The notes below the pieces were generated by a model. That model had not been told where the DNA came from, searched no databases, and saw only the letters and a list, made by a program, of their open reading frames with translations. A stretch of 64,000 nucleotides of DNA from Hadesarchaea archaeon (GTDB taxonomy: Archaea > Hadarchaeota > Hadarchaeia > Hadarchaeales > WYZ-LMO6). Position numbers and translations under genes: made by a program. The number at the start of each line of letters is the position of its first letter. The first letter of the stretch is position 1. This document shows positions 1-64,000 of this stretch, in pieces. The DNA lies in NCBI GenBank assembly GCA_029259185.1, contig JAPDJF010000001.1, positions 32,001-96,000 on the forward strand, written 5' to 3'.

Positions 1-146
1 GGCAAATGGTCTCTCTTGTCCCTGAGACCCTGAGGTTGTTCGTGGATAGTTCCCTAGCGATCCGGAGGGGGAGGATTTCTCTCAGCCAATGAATGTCTTC
101 GGTCACCATTCTAATTGTTTGGGATTTCGAGATTTAGAGGTTAGAT

Positions 147-824
147 TCAGAGACGACTAAGGGCTATGCACCTTATTATGTCACTAACATCTTCACAGTA
201 GTCAGCCACATTTTCCATGTTGTCGGTGATCTCCTTCAGCAAGAGGGAGGAACCTATATCTCTGTTCTTCCTATACCATTCGAGGAGTTGGGGCATCAAT
301 TTTTCAGCTCGGAGGTCGTCTATCTCTTCTTCGAGTTTTTCCACTTGGTGGGATATGGCCACGGCAGAAGTTGGGTTTTTGCTCAGGACGAGAAAGTTCT
401 TATATGTAGTCTTTGAAATCTCCACCAATCGATTCGAAAAAGTACACAGCGTCTTACGCAGTTTCTGGGGAAGACTCTTGGGGTCTATGAAGGTCAATTT
501 TCTCGCCACGGCTTTGGCGTTGGAGGCCACATCGTCGGCAGTCATGACGAGTCTAACTATCTCATCCCTGTTTATGGGGTGAAAGATACCTTTCGCTAGA
601 TCTTCTAATATCTTCCTCTTTATTTCGTCAGCTTCCCTTTCTCTTTTGAAAGTACCGGAAAAGCCGTTTATGGTCTTCTTCTTGTTCAGATTGCATACCC
701 CTTGAACGGCTTTGTCCATCTCAATTACGGTCTCCATTATCTTCTTCATGTGAATGTCACAACTCTTCAGAACCTCTTTCTCCCTTCCCTTCGCAACCCA
801 GAAAAGAGGACCCGCGTGTCTCAT
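147..824 (-). CDS. DUF47/PhoU-like phosphate transport regulator
   Basis: Repeated E..AD / E..ID and D.A / DYCED helical motifs. The ATG at 824 overlaps the PiT stop (ATGA), so it is preferred over the 884 start. Confidence 0.85.
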   Translation of the reverse strand: MRHAGPLFWVAKGREKEVLKSCDIHMKKIMETVIEMDKAVQGVCNLNKKKTINGFSGTFKREREADEIKRKILEDLAKGIFHPINRDEIVRLVMTADDVASNAKAVARKLTFIDPKSLPQKLRKTLCTFSNRLVEISKTTYKNFLVLSKNPTSAVAISHQVEKLEEEIDDLRAEKLMPQLLEWYRKNRDIGSSLLLKEITDNMENVADYCEDVSDIIRCIALSRL

Positions 825-2029
825 GCTATCCCCAATCCATGTCCCAATAACACGAAAAGCACGATGCTTAATAAGGCTACGCATGGGATGGTCAAGATCC
901 AGAACAACAAAATCTTTAGCGTAGTTGGCTTGTGGAGGGCGCCCATCCCCCCCCTCGCCAAACCCACCCCTATTATGGTCCCTATGCTGCTATGGGTGGT
1001 AGAAACGGGTATGCCGAACCCCATTAAGAAGGTGGGAACCACGGTGAATAAAAAGACGGTGAGGGCATTCGAAAACTCAGCTACCATCCCCATCAAGGGA
1101 TCAAGTCTTGTCACCCTGTAAGCGCATGTGGAGATGACCCTGTATCCCCAAGTGAGACCTCCTATAAGTATGCCCGTGGCTCCCAGAATGCTGAGAAGAA
1201 ACATGGTGAGAAGTGTTGGTTCTCCTATCAGTCGCTGGGTAGGAGTGACGAAAACTCCGGTTGCGTTCGCCATGTCGTTGGCACCGAAGGAGAGGGCAGA
1301 GAAACAGAGGGAAACTATGAGAAGGGAAGAAAGGACGAACTCGTTCTTGAAGGTTTTGTACTTCTTCCACATCGATGTGATAAGGATGGAGGGGGGGAGA
1401 AAAGAGATGGTCAGGCTACCGACCACTGCAGATAGCTTATCCCACTCGAGGAGTTTGTAGAGGACGGAGACTGAGGTGATGAAACTCAGGAAATAGGTGA
1501 CGAAGTAAACTAAGATAACGTTTCCATGCTTTCTCTCCCTGCTGAAGTAGTTCCTCGCTGGACGGAAAAGACCGAACGAAAGCAGAATGGAGAGAAGGGG
1601 GGAGAGGAGGAGACTGAGGATCACGGTGAAGAGAACTCCATGGTTTATCAATCCGGGCGAGATGAGCAGACCGAAGCCTAGGACACCTCCTATCACCGAG
1701 TGGGTGGTGGACACGGGCATTCCCTTCCAGCTCGAGAAGGTGACCCAAAGGCATGCAGCGAGAGAGGCAACGAAGCTTCCCAAGATGAGTTTTTGTGTCT
1801 CGAGTTCTTCCCTCGCTATCAGTCCCCTATCGATGGTTTTCATGACGAAGGGACCGAGTATTATCCCTCCGGTGGCGGTGAAAATCGCAAAAAGGATAAA
1901 GGCTTTCTTCAAGGAGAGTACTCCAGATCCGACCGCACAATCGGTAGGATTGGCGGCATCGTTGGCCCCCATGTTCCATGCGTAGTAGAAAGCGAGAGCG
2001 ATTCCAAGGGCGTATACGACCTCTAGCAT
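821..2029 (-). CDS. pitA: Inorganic phosphate transporter, PiT family
   Basis: Two GANDxAN signatures, two PVSTTHS motifs and multiple transmembrane segments. Confidence 0.95.
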   Translation of the reverse strand: MLEVVYALGIALAFYYAWNMGANDAANPTDCAVGSGVLSLKKAFILFAIFTATGGIILGPFVMKTIDRGLIAREELETQKLILGSFVASLAACLWVTFSSWKGMPVSTTHSVIGGVLGFGLLISPGLINHGVLFTVILSLLLSPLLSILLSFGLFRPARNYFSRERKHGNVILVYFVTYFLSFITSVSVLYKLLEWDKLSAVVGSLTISFLPPSILITSMWKKYKTFKNEFVLSSLLIVSLCFSALSFGANDMANATGVFVTPTQRLIGEPTLLTMFLLSILGATGILIGGLTWGYRVISTCAYRVTRLDPLMGMVAEFSNALTVFLFTVVPTFLMGFGIPVSTTHSSIGTIIGVGLARGGMGALHKPTTLKILLFWILTIPCVALLSIVLFVLLGHGLGIA

Positions 2030-2036
2030 TTTCCCC

Positions 2037-2114
2037 CTATAGAGGAGGGATTTATATAGTTTACTGAAAGGGAGACATATAGAGTTTAAATATAGAAAAA
2101 TAATCTATATAGAT
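2037..2114. promoter_or_regulatory. Divergent promoter region with five TATAG repeats (candidate operator)
   Basis: (C/A)TATAG at 2037, 2054, 2077, 2090 and 2107; palindrome ATCTATATAGAT at 2103-2114; TTTATATA and TTTAAATA TATA-like boxes. Confidence 0.5.
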
Positions 2115-3144
2115 GGAGAGCGAGCGAAGGAAAGTTCAATTGACGGGCAAATCTACCTACATAATCTCCATCCCGAAGAAGTGGGCCGTGGAGATGGGGA
2201 TAAAGGAAGGCGATGAGCTTGTAATAGAAAAGCAAGATGGGTTATTACGTATCTCCCCAAAAGCGGTGAAAAGGGCCAACAAAACGGGGGAGGTTACCCT
2301 AAAGCTCTCCGCTACCGAGGATCCCCATGCGGGGGCTAGAAAGGTCGTCTCTCTGTACTTGGTGGGTTATAACGTGATACGACTTCAAGCGGAGGAGGAG
2401 AGGATATCCGCTCCCCAGAGGGAAACGATAAAACAATTCGTGAGGACGAAGCTCGTTGGGATGGAAATAACGACCGACTTACCGAACGAGATGGTTCTCC
2501 AAGTCCTCATGAGCTATCCCGAACTATCCGTCAAAGATGCTTTAAAGCGAATGTGTTTGATAGCCACATCGATGAAGAGGGATGCGATCAGCGCGTTGGA
2601 GAACTTCGATGAGACCCTCGCCAGAGACGTGATTGGGAGGGACGACGAGGTCGACAGGTTCGGTATGTACGTGATCAGACAGCTGAAGTCAGCGGTTCAG
2701 GAGCAGAGTTTAATAAAGGAGATAGGATTGGAGACACCCCGCGATTGTCTCGGGTACCGGCTCATCGCCAAGATAATCGAGAGGGTCTCCGATCATGTTG
2801 TCTTGATAGCCCAAAACATTCTCCAGATGAAGGGCAGGGTTGGACGTTTCCTCGTAAAGAAAATAAAAGAGATGGATTCCTTCGTTTCCGAGATATTCGA
2901 GGATGCGGTGAAATCGTTGTTTGAGGGGGATTACGAAATGGCAGAGAAAGTGATAGAGAGAGGAAGGGCATTGGTCGAGGTCGAGGAAGGTGTGGTTCGA
3001 GAAGTGCTTCGGAGGGCCTCACGGGAGCACCTGATAGCCCTGAGATTGATAATAGAGAGTCTAAGGAGGATAGGGGAATACGGGAGTGACATAGCAGAGA
3101 TAGTGCTGAACCTGAATGCCACCAAAATGGTGGAAGGACGGTAG
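2113..3144 (+). CDS. phoU: AbrB-PhoU phosphate uptake regulator
   Basis: N-terminal RKVQLTGKSTYIISIPKKW (AbrB-like) followed by two PhoU repeats (DDEVD, ERVSDH, RRIGEY). Confidence 0.93.
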   Translation: MESERRKVQLTGKSTYIISIPKKWAVEMGIKEGDELVIEKQDGLLRISPKAVKRANKTGEVTLKLSATEDPHAGARKVVSLYLVGYNVIRLQAEEERISAPQRETIKQFVRTKLVGMEITTDLPNEMVLQVLMSYPELSVKDALKRMCLIATSMKRDAISALENFDETLARDVIGRDDEVDRFGMYVIRQLKSAVQEQSLIKEIGLETPRDCLGYRLIAKIIERVSDHVVLIAQNILQMKGRVGRFLVKKIKEMDSFVSEIFEDAVKSLFEGDYEMAEKVIERGRALVEVEEGVVREVLRRASREHLIALRLIIESLRRIGEYGSDIAEIVLNLNATKMVEGR

Positions 3145-3155
3145 ACGGTGGTAGG

Positions 3156-4157
3156 ACGGAGATTTACGATTTCGAAGAGAATCGCGTGAGGGAGTTCCTC
3201 CGGAAGTATCGAGCCGAACTCGCCGCCATCCAATTACCTCCGGGGCTGAGGAGGTGGACTGCTAAGATCGGAAAAGTTTTCGAAGAGGAAGGAGTAGAAT
3301 TCGTGATTCTCGGGAAGAGTTGTTACGGAGCCTGTGATCTCGCGGATAAAGAGGCGAAGCAGGTCGGTGCCGATGTGCTCGTACACTACGGACATGCGGA
3401 CATGGGGCTCCCTGCCTCTTTGCCTGTTTTGTTTGTTGAGGCTAGGATGCTCGTGAACGTTACCGAAAAGCTCGAGCAGGGTTTTGAAGAGATCGACTCG
3501 AGGAGGGTGGGGGTAGTCACTACGGTTCAACATGTTGGTGAATTGCAGAAGGTTCGGGAATTACTGACTTCTCGGGGAATAGAAGTGGCGATCGGGAAAC
3601 CCGGGTTCAGGGCGAGATATCCTGGGCAGGTCCTCGGGTGTGATATGGGCTCGGCAACCTCTGTGATGGGAGAGGTGGACGAGTTTCTCTACCTAGGTAC
3701 GGGAAGGTTCCATCCCCTAGGAGTGGCTTTGGTCACCGGAAAGGAAGTTTTGACGATAAATCCCATAACTGGAAATTTTGAAAGGTGGTCGAGGGAAACG
3801 GAAAGCTTTTTGAAGAAGAGGAGAGCTCTCGTAGCCCGAGCAGCGTGTTGCAGGAGATTTGGGGTCGTGACGAGCACAAAGATAGGGCAGGCTCGGTTCA
3901 AGCTTGCAAGACATTTGGTGGAGAAGTTGACGAAGGCGGGAAAGGATGTACAGATGATATTGGTGGATGAAGTCACGCCTGAAACGCTCGGAGATTTCGG
4001 GTTAGACGCTGTGGTGTGCGCCGCCTGTCCCAGAATTCCGATAGATGATGCTGAGCGGTTTGAGATCCCTCTTCTGACTCCTTTTGAATTGTCGCTCGTG
4101 CTTGGTGAGAGGTGGGAGGGCTACAGGTTGGATGTGGTAAAGGCAATTGATTTTTAA
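3156..4157 (+). CDS. dph2: Diphthamide biosynthesis enzyme Dph2
   Basis: QLPxGL, CYGACD, HYGH, GQVLGC and ACPRI motifs. The first canonical start is GTG 3186, but the conserved YDFE N-terminus lies upstream (possible ACG start at 3156). Confidence 0.93.
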   Translation, partial: TEIYDFEENRVREFLRKYRAELAAIQLPPGLRRWTAKIGKVFEEEGVEFVILGKSCYGACDLADKEAKQVGADVLVHYGHADMGLPASLPVLFVEARMLVNVTEKLEQGFEEIDSRRVGVVTTVQHVGELQKVRELLTSRGIEVAIGKPGFRARYPGQVLGCDMGSATSVMGEVDEFLYLGTGRFHPLGVALVTGKEVLTINPITGNFERWSRETESFLKKRRALVARAACCRRFGVVTSTKIGQARFKLARHLVEKLTKAGKDVQMILVDEVTPETLGDFGLDAVVCAACPRIPIDDAERFEIPLLTPFELSLVLGERWEGYRLDVVKAIDF

Positions 4158-4192
4158 TAGTTGGATCCAAGTTAAATGGTGGTTTTCTGGAA

Positions 4193-4780
4193 GTGATAAA
4201 AACTGGAACTTTCGTAGTGCCTGGCGTCTTCCTCTCTACGGTAGAGGAGTTCATGCCTGGAGAAGGTGCGTACGAGGAGAATGGGAAAGTCTACTCTTCG
4301 TGTGCGGGTTTGGTGTTGGTGGATCTCCGAACTCGGAGGATCTCGGTATTTCCTGCGGCGGCACCGCCAATCCTGAAGCGTGGGGATACCATCATAGGTG
4401 AAGTGGAAGAAGTTACTCCTCAGAGGGCAGACGTGTCCATCGAGATTCTCCACGGACATGAAGGGAGGGAGTTGCCTCCTCCGAGGGTCGGAACGATCCA
4501 TGTCTCTCACACGAGCAAGAGCTATGTGAGGGACGCGACGAAAAAGTTTAGGGTTGGGGACGTGGTGCGGGCACGTGTACTCAATGTCGGGCGGGAACTC
4601 GTTCAGCTCTCTACCGAGGGCGAGGATCTGGGGGTTATCTTCACGAAGTGCTCCAGATGTAGTACCCCGCTAGAAGTGGAAAACCAGAGGACGGGAAAGC
4701 TGAAATGTCCGATATGTGAAAAGGTGGAATTCAGGAAGCTCGCTAGGGACTACCGCAAGGGGGTGCTGTGGGGGGAATGA
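4193..4780 (+). CDS. csl4: Exosome RNA-binding protein Csl4
   Basis: VVPG..L...EEF.PGEG N-terminus, S1 domain and C-terminal CxxC...CxxC zinc ribbon. Confidence 0.95.
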   Translation: MIKTGTFVVPGVFLSTVEEFMPGEGAYEENGKVYSSCAGLVLVDLRTRRISVFPAAAPPILKRGDTIIGEVEEVTPQRADVSIEILHGHEGRELPPPRVGTIHVSHTSKSYVRDATKKFRVGDVVRARVLNVGRELVQLSTEGEDLGVIFTKCSRCSTPLEVENQRTGKLKCPICEKVEFRKLARDYRKGVLWGE

Positions 4781-4986
4781 AAGGAAAAAAAGTTTTGAGT
4801 TTCAAGCTACCCAACTCCCAGAGTGCGGTAGAAGTTATGCGCCGGCTTGGTGAGCTGAGGGCGAATCTGGAGGCCGAGGCGAAGTTGAATCGGATAGTGT
4901 TAACGATCCATGGCCCCTCCTCTGAAATTAAAAAGGTGAGCAGAGAAGTAAGAGAGATCATCAAAGGCGTACACGGAGGGAGTTGA
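4777..4986 (+). CDS. Small hypothetical protein resembling the N-terminus of DUF2067 proteins
   Basis: Operonic position between csl4 and rpoL; KKV.....AKLN.....GP..EIK pattern recalled from DUF2067. Confidence 0.5.
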   Translation: MKGKKVLSFKLPNSQSAVEVMRRLGELRANLEAEAKLNRIVLTIHGPSSEIKKVSREVREIIKGVHGGS

Positions 4987-5268
4987 GTGAAAATCGAGGT
5001 AGTGGAAAGAGGGGAGAAAAGCATACGTGTGAGGATCATAGGTGAGGATCATACCTTTTGTAACATACTCAGGAAAATGATGTACGAAGATGACAATGTA
5101 GAGATGGCTCCCTACACCATAGAACATCCGATGTTGGGGCACCCAGAATTCTATGTGAAGGTCAGGAGGGGAAAACCCGAAGACGCGATGCTCAAGGCAG
5201 CTAAGCGCTTGATGGAGAGATGTGAGGAACTCCGCGAAAAACTCAAAAACAAACTGGAGACGCGGTAA
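4987..5268 (+). CDS. rpoL: RNA polymerase subunit Rpo11 (L)
   Basis: GEDHTFCNIL...Y.IEHP motif. Confidence 0.96.
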   Translation: MKIEVVERGEKSIRVRIIGEDHTFCNILRKMMYEDDNVEMAPYTIEHPMLGHPEFYVKVRRGKPEDAMLKAAKRLMERCEELREKLKNKLETR

Positions 5269-5273
5269 TCCAA

Positions 5274-5879
5274 GTGTCCTTGGGGCACGTTAAGTTCTGG
5301 GGCATCAAACCGGAAATAAGAGTACTGGGCCTCGACGACGGTTCTTTTAAACCTAGGGTCAGAGGTAAAGCTTTGGTCATCGGTGTGGTTCTTCGAAGTG
5401 GGCGCATGCTCGAGGGAGTGATGAGCACAAGTGTCGAGATAGATGGTACAGATGCTACTGGGAAGGTGATTGAAATGGTCAATCGGAGTAGACACAAGCC
5501 TCAACTGAGGGTCATCATGAGCGAGGGAATAACGCTTGCCGGATTCAACGTCTTGGATTTGGGAGAGATATTCAGACAGACGGGGTTGCCCATGATCGTA
5601 GTGACACGCAAGAAACCCAACATGTTGGAGGTAAAAAAAGCCTTAAAGCACCTCCCCTGCTGGCGCGAGCGATGGAGGATGATGAAAGCGGCTGGAAAGG
5701 TATACCCCGTGAGTTTCAGGGGAAGAAAGATCTACATGCAGTTGGCCGGCATACGGAGGGAGGATGCTGAAAAGATTTTAACCATCACGACCACGCACGG
5801 GGTGATGCCTGAACCTCTCCGGGTTGCTCACCTCATCGCCACTGGCATGACGAGGGGGGAAAGTGTAGGGAGGGTCTGA
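5274..5879 (+). CDS. DUF99 family protein (endonuclease V-like)
   Basis: RVLGLDDG, DGTDAT, GIT.AGFN and PEPLRVAHLIA motifs. Confidence 0.9.
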   Translation: MSLGHVKFWGIKPEIRVLGLDDGSFKPRVRGKALVIGVVLRSGRMLEGVMSTSVEIDGTDATGKVIEMVNRSRHKPQLRVIMSEGITLAGFNVLDLGEIFRQTGLPMIVVTRKKPNMLEVKKALKHLPCWRERWRMMKAAGKVYPVSFRGRKIYMQLAGIRREDAEKILTITTTHGVMPEPLRVAHLIATGMTRGESVGRV

Positions 5880-5880
5880 G

Positions 5881-6432
5881 ATGGGGGGGCGGAAAGGGAT
5901 CAAGAGAGTTTTCATCCCACTTGTGAAGAACGATTTTATCTATGAGGTACTTTCCTTCTTTCTTTGCATCGGTATCTTGTACTTTTCCCATCAGGGAATC
6001 CTGATGTTGGCCCTGGACTGCGATACCCCCCTCATGCCTGTCATCTCGAATAGCATGCAACACCACAGCGAGAGCTGGAAAGTACCATACGAGCAGATGG
6101 GTTATGACCCCTCCCAGTTTCCGTTTCAGGGGGGATTCGAGAGGGGCGATCTTCTTGTGATAAAGGGTGTAGATTCACCTAGTGAGATATCGGTCGGAGA
6201 TGTGGTGGTATACCAGCGAGTGCCGGGTACGATACCGGTGGTGCATAGGGTGCTATCGAAGTCAGAAGACGGACAGATCATCGTCCTGAAAGGGGATGCG
6301 AATTCGAGTCCGGATCCGAGCATATCTTTCGAGATGGTTAGGGGAAAGGTGATATTGGCAATCCCTAACCTCGGTTGGTTCTCTATATCAGTTTGGAAGT
6401 ACAGATGGCTTTGCACAAAAATTAGCCCCTGA
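5881..6432 (+). CDS. Signal peptidase I (Sec11-type); last 8 aa derive from the inserted element
   Basis: S.SM, RGDL, GDVVVY, VVHRV and KGDAN motifs plus transmembrane segments. The native stop TGA is split by the insertion at 6408. Confidence 0.9.
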   Translation: MGGRKGIKRVFIPLVKNDFIYEVLSFFLCIGILYFSHQGILMLALDCDTPLMPVISNSMQHHSESWKVPYEQMGYDPSQFPFQGGFERGDLLVIKGVDSPSEISVGDVVVYQRVPGTIPVVHRVLSKSEDGQIIVLKGDANSSPDPSISFEMVRGKVILAIPNLGWFSISVWKYRWLCTKISP

Positions 6433-7560
6433 GGCCAATTTCCGTGCTTGGGGGCTCGGAGTCCCCCTCAAGGGCCGAAAGCCCTACGGCCCCGTCCCTG
6501 AGCCAGTGGCCCAGGAACCTCTCTCCAATGTTTATGGCTCCGTTGAGGTCGGCGTTGTACTCGAGGCCACACGAGGGACATTTGAAGAAGCCTTGAGAGA
6601 CCCTTCGTCCTTCGTTTCCGCAGCGGTGGCACGTTCGGCTGGTGTACGCCTCGCCGGCGTGCACCACGGGGATCCCCTCCCAGAGAGCCTTGTACTCGAT
6701 GTACCTTGACAGCCGGTGGTGGGGCATCGAGTGCACGATGCGCCTGAACCTCCGCCCCTTTGCCCGCTTGCGGATTCCCTTCAGATCTCCTATCACGATA
6801 ACCGAGTTCCGCTCCTTAGCTTCGCTGACGATAGCCCTTGAGATCTTGTGGCACAGGTCGTCTATTCGCCGGCGCTCCGTTCTGCCTATCCGCTTGATCA
6901 CCCGCAGTAGCTTGCGCTCGCCGAGTCGCTTTCGGAGCCAAGCGTAGTGGCGCCTTATCCCCCTTGCTTCCTTCCCGTAGAGCTTGGGGGAGGTGATGTT
7001 GGCCTCCTTCTGCAGCGCCACAGACGCCGCGAGAAAGCGCTCCCCCAAGTCCACTGCGAGGACGCCGGAGGGACGCATCGGCTTGACCCTACGCTTGACC
7101 GTGAGGTGGAGGAAGAACCTCCCGTTGCGGTGGACGAGCTGTGAGTCGGAGATCTCAACCCTACCCGAGGAGAGAAGCTCCTCGTGGGAGCGCCACATCC
7201 GCAGCGGGCACCAGATGCGCCCGCCGGGGGTTGAAACGGATACGAAAAACCTGGCGAACCTGTTTCCGGTGTCGGTGAGCTTGAATGAGTCCTTATCGAT
7301 GAGGATGGGAGCCTTCCGCCTGTCCCCGGCCTTCCAAGCTAAAGCACGGCAGTAGTAGGAGGGCAACCTCGTTTGCTCTCTCAGAGTCCGGTAGTCCCTC
7401 TCAAGGGCCTGGGCGCGATCCCACTCGGCTTGGAGGTCCTCCAGAAGCTTGCGCTTGAACCGGGTGAGGCCGTAGAGTTCAGCCCTTATCGTCTTGGAGA
7501 CCAACATCGAACGTGGTCTGTCGGAACCATTTTAAGTTTTCCGGTATTTTTGTGCAAAGC
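6408..7560 (-). mobile_element. TIR-bounded TnpB-only element, full-length copy (1153 bp)
   Basis: Perfect 15-bp TIR GCTTTGCACAAAAAT; direct repeat AGTACAGATG at 6398-6407 and 7562-7571; single tnpB ORF. Confidence 0.92.
6422..7507 (-). CDS. tnpB: TnpB RNA-guided nuclease (361 aa, rearranged RuvC-II)
   Basis: RuvC-I AVDLG; RuvC-II IVIGDL with a downstream GEAYTS; CHRC...CPSC zinc finger; RuvC-III NADLNGAINI. Confidence 0.95.
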   Translation of the reverse strand: MLVSKTIRAELYGLTRFKRKLLEDLQAEWDRAQALERDYRTLREQTRLPSYYCRALAWKAGDRRKAPILIDKDSFKLTDTGNRFARFFVSVSTPGGRIWCPLRMWRSHEELLSSGRVEISDSQLVHRNGRFFLHLTVKRRVKPMRPSGVLAVDLGERFLAASVALQKEANITSPKLYGKEARGIRRHYAWLRKRLGERKLLRVIKRIGRTERRRIDDLCHKISRAIVSEAKERNSVIVIGDLKGIRKRAKGRRFRRIVHSMPHHRLSRYIEYKALWEGIPVVHAGEAYTSRTCHRCGNEGRRVSQGFFKCPSCGLEYNADLNGAINIGERFLGHWLRDGAVGLSALEGDSEPPSTEIGLRG

Positions 7561-7619
7561 GAGTACAGATGAAAGATTTATTGGTACCCAAGTGAGTAGA
7601 TTTAGCTTGGAGGCAGGCG

Positions 7620-7940
7620 ATGAGGTTCTGCAAGAAATGTGGTGGTCTGATGGTTCCCAAGAAGAGTGGGGGAAAGAACGTATTGCTTTGTGAGATGTGT
7701 GGAGAGACGGAGGAGGCCGATAGCTCCGGCTACACGTTGGTTCGAAAAGTTGAGGAAAAAGCGGAAGTGGTGGTGATTGAGAATGAGCCTTCTACCTTGC
7801 CGACCACACGCGCCAAGTGTACTAAATGTGGGAATGACAAAGCGTATTGGTGGATGAGACAGACGAGGAGTGCGGACGAGCCCTCTACTCGATTCTACAG
7901 GTGTACCAAGTGCGGGAATACATGGAGGGAATACGCATAG
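7620..7940 (+). CDS. tfs: Transcription elongation factor TFS
   Basis: Two zinc ribbons and the catalytic QTRSADEP loop. Confidence 0.95.
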   Translation: MRFCKKCGGLMVPKKSGGKNVLLCEMCGETEEADSSGYTLVRKVEEKAEVVVIENEPSTLPTTRAKCTKCGNDKAYWWMRQTRSADEPSTRFYRCTKCGNTWREYA

Positions 7941-8315
7941 GTGGTTCAGGTGGATGAGTTTCAGCCCCGAAGGAAAGTGGCCAAACCGAGACGAATTTCG
8001 GAAATAAGGGTGGGGGAGGAGTTCGTGAGGGTCACCGGGTGTGTCGCCTACAAGAAGAACAGCGAGATAGTCCTAGATGACGGATCCGGGATGCTCACGG
8101 TTTTTTCAGACGATTCTGGGATGTTCCGCGATGTCGATATAGGCTCGAAGATAAGGGTTTTCGGCACGCCGTTAATAACGGAGGGTGGGCAAGAGCTTAA
8201 GGCGGAGATAGTTCAAAAGGTGGACGGGCTGGATCTCCAGCTCCTCGAAAAAGTTATGGAGGAAGTAAAAAAATTCGAGTCAGAAGTGAAGGGGGAAGAG
8301 AGTGTTCAGAGCTAG
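7941..8315 (+). CDS. OB-fold protein, RPA small-subunit-like
   Basis: VRVTG.V...LDDGSG OB fold with a C-terminal helix, next to PCNA. Confidence 0.75.
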   Translation: MVQVDEFQPRRKVAKPRRISEIRVGEEFVRVTGCVAYKKNSEIVLDDGSGMLTVFSDDSGMFRDVDIGSKIRVFGTPLITEGGQELKAEIVQKVDGLDLQLLEKVMEEVKKFESEVKGEESVQS

Positions 8316-9057
8316 AATGTCGGATACGAGGGTTTGGAAAACTTGCGTCGGAGCGATAGTGAATCTGATCGAGGAAGCGGCTTTTAAATTCACGGGGGAA
8401 GGGGTCAGGATGAGAGCTATGGACCCCTCCCATGTCGCTTTGGTGGATTTCGACCTTCCCGCAAAGGCATTCGATGAGTACGAGGTTTCAAAGCCTGTGG
8501 TTCTGGGTATCGTGCTGGTCGAACTTAACAAGATAATGTCTAGGGCGAAGAGTGAGGATTCCCTGATATTGGAATTTGAGGAGGAGAAAAACCGTCTATC
8601 ACTCGTCTTCAAAGGTAGATCCAGCAGGAGATTCAATCTTCCTCTCGTCGACATAAAAGAGAGCGAGCTTCCCGAGCCCAAACTCCAGTTCGGTGCCACC
8701 GTCCGGGTTCTAGGCGAGATAATTCAGGATGGACTCCGCGATGCCGAGGTGGTTGGGGATACCGTACGCTTCGAGGCTAACGAATCTGGATTCTTCATGT
8801 ACTCGGAGGGGGACGGAAGATCGGTTGAACTCAAACTCGAAAAGGGTAGTGAAGCACTGGCGAAGTTGGAGGTGCGACAACCATCGAGAGCGATGTTCAA
8901 CGTGAAGTATCTTTCTGACATGCTTAAAGCCGCAGACATGAAGGATTTCATAACGATAAATCTGGGAACGGATCTCCCAATAAAACTCGATTTCCCAATA
9001 GCGGGTGGGGAAGGGAGGCTCAGCTTCATCCTAGCTCCACGGATCGAGTCAGAGTGA
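8302..9057 (+). CDS. pcn: DNA sliding clamp PCNA
   Basis: RAMDPSHVALVD and C-terminal LAPRIE. Confidence 0.98.
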   Translation: MFRARMSDTRVWKTCVGAIVNLIEEAAFKFTGEGVRMRAMDPSHVALVDFDLPAKAFDEYEVSKPVVLGIVLVELNKIMSRAKSEDSLILEFEEEKNRLSLVFKGRSSRRFNLPLVDIKESELPEPKLQFGATVRVLGEIIQDGLRDAEVVGDTVRFEANESGFFMYSEGDGRSVELKLEKGSEALAKLEVRQPSRAMFNVKYLSDMLKAADMKDFITINLGTDLPIKLDFPIAGGEGRLSFILAPRIESE

Positions 9058-10322
9058 CCCGAGAGCCATATATGTTTCCCCTTCCAGAGTATCCAGCTGT
9101 TTTAGATCTCTTTTCCCAAGAAGCAAAGGAGATCGTCCGAACCTCTCCACCGCTCGGCTCCTTGCCCCAAGAGGTAAGCGAGAGAGCCGTGAAGAGGGTG
9201 ATGTGGAAAACGGGTGGGGAGATGATGGTGGGGTTCAAATCCTCCGAAGTCAGAATGGATGTGCTCTCTTTCTATCTGATGTGTCAAGGAGTAGCGGCAG
9301 TCTCGTATCCCTATTCTAGAGAGGTCAGGCTGGTGAGTGAAAAGACTGCGGAGACGATCCGATATAGGATGTATTATCTGTTTTCCCACGGTTATGGGGA
9401 GCAGTGCTTGGGGGTTGTTCGGAGGTACTTCAGGATTTCAAGACTTGAAAATCGCAGGGTTGCGGGTGAGGAAATCCCAAAGGAGGATCTCTTCAAACTG
9501 AGAAACGCGTGTTTGGCTCGTGCAGGTATCCAAGTTCCATCGGATCGGATCCCCCCCCAGTACGTGCCCGAGTACACCTTACCTTGGGTCGACCTCGCCC
9601 CCTTGCTGAGGCAGGGGCGGATACAGCTTACAGATCTTTATGTGGTGAGAGGGAGCGTTGTAATAACTCCCTACGAGCTTTGGGACATGTTCGCGTGGAT
9701 GATGAGTATGAAGTGCGAAGAGTACATAGCTGCTCTCTATGAACGCTTCACGGAGACGGGTCCTCCTCCCGAAGTGATCGGTAAAGTAGGTGAGCGCATA
9801 TCCTCCCTCTTCCCCCCCGAACTTGAGGTAGTGGAGAGAGGGGGCAGGTTTCCGAGGGGGAAGCTCCGTCCGGAGTTCTTCCCCCCATGTGTCAAACGTG
9901 CACTTGCTGGGGTGGGTTCTGGGGCTAGGAATTACGCGATAACGGTTCTTTTGACTTCTTTTCTTTCCTACGCCCGTATTTCTCCCTCCGGAAAAGCTGC
10001 GATGAGGATAAAGGACTTTGTGGATAACCTCTCCGTGTTACAGGAGGAGGTCATCCCTCTCATATTCGAAGCCGCTGAGCGATGCAATCCCCCCCTTTTC
10101 AGGGATCAGCCCCAAGAACGCGCCAATGTGTATTACCATCTCGGGTTTGGAATGACCACCGAACCAAGACTTGAGGATTCGGGGAGGAGTCGCTGGTATA
10201 AAACCCCCAATTGCCGGAAAATAGCTTCTTCTGCACCACTCCTCTGCACCCCTGATGAGACATGTAAGGAAGTGAAGAACCCTCTCACCTATTACTATAA
10301 GCGTTTAGCGAGAAAGAGTTGA
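9054..10322 (+). CDS. priL: DNA primase large subunit
   Basis: FPPC, RNYAI, C-terminal PNC...C...C..KNPL Fe-S cysteines; adjacent to priS. Confidence 0.9.
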   Translation: MTREPYMFPLPEYPAVLDLFSQEAKEIVRTSPPLGSLPQEVSERAVKRVMWKTGGEMMVGFKSSEVRMDVLSFYLMCQGVAAVSYPYSREVRLVSEKTAETIRYRMYYLFSHGYGEQCLGVVRRYFRISRLENRRVAGEEIPKEDLFKLRNACLARAGIQVPSDRIPPQYVPEYTLPWVDLAPLLRQGRIQLTDLYVVRGSVVITPYELWDMFAWMMSMKCEEYIAALYERFTETGPPPEVIGKVGERISSLFPPELEVVERGGRFPRGKLRPEFFPPCVKRALAGVGSGARNYAITVLLTSFLSYARISPSGKAAMRIKDFVDNLSVLQEEVIPLIFEAAERCNPPLFRDQPQERANVYYHLGFGMTTEPRLEDSGRSRWYKTPNCRKIASSAPLLCTPDETCKEVKNPLTYYYKRLARKS

Positions 10323-10329
10323 AAAATGG

Positions 10330-11274
10330 ATGTTGGAGCTACGGAAAGCAACACCGGAGGAAAGGAAAATATTCTATGCGGAGGAGTGGGACAAGCGTGA
10401 GATCCCTGATTTTATCCTTCACACCCTTTCCCTCCGGGAGTTCGGCTTCGACCCGGATGGTAGCGGGCCCAATCAGAGATACAAGCAGTTCACCACTCCC
10501 GAACAGCTCGCGGATTATCTGAGGAGGACGGCTCCCTATTCGGTCTTCTCGAGTGTTGCCCTCTACGAAGATCCCTCCCAACGGAGGGGTTGGCTGAAAG
10601 CTGAACTCGCTTTCGACATAGATGCGAAGGATCTGCCGATAAAGCCATGCTCTTGTACGGGGGGAAAGGTATGTGAACGATGTTTGGACGAGGCTAAGAG
10701 GGTGCTGATGCTCATCTCCGATGTGTTGTCTTCCAACCTGGGCTTGCGCGATCAGCATTTCTCTTACTCCGGGAGGGGATTCCACCTGCGTGTTCTCGAC
10801 GAGCCAGTCATGCGCATGGAACAAAACGAGAGAACCCAGTTGGTCGCCTATGTTACCGGGGGAGTGATACCGAGCGATATAACCCTAGCGTTGGGGTACT
10901 CGAAAGTTTTCAGGGAGTTCGCCGCGCGGACTTTTGAGCGTTTGGATAGGGAGAAACTCGGGGAGGTTCTTACCCAAAGGGCAGTGAGGAAGTTGATCGA
11001 AAAGAAGGACGAGGTCTTGGGGGCCATACGCAATGGGAGGATCGAGGAGATAAAAAACCTAGGGGGAAGGAAAAGCGTGGAGCAATTGCTTGGATTCTTA
11101 GCTAGACTCAACTCCGAGTTCGTGGACGGAAAGGTTACGGTAGACGTTAAACGAATCCTCCGTCTTCCTTCGAGTCTTCATTCGGGGGTGAGCATGAAGT
11201 GCATCTCTATCCGGAACATAGAGAAGTTTTCTCTGGATGAGGCGGTCCCCAAGTTCGTGTCCGAGAGGCGATGA
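10330..11274 (+). CDS. priS: DNA primase small subunit
   Basis: REFGFD, ELAFDID, SGRGFH and RILRLPSSLH motifs. Confidence 0.96.
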   Translation: MLELRKATPEERKIFYAEEWDKREIPDFILHTLSLREFGFDPDGSGPNQRYKQFTTPEQLADYLRRTAPYSVFSSVALYEDPSQRRGWLKAELAFDIDAKDLPIKPCSCTGGKVCERCLDEAKRVLMLISDVLSSNLGLRDQHFSYSGRGFHLRVLDEPVMRMEQNERTQLVAYVTGGVIPSDITLALGYSKVFREFAARTFERLDREKLGEVLTQRAVRKLIEKKDEVLGAIRNGRIEEIKNLGGRKSVEQLLGFLARLNSEFVDGKVTVDVKRILRLPSSLHSGVSMKCISIRNIEKFSLDEAVPKFVSERR

Positions 11275-11828
11275 GGGTGGATGACTTTTCGTTTCAGGAT
11301 CTCGAGCGGGTTTGGATATCGGAGAGGACTTCAAGCAAGCTCTCAGAGCTTCCTAAGGAGTTTTATGCACGAGTGGCCGGTTGCATCTCCCAGTTGATCA
11401 AAGAGTTGGATCTGAGCGAGGGATTGCGGAGGGAACTCCTCCAAGAAGAGCTGATTGAAATCACGAAGATGGTTAGCGAGATTTACTCAGTCCGTATGCT
11501 CAAGGCGATGGGTGAGATGTTGAGGGGAAGGGAGGTATTCTCCCTAGATGAACGTGAGCTCGCGGCTTTCAAGGAGATGAAAAAAATTCTTGAGAAGGCG
11601 CACGAGCTCATGGAGTGGCCAGGCGAGGTGGATCTCTCCCCTCCCCAGCTGGCGAACGAATTGTTGCTGTTGCGTGGGGAAGTCCCTCGTATAGTGGGCG
11701 AGGACCTGAAGTATTACGGGCCCTTCAGTCCAGGGGATATCGTTAGTCTACCGAGATCCACGGCGGAACTCCTGGTAAAACACAGACTTGCCGAGAAAAT
11801 CCGAGCCAAATGGTATTTTTTTGGGTAG
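11271..11828 (+). CDS. GINS subunit (Gins51/Gins15)
   Basis: Helical A domain plus YGPF..GD...LP B domain, in the conserved position after priS. Confidence 0.88.
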   Translation: MRVDDFSFQDLERVWISERTSSKLSELPKEFYARVAGCISQLIKELDLSEGLRRELLQEELIEITKMVSEIYSVRMLKAMGEMLRGREVFSLDERELAAFKEMKKILEKAHELMEWPGEVDLSPPQLANELLLLRGEVPRIVGEDLKYYGPFSPGDIVSLPRSTAELLVKHRLAEKIRAKWYFFG

Positions 11829-11844
11829 AATGATAAGTAGTGAG

Positions 11845-12123
11845 ATGAAAATCCCAAAAAAGATTCGAACCTATTGCCCGTCGTGCAGGAAACACACTGA
11901 GCACACAATGACCCAGCTCAAAAAGAGATCCCCGAGGTCGCTGAGCTGGGGGCAGAGACAGTTTGCTCGCGTGATGAAGGGATACGGTGGACAACCCAGA
12001 TCGGAGCAGAAGAGGTTTGCCAAGACAACAAAAAAGGTGGCCTTGGTGTTAAGGTGTAGCATATGTGGCAAGTCTCATCCGAAGGTCGGGTTCAGGGCCA
12101 AAAAAGTGGAAATGGTGGGGTGA
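11845..12123 (+). CDS. rpl44e: 50S ribosomal protein eL42 (L44e)
   Basis: MKIPKKIRTYCPSCRKHTEH...C..C. Confidence 0.96.
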   Translation: MKIPKKIRTYCPSCRKHTEHTMTQLKKRSPRSLSWGQRQFARVMKGYGGQPRSEQKRFAKTTKKVALVLRCSICGKSHPKVGFRAKKVEMVG

Positions 12124-12124
12124 C

Positions 12125-12310
12125 GTGCCCGGCAGGTTCTTGAGGATAGCTTGTGATGGATGTGGTAACGAGCAGGTGGTCTACAGCCATTCCTCCACCT
12201 CAGTTAGGTGCTCGGTGTGTGGTAGGACTCTAGTGAAACCACGGGGCGGTAAGGCGGAGATATTCGGCACCATCAAGGAGGGTGATAGAAGTGGTGAGGT
12301 ACAGGAGTGA
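12125..12310 (+). CDS. rps27e: 30S ribosomal protein eS27
   Basis: FL.I.C..C.NEQVV...C..CG..L..P.GGKA; GTG start at 12125. Confidence 0.95.
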   Translation: MPGRFLRIACDGCGNEQVVYSHSSTSVRCSVCGRTLVKPRGGKAEIFGTIKEGDRSGEVQE

Positions 12311-13097
12311 ATTCCCTTCTCCAGATGAGCTCGTGGTCTGTACGGTCTCAAAGGTTTTCTCTCAGGGTGCTTTCGTCAAGCTGGATGAATACGGTGGGAA
12401 AGAAGGGTTAATTCACATTTCTGAGGTGGCCTCTGGCTGGATAAAGAATATCCGGGAACACATAAGGGAAGGTCAAAAGGTTGTGTGCAAAGTTTTGGCC
12501 GTGGATGAACAGAAAGGTCATGTCGATTTGTCCCTCCGGAGGGTCAAAGAGAACGAGAAGCGTTGGAAAAGGGAGCAGTGGAGGAGGGAGCAAAGAGCGG
12601 AAAAACTACTTGAGCTAGCCGCTCGGAAGCTCAAGAAAACGTTGGACGAAGCATACGAGGAGGTGGGGTTCGCGATCCAAGATAAATTCGGGGATTTGTA
12701 TTCGGGGTTGGAAGCACTCGCGAGGGAGGGGAAGAAAGTGTTCGATGGGTTGAATGTATCCAAACGTTGGGTTAACGCGCTAGCCCACGTTTCTTCTTCG
12801 TTGGCCGAGTTGCCGACTTTCAAAATATACGGATATTTGGAGCTTTACTCTCCAGCTCCGGACGGGGTGGAGAAGTTGAGATCCGCGATGATGAGGGCAC
12901 GCGACTCAGTCTCGGATGGAGACGTAAAAGTCGAGATCTCCTATATGGGTTCCCCCAGGTATAGGGTGGAGGTGGCTGCTCCTTCCTACAAGGAGGCTGA
13001 GGCCGCAATGCAAAAGGTAGCGGAGTTGGTTATAAATTCATTGGAAGCTGATGGGGGAAGAGGGGAATTTCACGCTGAGAGGAAGGCGGGGAAGTGA
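12282..13097 (+). CDS. eif2a: Translation initiation factor 2 alpha
   Basis: S1 domain with IHISEV and DLSLRRV; G.PRYR C-terminal domain. Confidence 0.96.
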   Translation: MIEVVRYRSEFPSPDELVVCTVSKVFSQGAFVKLDEYGGKEGLIHISEVASGWIKNIREHIREGQKVVCKVLAVDEQKGHVDLSLRRVKENEKRWKREQWRREQRAEKLLELAARKLKKTLDEAYEEVGFAIQDKFGDLYSGLEALAREGKKVFDGLNVSKRWVNALAHVSSSLAELPTFKIYGYLELYSPAPDGVEKLRSAMMRARDSVSDGDVKVEISYMGSPRYRVEVAAPSYKEAEAAMQKVAELVINSLEADGGRGEFHAERKAGK

Positions 13098-13255
13098 AGC
13101 TCAGAAGATGCAAGCGTTGCGGAAGCTACACGCTGAAAGAGGCGTGTCCAAAATGCGGAGGGTCCACGACCTCACCCCACCCCCCAAGGTTCTCTCCTCT
13201 CGACCCATACGGAAGGTACAGAAGGAGATTGAAGAAGGAGGTGGAAGGAAAGTGA
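13094..13255 (+). CDS. nop10: H/ACA RNP protein Nop10 (53 aa, absent from the ORF track)
   Basis: Manual translation: MKLRRCKRCGSYTLKEACPKCGGSTTSPHPPRFSPLDPYGRYRRRLKKEVEGK. Confidence 0.95.
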   Translation: MKLRRCKRCGSYTLKEACPKCGGSTTSPHPPRFSPLDPYGRYRRRLKKEVEGK

Positions 13256-14013
13256 AGACGGAGATAAGATTTACTTCCGTTCCCAAGGTGAGGGGGCCTA
13301 TAATGATCGAGGGATTGCCTGGAGTGGGCCACGTGGGAAAACTGGCAACCGAACATCTAATCGAGGAGTTCGGTGCTCAGAAGTTCGCAGATCTCTACTC
13401 CCCCCACTTTCCCCATCACGTTATTGTGGAAAAAGACGGATCGGTAAGGTTGCCGCGGAACTCGTTTTATCTAGCCAAGGTTGGCGGAAAGGATCTCATC
13501 ATAGTGGCGGGGGATGCGCAAGCGGTTTCATCTGAGGGGTATTATGAAATAGCGAATAAGATCCTTGACTTGGCAGAGAGGTTTGGCGTGAAAAGACTTT
13601 TCGCTCTTGGGGGTTACGCTACCGGAAGGTACACGAGTGGGAAACCTAGAGTGGTGGTTTCAGCCACAGACCCTTCGCTGTTGAAAGAATGTGGGGATTT
13701 GGGAATAACCGGTGGGGAGGAGACAGGATCGATTGTGGGTACCACAGGACTTCTTCTCGGTTTAGGAAAAGTGCGGGGGATAGAGGGGATATGTCTGCTT
13801 GGTGAGACCCACGGGGCCCTTATAGATCACCGCTCTACTCAGTCGGTGCTGGAGGTGCTAGGCACTATCTTAGGTATAAAAATTAACACCGTCGTGCTCG
13901 AGGAGAGGGCGAGGGAGGTGGAGCGAATGCTTGCCAAGTTCAAAAGGGAGTTTGAGCGTAGAGAAGCGATAGAAAGACAGAAGGCGAAGGAGGAGCTCTG
14001 GTACATAGGGTGA
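13252..14013 (+). CDS. PAC2-family proteasome assembly chaperone
   Basis: EGLPGVGHVGKL and CLLGET motifs, YIG C-terminus; GTG start overlaps the nop10 stop. Confidence 0.92.
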   Translation: MKTEIRFTSVPKVRGPIMIEGLPGVGHVGKLATEHLIEEFGAQKFADLYSPHFPHHVIVEKDGSVRLPRNSFYLAKVGGKDLIIVAGDAQAVSSEGYYEIANKILDLAERFGVKRLFALGGYATGRYTSGKPRVVVSATDPSLLKECGDLGITGGEETGSIVGTTGLLLGLGKVRGIEGICLLGETHGALIDHRSTQSVLEVLGTILGIKINTVVLEERAREVERMLAKFKREFERREAIERQKAKEELWYIG

Positions 14014-14017
14014 TGGA

Positions 14018-14551
14018 ATGCCGGCACTCACCCGGCTGACCATAGCTTTAGATAAAGAGACAGAGGAGATCTTGAGGAAGCTCACCAACGAGAGTGGAAT
14101 GTCCTATAGTGCATTGATCAGGACCACCCTGAAATTCTTCTCTCAGTATGGGGATCTGATGAAAGATCCGGAAAAAGTCAGGCTTTGGTTGAACCTCCTT
14201 ACGAGCGGAGAACACCTGATACTTGACATAGACCACTGGGCACTATTTCTGAAATACATAGAGGAGTGTGGTAAAAAAGAAGAGTTCTATGAGGAATGCA
14301 AGAATGTAGCGAAATCTCATGCGGAGCAGCTCTTGAGGGTTACATCCACTCCAGCGGATTACCTCAAGAGGATTGAGGCTTGTAATTTTTATAGGCTTAG
14401 CAAGGAATCGGATAGCGAGTTCACTTTGGTTCTTAACTCGGAGGCTAGCAAGAGATTCATTAGAGAACTTCTATCAGAGACGATGGAGGGAATGGGATAC
14501 AAAATTGAGATCAAAGAAGACCTGATGAAGCTGAGGGTCAAGATTCTTTGA
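14018..14551 (+). CDS. CopG/RHH-family transcriptional regulator
   Basis: N-terminal RLTIALD...S.LIR ribbon-helix-helix and a C-terminal ligand-binding-like domain. Confidence 0.8.
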   Translation: MPALTRLTIALDKETEEILRKLTNESGMSYSALIRTTLKFFSQYGDLMKDPEKVRLWLNLLTSGEHLILDIDHWALFLKYIEECGKKEEFYEECKNVAKSHAEQLLRVTSTPADYLKRIEACNFYRLSKESDSEFTLVLNSEASKRFIRELLSETMEGMGYKIEIKEDLMKLRVKIL

Positions 14552-14678
14552 AGTGTCTAGAATCCTATTCGGTGGATGCGGGCATAGCCGGATGCGAGCA
14601 TCACCAACTCCATGGGGACGAGTTCCGAAAACAACACCTTTTGCAAGGCACCGATCCCCACTGGTGATGGGGTAGTGA

Positions 14679-15563
14679 TTAGCCTGGGTCTTGGCTGTAC
14701 ACCCTCAGGGAAGTGTGAGTTTCGTCCCACACGGTGATCTCCTTAAATTCGTCTCCCTCAACAGGTTTTTTTCTGTAGAGCGAGGGGTCTGGGATATCCG
14801 CACTTTTAAACGCTAGGTACCGCCTCCTGCAGTTACTGCAGATCCCACAGTGGACTGGGAGTTTTTCCTCCCCGTGGATTACCCAGATATCGCCCGAGTA
14901 ACAGCTGTAAGTGTATCTCCAATCAACACCCAAGATCTTGCCGATCTTTATACATGAGTCTTTATCCAAGTTGATGAAAGGTGCGTACACACGATATCCA
15001 CCGAAGTGGGTGGAAACTTCGGCGACCCGATTCATTTCCTCGATGAACTCGGGAGTGTTGTCCTTCATCGCTACCGGGGTTTCCCTCCTTATCCCGATGT
15101 AGATATCCCATATTTCCCTGGTGCCTTTGGTGATGTAGCTTTTGAGATCGAAAGACTCGGCGTGTGCCAATCCTATCGTGATCAACTGTAGGTTCCGAAC
15201 GACATCCCACCATCTGAGGATCCTATCGCTGGCCTTTTGGGGATCCCACAGGGCGTCCACAGGTGTCTCGGGTATTGGCTCATCACTAACGAGTTTACTC
15301 GTTGATAGTTCTCCAAGCCATCTCACGTCAATCTCTTTGAATGGAACCTTAAGAACCTCAGCGGTTTTTGCTGCACACCATCTTTCGTATTGGACCATTC
15401 TCTGTCCGTAGTTAGCGTGGATTATCAGCATCTTTGGAGGATTAACCACCTTTTTCACATAGTAGGTCATTGGAACACTGTCGGCACCCCCACTAACGAG
15501 GCAAACGGCATTTCGCTTTCCGATAACTTCCACCTCCGCGCTTTTCCCAAGTATCATTTTCAC
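14679..15563 (-). CDS. queC: 7-cyano-7-deazaguanine synthase QueC-like
   Basis: SGGADS PP-loop, YGQR, TYSCY and HCGICSNC motifs. Confidence 0.88.
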   Translation of the reverse strand: MKMILGKSAEVEVIGKRNAVCLVSGGADSVPMTYYVKKVVNPPKMLIIHANYGQRMVQYERWCAAKTAEVLKVPFKEIDVRWLGELSTSKLVSDEPIPETPVDALWDPQKASDRILRWWDVVRNLQLITIGLAHAESFDLKSYITKGTREIWDIYIGIRRETPVAMKDNTPEFIEEMNRVAEVSTHFGGYRVYAPFINLDKDSCIKIGKILGVDWRYTYSCYSGDIWVIHGEEKLPVHCGICSNCRRRYLAFKSADIPDPSLYRKKPVEGDEFKEITVWDETHTSLRVYSQDPG

Positions 15564-15610
15564 CCATCAAATAATAGAGCACGCTTTATTAACTTCGACT
15601 TCGGGAGTGA

Positions 15611-17338
15611 TTAGAAGCTCCTGTATCGATTGGTGATGGGCATCTTACGATCTTTCCCCAGTGCCCGAGGAGTGATCTTTACGCCTGGGGGCGCTTGCCT
15701 GCGCTTGTATTCGTTCCTGTCGACCATGGTTACAACTTTTCTCACGGTTTTTTCATCGAACCCAAGATTCAAGATTCCCTCGTATGGGACATCATCTTCC
15801 ACGTAAGATTTCAGGATAGGATCGAGAACCTCATACGGGGGAAGGGTGTCTTGATCTTTCTGGTTCGGTCTCAGTTCGGCACTCGGAGGTTTTTCTAACA
15901 CCCTTTGCGGTATAACAGGGGATAAGGAATTTCTGTACAGTGCTAGTCTGTAAACCCTCGTCTTGAACACATCCTTTAGAACTGCGAAGCCACCCGCCAT
16001 GTCTCCGTAGAGGGTGGCATAACCCACACTCATCTCACTTTTGTTTCCAGTAGTCAAGACGAGGGAGCCGAACTTATTCGAAAGCGCCATGAGTATGTTG
16101 CCCCTTATCCTCGCTTGGATGTTCTCCTCCGTTACATCCGGTTTTTCCTGTTTGAAAACCTCTGAGAGACTCCGGAGGTATGCATCAAAAATGCCCTCTA
16201 TAGAAATTGTGATAGTCTTTATCCCTAGATTCTCTGAAAGTTCCAGCGCATCTTCCACGGACTCCCTCGAGGTGTAGCGGGAGGGCATGAGAACACCTGT
16301 GACGTTTTCTCTTCCAAGAGCATCCACAGCGATGGCGGCAGTTAGAGATGAGTCAATACCTCCGCTCAATCCGATGAGCACCCCTTTGAAGCCATTTTTT
16401 CTCACATAGTCTCTCGTCCCAACAACGAGTGCTTTGTATACCTCTTCGTCCTCCTGGAGCGGGCTCGTGAGGCTCGTTTTTATCCGAGGCTTGCTCCTTC
16501 GTGCAACTTTCTTTAGCTTTATGGTAACGACCTCTTGATCCCCCTTAAATTTCAGGATTTCTTTCCGCCTCCGAGGGTCGTGAAGCCTCGTCCTGAACAC
16601 GGACTCGGGATTAACGTCGACCACGAGGAGCTCTTCTTCGAAAGCCTTCGCCCTAGCAGTGATTTCACCGCATTCGTTCACCACGAAGCTCTGACCATCG
16701 AAAACGAGCTCATCTTGTCCCCCCACCATGTTCACATAAGCTATGATGAGTTCGTTGTCGAACGCCCTTGTGGAGATCATCTTCTCCTTCAGGTTCCTCT
16801 TTCCTGCGTGGTAAGGGGATGCATTGAGGTTGATGGCTATCTGTGCCCCGGCCAGGGACTGAACGTGCACCGGTCCTTTCGGGTACCAAATATCTTCGCA
16901 TATGCTTACTCCTATCCTCACCCCGTCCAGTTCAAAAATAACATTCTTGTCTCCAGCTTGGAAGTAACGATCCTCGTCAAATACACCATAGTTGGGGAGG
17001 AACATCTTGTGGTATATCCCAGCGAGTTCACCATCATGGATTAGAGCGGCAGCGTTATAGATGTCATCACTTTTGTCCACGAAACCGACGAGTGCGGTTA
17101 TCCCGACGCACTTTTCCTCGATCTTTTCCAGAGTTTTGATGTTATCCTTTATGAACTGAGGCTTGAGCAGTAGGTCCTCGGGAGGATATCCGGTCAAACA
17201 CAGCTCCGGGAATGCTATCAGGTCAACTCCGAGCCTCTTGCCTTCTTCTACTCGCTTTAAGATTTTTTTTCTGTTTCCTTCTAGATCCCCAACCACTGGG
17301 TTTATCTGAGCCAGTCCGATCCTCATTTTATCGACCAC
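15611..17338 (-). CDS. nadE: Glutamine-dependent NAD+ synthetase
   Basis: Nitrilase domain (FPEL, K..LPNY, ICEDIW) fused to the synthetase domain (SGGIDS, NKSE, PSAEL). Confidence 0.97.
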
Positions 17339-17388
17339 AGCTTCACATAGTCTTCCACTCGTTCAAAATAAGTCTTTCAGAGACCTCT

Positions 17389-17975
17389 GCTTTGCACAAA
17401 AATACCGGAAAACTTAAAATGGTTCCGACAGACCACGTTCGATGTTGGCCTCCAAGACGATAAGAGCTGAACTCTACGGCCTCACCCGGTTCAAGCGCAA
17501 GCTTCTGGAGGACCTCCAAGCCGAGTGGGATCGCGCCCAAGCCCCTTGAGAGGCCGGACTCTGAGAGAGCAAACGAGGCTGCCCTCCTACTACTGCCGTG
17601 CTTTAGCCTGGAAGGCTGGCGATGGGCGGAAGGCTCCCATCCTCATCGATAAGGACTCATTCAAGCTCACCGACACCGGAAACAGTTCGCCAGGTTTTTC
17701 GTATCCGTTTCAACCCCCGGCGGGTGTACGCCGGCGAGGCATACACCAGCAAATGTGCCACTGGAAACGAAGGACGAAGGGTCTCTCAAGGCTTCTTCAA
17801 ATGCTCGTCGTGTGGGCTGGAGTACAACGCCGACCTCAACGGAGCCATAAATATTGGAGAGGGGTTCCTGGGCCACTGGCTCAGGGACGAAGGCGTGGGG
17901 CTTTCGGCCCTTAGGGGATCCCGAGCCCCCAAGCACGGAAATTGGCCTCAGGGGCTAATTTTTTTTGTGCAGAGC
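17389..17975 (+). mobile_element. Internally deleted copy of the TIR-TnpB element (587 bp)
   Basis: Ends GCTTTGCACAAAAA and TTTTTGTGCAGAGC; perfect 11-bp TSD CAGAGACCTCT (17378-17388, 17976-17986); near-identical to both ends of 6408-7560. Confidence 0.93.
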
Positions 17976-17990
17976 CAGAGACCTCTCAGG

Positions 17991-19538
17991 TCACTCCCAC
18001 TCTATGGTAGCTGGAGGCTTGTGGGTGATGTCGTATACCACCCGGCTTACTTGGGGGATCTCGTTAGTGATTCTCGTGGAGATCCTCTCCATAAGGTCAT
18101 GGGGTAATTTTGCATAGCTCGCCGTCATTCCATCCACACTCTCAACCGCTCTTATGGCTACTGTGTATCCGTACGCTCTCGCATCCCCTTTCACACCCGT
18201 GGATTTCGTGTCCAAGAGAACCGCGAAATATTGCCAGAGGGATCCCTTAACTTCATGCTTTTCGATTTCCTCCCTCACTATTGCATCCACCCTCTTGAGT
18301 ATCTCGATCTTCTCCTTAGTCACCTCACCGATTATCCTTATGGCCAATCCAGGGCCGGGAAAAGGCTGTCTGTTCACTATACTTTCGGGTATTCCAAGGG
18401 ATCGGGCTATTTTCCTGACCTCGTCCTTGTATAACTCTCTCAAGGGTTCCACCACCCCCTTGAACTTGATTTCGGTCGGGAGACCACCCACGTTGTGATG
18501 GGTTTTTATCTTCTCGGAGTGTTTCGAAGCCCCTGACTCTATCCTGTCCGGATAGATCGTTCCTTGGATGAGGTATTCCGCCTCGCTCTCTTCTGCTACT
18601 TTCTCGAACACATGGATGAATTCTTCCCCGATGATCTTCCTCTTAAGCTCGGGATCGCTTACCCCCCTGAGCTTTTCCATAAACCGTTTTCGTTCGTCTA
18701 AGACGAGGAGATTCATCCCAAGCTCGGTAAAAGTCTTCTTTATACTCTCTGGTTCCCCCTCCCTCATGAATCCGTGGTCAACGAAGACGGCTGTCAAATT
18801 TCTCCCCACGGCCTTAGCGGCTAGCACAGCAGCTGTGCTTGAGTCTATTCCACCACTCAGGGCGATGATACATTTCGAGTTTCCAACCTTTTCCCTGATC
18901 TCCTCAACGCACTTTTTCACGAAGTTTTCGGGTGTCCAGTTCGGAACACATCCACATATCTCGAAAAGGAAGTTCCTCAGCAACATCTTTCCTCTGGGTG
19001 TGTGGACGACCTCGGGGTGCCACTGGACTCCATAGAGGGGTTTGTGTCTGTGGCGGAACGCAGCTACTGGGCAATTTTCGGTGTGTGCGAGTATCTCAAA
19101 CTCTTCGGGCATTTCGTACACGGTGTCTCCATGGCTTGTCCAAACTCTCTCGACCTTTTGGTGTCCTTTCAGCAAGGTGTCGGTTACATCCACATAGACT
19201 TCGGTGATACCGTATTCCATTTTGTCTCCCTTCCTCACATCACCCCCCATGTAATGGGCTACCAGCTGGTGACCATAGCATATCCCCAAGATGGGCAACC
19301 CCATCTCGAGTATTTCCTTCCGGCATCGGGGAGCCCCTTTCTCATAGATGCTGGAGGGCCCTCCCGAGAGGATGATCCCTTTCACCGAGTATTCATCATC
19401 AAAAGATCGAATCTCCTCGGGCGTGATATCCGGAGGGACGATCTCGGCATACACCTCCTCTTCCCTGATTCTCCGTTTGATCAAGTGGCAGTACTGCCCG
19501 CCGAAGTTCAAGACAAGCACGACATCAGTTTTCATCAA
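17991..19538 (-). CDS. guaA: GMP synthase, fused GATase + ATPPase
   Basis: GICYG, HPE, SGGIDS and KPPATIEWE motifs. Confidence 0.97.
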   Translation of the reverse strand: MMKTDVVLVLNFGGQYCHLIKRRIREEEVYAEIVPPDITPEEIRSFDDEYSVKGIILSGGPSSIYEKGAPRCRKEILEMGLPILGICYGHQLVAHYMGGDVRKGDKMEYGITEVYVDVTDTLLKGHQKVERVWTSHGDTVYEMPEEFEILAHTENCPVAAFRHRHKPLYGVQWHPEVVHTPRGKMLLRNFLFEICGCVPNWTPENFVKKCVEEIREKVGNSKCIIALSGGIDSSTAAVLAAKAVGRNLTAVFVDHGFMREGEPESIKKTFTELGMNLLVLDERKRFMEKLRGVSDPELKRKIIGEEFIHVFEKVAEESEAEYLIQGTIYPDRIESGASKHSEKIKTHHNVGGLPTEIKFKGVVEPLRELYKDEVRKIARSLGIPESIVNRQPFPGPGLAIRIIGEVTKEKIEILKRVDAIVREEIEKHEVKGSLWQYFAVLLDTKSTGVKGDARAYGYTVAIRAVESVDGMTASYAKLPHDLMERISTRITNEIPQVSRVVYDITHKPPATIEWE

Positions 19539-19609
19539 TTTCGATTATCGTCTGGGCTTAAAACTTCCCTCGCAAGGTTTTTGGTCCTCGGGTTGAAGTT
19601 TTAGGAACT

Positions 19610-20480
19610 TTTAACTCCACCGCCGGGGAGTCCCCTTCCGCAAGGGGGGGAATGAGAGGTGGAACGATATATAGTTTGTAGTAATCTATTGCGATGACGA
19701 AATACATCATCACGGTTGAAGATAGGTTGGGGGGAGGAATTCAAGCGGACCATAACGAAGGACAAGACCATCAATGAAGCAATGGAGCTGATAAAGAAAA
19801 AAGTGGGGCAGGGGCGTGCTTAGCCACAGGTTCTGCTTGTATCCTTCAAAGACAGCCGAGCGCGCTCTGAATCGACACATGGCACTTTGCAGGTGGCTCT
19901 ACAACCGCCTGCTCTCGGAGCTGAACTTGGTGAGGGAGAAGGGAATGAGGCTGAGAGACACCCAAGCCTTGATCGTTGACCTGAAAAAGCACGAGAAGCC
20001 TGAACTCAACGAGGTGCACTCAAGAGTTTTACAGATGGTCAGCTCTGGTCGAACGTTCGTGCTCTTGCTTGGCTGAAGCGGAGCGGTAAAAAAATCGAGA
20101 AGTTGTGGTTCAAGGGAAGGGGCTGGTTCAAGACGCTGAACTACAACCAGTCGGGGTTCAAGCTTGAGAGCGGAAAGCTCGCCCTCTCGAAAATCGGGGA
20201 AATCCCCATCAAGCTCCACCGAAAGATTGAGGGAAAAGTGAAGGGGGTTATCTGTCAAGCGCGAACGCTAGGGCAAGTGGCACGCGATATTTCAGGTGGA
20301 GGGGGAATTGGAACCCCTGCCGAAGACGGGCAAGGCGGTCGGGATCGATGTCTGATCAAGCGCTTCCTGAGCCTCAAGAACCCGCGCTTCTACGAGCGAA
20401 CACTTGAACGGATAAGGGTGAGGCAAAAACAGTTGTCTAAGAAGCGGGAGGGTTCAGCCAACAGGAGAAAAGCTCGATCT
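19610..20480 (+). mobile_element. IS200/IS605-type element remnant: left end, degenerate RHH-like ORF, frameshifted and truncated tnpB
   Basis: Starts at TTTAA followed by a GC-rich hairpin; HRF.LYPS...CRWLYN HTH; YNQSGFKL, LSKIG.I.IKLHR and GID fragments lie in different frames. Confidence 0.85.
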
Positions 20481-20500
20481 TCTCAACTTTTTTGGGGAAG

Positions 20501-20560
20501 GCCTCAGTCCGCCCATCATCAAATCATCGCTGGGCTCAAAGGTACCGTGACATCATCGGC
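20501..20560 (-). ncRNA. Candidate box C/D sRNA
   Basis: GCC/GGC terminal stem; C-like CGATGA, D'-like TTGA, C'-like GCGATGA and D CTGA boxes with roughly 13-16 nt guides. Confidence 0.55.
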
Positions 20561-20597
20561 GAATGATTTTTGTCTTGGATCCATAAATCCTTGTCGG

Positions 20598-20969
20598 CTA
20601 CACCACTTCGAGGAGAAGCTTCTCTTCATTTGGAGCGTATACGGCTATGTTGGTTTCTCCGTATGGATATGCGACGATCATGAGCAATCGTCCGAATGTG
20701 TAGTTCATATCGTGTGCGGAGGGAATCAAGATGCCAGAGGGATGTGAGTGAACGCTCCCCATTATTGAGGGATCCAAGGGAAGTGCATGTAGGGGGAACC
20801 CGGCGAAATCTCTACCCCGGGTGACGAATGGGGGAAAGAGAAATTCAGTTAATTCGACCACCCCTCTCTTCGATTTTCCCCGCAGGAGGAGAAGCATTTC
20901 TTTTGGGTGCATATCCCCGGCATTTTTTAGGATGAGACTCAGTAGCTCTCTGTCGATTCGGACTCTCAC
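20598..20969 (-). CDS. JAMM/MPN+ metalloprotease
   Basis: E...HSHPSG..PS..D motif. Confidence 0.9.
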   Translation of the reverse strand: MRVRIDRELLSLILKNAGDMHPKEMLLLLRGKSKRGVVELTEFLFPPFVTRGRDFAGFPLHALPLDPSIMGSVHSHPSGILIPSAHDMNYTFGRLLMIVAYPYGETNIAVYAPNEEKLLLEVV

Positions 20970-21069
20970 ATCTCTGTTTTGTTGGGATCGTTTTTTAACT
21001 TCGGTACTTCTGGTGCTTGGTGCCGAAGTGTTTATTTTTGTTTGATCCCTTATTTTTTATGGTGAAACG

Positions 21070-21678
21070 ATGTGGGATTTCTGGGAGGATTGGTTCAGGA
21101 GATGGCGACGGAATTTCTTTAGAGATGTCTTCAGGGATTTCAGGGAGATGAACAGGGAGTTTGAAGAGATGTTTGCCCGGATGTTCAGGGAGTTACCGAG
21201 AGAGTTTCTCCGAGAGTCGAAACTCCCCGATGGAAGCATCGTCAAGACGTGGGGTCCTGTGGTCTACGGGTACTCCATGACGGTCGGGCCTGATGGTAAA
21301 CCGTCCGTGAAGGTATTCGGTAATGTGAGTCCAGAACTTGGCCTGCCTAACGTAGAGATGAAACGCGAGCCACTGGTCGAGTGCATTCCTGGTCCGAAGC
21401 ACGTGAGGGTGATAGTCGAACTTCCCGGGGTGAGTAAATCCGATATCGATCTCAAAGCGGAGGAGAATAGGGTTGTGGTTTCTGCCGAGAGGGGGGATTG
21501 GAAGTACTACAAAGAGATCGAGCTTCCTTGCAAGGTAGATCCTAAGTCCGCGGACGCGAGTTACACCAACGGGATCCTAGAGGTGATATTCCGAAGGCAA
21601 GAGAAACCTGAACCCAAAGAGAAAATCGAGATAAAGGGGCCAGAGGAGAGGAAAGAAGAAAAGAAGGAAAAGAAGTGA
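21070..21678 (+). CDS. hsp20: Small heat shock protein Hsp20
   Basis: GP.VYGYS.TVGPDGKP, ELPGV and A.Y.NGILEV motifs. Confidence 0.95.
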   Translation: MWDFWEDWFRRWRRNFFRDVFRDFREMNREFEEMFARMFRELPREFLRESKLPDGSIVKTWGPVVYGYSMTVGPDGKPSVKVFGNVSPELGLPNVEMKREPLVECIPGPKHVRVIVELPGVSKSDIDLKAEENRVVVSAERGDWKYYKEIELPCKVDPKSADASYTNGILEVIFRRQEKPEPKEKIEIKGPEERKEEKKEKK

Positions 21679-21844
21679 ACTCCTTTCTTATCTTTTTTTA
21701 AGCTCATTGGATAATGTTGACGTTAGAAGTCGAGGTATGCGTACAGCCATATTTTGTCCCCCATTAGATCTAAGAATGTTCAGAAACGATCTTGATAGGT
21801 TCCCGAGAAATCGAATTTATAATTTGAGGCACAAAAGGTATTGG

Positions 21845-21953
21845 GCCCCGGTGGTGTAGACCGGTCAAGGAGGAAGCTCCGCCGAAATCATACAGCCCTT
21901 TCGAGCAACGAGGACAGGCTGTGACGTGGGTTCAAATCCCGCCCGGGGCACCA
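21845..21953 (+). tRNA. tRNA-Glu(TTC) with two introns (21868-21886 in the D-loop; 21904-21915 at 37/38)
   Basis: Removing both BHB-bounded segments gives a complete cloverleaf GCCCCGG...CT TTC GA...TTCAAATC...CCGGGGCA CCA. Confidence 0.92.
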
Positions 21954-22033
21954 CCTCCGAAATACTCGTTTGTGGATCTCGGAAAACACGAACAGGGGAA
22001 GTCAATGTACCAAGAATAATCTAAAGAAACTCA

Positions 22034-22630
22034 GTGATGGAGTTTCCGTGCCACCGTTGTAGAGAACTTATTCTTTCATTCGTGTTCGTCCTCTTATTCC
22101 TGGGTCAGATTACCCCAGTTGGATCACAGGCGCTAACATCGGTTCCAGAGGAGGGAGTGGTGGTGGCTGTTTTTGATCCCACAACCGGAGATATCGTATA
22201 CCTCTTCTCTTTCATGGGTGACTGTGGCCCCAGTTTTGAAATGTATGAACGCATGGGTCTTATCCCCATTGTTATCGAAAACCATCCATGAAAAACGAGA
22301 TATGGAGGGATCCAACTAGATTTCTACTTCGATTTTGAAGACGAGCGAGCACATCAAGAACCGCACCATCAGAGGCGAAGACATAGGTTAGGGACAAGTC
22401 ACGAACACGAGATAGCTTTGGGTACAATCCTTCCCAGGAGCCTCAAGCTCAAAGAAAAGTTATTAGCATCGGACGGTGGAGTTTTTCGCCACCTTTTTAC
22501 CTGCGCTACCAAATCCATTAGTTTGGGCGGAGATGGGCTCCAAGTTCGGTGATTACCTCCTTCGGATAGGTTATGTTCTCGAAACCGTCGCGCTCCACGA
22601 AGTAGCGCTTGCACTTTTGCATCGATAGCC
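22034..22630 (+). pseudogene. Probable decayed secreted metallopeptidase (matrixin-like)
   Basis: Signal-peptide-like ORF at 22034-22291; a downstream frame reads LETVALHEVA (22578-22607), like a zincin HExxH helix missing the second His; stops lie between them. Confidence 0.35.
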
Positions 22631-22740
22631 CTGTTCACTTCTTCGTCACCTACCAAGTCCAGCCTCCAAGATGAATTGACCAATCTTAAATCACTAATCC
22701 TAGGAAAACCTTAAATCCAGATGAAGTCATTGAGTGATGA

Positions 22741-24066
22741 GTGGAAGACAAAAGTAAAGTTCTGAAAACCGCTGAAACCGAGAAGGTAAAATTCGTCCAG
22801 ATGCAGTTCATGGACATCCTTGGTACAGTGAAAAATGTCACGATACCCGTGAGTAGGCTTGAGAGGGCCTTAGAGGAGGGTGTTTTCTTCGATGGTTCCT
22901 CGATCTTGGGATATGCCACCATCGAAGAATCAGACATGCGCCTCATGCCCGACCCAAAAACTTTCACCATATTGCCTTGGACCGAAGAGGGACTCAAAAC
23001 TGCCCGCATGGTCTGCGACGTTTACGACCATGAAAACAATAGGTTCGAAGGGGATCCTAGATACGCTATACAGAGGATCTTGGGCAAAGCTAGAGAGATG
23101 GGGTACATTTTCAACACGGCACCAGAATACGAGTTCTTCTTCCTACTTCTCGATGAGAAAGGGAACCCGACAAACAAACCTTCCGATTCTGGGGGATATT
23201 TCGACCTCATGAAAGATCGTGGAGATGAAATAAGGAAGGAAATTGTTTCCCACTTGAACGCGATGGGTTTTGAGGTAGAGGCCTCACATCATGAAGTGGC
23301 TCCGGGACAGCACGAGATTGACCTCAGGTATGCTGACGCGCTGACCTCTGCAGACAGGGTAGCGATGATGAAATACGTGGCCAAGGTCATCGCTTACAAA
23401 CACCAACTCTTTGCCACCTTTATGCCAAAACCTATATACGGGGTCAACGGTTCAGGCATGCACACCCATATGTCGCTTATAACCCCGGACGGAAGGAATG
23501 TGTTTTACGATCCGAATGGCAAATACCAACTCAGCGATCTCGCCCTGTACTTCATAGGCGGGCTGCTGAAGTACGCTAAAGAGATCTGTGCAATCCTAGC
23601 ATCATCCGTCAACTCTTACAAGAGACTCGTGCCCGGCTACGAAGCCCCAGTATATATCTCCTGGGCGAACAGGAACAGGAGTGCCTACATAAGGGTACCC
23701 TCGGGAAGAGGCATGAGAACCAGAATAGAACTACGCAGTCCTGACCCGGCGGGGAATCCCTATCTCCAATTCACGGTCATGCTGGCTGCTGGTTTGAAAG
23801 GGATTAAAGACAAGATTTCACCTCCTGATCCCGTCGAGAAAAACATTTTCCGCATAAACGCTGAAGAGAAGAAAGCTCTGGGAATCGAATCGCTACCGAG
23901 AAACTTGGGAGAAGCGCTGGAATACATGGAAAAAAGTAGCCTAGTGAAGGAGGCTCTGGGAACCCACCTCTTCGAGCACTTCCTTTACATCAAGGGACAG
24001 GAGTGGGACACTTATAGGGCTCAGGTGAGCGACTGGGAAGTCAAAAACCTCCTGCCTTCCCTTTAA
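22741..24066 (+). CDS. glnA: Glutamine synthetase type I
   Basis: FDGSS, HHEVA.GQHE, FMPKP, NGSGMH, RLVPGYEAP and RIELR motifs. Confidence 0.98.
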   Translation: MEDKSKVLKTAETEKVKFVQMQFMDILGTVKNVTIPVSRLERALEEGVFFDGSSILGYATIEESDMRLMPDPKTFTILPWTEEGLKTARMVCDVYDHENNRFEGDPRYAIQRILGKAREMGYIFNTAPEYEFFFLLLDEKGNPTNKPSDSGGYFDLMKDRGDEIRKEIVSHLNAMGFEVEASHHEVAPGQHEIDLRYADALTSADRVAMMKYVAKVIAYKHQLFATFMPKPIYGVNGSGMHTHMSLITPDGRNVFYDPNGKYQLSDLALYFIGGLLKYAKEICAILASSVNSYKRLVPGYEAPVYISWANRNRSAYIRVPSGRGMRTRIELRSPDPAGNPYLQFTVMLAAGLKGIKDKISPPDPVEKNIFRINAEEKKALGIESLPRNLGEALEYMEKSSLVKEALGTHLFEHFLYIKGQEWDTYRAQVSDWEVKNLLPSL

Positions 24067-24118
24067 ATTCATCAAAGCTCAATAATCTTGAGGAGAACCC
24101 CTCCGAACATGAATAGAC

Positions 24119-24682
24119 ATGAAAAAGAAAGTTTCGAACGAGGATGTTTATAGGTTGCTTCACCCCAGACAGGTTGTTCTCGTGACAAGCATCGGTGAAT
24201 CAGGGGAACCGAACATCATGCCCGTTGCTTGGTCTACCCCCCTATCTTTCAGCCCTCCCTTGGTCGGGGTCTCGGTGGGATTTCAGCGATATTCTCACAA
24301 GCTCATCATCGAGAGTGGTGAGTTTGTGATCAACATCCCCGGGGTCGAGCTTGCTTTGAAGGTGCAGGAGTGCGGTAGGGTTTCAGGAAGAACCCATGCC
24401 AAATTCGAGGAGGTGGGCCTCACCCCGAAACCTTCCAAGAAGTTGAAGACTCCGATCGTAGAAGAGTGTTTAGCCCACTTGGAATGTAAACTCTTCAAGT
24501 CGTTGGAAGTTGGGGACCATACCTTCTTCGTCGGTCGGGTGGTGGAAGCATACGCTGACGAAAAAGTCTTCAAGAGAGGAGTATTCGATCTCAATAAGGC
24601 TAAGATACTTTATCATGTTGGGGGTAGCTCTTTCACCACGTTGAGCGATCGTCTACTGAATGGTGGGGATGTATCCGCTTAA
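24119..24682 (+). CDS. Flavin reductase family protein
   Basis: LVTS...N.M..W, EFVIN, SGR..KF and GDHT.FVG motifs. Confidence 0.92.
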   Translation: MKKKVSNEDVYRLLHPRQVVLVTSIGESGEPNIMPVAWSTPLSFSPPLVGVSVGFQRYSHKLIIESGEFVINIPGVELALKVQECGRVSGRTHAKFEEVGLTPKPSKKLKTPIVEECLAHLECKLFKSLEVGDHTFFVGRVVEAYADEKVFKRGVFDLNKAKILYHVGGSSFTTLSDRLLNGGDVSA

Positions 24683-24812
24683 AGCCCGAGACTTGTGAAC
24701 AGTTCGATCCGTCATCCCCTCCAACCTATGGGTGGTTCCACTTTGGCCCTTGGCCCGAAGGTTTTAAATGTGGAACAGAGGGAAAAATAGCAAAGGTGGG
24801 AGTTTGCAGAGG

Positions 24813-25199
24813 ATGCCCGTAGTCGTGCAAGAAGTATTGAATAACCCGGGAAGATTGTTGGGGATTGCCGGGATCCTGTTGTTTGTGGGTTCTCTAGGTT
24901 CCTGGTATTCGGGTCCCACCACAAGTGGCTGGGATGCCGGGATAGGTAAGATCAGCTTCTTCATTTCGCTGATTTTCTTAGCGACGGCGGCTACTCATCT
25001 CGGGTACATCCGTCACCCAATCGCCCACCCACTCCTGCCCATGCTCAGCATTTCCTCGATTTGCGGATTCATAGCGCTGATAACTTGTCTCGTGGGGTTT
25101 GACTTGCGCCCGAATTATTCTTGGGGACTCCTCCTCAGCACCGTAGGGGCACTGGCTGCGCTTTTCGCGGCTTACAAGGCGTACACGCTCAGGGTTTAG
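24813..25199 (+). CDS. Hypothetical membrane protein (about 4 TM)
   Basis: Hydrophobic segments; upstream TTTTAAAT box and GGTGG SD; start uncertain. Confidence 0.7.
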   Translation: MPVVVQEVLNNPGRLLGIAGILLFVGSLGSWYSGPTTSGWDAGIGKISFFISLIFLATAATHLGYIRHPIAHPLLPMLSISSICGFIALITCLVGFDLRPNYSWGLLLSTVGALAALFAAYKAYTLRV

Positions 25200-25214
25200 T
25201 CTTCTTTGGGATGA

Positions 25215-25448
25215 GTGGGGGAGAGGAAAAGCGAAATGTCGGTCTGTCCAGTCTGTGGAAAACCGCTTGAAGCGAGAAAAGTGAAGTGTTTCGGTTGTGC
25301 CGTTGAGCTCCACAGGGAGTGTGCTAAAAAAACAATGGGTAAGTTCTATTGCAGGCGGTGTTACAGGGAGGGGAAAAGGCGCGCGCGGTTAGAACGGATG
25401 CGGCAGTGGGGGGGTATGGGCAAAAAAGTCCCGCACAAGCTCTGGTAG
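25215..25448 (+). CDS. Small Cys/His zinc-finger protein
   Basis: CxxC...CxxC...HxxC...CxxC pattern. Confidence 0.7.
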   Translation: MGERKSEMSVCPVCGKPLEARKVKCFGCAVELHRECAKKTMGKFYCRRCYREGKRRARLERMRQWGGMGKKVPHKLW

Positions 25449-25517
25449 GATCCCTCATCCCCGGTCGCGCATGATGGTTAGGTTGAATAAAGGGTCGAAA
25501 TCGAGTATAATTATGGT

Positions 25518-25602
25518 GCGAGGGTGGCCGAGCCAGGTCAAAGGCGTAAGCCTTAGGAGCTTATCCCGTAGGGGTTCGAGGGTTCAAATCCCTCCCCTCG
25601 CA
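25518..25602 (+). tRNA. tRNA-Leu(TAG)
   Basis: GCGAGGG/CCCTCGC acceptor stem, TAAGC-CTTAGGA-GCTTA anticodon arm, long variable arm, TTCAAATC; CCA not encoded. Confidence 0.95.
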
Positions 25603-25731
25603 CTTCCAAGGAGTAAACTGATCCCAGCAGTCGAACGCCAGTCTTTTCGTGAGTCAAGAAGCGTTTCCGCACCCAATTTGACTTAGAAGTGGTTCTTGAG
25701 GATTTTTTATATGGAATAGACAAAAAGACGA

Positions 25732-25908
25732 ATGATGAGGACCGAAGAAATCGTTGCACTCGCCGGTATTCTGCTCATCATGCTCGGCATGGTGGGGGGA
25801 GGGAGCTCGTATCTCCCTTGGTGGGCTATCTCCATCCTCATTGGAGTATTGCTCCTGTTGGTAGCGTTTGTACTTACGCGGATGGCCCCCAGATTCGGTG
25901 TTCCTTGA
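25732..25908 (+). CDS. Small two-TM membrane protein (58 aa, absent from the ORF track)
   Basis: MMRTEEIVALAGILLIMLGMVGGGSSYLPWWAISILIGVLLLLVAFVLTRMAPRFGVP; TTTTTATAT box about 20-25 nt upstream. Confidence 0.65.
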   Translation: MMRTEEIVALAGILLIMLGMVGGGSSYLPWWAISILIGVLLLLVAFVLTRMAPRFGVP

Positions 25909-25920
25909 GGAGCGACTTGG

Positions 25921-26715
25921 ATGAGGGCGGAAATAGGGATAATAGGGGGAACGGGAGTTTACGAGTTCGAGGGGATAGCAAATCCAAAATGGAGAGTTGT
26001 CAAAACCCCTTACGGCAAGGTGGAGATCCTTCTCGGCTCAGTCGGCTCTCGAAGTGTGGGGTTTCTCTCCAGACATGGGAGAACTCACAAGTTGCCCCCC
26101 CACAAGGTGAATTATCGTGCCAATCTGTGGGCACTGTGGTCGATAGGCGTCCAGAGGATCCTCGGAATCACCGCGTGTGGTTCTTTGAATCCAGTGTTGA
26201 AACCAGGGGAACTGGTGCTACCGGATCAGTTTATAGATTTTACGAAGGGTCGGATCCCCAGTTTCTACGAAGGGGGGAGAAAGGGGGTCGTGCATGTGGA
26301 TGTTACGAACCCGTACTGTCCTGAACTGCGCACATTGGTGGCGGGGGTGGCGAGGAGGATGGGATTTCGCGTCCACCGAAAAGCGACCTATGTATGCACC
26401 GAGGGACCAAGATTCGAAACCGCGGCAGAGATAAGAATGTTCAGGAGACTGGGCGGGGATCTCGTCGGGATGACGAATGTCCCGGAATGTGTTCTAGCTC
26501 GGGAGCTGGAGATGTGCTATGCCGTTATTGGTGTGGTCACGAACTTCGCAGCTGGTATTTCCAAGACCAAGCTCACCCACACGGAAGTCGTCGAGCGCAT
26601 GGGGGCGGGAATAAAAAAAATTAAAGGAATAGTTTCGAGTGTTATACCAGAAGTTCCCAGGGAACGGTCATGTCCGTGTCGGAGAGCTTTAGAAGGGGCC
26701 GTGGTAAAGCCATAG
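25921..26715 (+). CDS. mtnP: 5'-methylthioadenosine phosphorylase
   Basis: GIIGGTG, RHG.H..PPH.VNYRAN, EGPRFET.AE and VGMT motifs. Confidence 0.94.
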   Translation: MRAEIGIIGGTGVYEFEGIANPKWRVVKTPYGKVEILLGSVGSRSVGFLSRHGRTHKLPPHKVNYRANLWALWSIGVQRILGITACGSLNPVLKPGELVLPDQFIDFTKGRIPSFYEGGRKGVVHVDVTNPYCPELRTLVAGVARRMGFRVHRKATYVCTEGPRFETAAEIRMFRRLGGDLVGMTNVPECVLARELEMCYAVIGVVTNFAAGISKTKLTHTEVVERMGAGIKKIKGIVSSVIPEVPRERSCPCRRALEGAVVKP

Positions 26716-26766
26716 CTCTCTCCCCGTGAGCATTTCCCCTTCCGTTCGGGTGCGGGTCTCTCATCT

Positions 26767-27018
26767 TCATTCCTCAAACATATCTTCGTAAAACTCGATA
26801 GGTTCCAGCTCGTATTCTTGTTGGATCAGTTTTCTCTTCTTCTTTTCAGATTTTGTTATGATTGGGATCTCTTTCGGTTCCCCCCCTTTCTCCCTTATTT
26901 TGTAGGCCTCCCTACTCCGGACGTTGATCTTGTACCCGCATCGCTTGCACATCAATCTGGTAGCTCTCTTCACTTTTTCCGGATACAGGATACTCCCACA
27001 CTTAGGACAAAACTCCAT
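26767..27018 (-). CDS. TFS/RpoM-like protein with only the N-terminal zinc ribbon and an acidic tail
   Basis: MEFCPKCGSILYP...CKRCGY; no second ribbon; ends EYELEPIEFYEDMFEE. Confidence 0.75.
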   Translation of the reverse strand: MEFCPKCGSILYPEKVKRATRLMCKRCGYKINVRSREAYKIREKGGEPKEIPIITKSEKKKRKLIQQEYELEPIEFYEDMFEE

Positions 27019-27115
27019 GTTCTCGCTGTGAGTTGTTAAAGGCAGAGGAGACTTATAAGTGTATCGATTGATTTTGGATTTTTTAGCACCTCGTCCACGT
27101 TTGGAGGCCACGTTT

Positions 27116-28156
27116 TCAAGGGGTTCTTAGGATTTCAGGTATTTTCTTTCTGAATGGAGGATAGACGATTCCACGTTCGGTGACTATCGCGGTTACGAGA
27201 TCCGGAGGGGTAATATCGAAAGCGGGGTTCAGGGTTTTCACTCCTCGGGGAAGCACCCTCTTCCCGAATATCTCCTCGATCTCGCGTCGGTCTCTCTCCT
27301 CGATCTTCACTTCCCGCACTTCACTTTTAGGATCAAAGGTTGAGAGGGGTGCTACCACGTAGAAGGGGATGCGATGGCGCTTGGCCGCCACCGCTATCGT
27401 GTACGTACCGATCTTGTTGATCACATGCCCATCCTTCAGGATGCGATCAGCACCCACCATCACGAGGTCTACCATCCGGTTGGAGAGGCAATATCCTACC
27501 ATGTTATCGGTTATCACGGTAACGTTTATTCCATCCCTTTTGAGTTCCCAAGCTGTGAGCCTCGCCCCCTGCAAAAGGGGTCTGGTTTCGGTGGCTATCA
27601 CTCGCACTCTCTTTCCTTCCTCTTTTGCCATCCTTACGGCCGCGAGGGCAGTTCCGTACCCTCCTCCGGTCGCAAGCCACCCGGCGTTACAGTGGGTCAG
27701 GACAGTGTCGTTGTCACGTATGAGTTTAGCACCGATCGTTCCGAGAGTCCGGTCAGTCTCGTCGACTTCTCTCACTATACACTTGACCTCCATGACCACG
27801 GCTCTCCGCACTTCTTCCGCGCTTCCCTTGGCTCGTTCGGCAACTCCCACTACACGTTCCAAGCGGGTGAACAGGTCAGCGCCAGTTGGTCTCGTGCGTC
27901 GAAGTCTGGCAGCAGCTCGTTTGAGGTCTTTAAGTATCTCTCTCTTGGTCTTTCCTTTAGATCCGAGTGCAGCGATTGCCAATCCCATGGCTCCCGCGAT
28001 TCCGACCGCTGGAGCACCTCTGATCTTCATCCCTTCGATAGCTCTGGCCACATCTTCCACCGTCAGGCATTCTAGGGTTTTGAGTCTGTCGGGCAATTTC
28101 GTTTGGTCGATCAACACCACTTTTTTCCCTTTGAGTTCTACAGCTCGCATACTCAA
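27116..28156 (-). CDS. mtnA: Methylthioribose-1-phosphate isomerase (eIF2B-like family)
   Basis: IDQT.LP, IRGAPA, THCNAG.LAT, ETRP.LQGARLT and NPAFD motifs. Confidence 0.93.
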   Translation of the reverse strand: MSMRAVELKGKKVVLIDQTKLPDRLKTLECLTVEDVARAIEGMKIRGAPAVGIAGAMGLAIAALGSKGKTKREILKDLKRAAARLRRTRPTGADLFTRLERVVGVAERAKGSAEEVRRAVVMEVKCIVREVDETDRTLGTIGAKLIRDNDTVLTHCNAGWLATGGGYGTALAAVRMAKEEGKRVRVIATETRPLLQGARLTAWELKRDGINVTVITDNMVGYCLSNRMVDLVMVGADRILKDGHVINKIGTYTIAVAAKRHRIPFYVVAPLSTFDPKSEVREVKIEERDRREIEEIFGKRVLPRGVKTLNPAFDITPPDLVTAIVTERGIVYPPFRKKIPEILRTP

Positions 28157-28194
28157 GACCCTAAATATTAGTAGGATTACAATTCAATGGTCTT

Positions 28195-29589
28195 ATGCTT
28201 GCAGGAATAAAAAAGGCGGCCGAAATCATAAGGAAGCACAGGGGCGACTTGGTTGAGATCATTTCACACATGGACGCGGATGGTGTTTGTGCAGCGGCTA
28301 TAATGTCTAGGGCCTTGGATAGGGAGAACGTGGAGCACAGGGTCAAGTTCGTCCGCATGCTCTACAGGGATGTGGTTGAGAAGCTGGATCCTGCTCCACT
28401 CACGATATTCACAGACCTTGGAAGTTCCCAGCTTGAAAATCTTCGGCAAAGCTATCGTTCAGCTCGGGTGATAATCTGTGACCACCACCCCCCACAGCGG
28501 GTGGATGGGTTGGAGGGTCTGGTTCACCTCAACGCTTACGAGATGGGAATGGACGGGCTCAAAGAGATAAGTGGGGCTGGTATGGCGTTTCTGCTAGCTA
28601 GGGAACTCAATCGAAAGAACTCAGACCTCTCCGCGTTGGCAGTGATCGGGGCGATCGGAGATATCCAGAACGCATGGGGGAAGCTCTCGGGTAGTAACCG
28701 GGAGATCCTGAATGAAGGAATGAGGGCAAAAGTGCTCGATCGGAGAATAGATCTGCAGCTATACGGGAGATATACCAAACCTCTATTCCAGAGCTTAGAG
28801 AGTTTCTCGGATCCACCAATTGAGGGCGTGACCAATTCTAGTGCTGGTTGTATGGAGTTGATCCGCTCGCTCGGAATACCTGTGAAAGGGGAAAATGGAT
28901 GGAGACGGTTGGCGGATCTCAGTGAGCACGAGAGACGTATGTTGGCAACTGAGCTCATATCACGTGCTCTCTCCAGCGTTCCGGAGGAATTCATCCCATA
29001 CGTTCCGAATCTGATAGTTGGGGAGTGCTATACGATCCTCGGTGAGGATGAGAACTCGGAACTGAGAGACGCTGGGGAGTTCGCTACGTGTCTGAACTCC
29101 ACCGCTAGACACGAGCAACCACTGATAGGGCTTGAGGTCGCGAAGGGAGATAGGGGTGCATATTACCGCGCTATGCTTAACCTCCTACACCACCACCGGC
29201 GCGCTATAGCGAGGGGGATGGAATTCATAGAAACCGAAGGATTGAAGGTTGGCGATGGCGGCTACCTCCAATACTTCGACGCGACGGGTGTGGTGAAAGA
29301 GACATTCGTGGGGACTCTCGCCAGTCTTTCCCTCGGCTCCCGAGTGGCGGATCCATACAAGCCTGTCGTTGGGACAGTCCGGGAAGGGGGTATGGCGAAG
29401 GTCTCAGCGAGGTGCTCAAAACTTCTCTTTTTGAGGGGGCTGGATCTGGCCGCCGCTATCAAGGAGGCTGCGGAGGAGGTTGGTGGGGAAGGGGGAGGGC
29501 ACCCCATCGCTTCGGGTGCGCAGGTCGAGGAGGAGAGAATATCCGAGTTCCTCCACAGCCTTGAGCAGAACATACTGCGGCAACTCTGA
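28195..29589 (+). CDS. DHH/DHHA1 phosphoesterase, RecJ/Cdc45(GAN)-like
   Basis: H.DADG, DLG, DHH, GD.Q and GGGH motifs. Confidence 0.9.
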   Translation: MLAGIKKAAEIIRKHRGDLVEIISHMDADGVCAAAIMSRALDRENVEHRVKFVRMLYRDVVEKLDPAPLTIFTDLGSSQLENLRQSYRSARVIICDHHPPQRVDGLEGLVHLNAYEMGMDGLKEISGAGMAFLLARELNRKNSDLSALAVIGAIGDIQNAWGKLSGSNREILNEGMRAKVLDRRIDLQLYGRYTKPLFQSLESFSDPPIEGVTNSSAGCMELIRSLGIPVKGENGWRRLADLSEHERRMLATELISRALSSVPEEFIPYVPNLIVGECYTILGEDENSELRDAGEFATCLNSTARHEQPLIGLEVAKGDRGAYYRAMLNLLHHHRRAIARGMEFIETEGLKVGDGGYLQYFDATGVVKETFVGTLASLSLGSRVADPYKPVVGTVREGGMAKVSARCSKLLFLRGLDLAAAIKEAAEEVGGEGGGHPIASGAQVEEERISEFLHSLEQNILRQL

Positions 29590-29618
29590 GTTTTCCGTGT
29601 ACTTTGAGGCCTCTTTCT

Positions 29619-29913
29619 TGACCACCGCAAGGAGACCCCATCCGAAAGGGCGGGGAGGGATTGTGACCATTGCCGGCAGGACTTTCGGGCGCGGTCACTC
29701 CACCGTGGGTGCTCACGGTAGCACCCCCGGCGGTTCGGATATACCGAGCCGCCTCAGTCAGGTTCCGACCAGCTTTGCGGCTTTCGCCCGATGCACTTCT
29801 ATTTCGGAGAGTTGACCGCCAAGCGCGTTTGACGCCTGCTGGGTGGCGTTCTCCGAAGCCCACGCCCCATACGAAAGAGGCGTGTTGATCTCCTTCGGAA
29901 CCTAACCGGCCAT
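29619..29913 (-). ncRNA. Unannotated highly structured RNA candidate, about 295 nt
   Basis: 14-bp helix 29895-29908/29755-29768 with two G-U pairs only on the minus strand, at least seven further stems, potential pseudoknots, and TATATTTA at 29939-29932. Confidence 0.7.
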
Positions 29914-29947
29914 TGGTTTGTTGTTTCTCCGTAAATATACCGCCTCG

Positions 29948-31711
29948 CTAACCCCTCCCTTTCGGAAAGGGACTGCGTTCTGCATTGAGTTCACCTCCTT
30001 TTCGCCCGTGCTGGGTGCGGTACATCTGCATGATCTCTTCGATGGTGGTTGCCTCCTCGGGCCTGCGATCTTCCCTTATCCGAATGAACCTCGGGAACCT
30101 TAGCCCTACACCTCCAGTGTGCTTTTCGGGTGGACTCAGCTGGATTTCTTCAAACGCTACTTCAAAAATTACCTCGGGTTTGAAGTAAGCGTCGCACTCT
30201 ATTTCGATGTCCACCTCATCCGAGGGCTTCTCGAGCTTGATACGGTTAAAGAACTCAGTGAGTTCTTTTAGATCTTTGTCCGTGTATCCACTACCACATC
30301 GAGTAACAGTCTTATATCTCCCGGTTTTTTCATCTCTGGCTGCGAGTACATAGCTTCCGAAGGTTCCAGCCCTTTTTCCTTTTCCATAATGTGCTCCCAC
30401 GACCACAAGGTCGACCGTGTCTACTTCGGGCTTAAGTTTGAGCCAGAGAAACTCCCTCCTCCCAGCTCGATACGGAGATTCTAGATCTTTCGCAACGAGT
30501 CCCTCATGGCCGAGGCTGAGGGAGTGCTTTAGGAACTTCAGGATGTCTTCCTTCTTCCCGGTTACTATTTTTTCCACTATCATGACCTTGCCGGGAACGG
30601 ATGTAACGATCTGTTCGAGGATCTCTCTCCTCTCCTTGTAGGGCTTGTCGATAACACTTCTCCCCTCGACCATCAACACGTCGAATAGATATATCTCGAT
30701 CGGAATTTGTTCAGCGGCTTTCTCTATTCCATACTTCCTTCTTCGCTTTAGCACTTCTTGGAATGGCATGGGTTTCTGGCGATCTTTGTCCATTGCGACA
30801 AGTTCTCCGTCGACTATCACCCTTTTTGGATTCAGGGCCTTACGTATTGGATCCACGAGGTCTGGAAACATGGAGGTGTAGTCCTCCATCCTCCGAGTGA
30901 AGAGGGTGATCTTATCCTCGTTTTTGTGGGTCTGAATTCTTATCCCATCCAGCTTTATCTCGAAAGCCGCTTTTCCCCCCATTCGCTCTAGGATCTCGTC
31001 CACACTCTCCGCTCGTTGGGCTAGCATAGGACTCACGGGGTGTCCGAGAGTGACGCCTAGCTTCCTCAGAGTTCCCACCCCTTGCGCCGCCGCTTTCGCT
31101 ACGATCGCATAGTCGGTGGTGAGCATGTAGGCATGTTCTACGATTTCGGGGGGCAAGTTGAAGGTTGCCGCTATAGCGTCCCTCATTCTCCCCTCGGCCA
31201 CCCCTATCCTGAGATCCCCCAGCACGGTTCTAACGATGAACTTTGCCTCGATGGGGGTGGCGCTCGTCAGGAGTTCTGAAATGAGTGCGATCTTCCGGTC
31301 CACCGATCCCTCCCCTGTTACATCGGGGAGAGATTTCACTCTATCGAATACTTTTTCTACCGTGAGCGGTTCTGAAAAGAGAACGACCTGTTTCCTCCTT
31401 TCGGCTAGGAGCTTAGCGACCTCTCCCAGATCCCCGATACGGGCCATCAAGTTTTCTATCTCTTTTAGTGAGTGACCGGAGGCTGTGCTGATAGCCTTTT
31501 TCATTTGTTGGATTCCCACCCCAGTTTCCTTCGAGACATAAGTTGGCCACGGTCTTCCGAGGAGAAGGTAGACCACACGATCCATTTCTTCCACCGCCGT
31601 CCGTTTCAGGAGATCCACGATTATGGCATTTTTCTCCAAGTAACCCGATGCCTGCTCCAATTTCTCCAGTGCTTCGGCTAAAACTCTGTAGAGCATTCGC
31701 CCCACTCCCAA
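29948..31711 (-). CDS. lig: ATP-dependent DNA ligase
   Basis: EIKLDGIR, DGEL, FDVL, EGLVAK, WLKLK and LRFPRF motifs. Confidence 0.98.
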   Translation of the reverse strand: MGVGRMLYRVLAEALEKLEQASGYLEKNAIIVDLLKRTAVEEMDRVVYLLLGRPWPTYVSKETGVGIQQMKKAISTASGHSLKEIENLMARIGDLGEVAKLLAERRKQVVLFSEPLTVEKVFDRVKSLPDVTGEGSVDRKIALISELLTSATPIEAKFIVRTVLGDLRIGVAEGRMRDAIAATFNLPPEIVEHAYMLTTDYAIVAKAAAQGVGTLRKLGVTLGHPVSPMLAQRAESVDEILERMGGKAAFEIKLDGIRIQTHKNEDKITLFTRRMEDYTSMFPDLVDPIRKALNPKRVIVDGELVAMDKDRQKPMPFQEVLKRRRKYGIEKAAEQIPIEIYLFDVLMVEGRSVIDKPYKERREILEQIVTSVPGKVMIVEKIVTGKKEDILKFLKHSLSLGHEGLVAKDLESPYRAGRREFLWLKLKPEVDTVDLVVVGAHYGKGKRAGTFGSYVLAARDEKTGRYKTVTRCGSGYTDKDLKELTEFFNRIKLEKPSDEVDIEIECDAYFKPEVIFEVAFEEIQLSPPEKHTGGVGLRFPRFIRIREDRRPEEATTIEEIMQMYRTQHGRKGGELNAERSPFPKGRG

Positions 31712-31804
31712 CTAAGTATCGCCCTCTAACTATTTTCACTTTCCCGAGCCGTAACATCCGGAAAGCATATTAACGTAGCTATCTTAAAGAGAGTAGGGCT
31801 GGGG

Positions 31805-32674
31805 GTGGGGGGAAGGGAGAAAAGGATGAGACCCCCTAAGGCCCTCTTGGAAAGCGCATTGGACTTGGCGTCCAAGGTTAAGGCGAAAGCTTTGCTAGTG
31901 TTAGCTTCGACTGAGCAAGACTTGGTTCCTCTTCTTTCAGAAAATGGATTAAAGCTTGTGGTTGCGACGACAGACGACCACCTCTACCGAGAATTGAAAA
32001 AGGTCGTTGACGGTGGGGCACTTAAGCTCACGTTTTTGCCCCGGGGACGGGAGAAGAAGATCGTACACGCGGTTTCGTGCGGGCTGAGCGAAGGGTTGTT
32101 TTCAGAGGGGGATCGGCTGGTGTGTTTGGTTGGGGAGGGTTCCATCTCCTTTGATTCCATCTTCGTCCATGAAGTCTCAGGCGGGGAGTCAGTGTTTTCC
32201 CTTATTGAATCCCACCCAGTTCACAGGTCGATCGTGGAGCTGGCATTAGAACTCGGACACCCGAGGGCAGGAGGTCCGGTTGGATCAGCTTTCCTCGTGG
32301 GTGATGAAAGGGCCGTGATGAAAAATTCGCGTCAGCTTATGCCCAATCCGTTCAAAGGTCACAGAATAAGTGTTGTTGATAGGAAGAACTGGGATCTGTT
32401 GAGACGATACGCAACCTTCGATGGAGCGTTCGTGGTGAGGGAGGACGGGCGCGTGTTGGCTGCGATGAGATATCTGGAAGCGAGAGCAGATGTAGGTATC
32501 CCAGTGGGGCTGGGGACGCGTCACCGTGCCGTGGCGGCTGCGACATCGGTCACCAGAGCTATGGGGGTTACGGTTTCTGGTCAGGACGGAGTGGTCAGAG
32601 TGTTTAAAGGAGGTGCGTTGGTGGCATGGATTCACCCTCTCACCCGAAGGTTGGAATCTCTGGAGAAGACTTAA
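31805..32674 (+). CDS. dacZ: Diadenylate cyclase, DacZ-type (PK_C-like + DAC)
   Basis: Intact DGA and GLGTRHRA catalytic motifs with an N-terminal alpha/beta domain. Confidence 0.88.
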   Translation: MGGREKRMRPPKALLESALDLASKVKAKALLVLASTEQDLVPLLSENGLKLVVATTDDHLYRELKKVVDGGALKLTFLPRGREKKIVHAVSCGLSEGLFSEGDRLVCLVGEGSISFDSIFVHEVSGGESVFSLIESHPVHRSIVELALELGHPRAGGPVGSAFLVGDERAVMKNSRQLMPNPFKGHRISVVDRKNWDLLRRYATFDGAFVVREDGRVLAAMRYLEARADVGIPVGLGTRHRAVAAATSVTRAMGVTVSGQDGVVRVFKGGALVAWIHPLTRRLESLEKT

Positions 32675-32750
32675 GGTTCGGCTTGCTTAAGAGTTCAGGA
32701 ACGGTATTGGCTAGGGGCACATTTTTAGTGGAGTATTCATATCAAGACCG

Positions 32751-33539
32751 ATGGGATTCCATCTCGTGGACAAGAAGACAAGAGTGAACTCTGGGAGAAA
32801 CCGGCCCCAATTTTTCGTTTTAGTGTGTGTCTTGGCACTTGTTTTGGTTTTTATGGGTCTCATTTTGAGGGTCTTCCATCAAGGGCCCCTGATCGGAGTA
32901 GGGGAAGAAATGGTTTATGGGGTATATGTGGGTGGCAACAGGGCCGGCACGATGACGTTCTGGGTGGAGGGAACTGAGAGTTTCGATGGTGTAGCTTGTT
33001 ATGTGGGAAGATATTCGATGATGGTTGGAGATACCGTTCAAGCTGGGAGGATGGTGTTTGATAAACAGGGCAGACTCAGGCATGCAAAAATCGCTTTGGT
33101 GGAGAATCGGAGCCTGAAATGGTCTACGGAGATCGGTTACTCGCGGGCGGTCGGGGTGATGCGGATCATCTTCGAAGACAATCGGAACCCTGAAAATTAT
33201 TCTGTGACAGATAACGCGGTGCTGATGCCCGGGGAGACGGTGCTCCCCGCCTACCTCTGGTATCGGTTACGCATGGAAAATTTGGGTCTCGGCTACCAGC
33301 TGGAGTTCTACATAAATGTTCTCCCCCAAGCCACCACACTTGTACCGGCTAGAGTAGCAGTGCGGGGAGAAGAGAGGGTCGACACCCCAATCGGTCGGTT
33401 TGATTGTTGGGTAATCAAAGGAGAGAATACAACGAGTGGATTTTGGATCACGAAAGATAGGCGTTTGGTGGTGAAGGCGGTGGAAGAGGCGGAGGGGGTG
33501 AGCTGGCTATACGTACTTGAAAAACATCGGTTGGATTAA
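32751..33539 (+). CDS. Membrane-anchored beta-rich protein (DUF3108-like)
   Basis: N-terminal TM segment; GEE.V.TP.G.F.CW...W.T motif. Confidence 0.65.
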   Translation: MGFHLVDKKTRVNSGRNRPQFFVLVCVLALVLVFMGLILRVFHQGPLIGVGEEMVYGVYVGGNRAGTMTFWVEGTESFDGVACYVGRYSMMVGDTVQAGRMVFDKQGRLRHAKIALVENRSLKWSTEIGYSRAVGVMRIIFEDNRNPENYSVTDNAVLMPGETVLPAYLWYRLRMENLGLGYQLEFYINVLPQATTLVPARVAVRGEERVDTPIGRFDCWVIKGENTTSGFWITKDRRLVVKAVEEAEGVSWLYVLEKHRLD

Positions 33540-33577
33540 ATATCAAAAAAAAGAAGAAATTAGCTCCCGGCGGCGGA

Positions 33578-34558
33578 TCAGGTCGCTATCCAGTAGAAGT
33601 CCACAGATATCCGCCAATTCTCCACCGTACTGTTGTATCTCAGCACAACCGTGAAATTCTCCTGTGTCACGTTGCTCACCATTAGAACTATCCAGTTCTC
33701 CACGTTTTCCGAGGTAATTCTAATGGGTGTGACGACTACAGAGGGTGATGTACCGAAATTATCTAGGAACGGGATGGTCTTGGTATTTTCATGTAATCCT
33801 ACAGAATCACCCACTACATTGTCACTAGTGATTGAGTTCTCGCCAGCCTCAACGTGTCGGGCAACGGTTGGAGGTCCTATCGTTCCCGTTATGTACAGGT
33901 TTTCGACTTGGAGGTTATCCAGAACTTTTATGTTGTCTGCATTGGGATATGCGGCGATATTTTCTACATACAATGTTGATGCTAGTGACGAGTCTCCGCT
34001 GACCGAGAGGGAAGATAGCGTAGTTCCACCAGCGCTCAGCGTCCCACTTATCGTAACGTTGCCAGTAACAGAGGCGTTCCCTCCGATGCTCAGGTTGTCA
34101 CCGATCGTTATATTGTCGTTGGCCGTGAGGTTGGTCACGGTGATATCATCGGCCAGTTGTGTGCTAGTTACCGAGTTTGCTGCGAGTTTACTTCCGGAGA
34201 TATTGGCATTTGCCGCAATGTCAGCGTTCACGATTGTTCCGTCGAGAATTTTTTCTGAAGTGATCGCGCCAGCTGCTATATCTGCGGCCACGATCGTTCC
34301 ATTAACTATCTTGCCACTGGTGATGGATTCGTCCGCGATTTTTGCAGTCGTCACGGCCGAATCAGCGATTTTTGCAGTCGTCACAGCACCGTTCGCCAAG
34401 TGGACGGTCTCTACTGCGCCGGCCCCTATCCCTTCCGTTGATTCCAAGTAAGTCACTCTACTCTCGAGAGATGACAATTGCTGGTAGGTGGCGACTCCGA
34501 GGGCTGCTATGGCGAGCACTATCGCAACCGAGAGGACTACTATTCTGGGTATTTCCAT
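33578..34558 (-). CDS. Membrane-anchored fibre/adhesin-like protein
   Basis: N-terminal TM, LESRVTYLE coil, about eight 10-aa VTxxKIAxxA repeats, C-terminal F...P.VVVT lectin-like domain. Confidence 0.75.
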   Translation of the reverse strand: MEIPRIVVLSVAIVLAIAALGVATYQQLSSLESRVTYLESTEGIGAGAVETVHLANGAVTTAKIADSAVTTAKIADESITSGKIVNGTIVAADIAAGAITSEKILDGTIVNADIAANANISGSKLAANSVTSTQLADDITVTNLTANDNITIGDNLSIGGNASVTGNVTISGTLSAGGTTLSSLSVSGDSSLASTLYVENIAAYPNADNIKVLDNLQVENLYITGTIGPPTVARHVEAGENSITSDNVVGDSVGLHENTKTIPFLDNFGTSPSVVVTPIRITSENVENWIVLMVSNVTQENFTVVLRYNSTVENWRISVDFYWIAT

Positions 34559-34713
34559 TTCATTCCTACCTCCACTTTTGTTGGGTATTTCTATAGCGCC
34601 CCTCCTCGGCGCTTCTCCGTTTCAAACAAGGGGGTTAGAGGCACGATTTAAAACTTTTCATTAGTTTTTTAAAAAGAACAAAAATTTTTTAAAGAAAACG
34701 ATGGAGGGATTGT

Positions 34714-35274
34714 GTGGATCTGTTCAAAAAATATGCGGATTTTTTGCTGCTGAGTTTTTTCCTCCAAAATCCAACGGGCCAGTTCTATGTAAGAGAACTG
34801 GCTGAGAAGTTAGGGCTCAGTCCCTCTAAGGTGAGTGTGGCTTCCAGAGCACTCGAACTTCAAGGGATATTGAAAAGTGAAGAAAGAGGATTGGCCAAAT
34901 TTTACAGACTCAACAATGACGTTCCGTTGGTGAAGGCTTTTAAGGTCGTTCACAGTTTAGCGAAACTCAGCGAAGCTAAGCTCGTCGAAAAACTCTTAGA
35001 AAGAGATCCGTCCATAATCTCGATCGCGGTTTATGGAAGCTATGCATCTGGAACGAACGATGAGAAAAGTGCCATCAAGCTCTTGGTGATCAGTCAGAAA
35101 GAAAAAGAAGTGTTTCTAGAGGTATTGAGGAGCATCGAGGAACGTCATGGGATCCGGCTTGATCTGGAAGTACTCAAGCTCGGGGAGTGGAGAGATCGGG
35201 TGAAAAAAAGTGATTCCCTCTATCGAGAAGTTCTTTCCGCCCACATCTTGCTCTTCGGTTCGAACCTCATCTGA
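34714..35274 (+). CDS. wHTH-MNT (minimal nucleotidyltransferase) protein, probably inactive
   Basis: VRELAEKLG HTH; YGSYA.G followed by SAIK where SDID is expected. Confidence 0.85.
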   Translation: MDLFKKYADFLLLSFFLQNPTGQFYVRELAEKLGLSPSKVSVASRALELQGILKSEERGLAKFYRLNNDVPLVKAFKVVHSLAKLSEAKLVEKLLERDPSIISIAVYGSYASGTNDEKSAIKLLVISQKEKEVFLEVLRSIEERHGIRLDLEVLKLGEWRDRVKKSDSLYREVLSAHILLFGSNLI

Positions 35275-35343
35275 TTGAACTACCTTTTGGAAGAAAATGA
35301 TTTCGAGAACCCACAAAGCATCAGCTTTGTCGGAGTTCAGAGC

Positions 35344-35412
35344 GGAGCCGTGGGGGTGGGGTTAAGAAAATTGAAAATTCTTAATGTGTTTTTGGGTGAC
35401 CCACACGGCTCC
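35344..35412. repeat. Long imperfect inverted repeat between convergent genes
   Basis: GGAGCCGTG/CACGGCTCC outer arms and TTAAGAA/TTCTTAA inner arms. Confidence 0.55.
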
Positions 35413-35485
35413 AAACTCGATTTTAAACTTTGGATTATATTAATGCTACGGGGAGAGGGCTTCCCCACGAAAAAGGCGGGGATTC

Positions 35486-35896
35486 TCATCCTTTGGATAG
35501 TTCCTTCTCTATGGCCTTTATGAATTCCTTAGCAGAATCCATTGCTCCTTTAGCATCGCTTCGTTTGACAGATAATGTGGGGTCACTATAGATGGCTGAG
35601 ACGAATCGATTGAACTGATCTAAAGAGGTCACGTGCTCTCTCAGCTCAGGGTATCGACACCGAAGATACTCGATCATCGTTTGTCTTTCAACCTCGCTCA
35701 CCCCATTTCTGAAGAGGAGAGCCCTAGCGGCATGAAACATGGAGATGAGCGAGGCCACCACGGCCATGTCCCGGTATCCTAGAGCATTGCTATCTTTCGC
35801 CCGCTTTAACCATTCTTTTGCAACTTTCAGGGATCTCATACTCATGTTCAACGGCAAAACCAATTTGAATTGCGTCTCAAAATTTAAAAATTTCAA
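35486..35896 (-). CDS. HEPN-domain protein (start likely near 35845)
   Basis: A...L.RA...SMFHAARALL...G pattern and A..A...A.EF C-terminus. Confidence 0.8.
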   Translation of the reverse strand: MKFLNFETQFKLVLPLNMSMRSLKVAKEWLKRAKDSNALGYRDMAVVASLISMFHAARALLFRNGVSEVERQTMIEYLRCRYPELREHVTSLDQFNRFVSAIYSDPTLSVKRSDAKGAMDSAKEFIKAIEKELSKG

Positions 35897-35904
35897 ACTT
35901 TGGC

Positions 35905-36339
35905 GCTTTGCACAAAAATACCGGAAAACTTAAAATGGTTCCGACAGACCACGTTCGATGTTGGCCTCCAAGACGATAAGAGCTGAACTCTACGGCCTCA
36001 CCCGGTTCAAGCGCAAGCTTCTGGAGGACCTCCAAGCCGAGTGGGATCGCGCCCAGGCCCTTGAGAGGGACTACCGGACTCTGAGAGAGCAAACGAGGCA
36101 TCCACCAGCCGAACGTGCCACCGCTGCGGAAACGAAGGACGAAGGGTCTCTCAAGGCTTCTTCAAATGCTCGTCGTGTGGGCTGGAGTACAACGCCGACC
36201 TCAACGGAGCCATAAATATTGGAGAGGGGTTCTTGGGCCACTGGCTCAGGGACGGGGGCGTGGGGCTTTCGCCCCTTTAGGGGATCCCGAGCCTCCAAGC
36301 ACAAAAATTGGCCTCAGGGCTGATTTTTTTGTGCAGAGC
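35905..36339 (+). mobile_element. Internally deleted copy of the TIR-TnpB element (435 bp)
   Basis: Same TIR ends; CAAACTTTGG on both flanks (35894-35903, 36340-36349); deletion joint at CGAGGC microhomology. Confidence 0.92.
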
Positions 36340-36347
36340 CAAACTTT

Positions 36348-36698
36348 GGTTCCGTAAAAGTTTTTGAGGTAATCTCATTAATCTCGCTGGTCAAGGCAGG
36401 TGGGTGCGACAAAATCCCATGAGGTGATGTGAATGAGCCCCAGAACAAACCCAAATGCCCGCCCCTGCGGAGCAGGGTTCTTGGAAGGTCGGCTTAAGCC
36501 AAAGCAAGAGGCGAGTCTACAAGTGTAGTTCTTGTAGAAAGAGGTTCAATGAGCGGGTGGGAACGCCGTTCCATGGACTGCACTTCCCAGAGGGGGGCCG
36601 GGTATTTCACGTAACAGGTGCGCCCCATCAGGGGCTGTCGAGTTACGATGTGGGTGCACTGTGACCTGAAATTTTGCTCCAAGCTTTTTTACGGAACC
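36348..36698 (+). mobile_element. IS6-like internally deleted element (351 bp)
   Basis: 12-bp TIR GGTTCCGTAAAA; 8-bp TSD CAAACTTT (36340-36347, 36699-36706); transposase remnants YKCSSCRKRFNERVGTPF and PHQGL. Confidence 0.82.
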
Positions 36699-36798
36699 CA
36701 AACTTTGGGATAATCCCAAAGTTTGGAGAAGCCCCCCAAACTCTGGAGAAAGAGGAAAGAAAATGGGAAAAAAAGAAGAAAAAAATTCGTTTTCTTTT

Positions 36799-39666
36799 TT
36801 ACTTTTTCACTCGCAGTATCGCGATCGCAGCCAGCACCAACGCGATTATCACGAGGATTATTGCGTAGGTGCCTGTAGGTGTCACAGTCCGTTCCACCGT
36901 GAGTGAAATTGCTGGGCTCGTGTTTCCTGCTGCATCGGTGGCAATCAGCGTGATCACATTTGATCCCTCGAAGACACGAATGCTTTTGCTGAAGCTCCCG
37001 TCAGCCTCCAGCGGGACAGTTATCGAGGTGTCTCCGTAGCTTATGCGCAACTCGATCTCCGTGGGTTCGCTCACGTCATCTGTCACTTTGCCGCTCACGA
37101 TGACTGAACTCTTGCTTGTGCTCAGCGAGGTCACAGCTTTTCCGTCGATCGTCAGCTCCGAGATCGTCGGTGGGGTGGCATCAGCCTTCACGTAACCGTA
37201 TAGCGTTCGTTCACTCTCGTTTCCAGCAACATCAGTCTGGCTTACCTCGATCTTGGTCGTTACTCCGGCTGTTATGTCCAAGCTAGCGACCCATATCCCG
37301 TCTCCATCGGAGTCGGTGACCGTCGTCGCCAGAGTGGCGGTGGTCCACGGGGAAACGCTTGTGTAGACGTTGATCGTGGCATAGGGTTCGCAAGTACCGC
37401 TTATGGTTATCGTTGTCGTATTCAGAGCTTTAGGTTTGTCGGCTGTCGATGTGGGGTAGCTCGTTGTCAGGACGGGTACACTCGGTGCTTTCGTGTCAAC
37501 CACGAACGTATAGGACTTGTTGTCCGATTGCAGATTGTCGCCGGCGATCACGAATATGCGGTACGTGTTATCGGGTAATCCTCCGGTGAAGGAACCTATC
37601 GCCAGCGGGATGGTGTTTTCGAAGTTCAGTGTGTAGTTGTCATGAGCGAGGGCGTTCGCTAAAGTCGCTATCACGGTACCATTCTCATACTGGAGTTGTA
37701 CACTGTAGCCACCGTTGTCGCTGAACGGCAGGTTCTCTACACCTAGGACGGCATCAGTTATAGTAAGGGTCAACGTGGGAGTGTTGTCGTTGATCACCAC
37801 ACCGTTCTCAAATGCCTTGCCTCCAATCGTGCCGAACGTAATCGTTGGGGCAGTCTTGTCGAATGTCACATTCTCCACGTTTTCGGTTCCCTCGTTCCCG
37901 GCCTTGTCGATTATCTTGATACCGATCACATGGGTTCCTTCGGTCAGTGACAGCTGGTAGTGCCAGTACCCACCGTCACCTGTCGTGGCAGTGTAAGTGG
38001 TATTATCGATGCGGATCTTCACCGTCATTCCCTTCTGAGTCTGGAGTGCTCCAGCCACGTTGTCCAGCGCACAGTTCTCCAGTAAGTAGGAACCAACATT
38101 GGTCTGAACGCCCGGTAGGGCTGCAAGCATGTCTTGCGGGAACCCTGCTATCTGATCCAGCACTGGAGCAGGTGGGGCTATTCTGTCGATGGTGAAAGTA
38201 CCCGTGTTATCGCTGACAGCGGTGTGCCCGACCAGATCTTCAAGCTGGGAGCCGATAACATAGACGGTAGCCGTACCGTCACGCTGTATGTTGTCTCCAG
38301 TCGTGTAAGTACCAGTCCATACCGTGTTGTCAGCGTTTGGGGTCATCGATATCTGAACATTTTCTCCGTTGTTCTCAGCTACCATCACGTTTTCGAGCTT
38401 AGCCAAGGGTTCACTAGCCGTGACGGTGATGGTCACGGTCACGTTGTCTTTGACCCAGTCTGGTGACACACTCACACTCACGGTTGGTGGGGTGTTGTCG
38501 ACCGTCAGCGTGATTTCCTTCTGAACAAGTGCTCCCTGAGCATCGGTGGTTCGCACATAGATGGTATAGTCTCCTCCAGCCGTGGGGGTAATCAGGGCGA
38601 ACGGGAAGTCGAGTTGTGCACCACTCGCTATCTTGTTGTCCCCTATACCAGCCCACTCGGCAAAATTGCCTGTGGGTAGCGTGCTCGTGCCTGTGGTCTG
38701 AGTCCATCCTACTGGCTGGTTCTCAGCGGCGGCGGCGGTTTCCGAAGTCATGAGGAGGTTCTCTCCGGATTTTCTAATGACTCGGGTATTCTCGGCTACC
38801 ACAGCCCCGATCGCATTTTCGAGCTTCACTAGGGTACCCACTGGTAGTACGACCTCATTTTCGCCGCTGCCACCCACCGTGGCGGGCAACTCCAACAGGG
38901 TACCGGCCGCAATGGTCACAGCTTCGACGTTTTCCTTCTTCGCACTCACATCCGTGACCGTTGTAGAAGTTCCATTGTCGAGCACCACGTTCTCCTCCTC
39001 AGCCATCTTCACGTAGGTATTCTCTCCAACCGTTACGTTCCTGTCTGCGGTCAGGTACACTAGGGTGTTCTCCGGCAACTTCACGATGTTTCCGCTCAGC
39101 ACGATTACCTGAGTATCGCTGACAAGTTTCACGTCGCCATTGTCCAGCGTGAATTCATTTTCAACCGTAGTCTCCACATTTTCGCCAGCCAATTGGGCCC
39201 TGGAGTCCTGCTGTAACTTCAAGCTAGCATTTTCGGATAGGAGGTACCAAACCCCCGTAGTCACCGCTCGCACATTATCCCCGGCTTTTCGGATCACAAC
39301 CGTTCCACTAGGTACGACGATGTTTTCACCAGGCAGCAAGGACAACGTAGTACCAGCTGGTAGGACAACAATGTTGTCGTTCCCGACTTCACTTCCGCTA
39401 AGTTGGACTACACTATCCTTAGGTATCTTCGTTAGGGTGTTGATCGTAAAGGTGGAGGGAACGACGATCCGAACGTTATCGATCGCGTCAGGCCCCCCGT
39501 TCTGGACGGTTATAGTCAAGACCACCGAGGTATTCTCTCTGACCAAGTTCTCGCTAATGCTCACCGTGGGTTCATGGGTAGCACTGACGCTGGTCGACAC
39601 CGCCATAGCGGCAATCGACGTCATCATTATGGCTGCGATCACTAGCGCCGCTTTTTCTTTCATCAT
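36799..39666 (-). CDS. Large cell-surface/S-layer-like protein with Ig-like repeats (955 aa)
   Basis: GGAGG SD before ATG 39666, signal peptide, D..PP and D.AGN Ig-like motifs, C-terminal TM with a basic tail. Confidence 0.85.
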   Translation of the reverse strand: MMKEKAALVIAAIMMTSIAAMAVSTSVSATHEPTVSISENLVRENTSVVLTITVQNGGPDAIDNVRIVVPSTFTINTLTKIPKDSVVQLSGSEVGNDNIVVLPAGTTLSLLPGENIVVPSGTVVIRKAGDNVRAVTTGVWYLLSENASLKLQQDSRAQLAGENVETTVENEFTLDNGDVKLVSDTQVIVLSGNIVKLPENTLVYLTADRNVTVGENTYVKMAEEENVVLDNGTSTTVTDVSAKKENVEAVTIAAGTLLELPATVGGSGENEVVLPVGTLVKLENAIGAVVAENTRVIRKSGENLLMTSETAAAAENQPVGWTQTTGTSTLPTGNFAEWAGIGDNKIASGAQLDFPFALITPTAGGDYTIYVRTTDAQGALVQKEITLTVDNTPPTVSVSVSPDWVKDNVTVTITVTASEPLAKLENVMVAENNGENVQISMTPNADNTVWTGTYTTGDNIQRDGTATVYVIGSQLEDLVGHTAVSDNTGTFTIDRIAPPAPVLDQIAGFPQDMLAALPGVQTNVGSYLLENCALDNVAGALQTQKGMTVKIRIDNTTYTATTGDGGYWHYQLSLTEGTHVIGIKIIDKAGNEGTENVENVTFDKTAPTITFGTIGGKAFENGVVINDNTPTLTLTITDAVLGVENLPFSDNGGYSVQLQYENGTVIATLANALAHDNYTLNFENTIPLAIGSFTGGLPDNTYRIFVIAGDNLQSDNKSYTFVVDTKAPSVPVLTTSYPTSTADKPKALNTTTITISGTCEPYATINVYTSVSPWTTATLATTVTDSDGDGIWVASLDITAGVTTKIEVSQTDVAGNESERTLYGYVKADATPPTISELTIDGKAVTSLSTSKSSVIVSGKVTDDVSEPTEIELRISYGDTSITVPLEADGSFSKSIRVFEGSNVITLIATDAAGNTSPAISLTVERTVTPTGTYAIILVIIALVLAAIAILRVKK

Positions 39667-39894
39667 TTTTCCTCCTTTTTTCGGTTTAAGCTCTTGGGGG
39701 AGGCTATTTAAGCGTTTCGAACTTGATAATTTCAAATCTTCAAAAATGGAGGAGGTTGGATCCAACTGGTCAAAATCGTTGAATGTTGAAATCGACATCG
39801 ACATTTGATGAACTTCAGGAGTTGTACCAGAACCGGTCGCTGTATTCGTTAAATCCGCTCGGGTTATATCGTCAGAGGGAGAGAAAAGAATAAC

Positions 39895-40329
39895 ATGACG
39901 CACATGGTGGACATAGGCGAGAAAGAGGACGTGGTGAGGATCGCCCGAGCGGAAGGTAAAATCCTTCTCAAACCGGAGACCGTGAAAGCGATTTTAGAAA
40001 AAAGAGTGGGAAAAGGTGATGTTATGGTGGCAGCTGAGTTGGCTGCAATAAGTGCAGCGAAGAGGACCCCAGAGTTGATAGTTCACTGTCATCCCATCCC
40101 CCTAAGTCAGGTTAAAGCGACCCTCACTCCGGAGAGCGATGGGATACGTGTCTTCGTGGAGGTGAGAAGTGTGGGAAAAACAGGGGTCGAAATGGAGGCC
40201 TTGGTAGGAGCCTCCATAGCGCTGCTGACCGTATGGGATATGGTAAAATCGCTGGAAAAAGATGAGAAGGGGCAGTATCCTACCACTGCGATCACTGAAA
40301 TAAAAGTTTTGGAGAAGATCAAAAATTAG
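39895..40329 (+). CDS. moaC: Cyclic pyranopterin monophosphate synthase
   Basis: MVDI..K, AK.T..LI..CHP, TGVEMEAL and DMVKS motifs. Confidence 0.96.
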   Translation: MTHMVDIGEKEDVVRIARAEGKILLKPETVKAILEKRVGKGDVMVAAELAAISAAKRTPELIVHCHPIPLSQVKATLTPESDGIRVFVEVRSVGKTGVEMEALVGASIALLTVWDMVKSLEKDEKGQYPTTAITEIKVLEKIKN

Positions 40330-40414
40330 TCGCGGGATTTGGCCCGGACAAAGGAGGTTAAAAACTGGTGGAACTCGGGGTGAAGTTAAAGGGTAGAAAA
40401 AAGGAGGTTTGACG

Positions 40415-40930
40415 ATGAGCTTTTTCAAACATCGCAGGGAGGCACCGAAACGACTAAGGGTTGGGGTTCTAACGATTAGTGACTCTAGGTACAGAGCTAA
40501 GCAAGAGGGGAGGGATGAGGATGTTTCTGGGAGAATCATTGAGACCAAGCTGCGGAAAGCGGGGCATGAGGTGTTTAGAGAAATAGTGCCAGATGAAAAG
40601 GACATGATAGCCGATATGGTGAAGCGTTTCTTGGAGGATGAGCGCATCGACGCTTTGATCACATGTGGAGGCACGGGAATAACACACAGGGACGTAACTT
40701 TAGAGACCTTGCGTCCGCTCTTTGAGAAGGAGCTTCCCGGATTTGGGGAGCGTCTGAGGCAGTTGGGATATGAAATGGTTGGTACCCCGGCGCTCCTGAC
40801 TCGTGCGACTTGTGGCATAGCGAACAGAAAGCCCATCTTTTGTTTGCCCGGCGCTCCGTCCTCGGTGGAGGTCGGGATGGGTCTCATACTCCCGGAACTC
40901 GGGCATGTGGTGAAGCATGCACGTGAGTAA
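40415..40930 (+). CDS. moaB: Molybdopterin adenylyltransferase MoaB
   Basis: TISDS, VPDE, GGTG...D.T and LPG motifs. Confidence 0.93.
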   Translation: MSFFKHRREAPKRLRVGVLTISDSRYRAKQEGRDEDVSGRIIETKLRKAGHEVFREIVPDEKDMIADMVKRFLEDERIDALITCGGTGITHRDVTLETLRPLFEKELPGFGERLRQLGYEMVGTPALLTRATCGIANRKPIFCLPGAPSSVEVGMGLILPELGHVVKHARE

Positions 40931-40934
40931 ATCC

Positions 40935-42197
40935 ATGTCAAGCAAACGAATGCGGGGGTTCGAGAGCTACCTCAAGTTCGAGGATGCGTTGAAAGTTGTG
41001 CTATCTGAAGTGAGACCTCTGGGCTGGGAGTGGGTTCCCTTCCATAATGCATGTGGGAGGATTTTGAGTGAAAGTGTGGTCTCTAAAATAGACTTCCCCC
41101 CATTCGACAGAGCGGCGGTCGATGGCTATGCGGTTAGAGCATCCGACACTTTCGGTGCGAGCGAGCGGAATCCCAAACGATTGCGTTTGGTTAGAGCGAT
41201 CGGAAAGGGATTGAGGAAGGGAGAAGCATCTGAGGTGATGACTGGGAAGCCCATGCCAAAAGGTGCGGATGCGGTGGTAATGGTAGAGCACACCGAGCGT
41301 AGGAGCGATTTGATCTACGTCTTTCAAGCCGTTACCCCTGGAAAGAACGTTTCGTGCAGAGGGGAGGATATCCGTGCTGGAGAAGTCGCCCTACCACCGG
41401 GAAAAAAGCTCGGACCTCAAGATGTGGGCATGCTAGCATGTGTGGGTAAGCGCCATGTTAAGGTTCACAGGAGGCCCATCGTTTCGATTATCTCCACCGG
41501 ATCGGAACTCAGATCGCCCGGTGCACCCCTTAGAGAGGGGGAGGTGTATGATATCAATACCTACTCCTTAAGTTGCGCGGTTAGGTTTTGTGGAGGGGTA
41601 CCGCGCTCTCTCGGGATATGTGGGGACGATCCTTCCTCATTGAGGAGAAAGCTGAAGGAAGGACTGGAGGGGGATCTGATAATAGTTTCGGGTGGGAGTT
41701 CGGTTGGGGTCAAAGATTTCGTTCCGGAGGTTCTGGGAGAAGTTGGAGAGTTGCGTTTCCATGGGGTTAACCTGAGACCGGGGGGACCAACTGCGTTCGG
41801 GGTGGTGAATGGAAAACCAGTTTTTTCGTTGGCCGGATTTCCGGTAGCTTCGCTGGTCGCATTTGACATGCTGGTCAGACCGGCGCTACGGTTCATGCAG
41901 GGGCTGCCTCCGGATCGTGGATTCTTGAGGGTGAAGGCCTACCTCTCCTCTAAAGTTGCCTCCACCTTGGGCAGAGTAGATATCGTTAGGGTGAAACTCT
42001 CGATCCAAGAGAAAGGACTCCTAGCCGAACCCCTCCGCGTGACCGGCTCGGGTATTTTGAGTTCAATGACGGGGGCAGACGGATTCTTGATCGTACCCGA
42101 GGACACGGAGGTTTTGGAGAAAGGGGATGAAGTAGAAGTGGAAGTTTGGGATTGGAATCAAAACAGAAATGGGGTAAGAACTCAGCTCGGTGAATGA
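40935..42197 (+). CDS. moeA: Molybdopterin molybdenumtransferase
   Basis: [17 protein letters not shown] and SGGSSVG motifs. Confidence 0.95.
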
Positions 42198-42240
42198 AGT
42201 CGGTGTAAGTTATAATAGATATGCGGTTCAAAGAGGAGGT

Positions 42241-43458
42241 ATGCCGCAGGCGGTTGTGAACATAGGGCTCGTCGGTCATGTGGATCACGGGAAGACAACG
42301 TTAGTGGAATCTCTTTCTGGGATCTGGACGGACACACACAGCGAAGAGATCAAGCGGGGCATAACAATCCGCCTGGGGTACGCAGACGCTACTTTCATGC
42401 GTTGCCCGGAGTGTGGAAAATACAGCACGAAGAAGAAGTGCCCTTACTGTGGAGCTAGAACCGAGTTCTCGCGCAGGGTATCGTTCGTTGATGCTCCGGG
42501 TCATGAAGCCTTAATGGCCACCATGCTTTCTGGTGCCACGATTATGGATGGGGCCGCTCTCGTCATAGCGGCAAATGAGCCGTGTCCTCAGTCCCAAACC
42601 AAAGAACACTTGGCCGCATTGGATATAGCAGGAGTGCGTCACGTGGTTGTGGTTCAGAACAAGATCGAGCTCGTGTCGCGGGAGAAAGCTCTTGAGAATT
42701 ACGAACAGATCAGGAGGTTCCTATCGACGACTTTCGCGAAGGATGCTCCCGTGATACCGGTCTCCGCCGTGCACCGAGCAAATGTTGATATCCTCATCGA
42801 GACGCTGGAGAAGCACATTCCCACACCTAGACGCGATCTCTCTAAACCCCCCCTGATGTATGTCGCAAGATCCTTCGATATAAACAAGCCTGGAACAAAA
42901 CCTGAGAACCTCGTGGGCGGTGTTGTCGGGGGGATGCTTTCTCAGGGAAAGCTTAGGGTGGGTGATGAAATAGAGATACGTCCTGGGCTTCAGCATCGAG
43001 GTGCTTGGACCCCCCTGAGAACCCGAGTGGCATCGATCCAGGCTGGAGGGGATCAGCTGGATGAGGCGGTCCCGGGTGGGCTGGTGGGGGTCTGCACAAT
43101 GCTCGACCCCACCCTGACGAGGGCAGACCGCCTAGTTGGTTCGATAGTAGGGATCGAAGGAGAGTTGCCTCCTGTGTTCGACTCCCTTCAGCTTGAGATT
43201 CATCTCATGGAGCGGGTTGTGGGTCTTCCGGAGGAGTTGGAGGTCAAACCTTTGGTGAATGGGGAGCCCATAGTCCTGAACGTGGGCACCGCCACTACGG
43301 TGGGGACGGTCACGAAGGTGAGGGGTGATATCGCAGAGGTCAAGCTCAACCGCCAAGTTTGTGCTGATTACGGTTCTAGAGTCGCCATCAGTAGACGGGT
43401 TGGGGGGAGATGGAGACTCATCGGCCATGGGACGATCACATCAACTACCCCTCCCTAA
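42241..43458 (+). CDS. eif2g: Translation initiation factor 2 gamma
   Basis: [17 protein letters not shown], zinc knuckle, DAPGHE, QNKI and RWRLIG motifs. Confidence 0.98.
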
Positions 43459-43463
43459 AGGAA

Positions 43464-43602
43464 GGGGCTTGCAAGCGATCATCACGTCCGAAGACACTCA
43501 AACCCGTATAGGGCTGACGGCGGCCAGTTCAGAGCGGGCCTGCTTGACTCCTCCGCTCGCTTCGATCCGGAGCCTTATTCGGGCTTCCGGACATCCGGCC
43601 CC
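43464..43602 (-). ncRNA. Candidate structured small RNA (about 140 nt)
   Basis: GGGGC/GCCCC ends, several stems, a cUUCGg tetraloop, and CUGA and GUGAUGA boxes on the minus strand. Confidence 0.4.
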
Positions 43603-43638
43603 AAAAAATTTTTCTTGAAAGATGTTCATCATTGCTTG

Positions 43639-43842
43639 ATGGATAAGAGGGTTTGTGCGGTAGAGGAAAACAGGGATAAGTGTCCATGCACCTACGAACC
43701 TTGTTCCAAGAAGGGAATTTGTTGTGAATGTTTGCGGTATCATTGGGAGAGAATGGAGCTTCCGGCTTGTTTCTTCCCTCCCGAAGTCGAGCGCACTTAC
43801 GACCGCTCGCTCGGACGGTTCATCCGCTGTTACTCCAAGTAG
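43639..43842 (+). CDS. Small Cys-rich protein (DUF6485-like)
   Basis: C.CTY.PC..KG.CCEC..YH....LPACFF...E.TYDRS pattern. Confidence 0.8.
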
Positions 43843-44494
43843 AAGCACTCCGTCGAAGTTTCTCTATCGCGAGCTTCCTGTTCTTCCCGCCGTAAATGGC
43901 ATTTCCCGCGACGAGCACGTTAGCTCCAGCCCTCACCGCTAGTGGTGCGGTCTCTTCAGATATCCCCCCATCGACGGCAAGGTCGATCGAGCCTCCTTTG
44001 TCGTCTATCTTCCTCCTAGCTCTTTTGATCTTTGGTACCATGCTCTTGAGAAAGGTTTGTCCTCCAAACCCTGGATGAACGGTCATGATCAAGAGCATGT
44101 CGATCTTATCAAGCATGGGTTCCACGGTACGGAGGGGGGTTTCGGGATTCAATGCGATTCCGACCTCAGCCCCGAGTTTCCTGATGGTAGAAATTGTGTG
44201 TTCAAGGTGTTTGCATGCTTCCACATGCACGGTCACGATGTCTCCTCCGGCCTCCACGAATCTCTTCAAGTACTTCTCAGGGTTTTCTATCATGAGATGT
44301 ACGTTGAAGGGTAACCTGCTTTTGTCTCTCAGTGCTTCGACCACCAGCGGACCAAAGGTTATGTTTGGAACGAAGTGCCCATCCATTACGTCCCAGTGAA
44401 TGAGATCAGCTCCGCCCTCCTCGACCGCTTTTATTTCATCCTCGAGCTTGCTGAAGTCTGCCGAGAGCACCGAGGGAGCGATCTTGACCCTCAT
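43820..44494 (-). CDS. rpe: Ribulose-phosphate 3-epimerase
   Basis: [25 protein letters not shown] and VDGG motifs. Confidence 0.96.
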
Positions 44495-45495
44495 CTCTTC
44501 ATCTTCAGAACTTCCCTCACGGCCTTTTCAATGTGTTGGGATGTGAGCCCATATCTCTCATAGAGTTTTCTCCACGGTCCGGATTCCCCATATTCGTCTC
44601 GCACTCCTATCCTCCTCAGCGGGGTAGGGCGGTTTTCCGCGAGTACTTCCGTTACCGCCCCCCCAAGCCCTCCGATCACGCTGTGGTCCTCAGCCGTGAC
44701 CAACGCATTCGTCTCGACCGCAGCTTTCAGCACGGTCCTCTCGTCCAACGGCTTCACGGTGTGCATGTTGATGACTCCAACATCTAGGTTTTCCATCTTC
44801 AGGTTCGAAGCGGCGACCAAGGCTTCAGCGACTAGGGGACCGGTTGCAATGATGGTTGCGTCTCCTCCATCTTCTAGGGTGACGCTTTTCCCTATCTCAA
44901 ACTTGAGCTGATGACCAGAGTACCTGTATCCTTCCTCATACACGAGGGGGGTCTTGGGACGTGTGAGCCTAACGAAGGTGGGCCCCTGATGTTTAGCCAC
45001 GGCCATGATAGCCATCTCGGTTTCGATGGCATCGGCCGGAACGACGACGGTGGTGTTGGGCAAGGCACGCATGATGGCGATATCCCAGAGGCAGAAGTGA
45101 GAGGCCCCATCCTCACCAACCGTGAGTCCGCCATGGGTGACCACGATTTTCACGTTGAGCTTCGGGTAGGCGATCGATTGCTTGAACTGACTCAGACCTT
45201 TCTCGGTACCGAAGACCGAGAACGTGCTCACGAAAGGGATCTTCCCAGCAGAGGCTAAGCCAGCTGCGATTCCCATCAGGTTGGCCTCCGCAACACCAAC
45301 ATTAAAAAACCTCTCTGGAAACCTCTCAGCGAAGACCGAAGTTTTGGTCGAGGTCGAGAGATCCGCATCCAGTACTACGATGCTTGAATCTTTCTCCCCA
45401 AGCTCTGCGAGCGTCCTGCCATACGCTTCTCTCATGAGAGCCTCTTGCCTGGTCTCTAGGTTGAATCCCTTACTCCTGTCTTTCACCTTCTCCAC
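44491..45495 (-). CDS. Transketolase, C-terminal subunit
   Basis: DADLS.ST, G.AE, GEDGASH and EDH...GGLG motifs. Confidence 0.93.
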   Translation of the reverse strand: MEKVKDRSKGFNLETRQEALMREAYGRTLAELGEKDSSIVVLDADLSTSTKTSVFAERFPERFFNVGVAEANLMGIAAGLASAGKIPFVSTFSVFGTEKGLSQFKQSIAYPKLNVKIVVTHGGLTVGEDGASHFCLWDIAIMRALPNTTVVVPADAIETEMAIMAVAKHQGPTFVRLTRPKTPLVYEEGYRYSGHQLKFEIGKSVTLEDGGDATIIATGPLVAEALVAASNLKMENLDVGVINMHTVKPLDERTVLKAAVETNALVTAEDHSVIGGLGGAVTEVLAENRPTPLRRIGVRDEYGESGPWRKLYERYGLTSQHIEKAVREVLKMKR

Positions 45496-46345
45496 CCCTA
45501 TCGAGTTCTTCCAGAGCTTTTTGGAGTTCGTCTTCCGTCAAGGCTTTTCCATGGTATTTCACTTGATTTTCCATGAATGAAACCCCTTTCCCCTTCACGG
45601 TGTGGGCTATTATCACGGTAGGTTTGTGTTTGATCTTTTCCGCCGCGTCCAGCGCCTCTAAGATCTGGAGCATGTCGTGACCATCGATTTCCATCACGTG
45701 CCACCCGAAAGCTTTCCATTTCTCGTTCAGGGGTTCCAGACGCAAGATCTTCTCGGTAGGGCCGTCCAGCTGGATCATATTCCTATCGACGATGGCGAGG
45801 AGGTTGTCCACTTCGTAGTGAGCTCCGGCCATTGCCGCTTCCCACACCTGCCCCTCGTTCATCTCCCCATCCCCCATGAGAACGTACACACGATACTCCC
45901 TGCGGTCGAGTCTTGCAGCGAGTGCCATCCCGCACCCTATGGAGAGCCCCTGGCCCAGAGATCCGGTCGATGCCTCTATCCCGGGGGTAGTATTCATATC
46001 CGGGTGGCCTTGGAGGATGCTTCCACATTTTCTCAGATCCCGAAGGGCCTCACGGCTGAAGAACCCGGCCATCGAGAGGGCGGAGTATAGGGCGGGGCAG
46101 GCGTGTCCTTTGGAGAGGATGAACCTGTCTCGATCTTCCCAGCCCGGATTTTCGGGGTCGTACCGGAGGTGATGGAAGTACAGAGCGGCAAGCAAGTCCG
46201 CACATGATAGGGATCCTCCTGGATGTCCAGATCCCGCCCTCGTGGTCATCGTTAGCACATCCCTCCGGATGGAGAGGGCTGTCTTCTTGAGTTTCCTTAT
46301 CAAGCCGGGATCATGTGGCTCGGATTTCCGATCGAAAACGACCAT
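45470..46345 (-). CDS. Transketolase, N-terminal subunit
   Basis: GHPGGSLS, SKGH, STGSLGQG and GDGE..EG TPP motif. Confidence 0.94.
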   Translation of the reverse strand: MVVFDRKSEPHDPGLIRKLKKTALSIRRDVLTMTTRAGSGHPGGSLSCADLLAALYFHHLRYDPENPGWEDRDRFILSKGHACPALYSALSMAGFFSREALRDLRKCGSILQGHPDMNTTPGIEASTGSLGQGLSIGCGMALAARLDRREYRVYVLMGDGEMNEGQVWEAAMAGAHYEVDNLLAIVDRNMIQLDGPTEKILRLEPLNEKWKAFGWHVMEIDGHDMLQILEALDAAEKIKHKPTVIIAHTVKGKGVSFMENQVKYHGKALTEDELQKALEELDRGGEGERQE

Positions 46346-46380
46346 ATAGGTCGGATTTGAATTTTGATATTGCAAGTTAA

Positions 46381-47379
<999 letters not shown>

Positions 47380-47446
47380 GGTTGGCGATATCCACTATCT
47401 TCGGTGAGAGCTTAAAAGCGAGAGTTGCTGAGTCGGTTAGGGCAAC

Positions 47447-48127
47447 ATGTTGATGAAAAAAGGTGCAGAGGCGAACCTCTACCTTGAACCCTTCTCGATC
47501 CAGCTTCATCCTTTCGGGGAGGGGAGGGTGGTGGTTAAGCATCGTGTCTCCAAGCGGTATCGGGTTCGGGAGCTGGATTTTAGGCTCAGGGAGGCAAGGA
47601 CATCCTTGGAGGCCAGTCTGCTCGCGGATGCCAAACGTGCTGGGGTGTTCGTTCCCACCGTGTATGAGGTGGACAGAAAAAACATGAGGATAGTGATGGA
47701 GCACGTGGAGGGTGAACAGGTGAAAACGGTGCTCGAAAGGCTCGATGAGGAGGAGAGATGGAAGCTGTGCAGGACTATAGGCAGGTGTATAGCACGTCTC
47801 CATCGCTCGGGCATAATTCACGGAGATCTCACGACCTCAAACATGGTGCTCACCCCCGATGGACAGGTCTATCTCGTGGATTTCGGGCTGGGAGAATACG
47901 ACCGATCGGTCGAGTCCCGGGGGGTAGACCTTCACTTGCTTAAGAGGGCTCTCCAGAGCGTCCACTTCAGAGTGGCAGAGCGAGCGTACCGTGAGGTTTT
48001 ATCCGGTTACGCACGAGAGTTCGGGGAGGGCTCGAGCGAAGTAATCAGGCGCGTAGAGGAGATTGAGCGGAGGGGAAGATACGTCGGGAGGGAGAACCGT
48101 GGCACTGTACTTCGTCACAGGAAATAG
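47447..48127 (+). CDS. bud32: KEOPS kinase Bud32
   Basis: GAEA, HGDLTTSN, DFGL and RGRY motifs. Confidence 0.96.
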   Translation: MLMKKGAEANLYLEPFSIQLHPFGEGRVVVKHRVSKRYRVRELDFRLREARTSLEASLLADAKRAGVFVPTVYEVDRKNMRIVMEHVEGEQVKTVLERLDEEERWKLCRTIGRCIARLHRSGIIHGDLTTSNMVLTPDGQVYLVDFGLGEYDRSVESRGVDLHLLKRALQSVHFRVAERAYREVLSGYAREFGEGSSEVIRRVEEIERRGRYVGRENRGTVLRHRK

Positions 48128-48677
48128 AGGCAAGTTCAGAGAGGTGAGTGAGATGGCTAAGAAGTATGGTCTGGTGCTCGAGCAGAGCGAGATCCCATAC
48201 ATTGAGATCCAAGCCGAGGATCTGAAAGAGGTAGCGAAGGTTGGGGTTCAGCAGGCTTTCGCCATGCTGAAGCGTCCTTGTTTCGTAGAGGACTCTGGTC
48301 TGTACATCCACTCCCTCGGTGGGTTCCCCGGTCCGTATTCGAAGTATGTGTACCTCACGATAGGCAATGAGGGAATTCTGAAGCTAATGAGTGGATTCAG
48401 TCACAGGGGGGCGGAGTTCAGGTGTAGCGTGGGATACTGTGAGAAGGCGGATGAGCCCGTGGTCTTCGAAGGCAAGGTGATGGGGAGGATCTCCACCGAG
48501 CTTAGGGGATCGGGAGGATTCGGCTTCGACCCGATTTTCATCCCGGAAGAAGGTGATGGGAGAACCTTTGCGGAGATGTCGGTTGAGGAGAAAAATGCTC
48601 TTTCCCATCGGGGGAGAGCAATCGAAGAGTTCTTTAGATGGTATGTAATTCATAGAAGAGAACGATCCGGTGAGTGA
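48099..48677 (+). CDS. XTP/dITP diphosphatase (Ham1/RdgB)
   Basis: T.N.GK, EDSGL, FPGPY, GFGFDP and SHRG motifs. Confidence 0.95.
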
Positions 48678-49075
48678 AATCGATGAACGAAGGCGAAACC
48701 TTGAGCCCAGCAGATGTTGAGGAGTTAGTGGCCAAGCTTGCTAGGGAAGGGCATCCTCCGAGTCGCATCGGGCTCATATTGCGAGACCTCCACGGGATAG
48801 GTTCCGTCAAGCGGGTGGTTGGCAAAAGCGTTACCCAGATCCTTGAAGCTCATGGAATGAAAAGAGAGGTACCGGAGGACTTGGCCAACCTCATCAGAAA
48901 GGCGGTCCGGTTGTACAGACACCTGGAGAAGAACAGGAAGGATAAGGTATCGCGACGTTCGCTTGAGATAACCGAGCAGAAGATCAAGAGGCTCTCTAAA
49001 TACTACGTGCGAACCGGGAAGCTCCCCAAAGGCTGGCGCTACGACAGAGATAAGGCGCCCCTGCTCGTGAAATGA
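48674..49075 (+). CDS. rps15: 30S ribosomal protein uS15
   Basis: PS.IG.ILRD, PEDL.NL and KI.RL.KYY motifs. Confidence 0.95.
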
Positions 49076-49082
49076 TGAAAAG

Positions 49083-50480
49083 GTGGAAACGTTGCGTCCG
49101 GAGATTTCAGCATTCGAGAAGAAGGCGGGAGAAATAGCAAGTTTCTTGGAGGAAAAGCTTGAGGACAGGCCCACGATAGACATCTTCACCCACGCTGATG
49201 CTGATGGGATCTCGGCTGCGAGCATCTTCGCCACGTGTTTGCACGTGAACGACGTGCCTTTCCGGATAAAATTTACCCGCCCATTTGGAGCTCGGGGGAT
49301 ACTCGAACTCGGAAAGCTGGACGATGGGAAGAGGTTCTTCGTCTTTATAGATCAGGGAAGTAGAGAGATCCCGACCATCCGGAAGGCTATATTCAGCAAG
49401 GGGCATGATGTGCTCGTCTTGGATCACCATCCGGGTGGGCCTGTGGATGAGCCTGGCTTGATGTATTTGAACCCACACTTGATGGGAATGAACGGGGCGA
49501 AGGAGGCGTGTGCTTCGACTGTCGTCTATTCGGTGGTAGAGAAAATAGATGAGAGAGTCAAGCATCAGGTGTGGCTGGCCCTCGTTGGGGCGATAGGGGA
49601 TCGTCAAGAATTTCCGAGCGGATTCACCGGCATAAACGAGATACTCTTCAGGAAGGCGGTGGAGAGGGGAGTGGTGACGGTGAAGGAGGGGCTAAAACTC
49701 CTCGACCGCGAATTCTTCCCCGCAGCCGAGTGTTTGAGGCTTTCGGTCAGACCGTACCTCCCAAACGTTTCGGGTAATCCCAGCGCGTGTGTTGAATTAG
49801 TTCAGATGGTGGGTGTCCCTTCTTCCTTGTCGATAGATGAACTCGGTATTGAGAAGGAAAAACTTCTGTGTGATGCGTTGATCGCTAGGCTAGGGATCCC
49901 CGAGAGCGATTTCCATCACGTGGTGTGGGGTCCTGTGTATTACCTCAAAAAGCACAAAGAGTTTCCTAACCTCCGCAAATGGGCTGTGGCCCTTGACGCG
50001 AGTGACACCTACGAGAAGCCGGAGATCGGGTTCGCGGCCAACATGGGCGACGAGGAGGCGAGAGATGAATGCCTCCTTTTGCTTCAAGGATTCGAGCGCA
50101 GGATGCTTGAGAACATGGAGTGGCTCAAACGCAATGTGAGGTCTTTTGAGGTTACCTCCAAGGCGAGGTACGTTCGGGTGGGGAAGGAGGTTCCGGCTTC
50201 GGAGATGGGTGAAATGCTCTCTCTCGCCTTGGAGTCGAGGCTCGTTGAGGCGGATCGTCCCGTGATAGGGTTAGCGGAGGCAAGCGAAGATGAAATGAAG
50301 ATTTCTGGAAGGGCCACCTTTGACTTGACTGCTGGTGGGATAGACATCGGAAAGGCGATGAGCGAAGCGGCAAAAGCCGTCGGCGGGGAGGGAGGAGGAC
50401 ACGATGTTTCAGGTGCTGCTTACGTGCCTAGAGATAGAGTTGATGACTTCATCCGGGTGCTTGAGCAAAACCTGGGCTAA
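49083..50480 (+). CDS. Second DHH/DHHA1 RecJ/Cdc45-like protein
   Basis: HADADG, DHH, GD.Q and GGGH motifs; usual position after rps15. Confidence 0.9.
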   Translation: METLRPEISAFEKKAGEIASFLEEKLEDRPTIDIFTHADADGISAASIFATCLHVNDVPFRIKFTRPFGARGILELGKLDDGKRFFVFIDQGSREIPTIRKAIFSKGHDVLVLDHHPGGPVDEPGLMYLNPHLMGMNGAKEACASTVVYSVVEKIDERVKHQVWLALVGAIGDRQEFPSGFTGINEILFRKAVERGVVTVKEGLKLLDREFFPAAECLRLSVRPYLPNVSGNPSACVELVQMVGVPSSLSIDELGIEKEKLLCDALIARLGIPESDFHHVVWGPVYYLKKHKEFPNLRKWAVALDASDTYEKPEIGFAANMGDEEARDECLLLLQGFERRMLENMEWLKRNVRSFEVTSKARYVRVGKEVPASEMGEMLSLALESRLVEADRPVIGLAEASEDEMKISGRATFDLTAGGIDIGKAMSEAAKAVGGEGGGHDVSGAAYVPRDRVDDFIRVLEQNLG

Positions 50481-50513
50481 GAGCTATGTTTTTAACGATC
50501 CTGGGGAAGTCGG

Positions 50514-51764
50514 TTGATGGATAGGATCGAGAGTATCTCCGCACGAAAAATACTGGACAGCCGGGGAAATCCCACGGTAGAGGTGGAGGTTAGAGGGGGG
50601 AAGGGAGTTGGCAGGGCAGCGGCCCCAGGCGGTGCCAGCAGGGGAAAACATGAAGTGATAGCATTTCCCCCAGGCGGGGTGGAGGTCTCCATCCGCCTGT
50701 TAGAGGAGACCGTACGTCCTGCGTTGGTGGGGGAGGAACTCGATTTCAAGCGGGTGGACACAGTGTTAAGAGAGCTCGATGGTACCTCCAACTTCGCTAA
50801 GATCGGAGGAAACTTAGCTGTGGCCATCTCGATGGCAACCGCCAAGGCCTCAGCCTCTTCGAGGGGCCTCCCTCTCTTCCGATGTTTGGGAGAAGGGGTG
50901 GTGTGTATCCCGTTCCCCCTCGGAAACGTGCTCGGGGGTGGAGCGCATGCGGGGAGGAATGCTCCAGACATCCAAGAGTTCTTGATAATACCTGTGGGGG
51001 CTAAAAAGTTCATCGACGCGGCTTTCGCAAATGCACGAGTGCACCGGAGGGTGAGAGAATACTTGGAGTTCGAGGACGAACGGTTTTCCGGTGGAAAAGG
51101 TGATGAGGGAGCTTGGGCCCCAAACCTAGACAACTCGAAGGCGCTGGAGGTGGTCGTCCGGGCTTGTGAGGAGATAAGTGGGGAGGTGGGATTCCAGATC
51201 AGACCCGGGCTGGATGTGGCTGCGAGCGAGTTGTACGATGAGCGTAGGGGAAAGTATGTGTATAGTCGGGAAGGGGTAACCCGTGATGGGGGCGAGCAGG
51301 TGGATTACGTGGTGGATCTGATCAGGACCTACAAGCTTTTCTACGTTGAGGATCCTCTCCACCAAGAGGATTTCAAAGGGTTCTCCGAACTAACGAGCAA
51401 AGTTGGGGATAGATGTCTGGTGTGTGGAGATGATCTGTTCGTCACGAACGTGGACAGGATAAGAAGGGGGGTGGAGGAAGGGGCTGCAAACGCTGTGATC
51501 GTGAAGCCAAACCAAGTTGGAACTCTGAGCGGTACGAGCGCAGCTATCGGGCTGGCCAAGCGGAACGGATGGTTACCGGTGATGTCCCATCGCTCGGGAG
51601 AGACCACGGATGAGACGATCTCTCACCTAGCGGTGGGGTGGGGATGTCCCATAATAAAAACAGGAGTGGTAGGGGGCGAACGGATAGCAAAGCTCAATGA
51701 GCTGATCCGGATAGAGGAAGAACTCGGAGAAAAAGCTGGAATGGCGAAATTGCAGAACATTTGA
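50514..51764 (+). CDS. eno: Enolase
   Basis: DSRGNPTVE, GDEG, GDDL..TN and SHRSGET motifs. Confidence 0.97.
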   Translation: MMDRIESISARKILDSRGNPTVEVEVRGGKGVGRAAAPGGASRGKHEVIAFPPGGVEVSIRLLEETVRPALVGEELDFKRVDTVLRELDGTSNFAKIGGNLAVAISMATAKASASSRGLPLFRCLGEGVVCIPFPLGNVLGGGAHAGRNAPDIQEFLIIPVGAKKFIDAAFANARVHRRVREYLEFEDERFSGGKGDEGAWAPNLDNSKALEVVVRACEEISGEVGFQIRPGLDVAASELYDERRGKYVYSREGVTRDGGEQVDYVVDLIRTYKLFYVEDPLHQEDFKGFSELTSKVGDRCLVCGDDLFVTNVDRIRRGVEEGAANAVIVKPNQVGTLSGTSAAIGLAKRNGWLPVMSHRSGETTDETISHLAVGWGCPIIKTGVVGGERIAKLNELIRIEEELGEKAGMAKLQNI

Positions 51765-51817
51765 TTCATTCACGATGGATGAAGATAGATTTATGTTACG
51801 AACCCGATTAATCCTCT

Positions 51818-52477
51818 ATGGGCGATGAGATGAGTTCAGGCAAGTTTGAAATGGAGGAGCTCGCGGGAGTGGAGATGCTTGTGGATCTCGAAACGTATCT
51901 CTCCTGTGGGGTCCACATCGGAACTAGGCAGAAAACTGGATCCATGGAACCCTATATCTATCGGGTTCGCCCCGACAGGATATACATACTTGACGTGAGG
52001 AAAACGGATGCGAAAATACGCGTGGCCGCCAAGATGCTCGCGAGGGAGGATCCGGAAAGAGTTCTCGCGGTTTCGGCTAGGCAGTATGCTCAGCAGCCGG
52101 TTCAGAAGTTCTGTGAGGTTACTCGAATGAGGCCCATGACCGGGAGGTTCATCCCTGGAACCTTGACGAATCCCTCTTATAGTGGGTACATGGAGCCTTC
52201 TCTCCTCATCCTCGCAGATCCTATGGCGGATGCGCAGCCATTGAGTGAGGCAGCAAGGGTGGGAATACCTGTTATAGGGCTGTGTGACACGGACAACGAA
52301 ACATCGGACATAGATCTGGTGATCCCAACCAACAACAGAGGAAAGCGTGCCCTCGCATTGGTTTACTGGTTGCTTGCCCGCCAAGTCTTAAGGGAAAGGA
52401 ATGAGCTCGCACTCGACACACCATTTCCCATCCCCATCGAGGACTTTCAGAGCAAACCAAAGGAGGCTGTAAAGTGA
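51818..52477 (+). CDS. rps2: 30S ribosomal protein uS2
   Basis: GVHIGT, GRF.PGTLTN and IPTNN.G motifs. Confidence 0.97.
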   Translation: MGDEMSSGKFEMEELAGVEMLVDLETYLSCGVHIGTRQKTGSMEPYIYRVRPDRIYILDVRKTDAKIRVAAKMLAREDPERVLAVSARQYAQQPVQKFCEVTRMRPMTGRFIPGTLTNPSYSGYMEPSLLILADPMADAQPLSEAARVGIPVIGLCDTDNETSDIDLVIPTNNRGKRALALVYWLLARQVLRERNELALDTPFPIPIEDFQSKPKEAVK

Positions 52478-53316
52478 TCCGCTCCCCGGTGGTGGCAGGT
52501 GCGTTTTACGAGAGGGATCCGGTTTCGCTCACCGCTCAGATCGAGTGGTGTTACAAACACTCTCACGGCCCCCGTCGGCTTCCAAAGGTAGGATCCGGCC
52601 CCCGTAAAGTGTTGGGACTGGTGTCCCCGCACGCGGGCTATGTATATTCCGGTCCGGTAGCTGCTCACGGCTACGCTTTGCTCGCCCGAGGGGGGTCCGT
52701 GGAGTCGGTGGTGGTGATAGGCCCAAATCACACCGGAATGGGTTCAGGTGTTTCCGTCTCCCCCCACCAGAAGTGGAGAACTCCGCTCGGTGATGTGGAG
52801 GTGGATACGGAACTATCGAATTCAATAAGGGAAGCTTGTGACATACTGGATTCGGATGAACTCGCTCACATGCGTGAGCACTCGATCGAGGTGCAGTTGC
52901 CTTTCTTGCAGCATCTTTTTGGTTCAAGATTCAAGCTCGTCGCGATATGCATGATGCTTCAAGACGAGAAGACGAGTGAAGAGGTTGGCACCGCTCTCGG
53001 GAGGGTGCTAAAGGGAAGAGACGCCGTTATCATCGCCTCCACCGATTTTACACATTACGAACCCCAAGAGAGGGCTAGGGCCAAAGACGAGAAGGCCATA
53101 GGTCGAATTCTGTCACTCGACTGGCGGGGGCTCTTACGCGCGGTGGAAAGCGAAGGCATAACGATGTGTGGGTATGGTCCGGTTGCTACCATGATCCGTG
53201 CAACGCTTGAGCTCGGGGCGAAAAAAGGGGAGCTGTTGAAGTACGCGACGAGTGGGGATACCGCCGGTCCCATGCCCGAGGTCGTGGGTTATGGGTCTTT
53301 GGCCATCTTGAGATGA
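52474..53316 (+). CDS. MEMO1 family protein (AmmeMemoRadiSam protein B)
   Basis: PHAGYVYSG, EHSIEVQLPF, STDFTHY and MCG motifs. Confidence 0.94.
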   Translation: MIRSPVVAGAFYERDPVSLTAQIEWCYKHSHGPRRLPKVGSGPRKVLGLVSPHAGYVYSGPVAAHGYALLARGGSVESVVVIGPNHTGMGSGVSVSPHQKWRTPLGDVEVDTELSNSIREACDILDSDELAHMREHSIEVQLPFLQHLFGSRFKLVAICMMLQDEKTSEEVGTALGRVLKGRDAVIIASTDFTHYEPQERARAKDEKAIGRILSLDWRGLLRAVESEGITMCGYGPVATMIRATLELGAKKGELLKYATSGDTAGPMPEVVGYGSLAILR

Positions 53317-53320
53317 CTCC

Positions 53321-54109
53321 ATGCGACCGGTCGTGGTGAAACTCGGGGGAAGCGTGATCACGGACAAGACCAGGGAGTTTTCGATCCGAAAGACCACCGT
53401 GAGGAGACTCGCCAAGGAGCTTAAAGTTGAGGAGAGAATGGTGCTCGTCCATGGGGGGGGCTCCTTCGGGCATCCACTCGCCCGACGCTACAAGCTAAAC
53501 GAGGGGTTTAAACACCAGCGACAGCTGATGGGGTTCGCCAAAGTTCAGAGGGCAATGATCCTGCTCAACTCTTACATCTTGGAGGAGCTTCACCGGGCCG
53601 GAATCCCAGCGGTCTCCGTACAGCCCTCTGCGTGCGCGATAGTCGAAAACGGGAGGATAAGATCCATGGAATTGGATCCGATCAAAAAGCTCATGGATCT
53701 CCGGATTTTGCCAGTTTTATACGGGGACGCTGTCGTAGATATGAAACGAGGAATGGGCATACTGTCGGGGGATCAGCTCGTGGTCCATCTAGCTTTGAAT
53801 CTCAATGCCTCGCGTGTCGTGCTTGGGGTGGATGTGGATGGTGTCTTCACCTCCGATCCAAAGCTGAACCCTGAGGCCGAGTTGATCGGAGAGATCACTC
53901 CTGAGAGCTGGAGGAGGATTCGGTCCCGCATCTCAGTCTCGAGCGGCTCGGACGTGACGGGAGGGATGTTTGGAAAGGTTAGGGAACTCCTGACCTTGGC
54001 GAGATGGGGGATAGAAGCCCAAGTGGTGAACGCAGGGAAGAGGGGTGTCCTAAGGAGAGCGATATGCGGAGATCGAGGGCTCGGAACCCTGATAACCGTG
54101 GGTGAGTGA
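53321..54109 (+). CDS. ipk: Isopentenyl phosphate kinase
   Basis: KLGGSVITDK, HGGGSFGH and DVTGGM motifs. Confidence 0.93.
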   Translation: MRPVVVKLGGSVITDKTREFSIRKTTVRRLAKELKVEERMVLVHGGGSFGHPLARRYKLNEGFKHQRQLMGFAKVQRAMILLNSYILEELHRAGIPAVSVQPSACAIVENGRIRSMELDPIKKLMDLRILPVLYGDAVVDMKRGMGILSGDQLVVHLALNLNASRVVLGVDVDGVFTSDPKLNPEAELIGEITPESWRRIRSRISVSSGSDVTGGMFGKVRELLTLARWGIEAQVVNAGKRGVLRRAICGDRGLGTLITVGE

Positions 54110-55193
54110 GATGGGAAACATAAGCCAGAGGAAGAGAACTCACGTAGATGTCTGCCTGGAAAAGGATGTAGAGATGATGTGGACCACTCCTGGGTTCGAA
54201 GAGATCTTCTTCGTCCACGAGGCTCTTCCAGAGATAAACTTCGACGAAGTGGATCTCGAGACTTCATTTTTGGGTAAAGAACTCAGAGCCCCCCTGCTCA
54301 TCTCGCCGATGACGGGGGGGTATGAGTACGGAAGAAAGCTCAACATGGTGCTCGCTAGGGTGGCGGAGGAATTCGGACTCGCATTCGGTGTTGGAAGCCA
54401 GAGAGCGGCGATAGAGGATCCGAAGCTTGAGAAAACCTATCAGGTGAGGGAGGTTGCTCCCACCACCCTGCTCGTGGCGAATTTGGGCATATCACAGTTT
54501 TCCGAAAGAGGGGTGGAAGAGGCAAAAAGGGCAGTTGAAATGATAGATGCGGATGCACTTTCGATCCACCTCAACCCCCTTCAAGAGGTCATCCAACCAG
54601 AGGGGCAACCAGACTACCGGGGGGCCCTCCGATACTTCCGAAATATCTGTGCGGGTGTGGGACTTCCGGTTATAGCCAAAGAAACCGGGGCTGGTATAAA
54701 CTCTGGCGTTGCTAGGAAGCTCGTCAGGGCAGGAGCTTCTGCTATAGATGTGAGTGGAGCGGGGGGCACCTCTTGGGCGGGAGTGGAGACCCTCAGGGAA
54801 TCGCCTCGGGCCCACCTAGGTCGCACGTTTTGGGAATGGGGGATTCCAACCGCGGTCTGTACCGCGGAGGTGGCCCGCTCGGTGAGCGTGCCGGTGATCG
54901 CAAGCGGGGGGATACGTTCAGGGTTGGATGCAGCGAAGGCAATAGCACTTGGTGCGGATCTCGTGGGTGTGGCTCTCCCTCTTCTGCGTATGGCATCTCG
55001 TGGTCGGAAAGCGGTGGAGAGATGGGTGGAGAGATTCCTTCAAGAGATGCGTCTGGCGATGTTCCTGACAGGGAGTCCGGACTTGAAGAAACTCAAGAAG
55101 GTTCCACTTGTGGTCACGGGCAAGATGCGTGACTGGTTTCTCGCCCGAGGGATAAAAATAAAACTAAGGAAAAGTGGGGGGCCGGGTGGATGA
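54102..55193 (+). CDS. fni: Type 2 isopentenyl-diphosphate isomerase
   Basis: RK..H, MTGG, GSQR, HLN..QE and GGT motifs. Confidence 0.96.
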   Translation: MSEMGNISQRKRTHVDVCLEKDVEMMWTTPGFEEIFFVHEALPEINFDEVDLETSFLGKELRAPLLISPMTGGYEYGRKLNMVLARVAEEFGLAFGVGSQRAAIEDPKLEKTYQVREVAPTTLLVANLGISQFSERGVEEAKRAVEMIDADALSIHLNPLQEVIQPEGQPDYRGALRYFRNICAGVGLPVIAKETGAGINSGVARKLVRAGASAIDVSGAGGTSWAGVETLRESPRAHLGRTFWEWGIPTAVCTAEVARSVSVPVIASGGIRSGLDAAKAIALGADLVGVALPLLRMASRGRKAVERWVERFLQEMRLAMFLTGSPDLKKLKKVPLVVTGKMRDWFLARGIKIKLRKSGGPGG

Positions 55194-56512
55194 TCGAGAT
55201 CTTGCCACTAGGTGGTCTAGGAGAGGTGGGAAGAAACATGACTGCGGTAAGGTTCGACGATCAGTGGGTGATCATAGATATGGGTATAAGGCTGGATGCA
55301 GTTCAGGCCTTCGAGGATCTGGACATAAGCGGGATGAGTTCAGAGGAGCTCGTCAACATAAATGCAATTCCAGATGATAGGCTGGTCCGCAAACGCAACG
55401 TGCGAGCGATCGTGCTCACCCATGGTCACTTGGATCACATAGGGGCAGTGGGCAAGCTAGCCCACGCCTACGATGCGCCCATTTATGGTACCCCTTTCAC
55501 GATAGAACTCGTGAAGAAGCTGGTGTGGGAGGAGAGAACCGTCAAGCCCAAACAGGAGTTCGTGAAGGTGAGCCCGGGGGATCGGATTGAAATAGGCGAT
55601 CTAGAGATAAGTTTTTATCATGCGACCCACAGCATCCCCCAGACGGTTTTCGTGATGTTGAGGATGGGGGAACGGGCGGTCCTGTGTGCAAGCGATTTCA
55701 AGCTGGATGGAGCCCCCCTCTTGGGTCCTCCAGCGGATCTGGATGAGCTACATCGGGTGGGGAGAGAGGGTGTGAGCATTGCGCTGGTTGGATCGGTGAG
55801 GGTCGACGAGCCTGGTCCTACGGGGAGCGAGGCGAAGGCGAGGAGTATGCTTGAAGAAACGATGGAGAAGGCGAACTCCGGTGGCAAAGCTCTCTTAGCC
55901 ACCACATTTTCTTCCCACATAGCGAGAATAAAATCCATGGTAGATATTTCCTTCCAATTGGGTCGTGTGCCAGTGTTGGTTGGAAGGTCTCTCCGGAGCT
56001 ACGTTTCAACGGCTTTGAAACTCGGTTTGGTTTCCTTACCAGAGGAGGTTTCGATGTATGGAAGTCCGGAATCGATGAGAAAATTTTTGAAAAAAGCCAA
56101 CGGTTCAAAAGGGGATTACGTGGTTATATGCACGGGTCACCAAGGTGAGCCTGGATCGATTCTCAGCAGGATAGCGGATAGGCAACTCCCGTTCAGGATA
56201 AGCTCGGGGGATCAGGTCATATTTTCGGTGAGCGTGATCCCTAATCCGATAAACCAGAGCAATAGGGAACTCCTCGAAACAAAGCTCTTAGCCCAAGGTG
56301 CGAGGGTATATCGGGACGTCCATGTCTCCGGACACGCGGCGCGTGCCGACACGGCGGAATTTTTGAGATTGGTATCACCCGAGCATCTGGTTCCCTGTCA
56401 TGGTACCCCGGAGAAGCTGAAGGCGATGGCCGCATTGGGTAGGGAACTCGGTTATGGGAGACCCAACATCCACCTGCTCGAAAATGGTAGCTCGTTGAGG
56501 TTGTTCACGTGA
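55190..56512 (+). CDS. rnj: Ribonuclease J
   Basis: GG.GEVGRN, HGHLDH and HVSGH motifs. Confidence 0.94.
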   Translation: MIEILPLGGLGEVGRNMTAVRFDDQWVIIDMGIRLDAVQAFEDLDISGMSSEELVNINAIPDDRLVRKRNVRAIVLTHGHLDHIGAVGKLAHAYDAPIYGTPFTIELVKKLVWEERTVKPKQEFVKVSPGDRIEIGDLEISFYHATHSIPQTVFVMLRMGERAVLCASDFKLDGAPLLGPPADLDELHRVGREGVSIALVGSVRVDEPGPTGSEAKARSMLEETMEKANSGGKALLATTFSSHIARIKSMVDISFQLGRVPVLVGRSLRSYVSTALKLGLVSLPEEVSMYGSPESMRKFLKKANGSKGDYVVICTGHQGEPGSILSRIADRQLPFRISSGDQVIFSVSVIPNPINQSNRELLETKLLAQGARVYRDVHVSGHAARADTAEFLRLVSPEHLVPCHGTPEKLKAMAALGRELGYGRPNIHLLENGSSLRLFT

Positions 56513-57504
56513 GCGTCGCCGATTATGTAAACAGGAAGGCACCGCTCATCGAGAGGGTCATCGACCAGCTCTTGCCCCCAAACATGCGACCGATGGTTCT
56601 CGCCAGAGCTTCTAGGCACCTGATCAAAGCTGGAGGGAAAAGGCTTCGCCCGTGTTTGGTCATAGCGGGTTGCGAAGTTGTGGGTGGGAAGGCGCGTGAT
56701 GCCCTTGAGGCAGCGGCTGCCATTGAATTCCTGCACACGTTTTCTTTGATTCACGATGATATCATGGATCACGGGGAGTTAAGAAGGAACGTTAGGACCG
56801 TTCATCTCCTGTGGGGAGAGCCAATAGCTATCGTAGCGGGAGATGCTCTCTTTGCGAAAGTTTTCGAAGCAATCGCGGTGAACGCTAGGCGCCTCAAGCT
56901 CGACGGTGCCCGGACGGCGGAACTCTTCAGAATCTTGAGCACGGCCAGCTTCGAGTTGAGCCGAGGACAGGCACTTGATCTCCTTTTCGCTAATCGAAAA
57001 GCACTGAGTGAGGAGGAGTACATAGAGATGGTGGGTTTGAAAACCGGTGCACTCATGAAAGCCTCTGTGATGGTGGGCGGGATCATCGGAGGTGGTGGGC
57101 ACACCGAGGTGAGGCTGTTGGGGGAATACGGGAAGTCTCTGGGGGTAGCGTTTCAGGTTCAGGACGATATACTAGGATTGGTGGGGGAAGAGGGAGAACT
57201 CGGTAAACCGGTGGGATCGGATCTAGTCGAGGGCAAACGTACTCTCCCAGTCCTCATGGCCATGCGGATGCTTAAGGGCAAAGAGCGCTCTAAGCTTCTC
57301 AGAACCCTCGGAAACCCGAGGGCTAGGGAGGAGGTTAGGGAGGTCGTGGACATCCTTCGGGAGAGGGGGATAATCGAGGGGGCTAGGGAGAAAGCACTTG
57401 AGTTCTCGAAGAGGGCGAGGTCAAAGGTCGGGGGATTCAAGGATTCCGAAGCCCGGAGATTTTTACTCGAGCTAACAGAGTTTGTGATCGAACGGCGGTC
57501 GTAG
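56509..57504 (+). CDS. idsA: Geranylgeranyl diphosphate synthase
   Basis: GGKRLRP, HDDIMD..RR, KTG and QDD motifs. Confidence 0.93.
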   Translation: MSVADYVNRKAPLIERVIDQLLPPNMRPMVLARASRHLIKAGGKRLRPCLVIAGCEVVGGKARDALEAAAAIEFLHTFSLIHDDIMDHGELRRNVRTVHLLWGEPIAIVAGDALFAKVFEAIAVNARRLKLDGARTAELFRILSTASFELSRGQALDLLFANRKALSEEEYIEMVGLKTGALMKASVMVGGIIGGGGHTEVRLLGEYGKSLGVAFQVQDDILGLVGEEGELGKPVGSDLVEGKRTLPVLMAMRMLKGKERSKLLRTLGNPRAREEVREVVDILRERGIIEGAREKALEFSKRARSKVGGFKDSEARRFLLELTEFVIERRS

Positions 57505-57514
57505 GTAGAGGAGT

Positions 57515-59206
57515 TTGGAAGGGATACGCGGGCTGGTGTGTAGGCTCGTTTTGGAGAATGCGATTGAGCACAAGGGAAAGGCCGAAGTGGACTCAGTGGT
57601 CAGGAGACTCGCAGCGGAACTCCCTGAACTCCGCCCCAAGCTCAAGGAGGTTCTTCCGCTGGTGAGGGAGATCGTTTCCGAGGTGAATGCCCTCTCTCAC
57701 GAGGAGCAGATCGGGAGGTTGCGGGAATACGGTCCGTTGGAAAGACCAAAGCGAATGAGGAGGGAGGGGTTGCCCGAGCTACCCGAAGTGGAGAAGTATG
57801 AGCAGATCGTTACGAGGTTCGCACCGAATCCAAACGGTCCTCTACACTTGGGTCATGTGCGCGCAGCTTTGCTTAGTTACGAATATGCTCGGATGTACGG
57901 TGGGAAGTTCATCCTGCGATTTGAGGACACGAATCCTGTGAACGCTAGATTGGATATGTATGAGTTGATCAAGGAGGATCTCAGGTGGTTAGGGATAGAG
58001 TGGGATGAAGAGTTCGTTCAATCGGATCGGATGGAGCTCTATTACCGAATAGCAGAGAGGTTGCTTGAAGGAGGTAAAGCATACGTCTGTACATGTGAGG
58101 TCGAGAATTTCAGGGGCTTACGGGACAAGGGAGAGCCGTGCCCCTGCAGGGAGCTACGGGTGGAGGAGCACATGGTGAGGTGGAGGAGGATGGTGGGAGG
58201 AAAGTATGAGGAAGGTGAGGCGGTGATGCGTTTGAAAACGGATCTTCGACACCCGAACCCAGCGGTCAGGGACTGGCCTGCTTTCAGAGTGGTGAAGTCA
58301 CCCCATCCTAGGGTGGGCATGCGGTACAACGCTTGGCCCCTCTACAATTTCTCGGTTTCAGTGGACGATCATGAGATGGGGATAACCCATATCATAAGGG
58401 GAAAGGAGCATGAGGTGAACGAACTCAGACAACGAGCCCTCTTCAAGTACTTGGGCTGGAGGTACCCCACGGTGGTCCAGTACGGCAGACTAACACTGGC
58501 GGGGATGAAGCTCAGCAAAACAGAAATAGTGAACTCGGTTAGGAGGGGGGAGCTTTCAGGTTACGACGATGTGAGACTCGGTACCCTGTCCGCCCTCCGA
58601 AGGCGTGGGTTCCTCCCTCAAGCTATCAGGAGGGTGATTATGGAGGTGGGTCTGACTACGGTTGACGCCTCGGTGAGCTGGGAAGGGTTGGCAGCCTTTA
58701 ACCGGAAACTCGTGGATGATATCGCGAACAGATACTTCTTCGTACCAGGCGGGGTCGAGCTCTCGATCCTGAAGGCTCCTGAGATCTCGGAAGTGGAGGT
58801 ACCACTGCATCCATCCCACCCCGAGCGTGGGAAACGGAGGATCCCTCTCCGAGCAGAGGAGGGGAAACTTCTAGTTCGGATATCCAGAGTGGATTTGGAC
58901 TCGTTAGAAGAGGGGAAAACCTTTCGCCTGAAGGACTTCATGAACGTCGTTCTGAAGTCGAAATCCCCGCCTGAAGCGGAGTTTCACAGCATGTCTTTGA
59001 TGCCAAACGTCCCAAAGATCCAGTGGGTGCCGGAAAGAGGGGTTGAAGTGGATGTCTTGAAACCCGATGGATCCGTGGAGAAGGGGGTGGCAGAACCCGG
59101 AGTAGCAGGCCTGATTCCGGGTGAGCTAGTTCAGTTTGAGAGGTACGGTTTCGTGAAGATAGAGAAGGTCGGGGAGAGGGTATCGGCAGTGTTCACCCAT
59201 AAATAG
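57515..59206 (+). CDS. gltX: Glutamate-tRNA ligase
   Basis: RFAPNP..HLGH, RGKEH, LSKT and QFERYG motifs. Confidence 0.97.
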   Translation: MEGIRGLVCRLVLENAIEHKGKAEVDSVVRRLAAELPELRPKLKEVLPLVREIVSEVNALSHEEQIGRLREYGPLERPKRMRREGLPELPEVEKYEQIVTRFAPNPNGPLHLGHVRAALLSYEYARMYGGKFILRFEDTNPVNARLDMYELIKEDLRWLGIEWDEEFVQSDRMELYYRIAERLLEGGKAYVCTCEVENFRGLRDKGEPCPCRELRVEEHMVRWRRMVGGKYEEGEAVMRLKTDLRHPNPAVRDWPAFRVVKSPHPRVGMRYNAWPLYNFSVSVDDHEMGITHIIRGKEHEVNELRQRALFKYLGWRYPTVVQYGRLTLAGMKLSKTEIVNSVRRGELSGYDDVRLGTLSALRRRGFLPQAIRRVIMEVGLTTVDASVSWEGLAAFNRKLVDDIANRYFFVPGGVELSILKAPEISEVEVPLHPSHPERGKRRIPLRAEEGKLLVRISRVDLDSLEEGKTFRLKDFMNVVLKSKSPPEAEFHSMSLMPNVPKIQWVPERGVEVDVLKPDGSVEKGVAEPGVAGLIPGELVQFERYGFVKIEKVGERVSAVFTHK

Positions 59207-59226
59207 AAAGGTCATGAGTTTGACAG

Positions 59227-59832
59227 TTGGAGGGATCGTTTCCGAGAACTCTAGGGGGGAGTAACGTGGGTGTTAGGAAGGTGGCTTGGGGGATCACGGG
59301 GAGTGGGGATAGGCTTTCTGAGATCGTCGGGGAGATGAGGAGGATCAAAGAAAGATACGGGGAGGTGGAGATCAGGGTTTTCCTTTCCAAAGCTGGAGAG
59401 CGGGTGGTTAAAATGTATAAGCTCTGGGATGAACTGGGAGATGCCTTCGGGGATTTATTGGTGGAGCAAGATCCGAATACACCATTCCTCGCGGGGGCAC
59501 TCCAAACCGGAGTGTACGAATTCTTTCTCATAGCCCCCGCAACCTCTAACACCGTGGCCAAGTTGGTAGTGGGGATCGCAGATTCTCTGATCACGAATTC
59601 AGCGATCCAAGCACTCAAGGTCTACCCCCCTGTCCCCGTCTACGTCATGCCATGTGACTTGGCGGAAGGATTTGTCGTGACAAGGCTTCCGACCGGCAAG
59701 GAGCTGAAGCTCAGGATCCGAAGAGAGGATGTGGAAAATGTGCGGAGACTCATGGGGATGGAAGGGGTGAAGGTTCTGAAAGGAGTTGATGAACTATGGG
59801 CGGTCTTTCGTGGACACTTCGGGAGCCCATGA
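59227..59832 (+). CDS. afpA: Archaeoflavoprotein AfpA-like (start probably near 59266)
   Basis: VAWGITGSG, PAT.NTVAK...GIAD.L.TN and PCD motifs. Confidence 0.88.
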   Translation: MEGSFPRTLGGSNVGVRKVAWGITGSGDRLSEIVGEMRRIKERYGEVEIRVFLSKAGERVVKMYKLWDELGDAFGDLLVEQDPNTPFLAGALQTGVYEFFLIAPATSNTVAKLVVGIADSLITNSAIQALKVYPPVPVYVMPCDLAEGFVVTRLPTGKELKLRIRREDVENVRRLMGMEGVKVLKGVDELWAVFRGHFGSP

Positions 59833-59929
59833 GCCAATGTTGGTCTTCCCCTCTCCGATAGAGTTAAAATGGGTTCAAACTTAAGTTATAAGCTAGAGCC
59901 TGATGAAGGAAACGGAAGGAGGTGTTTGA

Positions 59930-60301
59930 TTGTCCAAACCAATGTATGTACGCTTCGATGTTCCCAAAGATGTGGTGGAAAAAGTTTACGATGCGGTTGA
60001 GGGGGCTAGGAAGACCGGGAAGATAAGAAAGGGCGTGAATGAAGTTGTCAAAGCTGTTGAGCGAAAACAGGCCAAACTGGTAGTGATCGCGGAGGATGTG
60101 GATCCTCCAGAGGTGGTGGCTCATTTGCCTCCGCTGTGTGATGAGCGCGGGGTTCCGTACGTGTACGTACCTAAAAAGCTTGAACTCGGTGCGGCAGCCG
60201 GCATAGATGTATCCGCGGCAGCAGTCGCGGTCGTAGAACCCGGTGAGGTCGAATCTTCGGTGAAGGAAATAATCTCGAAGGTTAAAGACCTCAAGCGATG
60301 A
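59930..60301 (+). CDS. rpl7ae: 50S ribosomal protein eL8 (L7Ae)
   Basis: KG.NE..KAVER..AKLV.IAEDV.P motif. Confidence 0.98.
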
Positions 60302-60305
60302 TGCG

Positions 60306-60524
60306 ATGCCTGAGGAGCACCACGTAGGCTATCCTGCCGAGGTTCTTCAGATAAGGACCCGCACCGGAGTGACTGGAGAGGTTAAACAAGTTAGGTGTAG
60401 GGTCTTGGAGGGACCCGATAAGGGAAGGATTCTAACGAGGAACGTGAAGGGACCAGTCAAGGTTGGGGACATACTGATGTTAAGGGAGACCGAGCGAGAG
60501 GCTAAGGAGATAAGGGTGCCTTGA
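60306..60524 (+). CDS. rps28e: 30S ribosomal protein eS28
   Basis: RTG..GE..QV...RNVKGPV..GD.L.L.ETEREA motif. Confidence 0.97.
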
Positions 60525-60724
60525 TGCCGACATCCTTCAAGTGCTCTTTTTGCGACGGGAGGATCGCTCCCGGTACCGGGACGATGTTCGTTAGAAGAGA
60601 TGGGAGCATTCTCTATTTCTGTTCGTCGAAGTGTGAGAGGAATTTTAAGCTCGGTAGAAAACCGGAAAAAGTGCGTTGGACTAGGAAGTTTCTCCGGAAG
60701 AAGGACGCCACCGTTAAAGGTTAA
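60521..60724 (+). CDS. rpl24e: 50S ribosomal protein eL24
   Basis: CSFC..I.PG.G...FCSSKC...WT motif. Confidence 0.97.
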
Positions 60725-60729
60725 TGAAT

Positions 60730-61123
60730 GTGCTTTTTCAAATCGACGATGAGGGCCTGAGTATCCGTTCGCTTCAGCCTTATCCCCTTCTCATGCGCAA
60801 AATTGAGTTCGGAGGCAGGCGGTTGTAGAGCCACCTGCAAAGTGTCATGTGTCGGTTCAGAGCGCGCTCGGCTGTCTTTGAAGGATACAGGCGGAACCTA
60901 TGGCTAAGCACGCCCCTGCCCCACTTCTTTCTTCATCAGCTCCGCTATTGCTTCATTGATGGTCTTGTCCTTCGTTATGGTCCGCTTGAATTCCTCCCCC
61001 CAACCTATCTTCAACCGTGATGGTGTATTTCGTCATCACAATATGTTACTACAAACTACTATATATGCGCTCCACCTCTCATCTCCTCCCTTGCGGAAGG
61101 GACTTCCCGGCGGTGGAGTTAAA
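60730..61123 (-). mobile_element. Second, shorter remnant of the IS200/IS605-type element at 19610
   Basis: The reverse complement aligns with 19610-19991 from the same TTTAA-CTCCACCG boundary. Confidence 0.88.
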
Positions 61124-61155
61124 TCTGGGCTCGCATTGTATGAGCGGGGAGAAAA

Positions 61156-62943
61156 ATGAAACATCTCCGCTGTCCGATAGTTTCGATCCTCGGCCACGTA
61201 GATCACGGGAAGACGACTTTGCTGGACACAATTCGGGGGACAGCGGTTGCTTCGAGGGAACCTGGGAGGATAACCCAGTGGATAGGGGCCTCCGAGGTTC
61301 CGGCCGAGACCATCAAGAAGATATGTGGGAGATTGATGAAGAGATTGAGGATCGAGCTCGTAGTCCCGGGTTTGCTCTTCATCGATACCCCTGGGCACGA
61401 GGCGTTTACAAATCTTCGTCGACGCGGGGGAAGTCTTGCAGATCTTGCCATCCTAGTGGTCGACATAAAGGAGGGGTTCATGCCTCAGACTCTTGAGTCA
61501 CTCAACATCCTGAGGCTTTACAAGACTCCGTTCATGGTGGCCGTGAACAAAATAGATCTTCTACCTGGCTGGAAGCCGAGTCCGGGAGAGGGGTTCTTGG
61601 AAACTTTTTCCAAACAAACCGATCGTGTCCAAAACGCACTCGACGCTAAGTTGTACGAGTTCGTTGGCGAATTCCACCGACTGGGGTTTGACTCCGAGCG
61701 GTTTGATAGGGTGAGCGATTTCAGAAAGCAGGTCTCAATGGTTCCAGTCAGCGCGAAAACTGGGGAGGGGATCCCGGAGATGTTGGTGGTGCTCGCCGGC
61801 CTAGCTCAGCGTTTTCTCAGGCAGAGGTTGACTATCGAAGTTACCGGTCCAGCACGTGGAACGGTGCTTGAGGTGAAGGAAGAAGTGGGGCTAGGGATCG
61901 TTCTGGATGTCGTGATATACGACGGTAAGCTCTCCCGAGGTGATACGTTCGCTGTGGGGGGAAGGGACCGAGTTATAGTCTCGAAGGTCAGAGGGATCTT
62001 CAGACCGAAGCCATTGGATGAAATAAGGGATCCAGAAGATAGATTCGAAGGGGTCAAGACGGTTTATGCGGCTGCGGGTGTCAGAATTTCAGCGCCGGGA
62101 TTGGAGGGAGTCGTTGCAGGTACCCCGTTTTGGGTCATCGGAGATCCATCAGAGGCCCAACAGATGTGGCGAGAAATGGAGGAAGAGATGAGGCGTGTCA
62201 GGGTGAGTTCCGATATAAATGGGGTCGTGCTGAAAGCGGATACACTCGGCTCACTTGAGGCACTGGAGGGTCAGCTGAGGACGAAGAGTGTCCCCATCAG
62301 GCGGGCAGATGTTGGGGACATCTCCCGTAGAGATGTTGTGGAAGCCGCAACCGTGGCGAAAAGTGATCCGCTCTTAGGGGTTATCTTAGGCTTCAACGTC
62401 GGAGTGCTGCCGGATGCTTTAGAGGAAGCGAAACGGGAAAAGGTGGTGGTTCTCTTAGGAGATGTGATTTATCGGTTGATCGAGGATTTCGAGGAGTGGA
62501 GGGAGAAGAAACGAGAGGAGAGCAGGGAGGAAAAATTGTTGGGGTTCATTCGTCCTGCTAAATTCGTTATAAAGCCTGGTTACGTTTTCCGTAGGAGTTC
62601 TCCCGCTATAGTGGGGATAACGATGCTCGGGGGAGTACTCAGGCCGAGATACCCGGTGATGCGTAGGGATGGTAAGCGTGTTGGGGAAATCCGCGAGATC
62701 CAACGAGAAAGGAGAACGGTGCACGAGGCTAGACGAGGAGACGAGTTGGCAGTTTCCATCGAGGATGCAGTGGTGGGGAGGAACGTGCAAGAAGGCGAGA
62801 CCCTGTATACGGATATCCCGAGAGACCAAGCTGTGCGGCTGAACAGAGAGCTGAGGGACATCCTCGCTGGGGATGAAGCGGAGGTGCTGGGCGAAATAAT
62901 AAGCATCAAACAGAGAGGTGATCCAACCTACGGTGTGATGTAG
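61156..62943 (+). CDS. infB: Translation initiation factor aIF5B (IF-2)
   Basis: [20 protein letters not shown] and KADTLGSLEA motifs. Confidence 0.98.
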   Translation: MKHLRCPIVSILGHVDHGKTTLLDTIRGTAVASREPGRITQWIGASEVPAETIKKICGRLMKRLRIELVVPGLLFIDTPGHEAFTNLRRRGGSLADLAILVVDIKEGFMPQTLESLNILRLYKTPFMVAVNKIDLLPGWKPSPGEGFLETFSKQTDRVQNALDAKLYEFVGEFHRLGFDSERFDRVSDFRKQVSMVPVSAKTGEGIPEMLVVLAGLAQRFLRQRLTIEVTGPARGTVLEVKEEVGLGIVLDVVIYDGKLSRGDTFAVGGRDRVIVSKVRGIFRPKPLDEIRDPEDRFEGVKTVYAAAGVRISAPGLEGVVAGTPFWVIGDPSEAQQMWREMEEEMRRVRVSSDINGVVLKADTLGSLEALEGQLRTKSVPIRRADVGDISRRDVVEAATVAKSDPLLGVILGFNVGVLPDALEEAKREKVVVLLGDVIYRLIEDFEEWREKKREESREEKLLGFIRPAKFVIKPGYVFRRSSPAIVGITMLGGVLRPRYPVMRRDGKRVGEIREIQRERRTVHEARRGDELAVSIEDAVVGRNVQEGETLYTDIPRDQAVRLNRELRDILAGDEAEVLGEIISIKQRGDPTYGVM

Positions 62944-63066
62944 GATGGCCGTTTGGGGTCTAAGAGCTCCCCGCCTTAGGGAACGAATACTCTAGTGACG
63001 GAGACGGACGGAGTCAAAGTTTATAAATCAGCGGGATTAACTTCACCGGCCTCTTAGGTGGTAGCG

Positions 63067-63456
63067 ATGCTTAAAGTTGTGGTTGCCGACCCGAAGACGG
63101 GTAAGACATATCAGGTAGAGATCAAAGAATCCGCTGCGAGGAAACTCTTCGGCCTGAGGATCGGGGATAGATTCGAAGGCGCACTGGTAGACCTACCCGG
63201 ATACGAACTTCAGATCACGGGGGGAACGGATAGGGATGGGTTTCCCATGCGGCCGGATCTCCCGGGGCCTGGGCACGCAAGAGTGCTTCTCTCTGGTGGC
63301 CCGGGATACAGACCCAAGCGGAAGGGGGAGAGGAGAAGGAAGCGCGTGCATGGATGCGTGGTGGCTGAGGACATACGGCAACTCAACGTAAAAGTTGTGA
63401 AATATGGTGAAAAGGGTTTGGAGGAGCTGGTTAAACCGAAGGAAAAGAGGGAGTGA
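63067..63456 (+). CDS. rps6e: 30S ribosomal protein eS6
   Basis: ITGG.D.DGFPM and GERRRKRV.G motifs; TTTATAAA box at about 63020. Confidence 0.96.
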   Translation: MLKVVVADPKTGKTYQVEIKESAARKLFGLRIGDRFEGALVDLPGYELQITGGTDRDGFPMRPDLPGPGHARVLLSGGPGYRPKRKGERRRKRVHGCVVAEDIRQLNVKVVKYGEKGLEELVKPKEKRE

Positions 63457-63559
63457 CTTTCCCTCTCAGATTTTAGCATAGTAAATCCCGCATCAACCGA
63501 CACAGGATTTTTTCCGCTCTAGACAATTTCGCCTTTCTCAACAGTTCCAGAATTTATTG

Positions 63560-63855
63560 ATGACGGAAACCTTCCTTTCGACCTGAAAGGTGGCAAAGAT
63601 CTTCGGCGTACACCCGCTCACCGTAAGGAGGTGGGTACAAGAAGGAAAACTTCATCGGGATTTTGGAGCACTTCTTCACCGCTAACGGTGTCAGGATAGA
63701 GGTTGTAAACAGGGGTGAAGAGCGAATACCCAACGAGAGCTCGTGGGGGACTGATGAGGATCATAGCCAGCTTTGCTGGAAAGCTCTACGGGATGCGTTC
63801 ACACGAATACAAAGAGGTGGTGCGCGGTGCAGAAAAGCTCCTCGCAGGTTAGGGC
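63560..63855 (+). pseudogene. IS607-family serine-recombinase TnpA remnant (internally deleted, frameshifted)
   Basis: MerR-like VAKIFGVHPLTVRRWVQEGKL joined to the C-terminal IIASFAGKLYGMRSHEYKEV; the catalytic core is missing. Confidence 0.82.
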
Positions 63856-64000
63856 ATACGCGCAGGTCGGGGACTTCATAACGGCTTACCAAGCGTTGCT
63901 CCAGCTAGCCATAGACGAGGTATGGCAGCGCATTCGGTGGGTTGAGCGACCCGCGCGAGTGAAACGAAAGACTCCGCCATCAAGCATACTCGATCCTCCG

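Follow-up and report, generated by a model that had tools for sequence, protein, structure and literature searches.

The locus analysed here raises the question of how a tnpB gene came to lie between perfect inverted repeats and a duplicated target site, and which enzyme placed it there. It is located in a window of 64,000 nucleotides, the whole stretch of DNA that was analysed, from the genome of a Hadesarchaea archaeon (GCA_029259185.1, contig JAPDJF010000001.1). The source organism is a deep-sea-vent archaeon, and its assembly of 54 contigs is 95% complete. A sequence-only reading of the window had named IS200/IS605 and IS607 elements as the usual hosts of TnpB. The premise that no other hosts are known is out of date, since DDE-associated TnpBs were published in 2023 (Altae-Tran et al. 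2023, PNAS; PMC10691335). Parts of that paper describe TnpBs with DDE transposases (DDE-1 to DDE-6) and inverted ends as well as solo TnpBs with the same ends, and ends resembling those of transposase-bearing elements imply mobilisation of the solo forms in trans. In these elements at most 250 bp separate the 3′ end of tnpB from the transposon end, IS630 is named in the text as a DDE partner, and for DDE-5 a supplement mentions TA as a short motif located 8 bp upstream of the end. A 2026 review lists ISL2, IS630 and IS1031 (passages of PMC13565253). According to these passages, carriage of TnpB by DDE transposons, including solo TnpBs sharing ends, is already known (PMC10691335). An IS5-family (9-bp) or IS6-like partner for TnpB was not named in the portions of the literature covered; Fig. 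4 and most supplements of PMC10691335 may name such partners.

The element in the window belongs to a family designated fam1. Its ends are termed LE (tnpB 5′ side) and RE (tnpB 3′ side), and its parts are as follows.

6407..7561, minus strand: full-length tnpB-only fam1 element, 1155 bp when the terminal C of both ends (tnpB-sense strand) is counted; LE at 7561, RE at 6407
7546..7560, minus strand: LE terminal inverted repeat, in sense GCTTTGCACAAAAAT, with C at 7561 ahead of it
6408..6422, minus strand: RE terminal inverted repeat, in sense ...ATTTTTGTGCAAAGC followed by C (6407)
6422..7507, minus strand: tnpB, 361 aa, the one genomic copy that is free of stops; stop codon inside the RE repeat
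6398..6406, no strand: 9-bp target-site duplication, RE-side copy, AGTACAGAT on the plus strand
7562..7570, no strand: LE-side copy of the duplication, same 9-mer

The unit first described is thus confirmed: it contains tnpB alone, its 15-bp inverted ends (6408-6422 and 7546-7560) are perfect, and the 1153 bp from 6408 to 7560 are filled by one 361-aa ORF (7507 to 6422, minus strand), which encodes TnpB. With up to two mismatches the 15-mer GCTTTGCACAAAAAT was found at six sites in the window, compared to 0.04 expected, and six sites were reached in 0 of 100 shuffles. They form three pairs. Both arms are perfect in the pair 6408/7546; in the pairs 17389/17961 and 35905/36325 two mismatches fall in the second arm. 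These two pairs bound internally deleted copies.

17388..17976, plus strand: copy 2, 589 bp, LE at left
17379-17387 and 17977-17985: duplication of copy 2, AGAGACCTC; TTT at 17375-17377
35904..36340, plus strand: copy 3, 437 bp, LE at left
35895-35903 and 36341-36349: duplication of copy 3, AAACTTTGG; TTT at 35891-35893

About 20 fam1 copies or mini-derivatives beyond these three are spread over the 54 contigs of the genome. The copies are 88-92% alike and their tnpB genes are decayed, one being intact; fam1 is probably immobile in this genome now.

The direct repeats first described were all found (10 bp AGTACAGATG, 11 bp CAGAGACCTCT and 10 bp CAAACTTTGG), and their presence is confirmed, while their length had to be revised. 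In a comparison of the 15 copies that retain both ends, consistent matching is confined to the nine central bases; further out, agreement occurs only where the flank happens to be identical to the terminal bases of the element. C follows RE in 18/18 copies and occupies position -1 of LE in 15/19. Since the C after RE is invariant and only nine central bases are consistent, the element is best taken as 6407-7561 and the duplication as 9 bp. All nine bases match in 7/15 copies and eight in one more. Non-cognate flank pairs reached at most 7/9 in 210 comparisons; these copy-specific duplications confirm that the insertions are independent. Copies lacking a duplication, which had been regarded in advance as speaking against a transposon of this kind, were also found: beside the eight copies with 8-9/9 matches, five of the 15 show none (≤4/9). 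Three of these five share an identical 20-nt stretch outside LE, which a DDE cut does not explain.

Removal of the element together with one duplicate yields a signal-peptidase ORF ending in SVWKYR and a stop codon. The orthologues in 5/5 genomes of the same family end 2-3 residues past SVW. In the same five genomes the two flanking genes are adjacent without the element; their DNA identity of 64-70% is too low for an exact empty site. Paralogous empty sites were not found within the genome. In contigs from four sequencing runs (two studies) covering 5400-8600, both flanks enter the element and no joint skips it; as such contigs drop rare variants, the occupancy of copy 1 says nothing on excision. 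An empty site or excision joint was thus not observed in the genome, relatives and run contigs examined.

The 361-aa product was identified as TnpB by Pfam (Cas12f1-like_TNB, E 2.6e-23) and NCBIfam (guided_TnpB, 170 bits). In an alignment of 12 relatives D153, D320 (NADLN) and the CxxC...CxxC finger do not vary. The RuvC-II position reads IGDL, with Gly in place of the canonical Glu. In the RIIr-5 clade the same position carries Gly and another Glu is proposed to be used, according to a passage in PMC10691335; the window TnpB resembles this clade in that residue. In fam1 tnpB lies between DDE-type inverted ends, as in the DDE-associated branches described in parts of PMC10691335, and its 3′ end is 15 nt from the element end. 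Of the two fam1 ends, RE alone shows strong hairpin potential.

6407..6520, minus strand: predicted omega-RNA scaffold region, four consecutive hairpins; minimum free energy of the fold -69.6 kcal/mol, z -3.6

The last predicted hairpin has a stem of 16 bp, after which the element ends with AAAGCC, and the last ~78 nt of the element are kept in all fam1 mini-derivatives. A search of 6300-7700 against Rfam with E up to 1 gave no family. Within the fam1 RE RNA a variant arm, GCGC for GUGC, is uncompensated in the 5′ arm, so that covariation does not support the fold.

A partner transposase gene for fam1 was not found within the window. PF01609 matches in the source genome are restricted to an IS1182-like gene on a 1358-bp contig of 64.5% GC, which is probably mis-binned, and one degenerate gene between IS607-like fragments; both were rejected as partners, as neither has fam1 ends. 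In other Hadarchaeota the same ends were found next to transposase genes. GCTTTGCACAAAAAT (up to one mismatch) is present in 30/65 genomes of the order, and a reversed control gave 0-1 per genome. Further elements with fam1-type ends, a perfect 9-bp duplication and the one-base-spacer rule were identified in three genomes, G049 (1044 bp), G046 (1462 bp) and G051 (55 bp). Inside the G046 element lies what is left of an IS5-family DDE transposase, a C-terminal remnant that scores 22.7 bits with Pfam, just under the curated cut-off of 23; over 120 aa it shares 68% identity with a 349-aa ORF that is intact in G019. This ORF matches PF01609 (E 1.2e-17) and NCBIfam 'IS5 family transposase' (E 1e-36). 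The latter model is the best match of the transposase associated with fam1-type ends, at scores of 127 and 111 bits that lie below its curated cut-off of 140. In 6/9 loci a ...GCAAAGCC terminus follows the stop of a homologous DDE gene at a distance of 18-24 nt, and the first 21 nt of the window RE, read inward, match the G019 end at 19/21 positions. A second, upstream end of the intact IS5-family genes was found neither by repeat search nor by local alignment, and no element carrying transposase and tnpB together was encountered. Of a transposase flanked by the fam1 repeat, for which the sequence-only reading had proposed to look, the remnant in G046 was found, and the source genome yielded 0 candidates for a homologue. 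The same ends and 9-bp duplication around or beside IS5-family DDE genes support the earlier suggestion of mobilisation in trans by an enzyme from outside the window.

The IS903 group of the IS5 family generates 9-bp duplications and has ends beginning GGC, the IS903 repeat itself beginning GGCTTTGTTG. The fam1 duplication is also 9 bp and its termini, read from the RE side, begin GGCTTTG, with tnpB and not a transposase as cargo. From the ends shared with IS5-family DDE genes in other Hadarchaeota we infer that an IS5-family-type enzyme absent from the assembly moved fam1. Overall, 6407-7561 is in our view probably a non-autonomous transposon that carries tnpB and a predicted guide-RNA scaffold within IS5-family-type ends and is likely inserted by a DDE enzyme in trans through a 9-bp staggered cut, with TTT-N as the TAM of TnpB and retention by homing.

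The closest TnpB relative (63% identity) comes from another genus, G029, and lies between the TIRs of an IS6-like IS. G029 contains a 1177-bp tnpB-only element and five mini-copies, with perfect 9-bp duplications in 4/6 and 8/9 in one. The first 17 bases of its TIR recur without a mismatch in the TIR of an intact 1188-bp IS of the source genome (C4:8346-9533). This IS has a perfect 9-bp duplication, and the gene for its IS6-like transposase of 293 aa is uninterrupted (PF13610 E 5e-12; NCBIfam IS6 E 6e-27). For this sister family, the same ends on a DDE-transposase-encoding element are thus clearly present. A second TnpB family of the source genome (fam2) has IS6-like ends that differ from those of fam1 and are 100% identical at no fewer than three sites; the interior of the fam2 element is missing from the assembled bin. 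Relatives with 40-45% identity in G023 are canonical IS605-type, seven copies without TIR or duplication, all preceded by TTAAC or TTAT. According to this, the form with inverted ends is derived, and T-rich TAMs run in the family. Close TnpB relatives at E 1e-75 or better occur only in the source genome (G000) and G029, two of 66 genomes phylum-wide, and a single-protein scan of genome contigs gave only four distant loci. Among 49 metagenomic relatives (40-50% identity) TIR plus duplication were detected in two and in none of the decoys, at strict thresholds with which misses are likely.

These results also allow other enzymes to be weighed. The intact IS6-like transposase (C4:8474-9352) could itself have moved fam1 if it recognised ends beginning GG(C/T)T(T/C)T loosely, which would dispense with an absent IS5-family enzyme. 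It is the only uninterrupted DDE transposase found in the assembly with recognisable ends, it makes 9-bp duplications too, and its ends are shared by the G029 tnpB element. We consider it improbable nonetheless, as its TIR GGTTCTCTTCGGAAC agrees with the fam1 end GGCTTTGCACAAAAA at only about 7/15 positions, while the IS5-family-associated ends are far closer (19/21), and the divergent, decayed fam1 copies look inactive beside the identical ends of the IS6-like family. Still less probable is that fam1 is an IS200/IS605 element of the IS1341 group, moved by a Y1 TnpA through 'peel and paste', its flanking repeats being coincidences of the target. The TnpB homology, the subterminal hairpin at RE, the canonical IS605-type relatives and Y1 TnpA remnants fit this; PF01797 has four matches in the genome: two exceed the cut-off, of which one contains a TAA stop and the other is partial, and two are weak and lie at contig ends. 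It conflicts with the 15-bp inverted ends, with the copy-specific duplications in 8/15 copies that never occur in non-cognate pairs, with the same ends beside DDE genes and with the search of the genome, in which no intact TnpA was found. IS200/IS605 elements are moreover described as having no inverted ends and no duplication and as inserting directly 3′ of a 4-5-nt TAM (passages of PMC4810608, PMC3119063 and PMC13565253), and the family definition given in PMC4810608 and PMC13565253 excludes TIRs and duplications. Like the IS1341 group, fam1 has a homologous TnpB, a predicted guide-RNA scaffold at the 3′ end overlapping the end of tnpB, and abundant deletion derivatives comparable to PATEs; unlike it, fam1 has 15-bp TIRs and a 9-bp duplication, and its T-rich motif is parted from LE by the duplicate. 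Integration in trans by the Cas1 casposase of the 9.6-kb casposon of this genome is hardly credible. Its single Cas1 gene (C13:24162-24986) lies between 210-nt TIRs that are 99% complementary, and a fam1-related tnpB fragment directly adjoins the left TIR; the casposon termini TTTTTACATTATTTGC... are however unrelated to the fam1 ends, and the duplication is 15 bp, not 9. Of the two options in the earlier statement that TIR plus duplication indicates DDE or Cas1-type integration, DDE is supported here and Cas1 is rejected.

The flank outside LE carries a further mark.

7572..7574, minus strand: one-sided TTT (AAA on the plus strand), one base outside the LE-side duplication; candidate TAM
7577..7583, no strand: TATA-box-like tract rich in A/T, CAATAAA in sense, located 37 nt upstream of the zinc-ribbon gene ATG
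7620-7940, plus strand: TFIIS/RPB9-type zinc-ribbon gene, downstream of the CAATAAA tract

TTT stands one base ahead of the duplication on the tnpB-start side in 15/19 fam1 copies, 10 nt from the terminal base of LE; T occurs at -14/-13/-12 in 15/18/18 of 19 copies (binomial P ~2e-19). No mirror AAA motif follows the RE-side duplicate. The same one-sided TTT is seen in the G029 elements and in fam2, which have different ends. Within the phylum the mark accompanies two TnpB clades and two transposase families, the IS5-like and the IS6-like, which are unrelated to each other. At 7572..7574 the TTT also coincides with the expected position of the BRE of the neighbouring TFS-like gene. The new point here is this one-sided TTT at the upstream edge of the promoter-like region of a neighbour gene.

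One explanation of the mark leaves TnpB as a passenger in site choice: TTT and the A/T-rich tract would be BRE and TATA box of the neighbour gene, and integration would occur at a fixed distance from the promoter edge, for example in DNA bent by TBP/TFB. By mechanical ORF calls, an outward-facing ATG ORF of at least 70 aa starts 22-77 nt outside LE in 15/18 fam1 copies, compared to 5/18 within 80 nt at RE, and such an ORF starts at 44-87 nt in 4/6 G029 copies. A is found in 8-15 of 19 fam1 copies at positions -23 to -17. The three elements with fam1-type ends and without tnpB also have T-rich left duplication edges, at other offsets, which leans towards a preference of the integration step over TnpB. 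On the other side, the promoters are putative, the mark accompanies two transposase families (IS5-like ends in fam1; IS6-like in G029 and fam2) that have TnpB in common and not the transposase, and the intact IS6-like IS shows no TTT beside its duplication on either side (n = 1). As an account of the locus with TnpB as mere passenger this is possible, if rather doubtful; for the TTT itself, an integration preference for the upstream edge of promoters is a close second reading.

The retention of fam1 by homing would proceed as follows. A DDE transposase supplied in trans would insert the element via a 9-bp staggered cut, and an RNA from its last ~110 nt would run into the flank, so that the guide would consist of the 9-bp duplicate and the downstream DNA. 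As TTT-N lies one base ahead of the duplicate, the empty site would read TTT-N plus guide match; an element-free allele of this kind would be cleavable by TnpB, whereas an occupied site, in which TTT-N and guide are not combined, would be spared. Recombination with the occupied chromosome copy could then restore or spread the element after the cut. With TTT-N taken as TAM, its enrichment would be due to better retention of copies that landed beside TTT-N. More generally, TnpB and not the transposase might decide which DDE-type insertions last: copies adjacent to TTT-N would be kept by RNA-guided homing, and the next excision would remove the others. As TTT-N, read on that strand, corresponds to the BRE of archaeal promoters, survivors would accumulate at the upstream edge of host promoters and share one orientation. 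We put this generalisation forward tentatively, as an idea that may well prove wrong.

Fanzors offer a comparison outside the prokaryotes. They are TnpB-family cargo of TIR/TSD transposons of unrelated superfamilies in eukaryotic or viral hosts (Bao and Jurka 2013, PMC3627910, in part). As in Fanzor-bearing transposons, fam1 carries a TnpB-family nuclease between TIR/TSD ends; unlike them, its host is an archaeon and its protein a TnpB of ordinary size.

For the phylum Hadarchaeota, whose mobile elements have hardly been described, fam1 provides a clean archaeal case in line with published work, according to which TnpB also occurs outside IS200/IS605 and IS607: tnpB replaces the transposase inside IS5-type ends, and in the sister lineage inside IS6-type ends. 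The geometry is new, in that the DDE-made duplication would form the first nine guide bases and the one-sided TTT-N lies exactly at the place that a TAM would have to occupy. It gives a testable account of how a homing nuclease may serve a transposon that leaves duplications, together with a predicted TAM and a predicted guide-RNA scaffold for a TnpB that comes from a thermophile and is compact (361 aa). The promoter-edge bias, if it is due to integration, would be a separate finding on target choice.

The tnpB-only family studied here, fam1, has three copies in the window, in which LE denotes the tnpB-start end and RE the tnpB-3′ end:

6408-7560, tnpB on the minus strand: copy 1, the tnpB unit (LE at 7560), with a perfect 15-bp inverted repeat GCTTTGCACAAAAAT at both ends
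17389-17975, LE on the left: copy 2, internal deletion
35905-36339, LE on the left: copy 3, internal deletion

The perfect 15-bp terminal inverted repeats (TIRs) and the two deleted copies with the same ends, both described in the sequence-only reading, were borne out. With up to two mismatches allowed, GCTTTGCACAAAAAT has six matches in the window compared to 0.04 expected. Copy 1 is filled by an ORF of 361 aa (minus strand, 7507 to 6422), whose stop codon lies within the 3′-end repeat. The ORF encodes TnpB (Pfam Cas12f1-like_TNB, E 2.6e-23; OrfB_IS605, E 1.5e-6) and scores 170 bits against the NCBIfam model guided_TnpB (cut-off 100).

A BLAST search with the copy 1 unit was applied for finding further copies in the whole assembly (1.27 Mb) and revealed matches on 18 of the 54 contigs. 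The window corresponds to C1:32001-96000. Three copies are full-length, on contigs C1 (the window copy, 1153 bp), C15 (1125 bp, 91% identical) and C4 (1128 bp, 90% identical); all others are deletion derivatives of 145-725 bp. Only the window copy has a stop-free tnpB, while those on C34, C15 and C4 carry 2 to 5 stops. Due to the 88-92% identity between copies and the decayed tnpB genes, fam1 looks stranded in this genome. Contigs of four public runs (vent or marine) were about 15 times as deep at the RE end as in the flank (733 vs. 47.5; 5476 vs. 358), which is consistent with the copy number.

For flank comparison every copy was oriented by tnpB. A C directly follows RE in 18/18 copies, and the LE core is directly preceded by C in 15 and by T in three of 19 copies. 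The terminal base at each end was counted as part of the element, and the nine bases outside were compared between both sides in the 15 copies with both ends.

Agreement of the nine flanking bases in 15 fam1 copies
9/9: 7 copies, among them all three window copies
8/9: 1 copy
6/9: 1 copy
5/9 (an indel): 1 copy
4/9 or less: 5 copies

Non-cognate flank pairs (210 pairs) reach at most 7/9, and one base further out, agreement on either side is at about chance level. The fam1 duplication is 9 bp. Thus, the direct repeats noticed earlier do exist, but their supposed lengths of 10 and 11 bp are really nine bases extended by fortuitous matches to the element's own terminal bases. Three further elements with fam1-type ends in other genomes follow the same 9-bp rule (9/9). 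Additional copies without duplications had been named as evidence against the transposon; eight of the 15 copies match at 8/9 or better, but five have no duplication, which counts against it. Three mini-copies of 146-306 bp share a stretch of about 20 nt outside LE (AAAACTTTTCGAACCTTTAC or a near variant; C13:32183-32202, C14:36930-36949, C23:8811-8830), which is absent from the rest of the genome; their flanks differ further out and show no duplication. A 9-mer similar to that of these mini-copies flanks RE in a fourth copy.

Indeed, as claimed from the sequence alone, removal of copy 1 with one duplicate restores the signal-peptidase stop. The resulting ORF ends ...SVWKYR*, and orthologues in 5/5 genomes of the same family end 2-3 residues past SVW. 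The two genes flanking copy 1 are adjacent in these five genomes.

The usual TnpB hosts, IS200/IS605 and IS607, are described as having neither TIRs nor duplications (PMC4810608, PMC3119063, PMC13565253), in agreement with the sequence-only reading. The association of TnpB with DDE transposases is nevertheless not new. Altae-Tran et al. (2023; PMC10691335) report such TnpBs, with inverted ends in all six DDE branches, as well as solo TnpBs with ends common to DDE-type elements; for DDE-5, the supplement text mentions a TA motif at a distance of 8 bp from the end. Partners listed in a 2026 review (PMC13565253) are ISL2, IS630 and IS1031. In the literature searched, which for PMC10691335 was mainly its text, neither an IS6 partner of TnpB nor an IS5 partner making 9-bp duplications turned up.

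Three types of enzyme were set aside for fam1: Y1 TnpA, present only as remnants in this genome; IS607-type serine recombinase, present only as fragments; and Cas1, as the single Cas1 lies in a casposon with unrelated ends and a 15-bp duplication. The casposon (C13:17964-27531, or 3965-13532 of extracted locus L065; 9.6 kb) has 210-nt TIRs (99% complementary) and the duplication AGTTAAGGTTTATAT. Its left end is adjoined by a fam1-related tnpB fragment (C13:17184-17913) that has decayed. At C15:1838-3888 (L067:353-2403), 258-nt inverted repeats (97% complementary), each with the N-terminal part of an IS607-type MerR/serine-recombinase gene, surround a degenerate DDE_Tnp_1 gene. Contig C51 (1358 bp) consists of one IS1182-like transposase gene (439 aa) with 64.5% G+C compared to 52% for the genome, and is probably mis-binned DNA of another organism.

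Evidence for a DDE transposase comes first from a TIR shared between a tnpB element and an IS6-like IS. Across 66 genomes of the phylum, a single close TnpB relative was found (63% identity), in G029, a genome from another family of the order. It lies within a tnpB-only element of 1177 bp with 20-nt TIRs, accompanied by five mini-copies of about 285 bp; the 9-bp duplication is perfect in four of these six elements and 8/9 in one. The first 17 bases of the G029 TIR equal those of the following IS in our assembly:

C4:8346-9533 (L152:1202-2389): apparently intact IS6-like IS, 1188 bp, 26-nt TIR (88% complementary), perfect 9-bp duplication GATCGTAGC

It encodes a stop-free 293-aa IS6-type transposase (PF13610, E 5e-12, above cut-off; NCBIfam IS6, E 6e-27, below cut-off). 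The protein occurs in 9/65 genomes of the order, with TIRs of the same type around homologues in other genomes; related copies with stops are found in G057 and G058. The classical IS6 family generates 8-bp duplications. The fam1 ends are unlike those of this IS.

The second line of evidence is the occurrence of fam1-type ends with IS5-family genes. The end motif is present in 30/65 genomes of the order. In G046, a DDE transposase is represented by a C-terminal remnant, which lies within a 1462-bp element with both fam1-type ends and a 9-bp duplication. The remnant's Pfam score is marginally under the cut-off, and it shows 68% identity over 120 aa to an intact homologue in G019 (PF01609, E 1.2e-17; NCBIfam 'IS5 family transposase', E 1e-36, 127 bits, below the cut-off of 140). 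In six of nine genes homologous to the latter, the stop codon lies 18-24 nt ahead of ...GCAAAGCC, and the window RE is identical to the G019 end at 19/21 positions. Of a transposase with the same TIR, as sought, only the G046 remnant was found within both ends. Intact homologues showed one end only; their opposite end was searched for and not found, and no homologue was found in our assembly.

Other elements with such ends were seen in related genomes. In G049 (C34; L193:1015-2058), a 1044-bp element with a perfect 9-bp duplication (TTTGGGTGA) carries, instead of tnpB, an ORF of 226 aa whose N-terminus is hydrophobic and which has no match in Pfam. Two mini-elements of scarcely more than two inverted ends (L200:1384-1438, 55 bp; L218, oriented, 1942-2027, about 86 bp) lie exactly 9 nt past an IS5-family gene's right end, with this 9-mer on both sides; apparently the insertion target was the edge of an element end already present. 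In other Hadarchaeota (L196:1446-1520, L189, L195, L190), the motif CTGCACAA(A/T)AATT occurs beside the fam1-type terminus in two or three repeats with about 20-28-nt spacing, which may represent subterminal transposase-binding sites.

The second tnpB-type family of the genome, fam2, has a 22-nt TIR (GGTTCTGTTGCGTAATCGGGAG), 8-bp duplications (GTGGTAAA, TACCAAGC) and a DRDxxxxxNI motif close to the 3′ end:

C7:48125-48251, C22:1-127, C28:1-127: LE ends at contig ends
C7:1-127, C16:37349-37475, C23:20805-20931: RE ends at contig ends
C8:41470-41997, C13:6045-6163, C12:36578-36890: smaller derivatives

The 127-nt ends are 100% identical at at least three sites and the interior is absent from the assembly. 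Probably, fam2 is the currently active family.

Most fam1 copies carry a one-sided mark. On the tnpB-sense strand, T occupies positions −14, −13 and −12 from the fam1 LE core in 15, 18 and 18 of 19 copies, respectively. Exact TTT occurs in 15/19, three of which have a common flank (P ~2e-19, in a test counting at least 13/17). The base after the TTT, which is not A in any copy, separates it from the 9-bp duplicate, to which the element is joined. The RE-side duplicate of the fam1 copies is not followed by a mirror motif. One copy seemingly without TTT is interrupted by a fam2 element, and removal of the intruder yields TTT, 11 nt and LE. This fam2 element (C23:20793-20805 with C7:48095-48125) sits 11 nt from LE in the same orientation, itself directly after the same T run. 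Copies in G029 and fam2 copies also show TT-T at the duplicate edge.

The RE is predicted to form four hairpins, and AAAGCC lies between the last of them and the element terminus. If the guide is formed as in studied TnpB systems, by reading through from RE into the flank, it would start with the 9-bp duplicate. An element-free site would then read TTT-N plus guide match, and an occupied site would offer either the scaffold or just nine matching bases; this is the geometry needed for a TAM, the short motif next to a TnpB target. Alternatively, TTT and an A-rich tract may belong to the promoter of the neighbouring gene and represent, on the opposite strand, its BRE and TATA box. Positions −23 to −17 of the fam1 copies are indeed A-rich, an outward-facing ATG ORF begins 22-77 nt past LE in 15/18 copies compared to 5/18 at RE (for copy 1 the neighbour is a TFS-like gene at 7620), and T-rich left edges are likewise seen, at different offsets, in three tnpB-less elements with fam1-type ends. 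Nevertheless, two transposase families and two TnpB clades have the TTT mark in common, which gives the TAM a slight edge over the promoter. Both can be true.

Some more distant relatives resemble IS200/IS605. In seven TnpB-element copies from G023 (40-45% identical) the ends are asymmetric, a duplication is lacking and the left end is preceded by a conserved TTAAC or TTAT, which is the IS200/IS605 pattern. Among 49 metagenomic relatives with enough flank, two showed TIR plus duplication (none in decoy scans). Thus, tnpB elements with inverted ends are a derived and sporadic form.

What the first reader, a model, noticed from the sequence alone, without database searches (positions are those of the whole stretch)
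29609..29940. Unannotated ~295-nt, multi-stem RNA with a candidate promoter between the RecJ-like gene and DNA ligase
Seen on the minus strand: TATATTTA about 25 nt upstream; closing UGGCC/GGUCA; 14-bp helix CGGUUAGGUUCCGA/UCGGAACCUGACUG (two G-U pairs set the strand); stems CACGCCUC/GGGGCGUG, UUCGGAGA/UCUCCGAA, ACGCC/GGCGU, GGC-GAAA-GCC, GGCGGCUCGG/CCGAACCGCC, GGGUGCU/AGCACCC and GUGACC/GGUCAC; long-range AAGGAGAUC/GGUCUCCUU, GCAGG/CCUGC and ACCGUG/CACGGU pairings that would form pseudoknots or alternative folds. It lacks the SRP helix-8 motif and the RNase P CR-I/CR-V motifs. From memory, the ordered segments GCC...GCAGGC..AAACG, UAGAAGU, AAGUCCUGCCG and UGGGGUC...GGUCAA resemble the bacterial raiA-motif RNA (unverified). 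Inference: a large archaeal ncRNA of unknown function, possibly a ribozyme or scaffold.
Basis: partly seen in the sequence, partly recalled or inferred. Interest (0 to 1): 0.78.

Follow-up and report, generated by a model that had tools for sequence, protein, structure and literature searches.

The report
Decayed copy of a guide-RNA mini-transposon
The proposed new archaeal RNA is the inside of one damaged copy of a small, four-copy, gene-less IS200/IS605-type transposon that carries its own promoter and a guide-RNA-like fold, so it is a known kind of mobile element and not a new cellular RNA gene.

Summary
The sequence, the TATA box and most local stems are real, and domain 1 folds much better than shuffles (z -3.99). 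It is not SRP RNA or RNase P RNA, whose genes lie on other contigs, and no Rfam family, raiA included, matches the window copy.

It is not a single-copy RNA gene. The about 325 nt from 29991 to 29667 occur four times in this 1.27-Mb archaeal genome at 96-98% identity, each copy in different flanks. Five of five sister-genus genomes have no such sequence between ligase and the RecJ-like gene.

The 5' end is colinear with the left ends of about 20 resident IS200/IS605 elements: a pentanucleotide target, a hairpin, then a TATA box. Three copies end in a typical right-end hairpin. Their last about 125 nt are the genome's best matches to Rfam HgcC, but below threshold. In a related genome an HgcC-like match overlaps the 3' end of tnpB.

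Best reading: a non-autonomous, PATE-like IS200/IS605 element whose left-end promoter drives a TnpB-guide-like (omega) RNA. The window copy has lost its right end to an inverted fragment of another IS end, and it supplies the last 12 codons of DNA ligase.

The 5' 160-190-nt domain has no relatives and stays unexplained. No RNA data exist. Interest is low to moderate.

The parts
29989..29993 (-). Target-like pentanucleotide TGAAC just 5' of the element. The four copies read TGAAC three times and TAAAT once.
   Evidence: The alignment of the four copies with their flanks diverges upstream of this point. Contigs from public runs break at 29988 and 29993. Resident left ends are preceded by TTAAC in the same position.
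29667..29988 (-). The part of the repeat unit shared by all four genomic copies: left end, promoter and structured core.
   Evidence: blastn gives 96-98% identity over 325-328 nt to C8, C19 and C2. Model R1 scores 310-315 bits for all four copies. Contig depth inside is 3-5 times that of the flanks.
29940..29988 (-). Left-end (LE) module. The hairpin is CCCUUUCC-GAAA-GGGAGGGG at 29971-29952 and is followed by GGCGG.
   Evidence: It is colinear with 20 TTAAC-type LE modules found by a hairpin regex, which printed 35 matches in all; 4 of the 35 are the copies of this element.
29932..29939 (-). TATA box TATATTTA, at the position where resident left ends carry their TATA box.
   Evidence: resident LE modules are followed by ATATATAG-type boxes a few nt after GGCGG/GGTGG. 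Transcription itself was not tested.
29755..29911 (-). 5' structured domain: a 14-bp closing helix holding three sub-stems. Its origin is unknown.
   Evidence: z -3.99, 0 of 200 shuffles as good. Nearly invariant in the four copies. No relatives found.
29861..29884 (-). Variable hairpin inside the 5' domain, present as two haplotypes.
   Evidence: 5 of the 10 variable columns of the 250-column alignment lie here. The two changes in the stem keep pairing.
29729..29753 (-). Hairpin GGCGGCUCGG / CCGAACCGCC.
29667..29728 (-). First half of the HgcC-like (omega-RNA-like) module. In this copy it is cut off after GGCAAUGG.
   Evidence: In copies C19 and C8 this stretch plus the right end matches the whole of Rfam HgcC, model positions 1-130, at 29.4 and 25.3 bits. 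The window copy gives no HgcC hit.
29616..29663 (+). Fragment of the left end of a different IS200/IS605 family (family A/B, TTCA target). It lies inverted relative to the element and replaces the element's own right end.
   Evidence: 86-95% identity to at least 13 sites. Seven of them are the left ends of a tnpB element, with a TnpB N-terminus reading away from them.
29948..31711 (-). ATP-dependent DNA ligase. Its last 12 codons and its stop codon (29986-29948) are element sequence.
   Evidence: Pfam. Homology to five orthologues ends at residue 572 of 587, and those orthologues stop 3-9 codons later.
28195..29589 (+). RecJ-like (DHH/DHHA1) gene, convergent with the ligase.
   Evidence: Pfam. 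The same neighbour is found in 5 of 5 relatives.

Best explanation
The stretch is one rearranged copy of a roughly 377-nt non-autonomous IS200/IS605-family element of the PATE (palindrome-associated transposable element) kind. It has no protein gene.

Shown:
- Four copies lie in different places in the genome.
- The left end has the resident architecture: target pentanucleotide, hairpin, TATA box.
- Three copies end in a resident-type right-end hairpin that closes with GGTCAC.
- The element is absent from the same locus in sister genomes.

Inferred: the left-end TATA box starts an RNA of about 320 nt. Its 3' third is an HgcC-like, TnpB-guide (omega) RNA scaffold that ends at the transposon's right border. 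Read-through into the flank would then give a guide, and a TnpB made by one of the many resident tnpB copies could use it in trans to cut empty sites and keep the element in place. Movement would be done in trans by a Y1 TnpA, through single-stranded 'peel-and-paste' transposition.

The window copy has lost the last omega hairpin and the right end, which an inverted left-end fragment of another IS family replaces. It is therefore probably immobile and guide-less. It keeps the promoter and most of the RNA, and it has rewritten the C-terminus of DNA ligase.

My odds: IS200/IS605-derived repeat, about 0.9; the RNA works as an omega RNA with TnpB, about 0.5.
For: Copy number. There are four copies at 96-98% identity with unrelated flanks.

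Left end. Hairpin, GGCGG and TATA box are colinear with 20 resident LE modules.

Right end. The hairpin plus AGGAGGTCAC is shared with 4 other gene-less elements. It falls among the 33 right ends I recognised in the 40 regex hits.

Context. The genome holds 23 TnpB zinc-ribbon hits and 4 Y1 TnpA hits.

Insertion. In 5 of 5 sister-genus genomes the ends of the aligned ligase and RecJ-like parts lie 49-111 nt apart, against about 410 nt here, and none has the element.

Public runs. Depth is 3-5 times higher inside the repeat and contigs break at its borders in runs from 4 studies.

HgcC. The C19 and C8 copies are the two best HgcC hits in the whole genome. Both match model positions 1-130, at E 3.6e-5 and 4.6e-4.

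Link to tnpB. An HgcC-like hit in genome G023 overlaps the 3' end of a tnpB with OrfB_IS605 and TNB domains. It shares colinear blocks with this element; 5 of 500 shuffles reach the local alignment score.

Covariation. The terminal hairpin covaries across 8 HgcC-like sequences: 5 of 8 pairs show compensatory changes.

Literature. PATEs 'often encode omega RNAs' used in trans (Meers et al. preprint, passages). HgcC carries the right-end-like tetraloop of tnpB 3' transcripts, and a PATE RNA is expressed in Halobacterium (Gomes-Filho 2015, passages).
Against: The HgcC matches are below Rfam's threshold (29.4 and 25.3 bits against 50). The C2 copy and the window copy give none.

The 266-nt interior has no significant similarity to the interiors of 6 other resident elements (z -0.7 to 1.7). 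It matches resident TnpB proteins only at the right-end hairpin. No tnpB-bearing parent was found.

The best tnpA copy in the assembly is interrupted by a stop and by frame changes. Two other hits are cut by contig ends. A working transposase is therefore not shown.

No empty-site allele or excision joint was seen in 4 runs.

The left end differs from resident ones in its first about 20 nt, and its target reads TGAAC/TAAAT and not TTAAC.
Confidence: 0.78

Rival explanations
1. The 5' 160-190-nt domain is a passenger: a separate functional RNA module carried by the transposon, for example a processing ribozyme, a scaffold or a regulator. It would not be part of a TnpB guide scaffold.
For: The domain folds far better than shuffles (z -3.99). 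It has no similarity to other resident omega-like interiors or to TnpB coding sequence. It lies upstream of the HgcC-like part, which on its own spans the whole Rfam model. The two stem changes in its variable hairpin keep pairing.
Against: No homologue exists anywhere I searched, so there is no covariation. No ribozyme family in Rfam matches it. Other gene-less elements of this genome also carry 230-300 nt between the ends, and that sequence is traceable to the tnpB 3' end, so a long scaffold is normal here.
Confidence: 0.12
2. It is a family of four host ncRNA genes with their own promoter, and IS ends merely happen to flank them because IS debris saturates the genome.
For: The promoter-like TATA box, the strong fold and the near-invariance of the four copies.
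Against: The repeat borders coincide with the left-end and right-end modules, not with the RNA. The sequence is absent from 65 other genomes of the phylum and from the orthologous locus in 5 of 5 relatives. One copy overwrites the end of a gene.
Confidence: 0.06
3. There is no RNA function. The fold reflects only single-stranded DNA structure of a transposon or decaying filler, and the TATA box is a leftover of the left-end promoter.
For: IS200/IS605 elements move as single strands and rely on DNA hairpins (established knowledge; Meers preprint passages). Both strands fold about equally well. The window copy is visibly damaged.
Against: At least three other gene-less families in this genome keep exactly the left-end promoter plus the tnpB-3'/right-end region, which suggests the RNA region is retained for a reason. 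The match to HgcC covers the whole model. A PATE RNA is expressed in Halobacterium.
Confidence: 0.15

Closest known systems
PATEs (palindrome-associated transposable elements): gene-less IS200/IS605 derivatives of haloarchaea and Geobacillus stearothermophilus
   Same: Left-end and right-end hairpins with no protein gene between them. Several copies. Dependence on TnpA in trans. Often an omega or right-end-derived RNA (passages read).
   Different: This one carries a long interior (about 266 nt) of which only the 3' part looks omega-like. Its left end is a divergent variant of the resident ones. The window copy has lost its right end.
HgcC family RNA (Rfam RF00062)
   Same: The C19 and C8 copies match the whole model colinearly, including the terminal hairpin followed by GAGGAGGUCA.
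   Different: The scores are 29.4 and 25.3 bits, under the curated 50. The window copy does not match. An extra 5' domain of about 190 nt precedes the match.
TnpB omega (right-end) RNAs of IS200/IS605 and IS1341-type elements, also described as sotRNAs
   Same: The RNA lies at the transposon's right end and stops at its border, so the flank would supply a guide. A related HgcC-like hit overlaps a tnpB 3' end in G023.
   Different: There is no tnpB in cis. Transcription would start from a left-end TATA box and not from inside tnpB. Binding to TnpB has not been tested.
Classical MITEs
   Same: Short, non-coding, multi-copy and mobilised in trans.
   Different: Reading the ends and flanks, I saw no terminal inverted repeats and no target-site duplication. 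The ends are subterminal hairpins on one strand, as in IS200/IS605.
raiA-motif RNA, SRP RNA and RNase P RNA
   Same: Size and a multi-stem, GC-rich fold only.
   Different: No Rfam match at E up to 10. The genome's SRP and RNase P genes are elsewhere.

Membership tests
IS200/IS605 non-autonomous element (PATE-like) | Subterminal imperfect hairpins at both ends on the same strand, with no terminal inverted repeats | tested here: met
   The left-end hairpin is present in 4 of 4 copies. A right-end hairpin of resident type is present in 3 of 4 copies. The window copy has only the left end; its right end is replaced.
IS200/IS605 non-autonomous element (PATE-like) | Insertion next to a short conserved target with no target-site duplication | tested here: met
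   TGAAC three times and TAAAT once, directly 5' of the element. The flanks on the two sides are unrelated. Four sites are few.
IS200/IS605 non-autonomous element (PATE-like) | Several copies with conserved ends in different flanks; absent from the orthologous site in relatives | tested here: met
   Four copies. Absent between ligase and the RecJ-like gene in 5 of 5 sister-genus genomes.
IS200/IS605 non-autonomous element (PATE-like) | No protein-coding capacity | tested here: met
   The 4 overlapping ORFs give no Pfam family over threshold. No TnpB zinc-ribbon hit falls in any copy. tblastn with 9 resident TnpB ORFs matches only the right-end hairpin.
IS200/IS605 non-autonomous element (PATE-like) | A Y1 TnpA in the genome that could move it | tested here: inconclusive
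   There are 4 Y1_Tnp hits. The best one shows a stop and frame changes around the catalytic Tyr region, one is truncated, and two are cut by contig ends.
IS200/IS605 non-autonomous element (PATE-like) | Observed excision or presence/absence polymorphism | tested here: inconclusive
   No joint across the element in contigs of 4 runs. Contigs cannot show rare forms.
HgcC (RF00062) / TnpB omega RNA | Score at or above Rfam's gathering threshold (50 bits) | tested here: not met
   29.4 bits (C19), 25.3 bits (C8), and no hit for C2 or for the window copy.
HgcC (RF00062) / TnpB omega RNA | Terminal hairpin plus a conserved 3' tail at the transposon's right border, with flank sequence following | tested here: met
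   Met for C19 and C8, with C2 as a variant. The hairpin covaries in 8 sequences from 6 genomes. Not met by the window copy.
HgcC (RF00062) / TnpB omega RNA | Overlap with, or position just after, the 3' end of tnpB | tested here: not met
   No tnpB in cis in any of the four copies. A related hit in G023 does overlap a tnpB 3' end.
HgcC (RF00062) / TnpB omega RNA | Expression and binding by TnpB | not testable with these tools
   No listed run that holds the stretch is on record as RNA.
Archaeal SRP RNA / RNase P RNA | Match to the Rfam covariance model | tested here: not met
   No hit in the region. The true genes lie at C40:335-665 and C9:21703-21997.
raiA-motif RNA | Match to an Rfam covariance model | tested here: not met
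   No family of Rfam 15 other than four chance-level ones matched at E up to 10. That Rfam holds a raiA model is my recollection.

The most novel reading that the evidence does not exclude
The 5' 160-190-nt domain (29911-29729) is a so far undescribed structured RNA module that rides in a gene-less IS200/IS605 element under the left-end promoter. It could be a large extension of an archaeal TnpB guide scaffold, or a passenger RNA with its own activity, such as processing the guide RNA or acting on the host. In either case transposon ends would be spreading a non-coding RNA gene.
Probability: 0.12. Interest if true: 0.6.

Novelty: new member of a known kind. Interest (0 to 1): 0.3.

Why it matters
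It stops a mobile-element remnant from being recorded as a new archaeal RNA class.

It adds an archaeal example, from a small vent-dwelling lineage, of gene-less IS200/IS605 elements that keep a promoter and a guide-RNA-like module. That fits the idea that guide RNAs can spread on their own and borrow TnpB in trans.

It supports reading the old 'function unknown' HgcC family as TnpB-type guide RNA. Only one paper in the searched library holds both terms.

It shows a transposon rewriting the C-terminus of an essential replication gene.

The unexplained 5' domain is a defined target for anyone with transcriptomes of this lineage.

Tried and rejected
Searches for relatives of the core:
- Model R1 (250 nt, 79 pairs) found only the four own copies. 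It found nothing in 64 other genomes of the order or 65 of the phylum, both under strict filters with only 31-32 candidates scored per genome.
- With laxer filters in 30 relatives the best foreign hit was 15.7 bits at E 0.097.
- A 20-mer scan of genome contigs gave 3 chance hits in bacteria.
- A 22-mer scan of metagenome contigs gave one contig of the same species and one chance hit.
- Two scans of viral contigs found nothing.
- blastn in 40 relatives matched only short hairpin pieces.

Origin of the interior:
- It has no significant similarity to 6 other resident element interiors.
- It has none to 9 resident TnpB ORFs apart from the right-end hairpin.
- Pfam on 4 overlapping ORFs gave only a sub-threshold SpdB hit.

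Expression: no RNA holder is listed among the 8 runs.

Mobility: there is no empty-site joint in contigs of 4 runs.

Other points:
- The RNaseP-T search found nothing, but its control rang nowhere, so it says nothing.
- The reading that the 5' 21 nt are a tnpB remnant ('ELNAER') was dropped. That frame is simply the ligase reading into the element.
- The idea of an IStron-like intron was considered and dropped, because no group I or group II intron model matched and the insertion lies at the very end of the ligase gene.
- One paper search failed on a term format.
- I did not ask for supplementary files of the two papers. They may list PATE or HgcC loci that bear on the comparison.

Full report
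1. THE OBSERVATION

TATATTTA lies at 29939-29932, and the first long helix begins at 29911. The minimum-energy fold of the stretch has -136.6 kcal/mol and z -2.54, and 0 of 100 shuffles fold as well. It contains the 14-bp helix and the stems CACGCCUC/GGGGCGUG, UUCGGAGA/UCUCCGAA, GGC-GAAA-GCC and GGCGGCUCGG/CCGAACCGCC.

The plus strand folds about as well (z -3.19), so energy does not set the strand. The G-U pairs do favour the minus strand. So do two changes between copies that keep pairing only on that strand. The 5' domain alone (29913-29755) has z -3.99, with 0 of 200 shuffles as good.

Rfam 15 at gathering thresholds finds only two tRNAs in the 64-kb window. At E up to 10 it finds four chance-level matches in 29450-30050 and no raiA, SRP, RNase P, intron or large-ncRNA family. 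The genome's RNase P RNA (223.2 bits, contig C9) and SRP RNA (162.9 bits, contig C40) are elsewhere.

2. IT IS A REPEAT

blastn of the stretch against its own genome (1.27 Mb, 54 contigs, 95% complete) finds three more copies, on contigs C8, C19 and C2. They are 96-98% identical over 325-328 nt, and three of the four run on to 360-377 nt. The flanks are unrelated.

A covariance model of the 250-nt core (R1) scores all four copies at 310-315 bits. It scores nothing else in 64 other genomes of the order or 65 of the phylum, nor, with laxer filters, in 30 relatives.

Exact-word scans of the species-representative genomes, the JGI metagenomes and IMG/VR gave one contig of the same species and otherwise only chance hits. 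That contig joins the C8 flank to the window's flank across the repeat.

Contigs of public vent and marine metagenome runs from four studies show 3-5 times more depth inside 29667-29993 than in the flanks. They break at 29616, 29628, 29658, 29667, 29988 and 29993, which are the borders derived below.

3. IT IS AN INSERTION

In all five genomes of the sister genus, the ligase and the RecJ-like gene are convergent neighbours, as they are here. The ends of their aligned parts lie only 49-111 nt apart, against about 410 nt in the window.

Homology of the window's ligase stops at residue 572 of 587. The orthologues end 3-9 codons later. The repeat unit begins at 29988, so the last 12 codons and the stop codon of the window's ligase are element sequence.

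4. THE ENDS ARE IS200/IS605 ENDS

The genome is full of this transposon family. It has 23 TnpB zinc-ribbon hits and 4 Y1 TnpA hits. Eight contig ends finish in one identical right end, and seven sites, five of them at contig ends, carry one identical left end.

A loose hairpin search printed 35 sites. I read 20 of them as left-end modules of one architecture:
- flanks that diverge just before TTAAC;
- a hairpin set in an outer stem;
- then a TATA box;
- then either a tnpA remnant plus tnpB, or only the last 100-300 nt of the element.

Four of the 35 sites are the copies of the element under study. Its first 50 nt are colinear with that architecture. TGAAC (three copies) or TAAAT (one copy) comes first. 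The 'candidate promoter' is therefore the left-end promoter of a transposon.

At the other side, copies C19 and C8, and in a variant form C2, end in a hairpin followed by AGGAGGTCAC, after which the flanks diverge. The same 40-nt module closes three copies of another gene-less element of about 300 nt, and a fourth element. It belongs to the 33 right ends that I recognised among 40 regex hits.

Reading the ends and flanks, I saw no terminal inverted repeat and no target duplication. No protein is encoded. These are the defining traits of a non-autonomous IS200/IS605 element, the kind called PATE in haloarchaea and Geobacillus (passages read).

5. THE WINDOW COPY IS DAMAGED

After GGCAATGG (29667) the window copy does not continue into its own right end. 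Positions 29663-29616 are 86-95% identical to at least 13 sites in the genome. Seven of those sites are the left end of a tnpB element, whose TnpB N-terminus reads away from the end on the opposite strand. Five more are the left end of a derivative of about 295 nt.

This piece lies inverted relative to the element.

6. WHAT THE INTERIOR IS

Scanning the complete C19 copy against Rfam gave a match over the whole of HgcC (RF00062, model 1-130) at 29.4 bits, with E 5.5e-5 for the locus. The match covers the last about 112 nt of the element plus 13 nt of flank, and includes the terminal hairpin and the tail GAGGAGGUCA.

Over the whole genome, the C19 and C8 copies are the two best HgcC hits (29.4 and 25.3 bits; E 3.6e-5 and 4.6e-4). 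Both are below the curated 50 bits.

In the order, 6 of 65 genomes, the own genome included, have such sub-threshold hits; the best is 48.6 bits. The hit in G023:C19 overlaps the 3' end of a tnpB that carries OrfB_IS605 and TNB domains. It shares colinear blocks with this element; 5 of 500 shuffles reach the local alignment score.

The terminal hairpin covaries across eight such sequences, with 5 of 8 pairs showing compensatory changes.

Gomes-Filho et al. 2015 (abstract and one Results passage read) linked HgcC to the right-end tetraloop of tnpB 3' transcripts, and showed a PATE-derived RNA expressed in Halobacterium. The Meers et al. preprint (passages read) states that PATEs often encode omega RNAs that TnpB from other elements must use in trans.

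Other gene-less families in this genome keep the left-end promoter plus the tnpB-3'/right-end region. I therefore read the 3' third of the element as a TnpB-guide-type scaffold. This is an inference from position, from a sub-threshold model match and from analogy. It is not shown.

7. WHAT STAYS UNEXPLAINED

They have no detectable relative. They are not similar to the interiors of six other resident elements or to resident TnpB coding sequence. Among the four copies they vary mainly in one hairpin (29884-29861), which holds 5 of the 10 variable columns.

This part may be a lineage-specific extension of the guide scaffold, degenerated filler, or a passenger RNA.

Three things were not obtained:
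- No RNA run holds the stretch.
- No excision form was seen.
- The best tnpA copy in this draft assembly is interrupted, so present-day mobility is open.

8. VERDICT

The finding is a real, strongly folding, promoter-bearing sequence. It is one decayed copy of a four-copy PATE-like IS200/IS605 element with an HgcC-like guide-RNA module. It is not a new cellular ncRNA and not a raiA relative. It is a new member of a known kind, and interest is low to moderate.

Noticed in passing
window 29861-29884 (-): Half of all differences among the four copies (5 of 10 variable columns in 250) lie in one 24-nt hairpin. It occurs as two haplotypes, C1/C2 against C8/C19. The two stem changes keep pairing and the rest are in the loop. 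In the metagenome contig L030 the C8 flank carries the other haplotype, which suggests exchange between copies or a chimeric assembly.
   Followed up: partly
window 6422-7531 (-), 17607-18107 (+), 36065-36280 (+): One full-length tnpB ORF (369 aa) and two tnpB fragments lie in the same window (C1:38422-39531, 49607-50107, 68065-68280).
   Followed up: partly
window about 19638 (+) and about 61096 (-): Two more TTAAC-type left-end modules with a TATA box, each followed by a roughly 45-codon ORF. The end of that ORF matches the C-terminus of TnpA, so it looks like an internally deleted tnpA.
   Followed up: partly
G000:C9:41900-42520 (-): The best Y1 TnpA copy in the assembly has its HUH motif in one frame and the catalytic SPSYF stretch in another, with a stop between them. 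Either the gene is broken or the draft has homopolymer errors.
   Followed up: partly
G000:C8:47479-47940 and six other sites (C10, C5, C15 twice, C26, C25, C18): A second repeat of at least 450 nt abuts the right end of the C8 copy. By eye, its start encodes a MerR-like helix-turn-helix, as in IS607-type serine recombinases. That naming is recalled and was not tested.
   Followed up: no
L044 (G023:C19:18864-21985), 828-1645 and 1501-1622: An HgcC-like match (32.6 bits) overlaps the 3' end of a frameshifted tnpB. In all, 10 sub-threshold HgcC-like hits lie in 6 of 65 genomes of the order. This supports reading Rfam's 'function unknown' HgcC family as TnpB-type guide RNA.
   Followed up: partly
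window 21845-21950 (+) and 25518-25602 (+): Two tRNA genes. The first has long insertions in the D-loop region (27 nt) and the anticodon-loop region (15 nt), which suggests introns at non-canonical and canonical sites.
   Followed up: no
window 31805-32674 (+): A diadenylate-cyclase-like gene (DAC domain plus the DacZ_P sensor domain, the latter below threshold) lies next to the ligase.
   Followed up: no
G000 contig ends: Most contigs end in 127-nt overlaps. Eight ends share one IS right end, and five more share one IS left end. IS200/IS605 copies are therefore the main cause of fragmentation, and the true copy numbers are higher than the assembled ones.
   Followed up: partly
G000:C2:17480-17531: The C2 copy sits inside debris of another omega-like element, next to a GGATCGAGTC..GGTGGATGAA motif, and is followed directly by an intron-bearing tRNA gene.
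   Followed up: no
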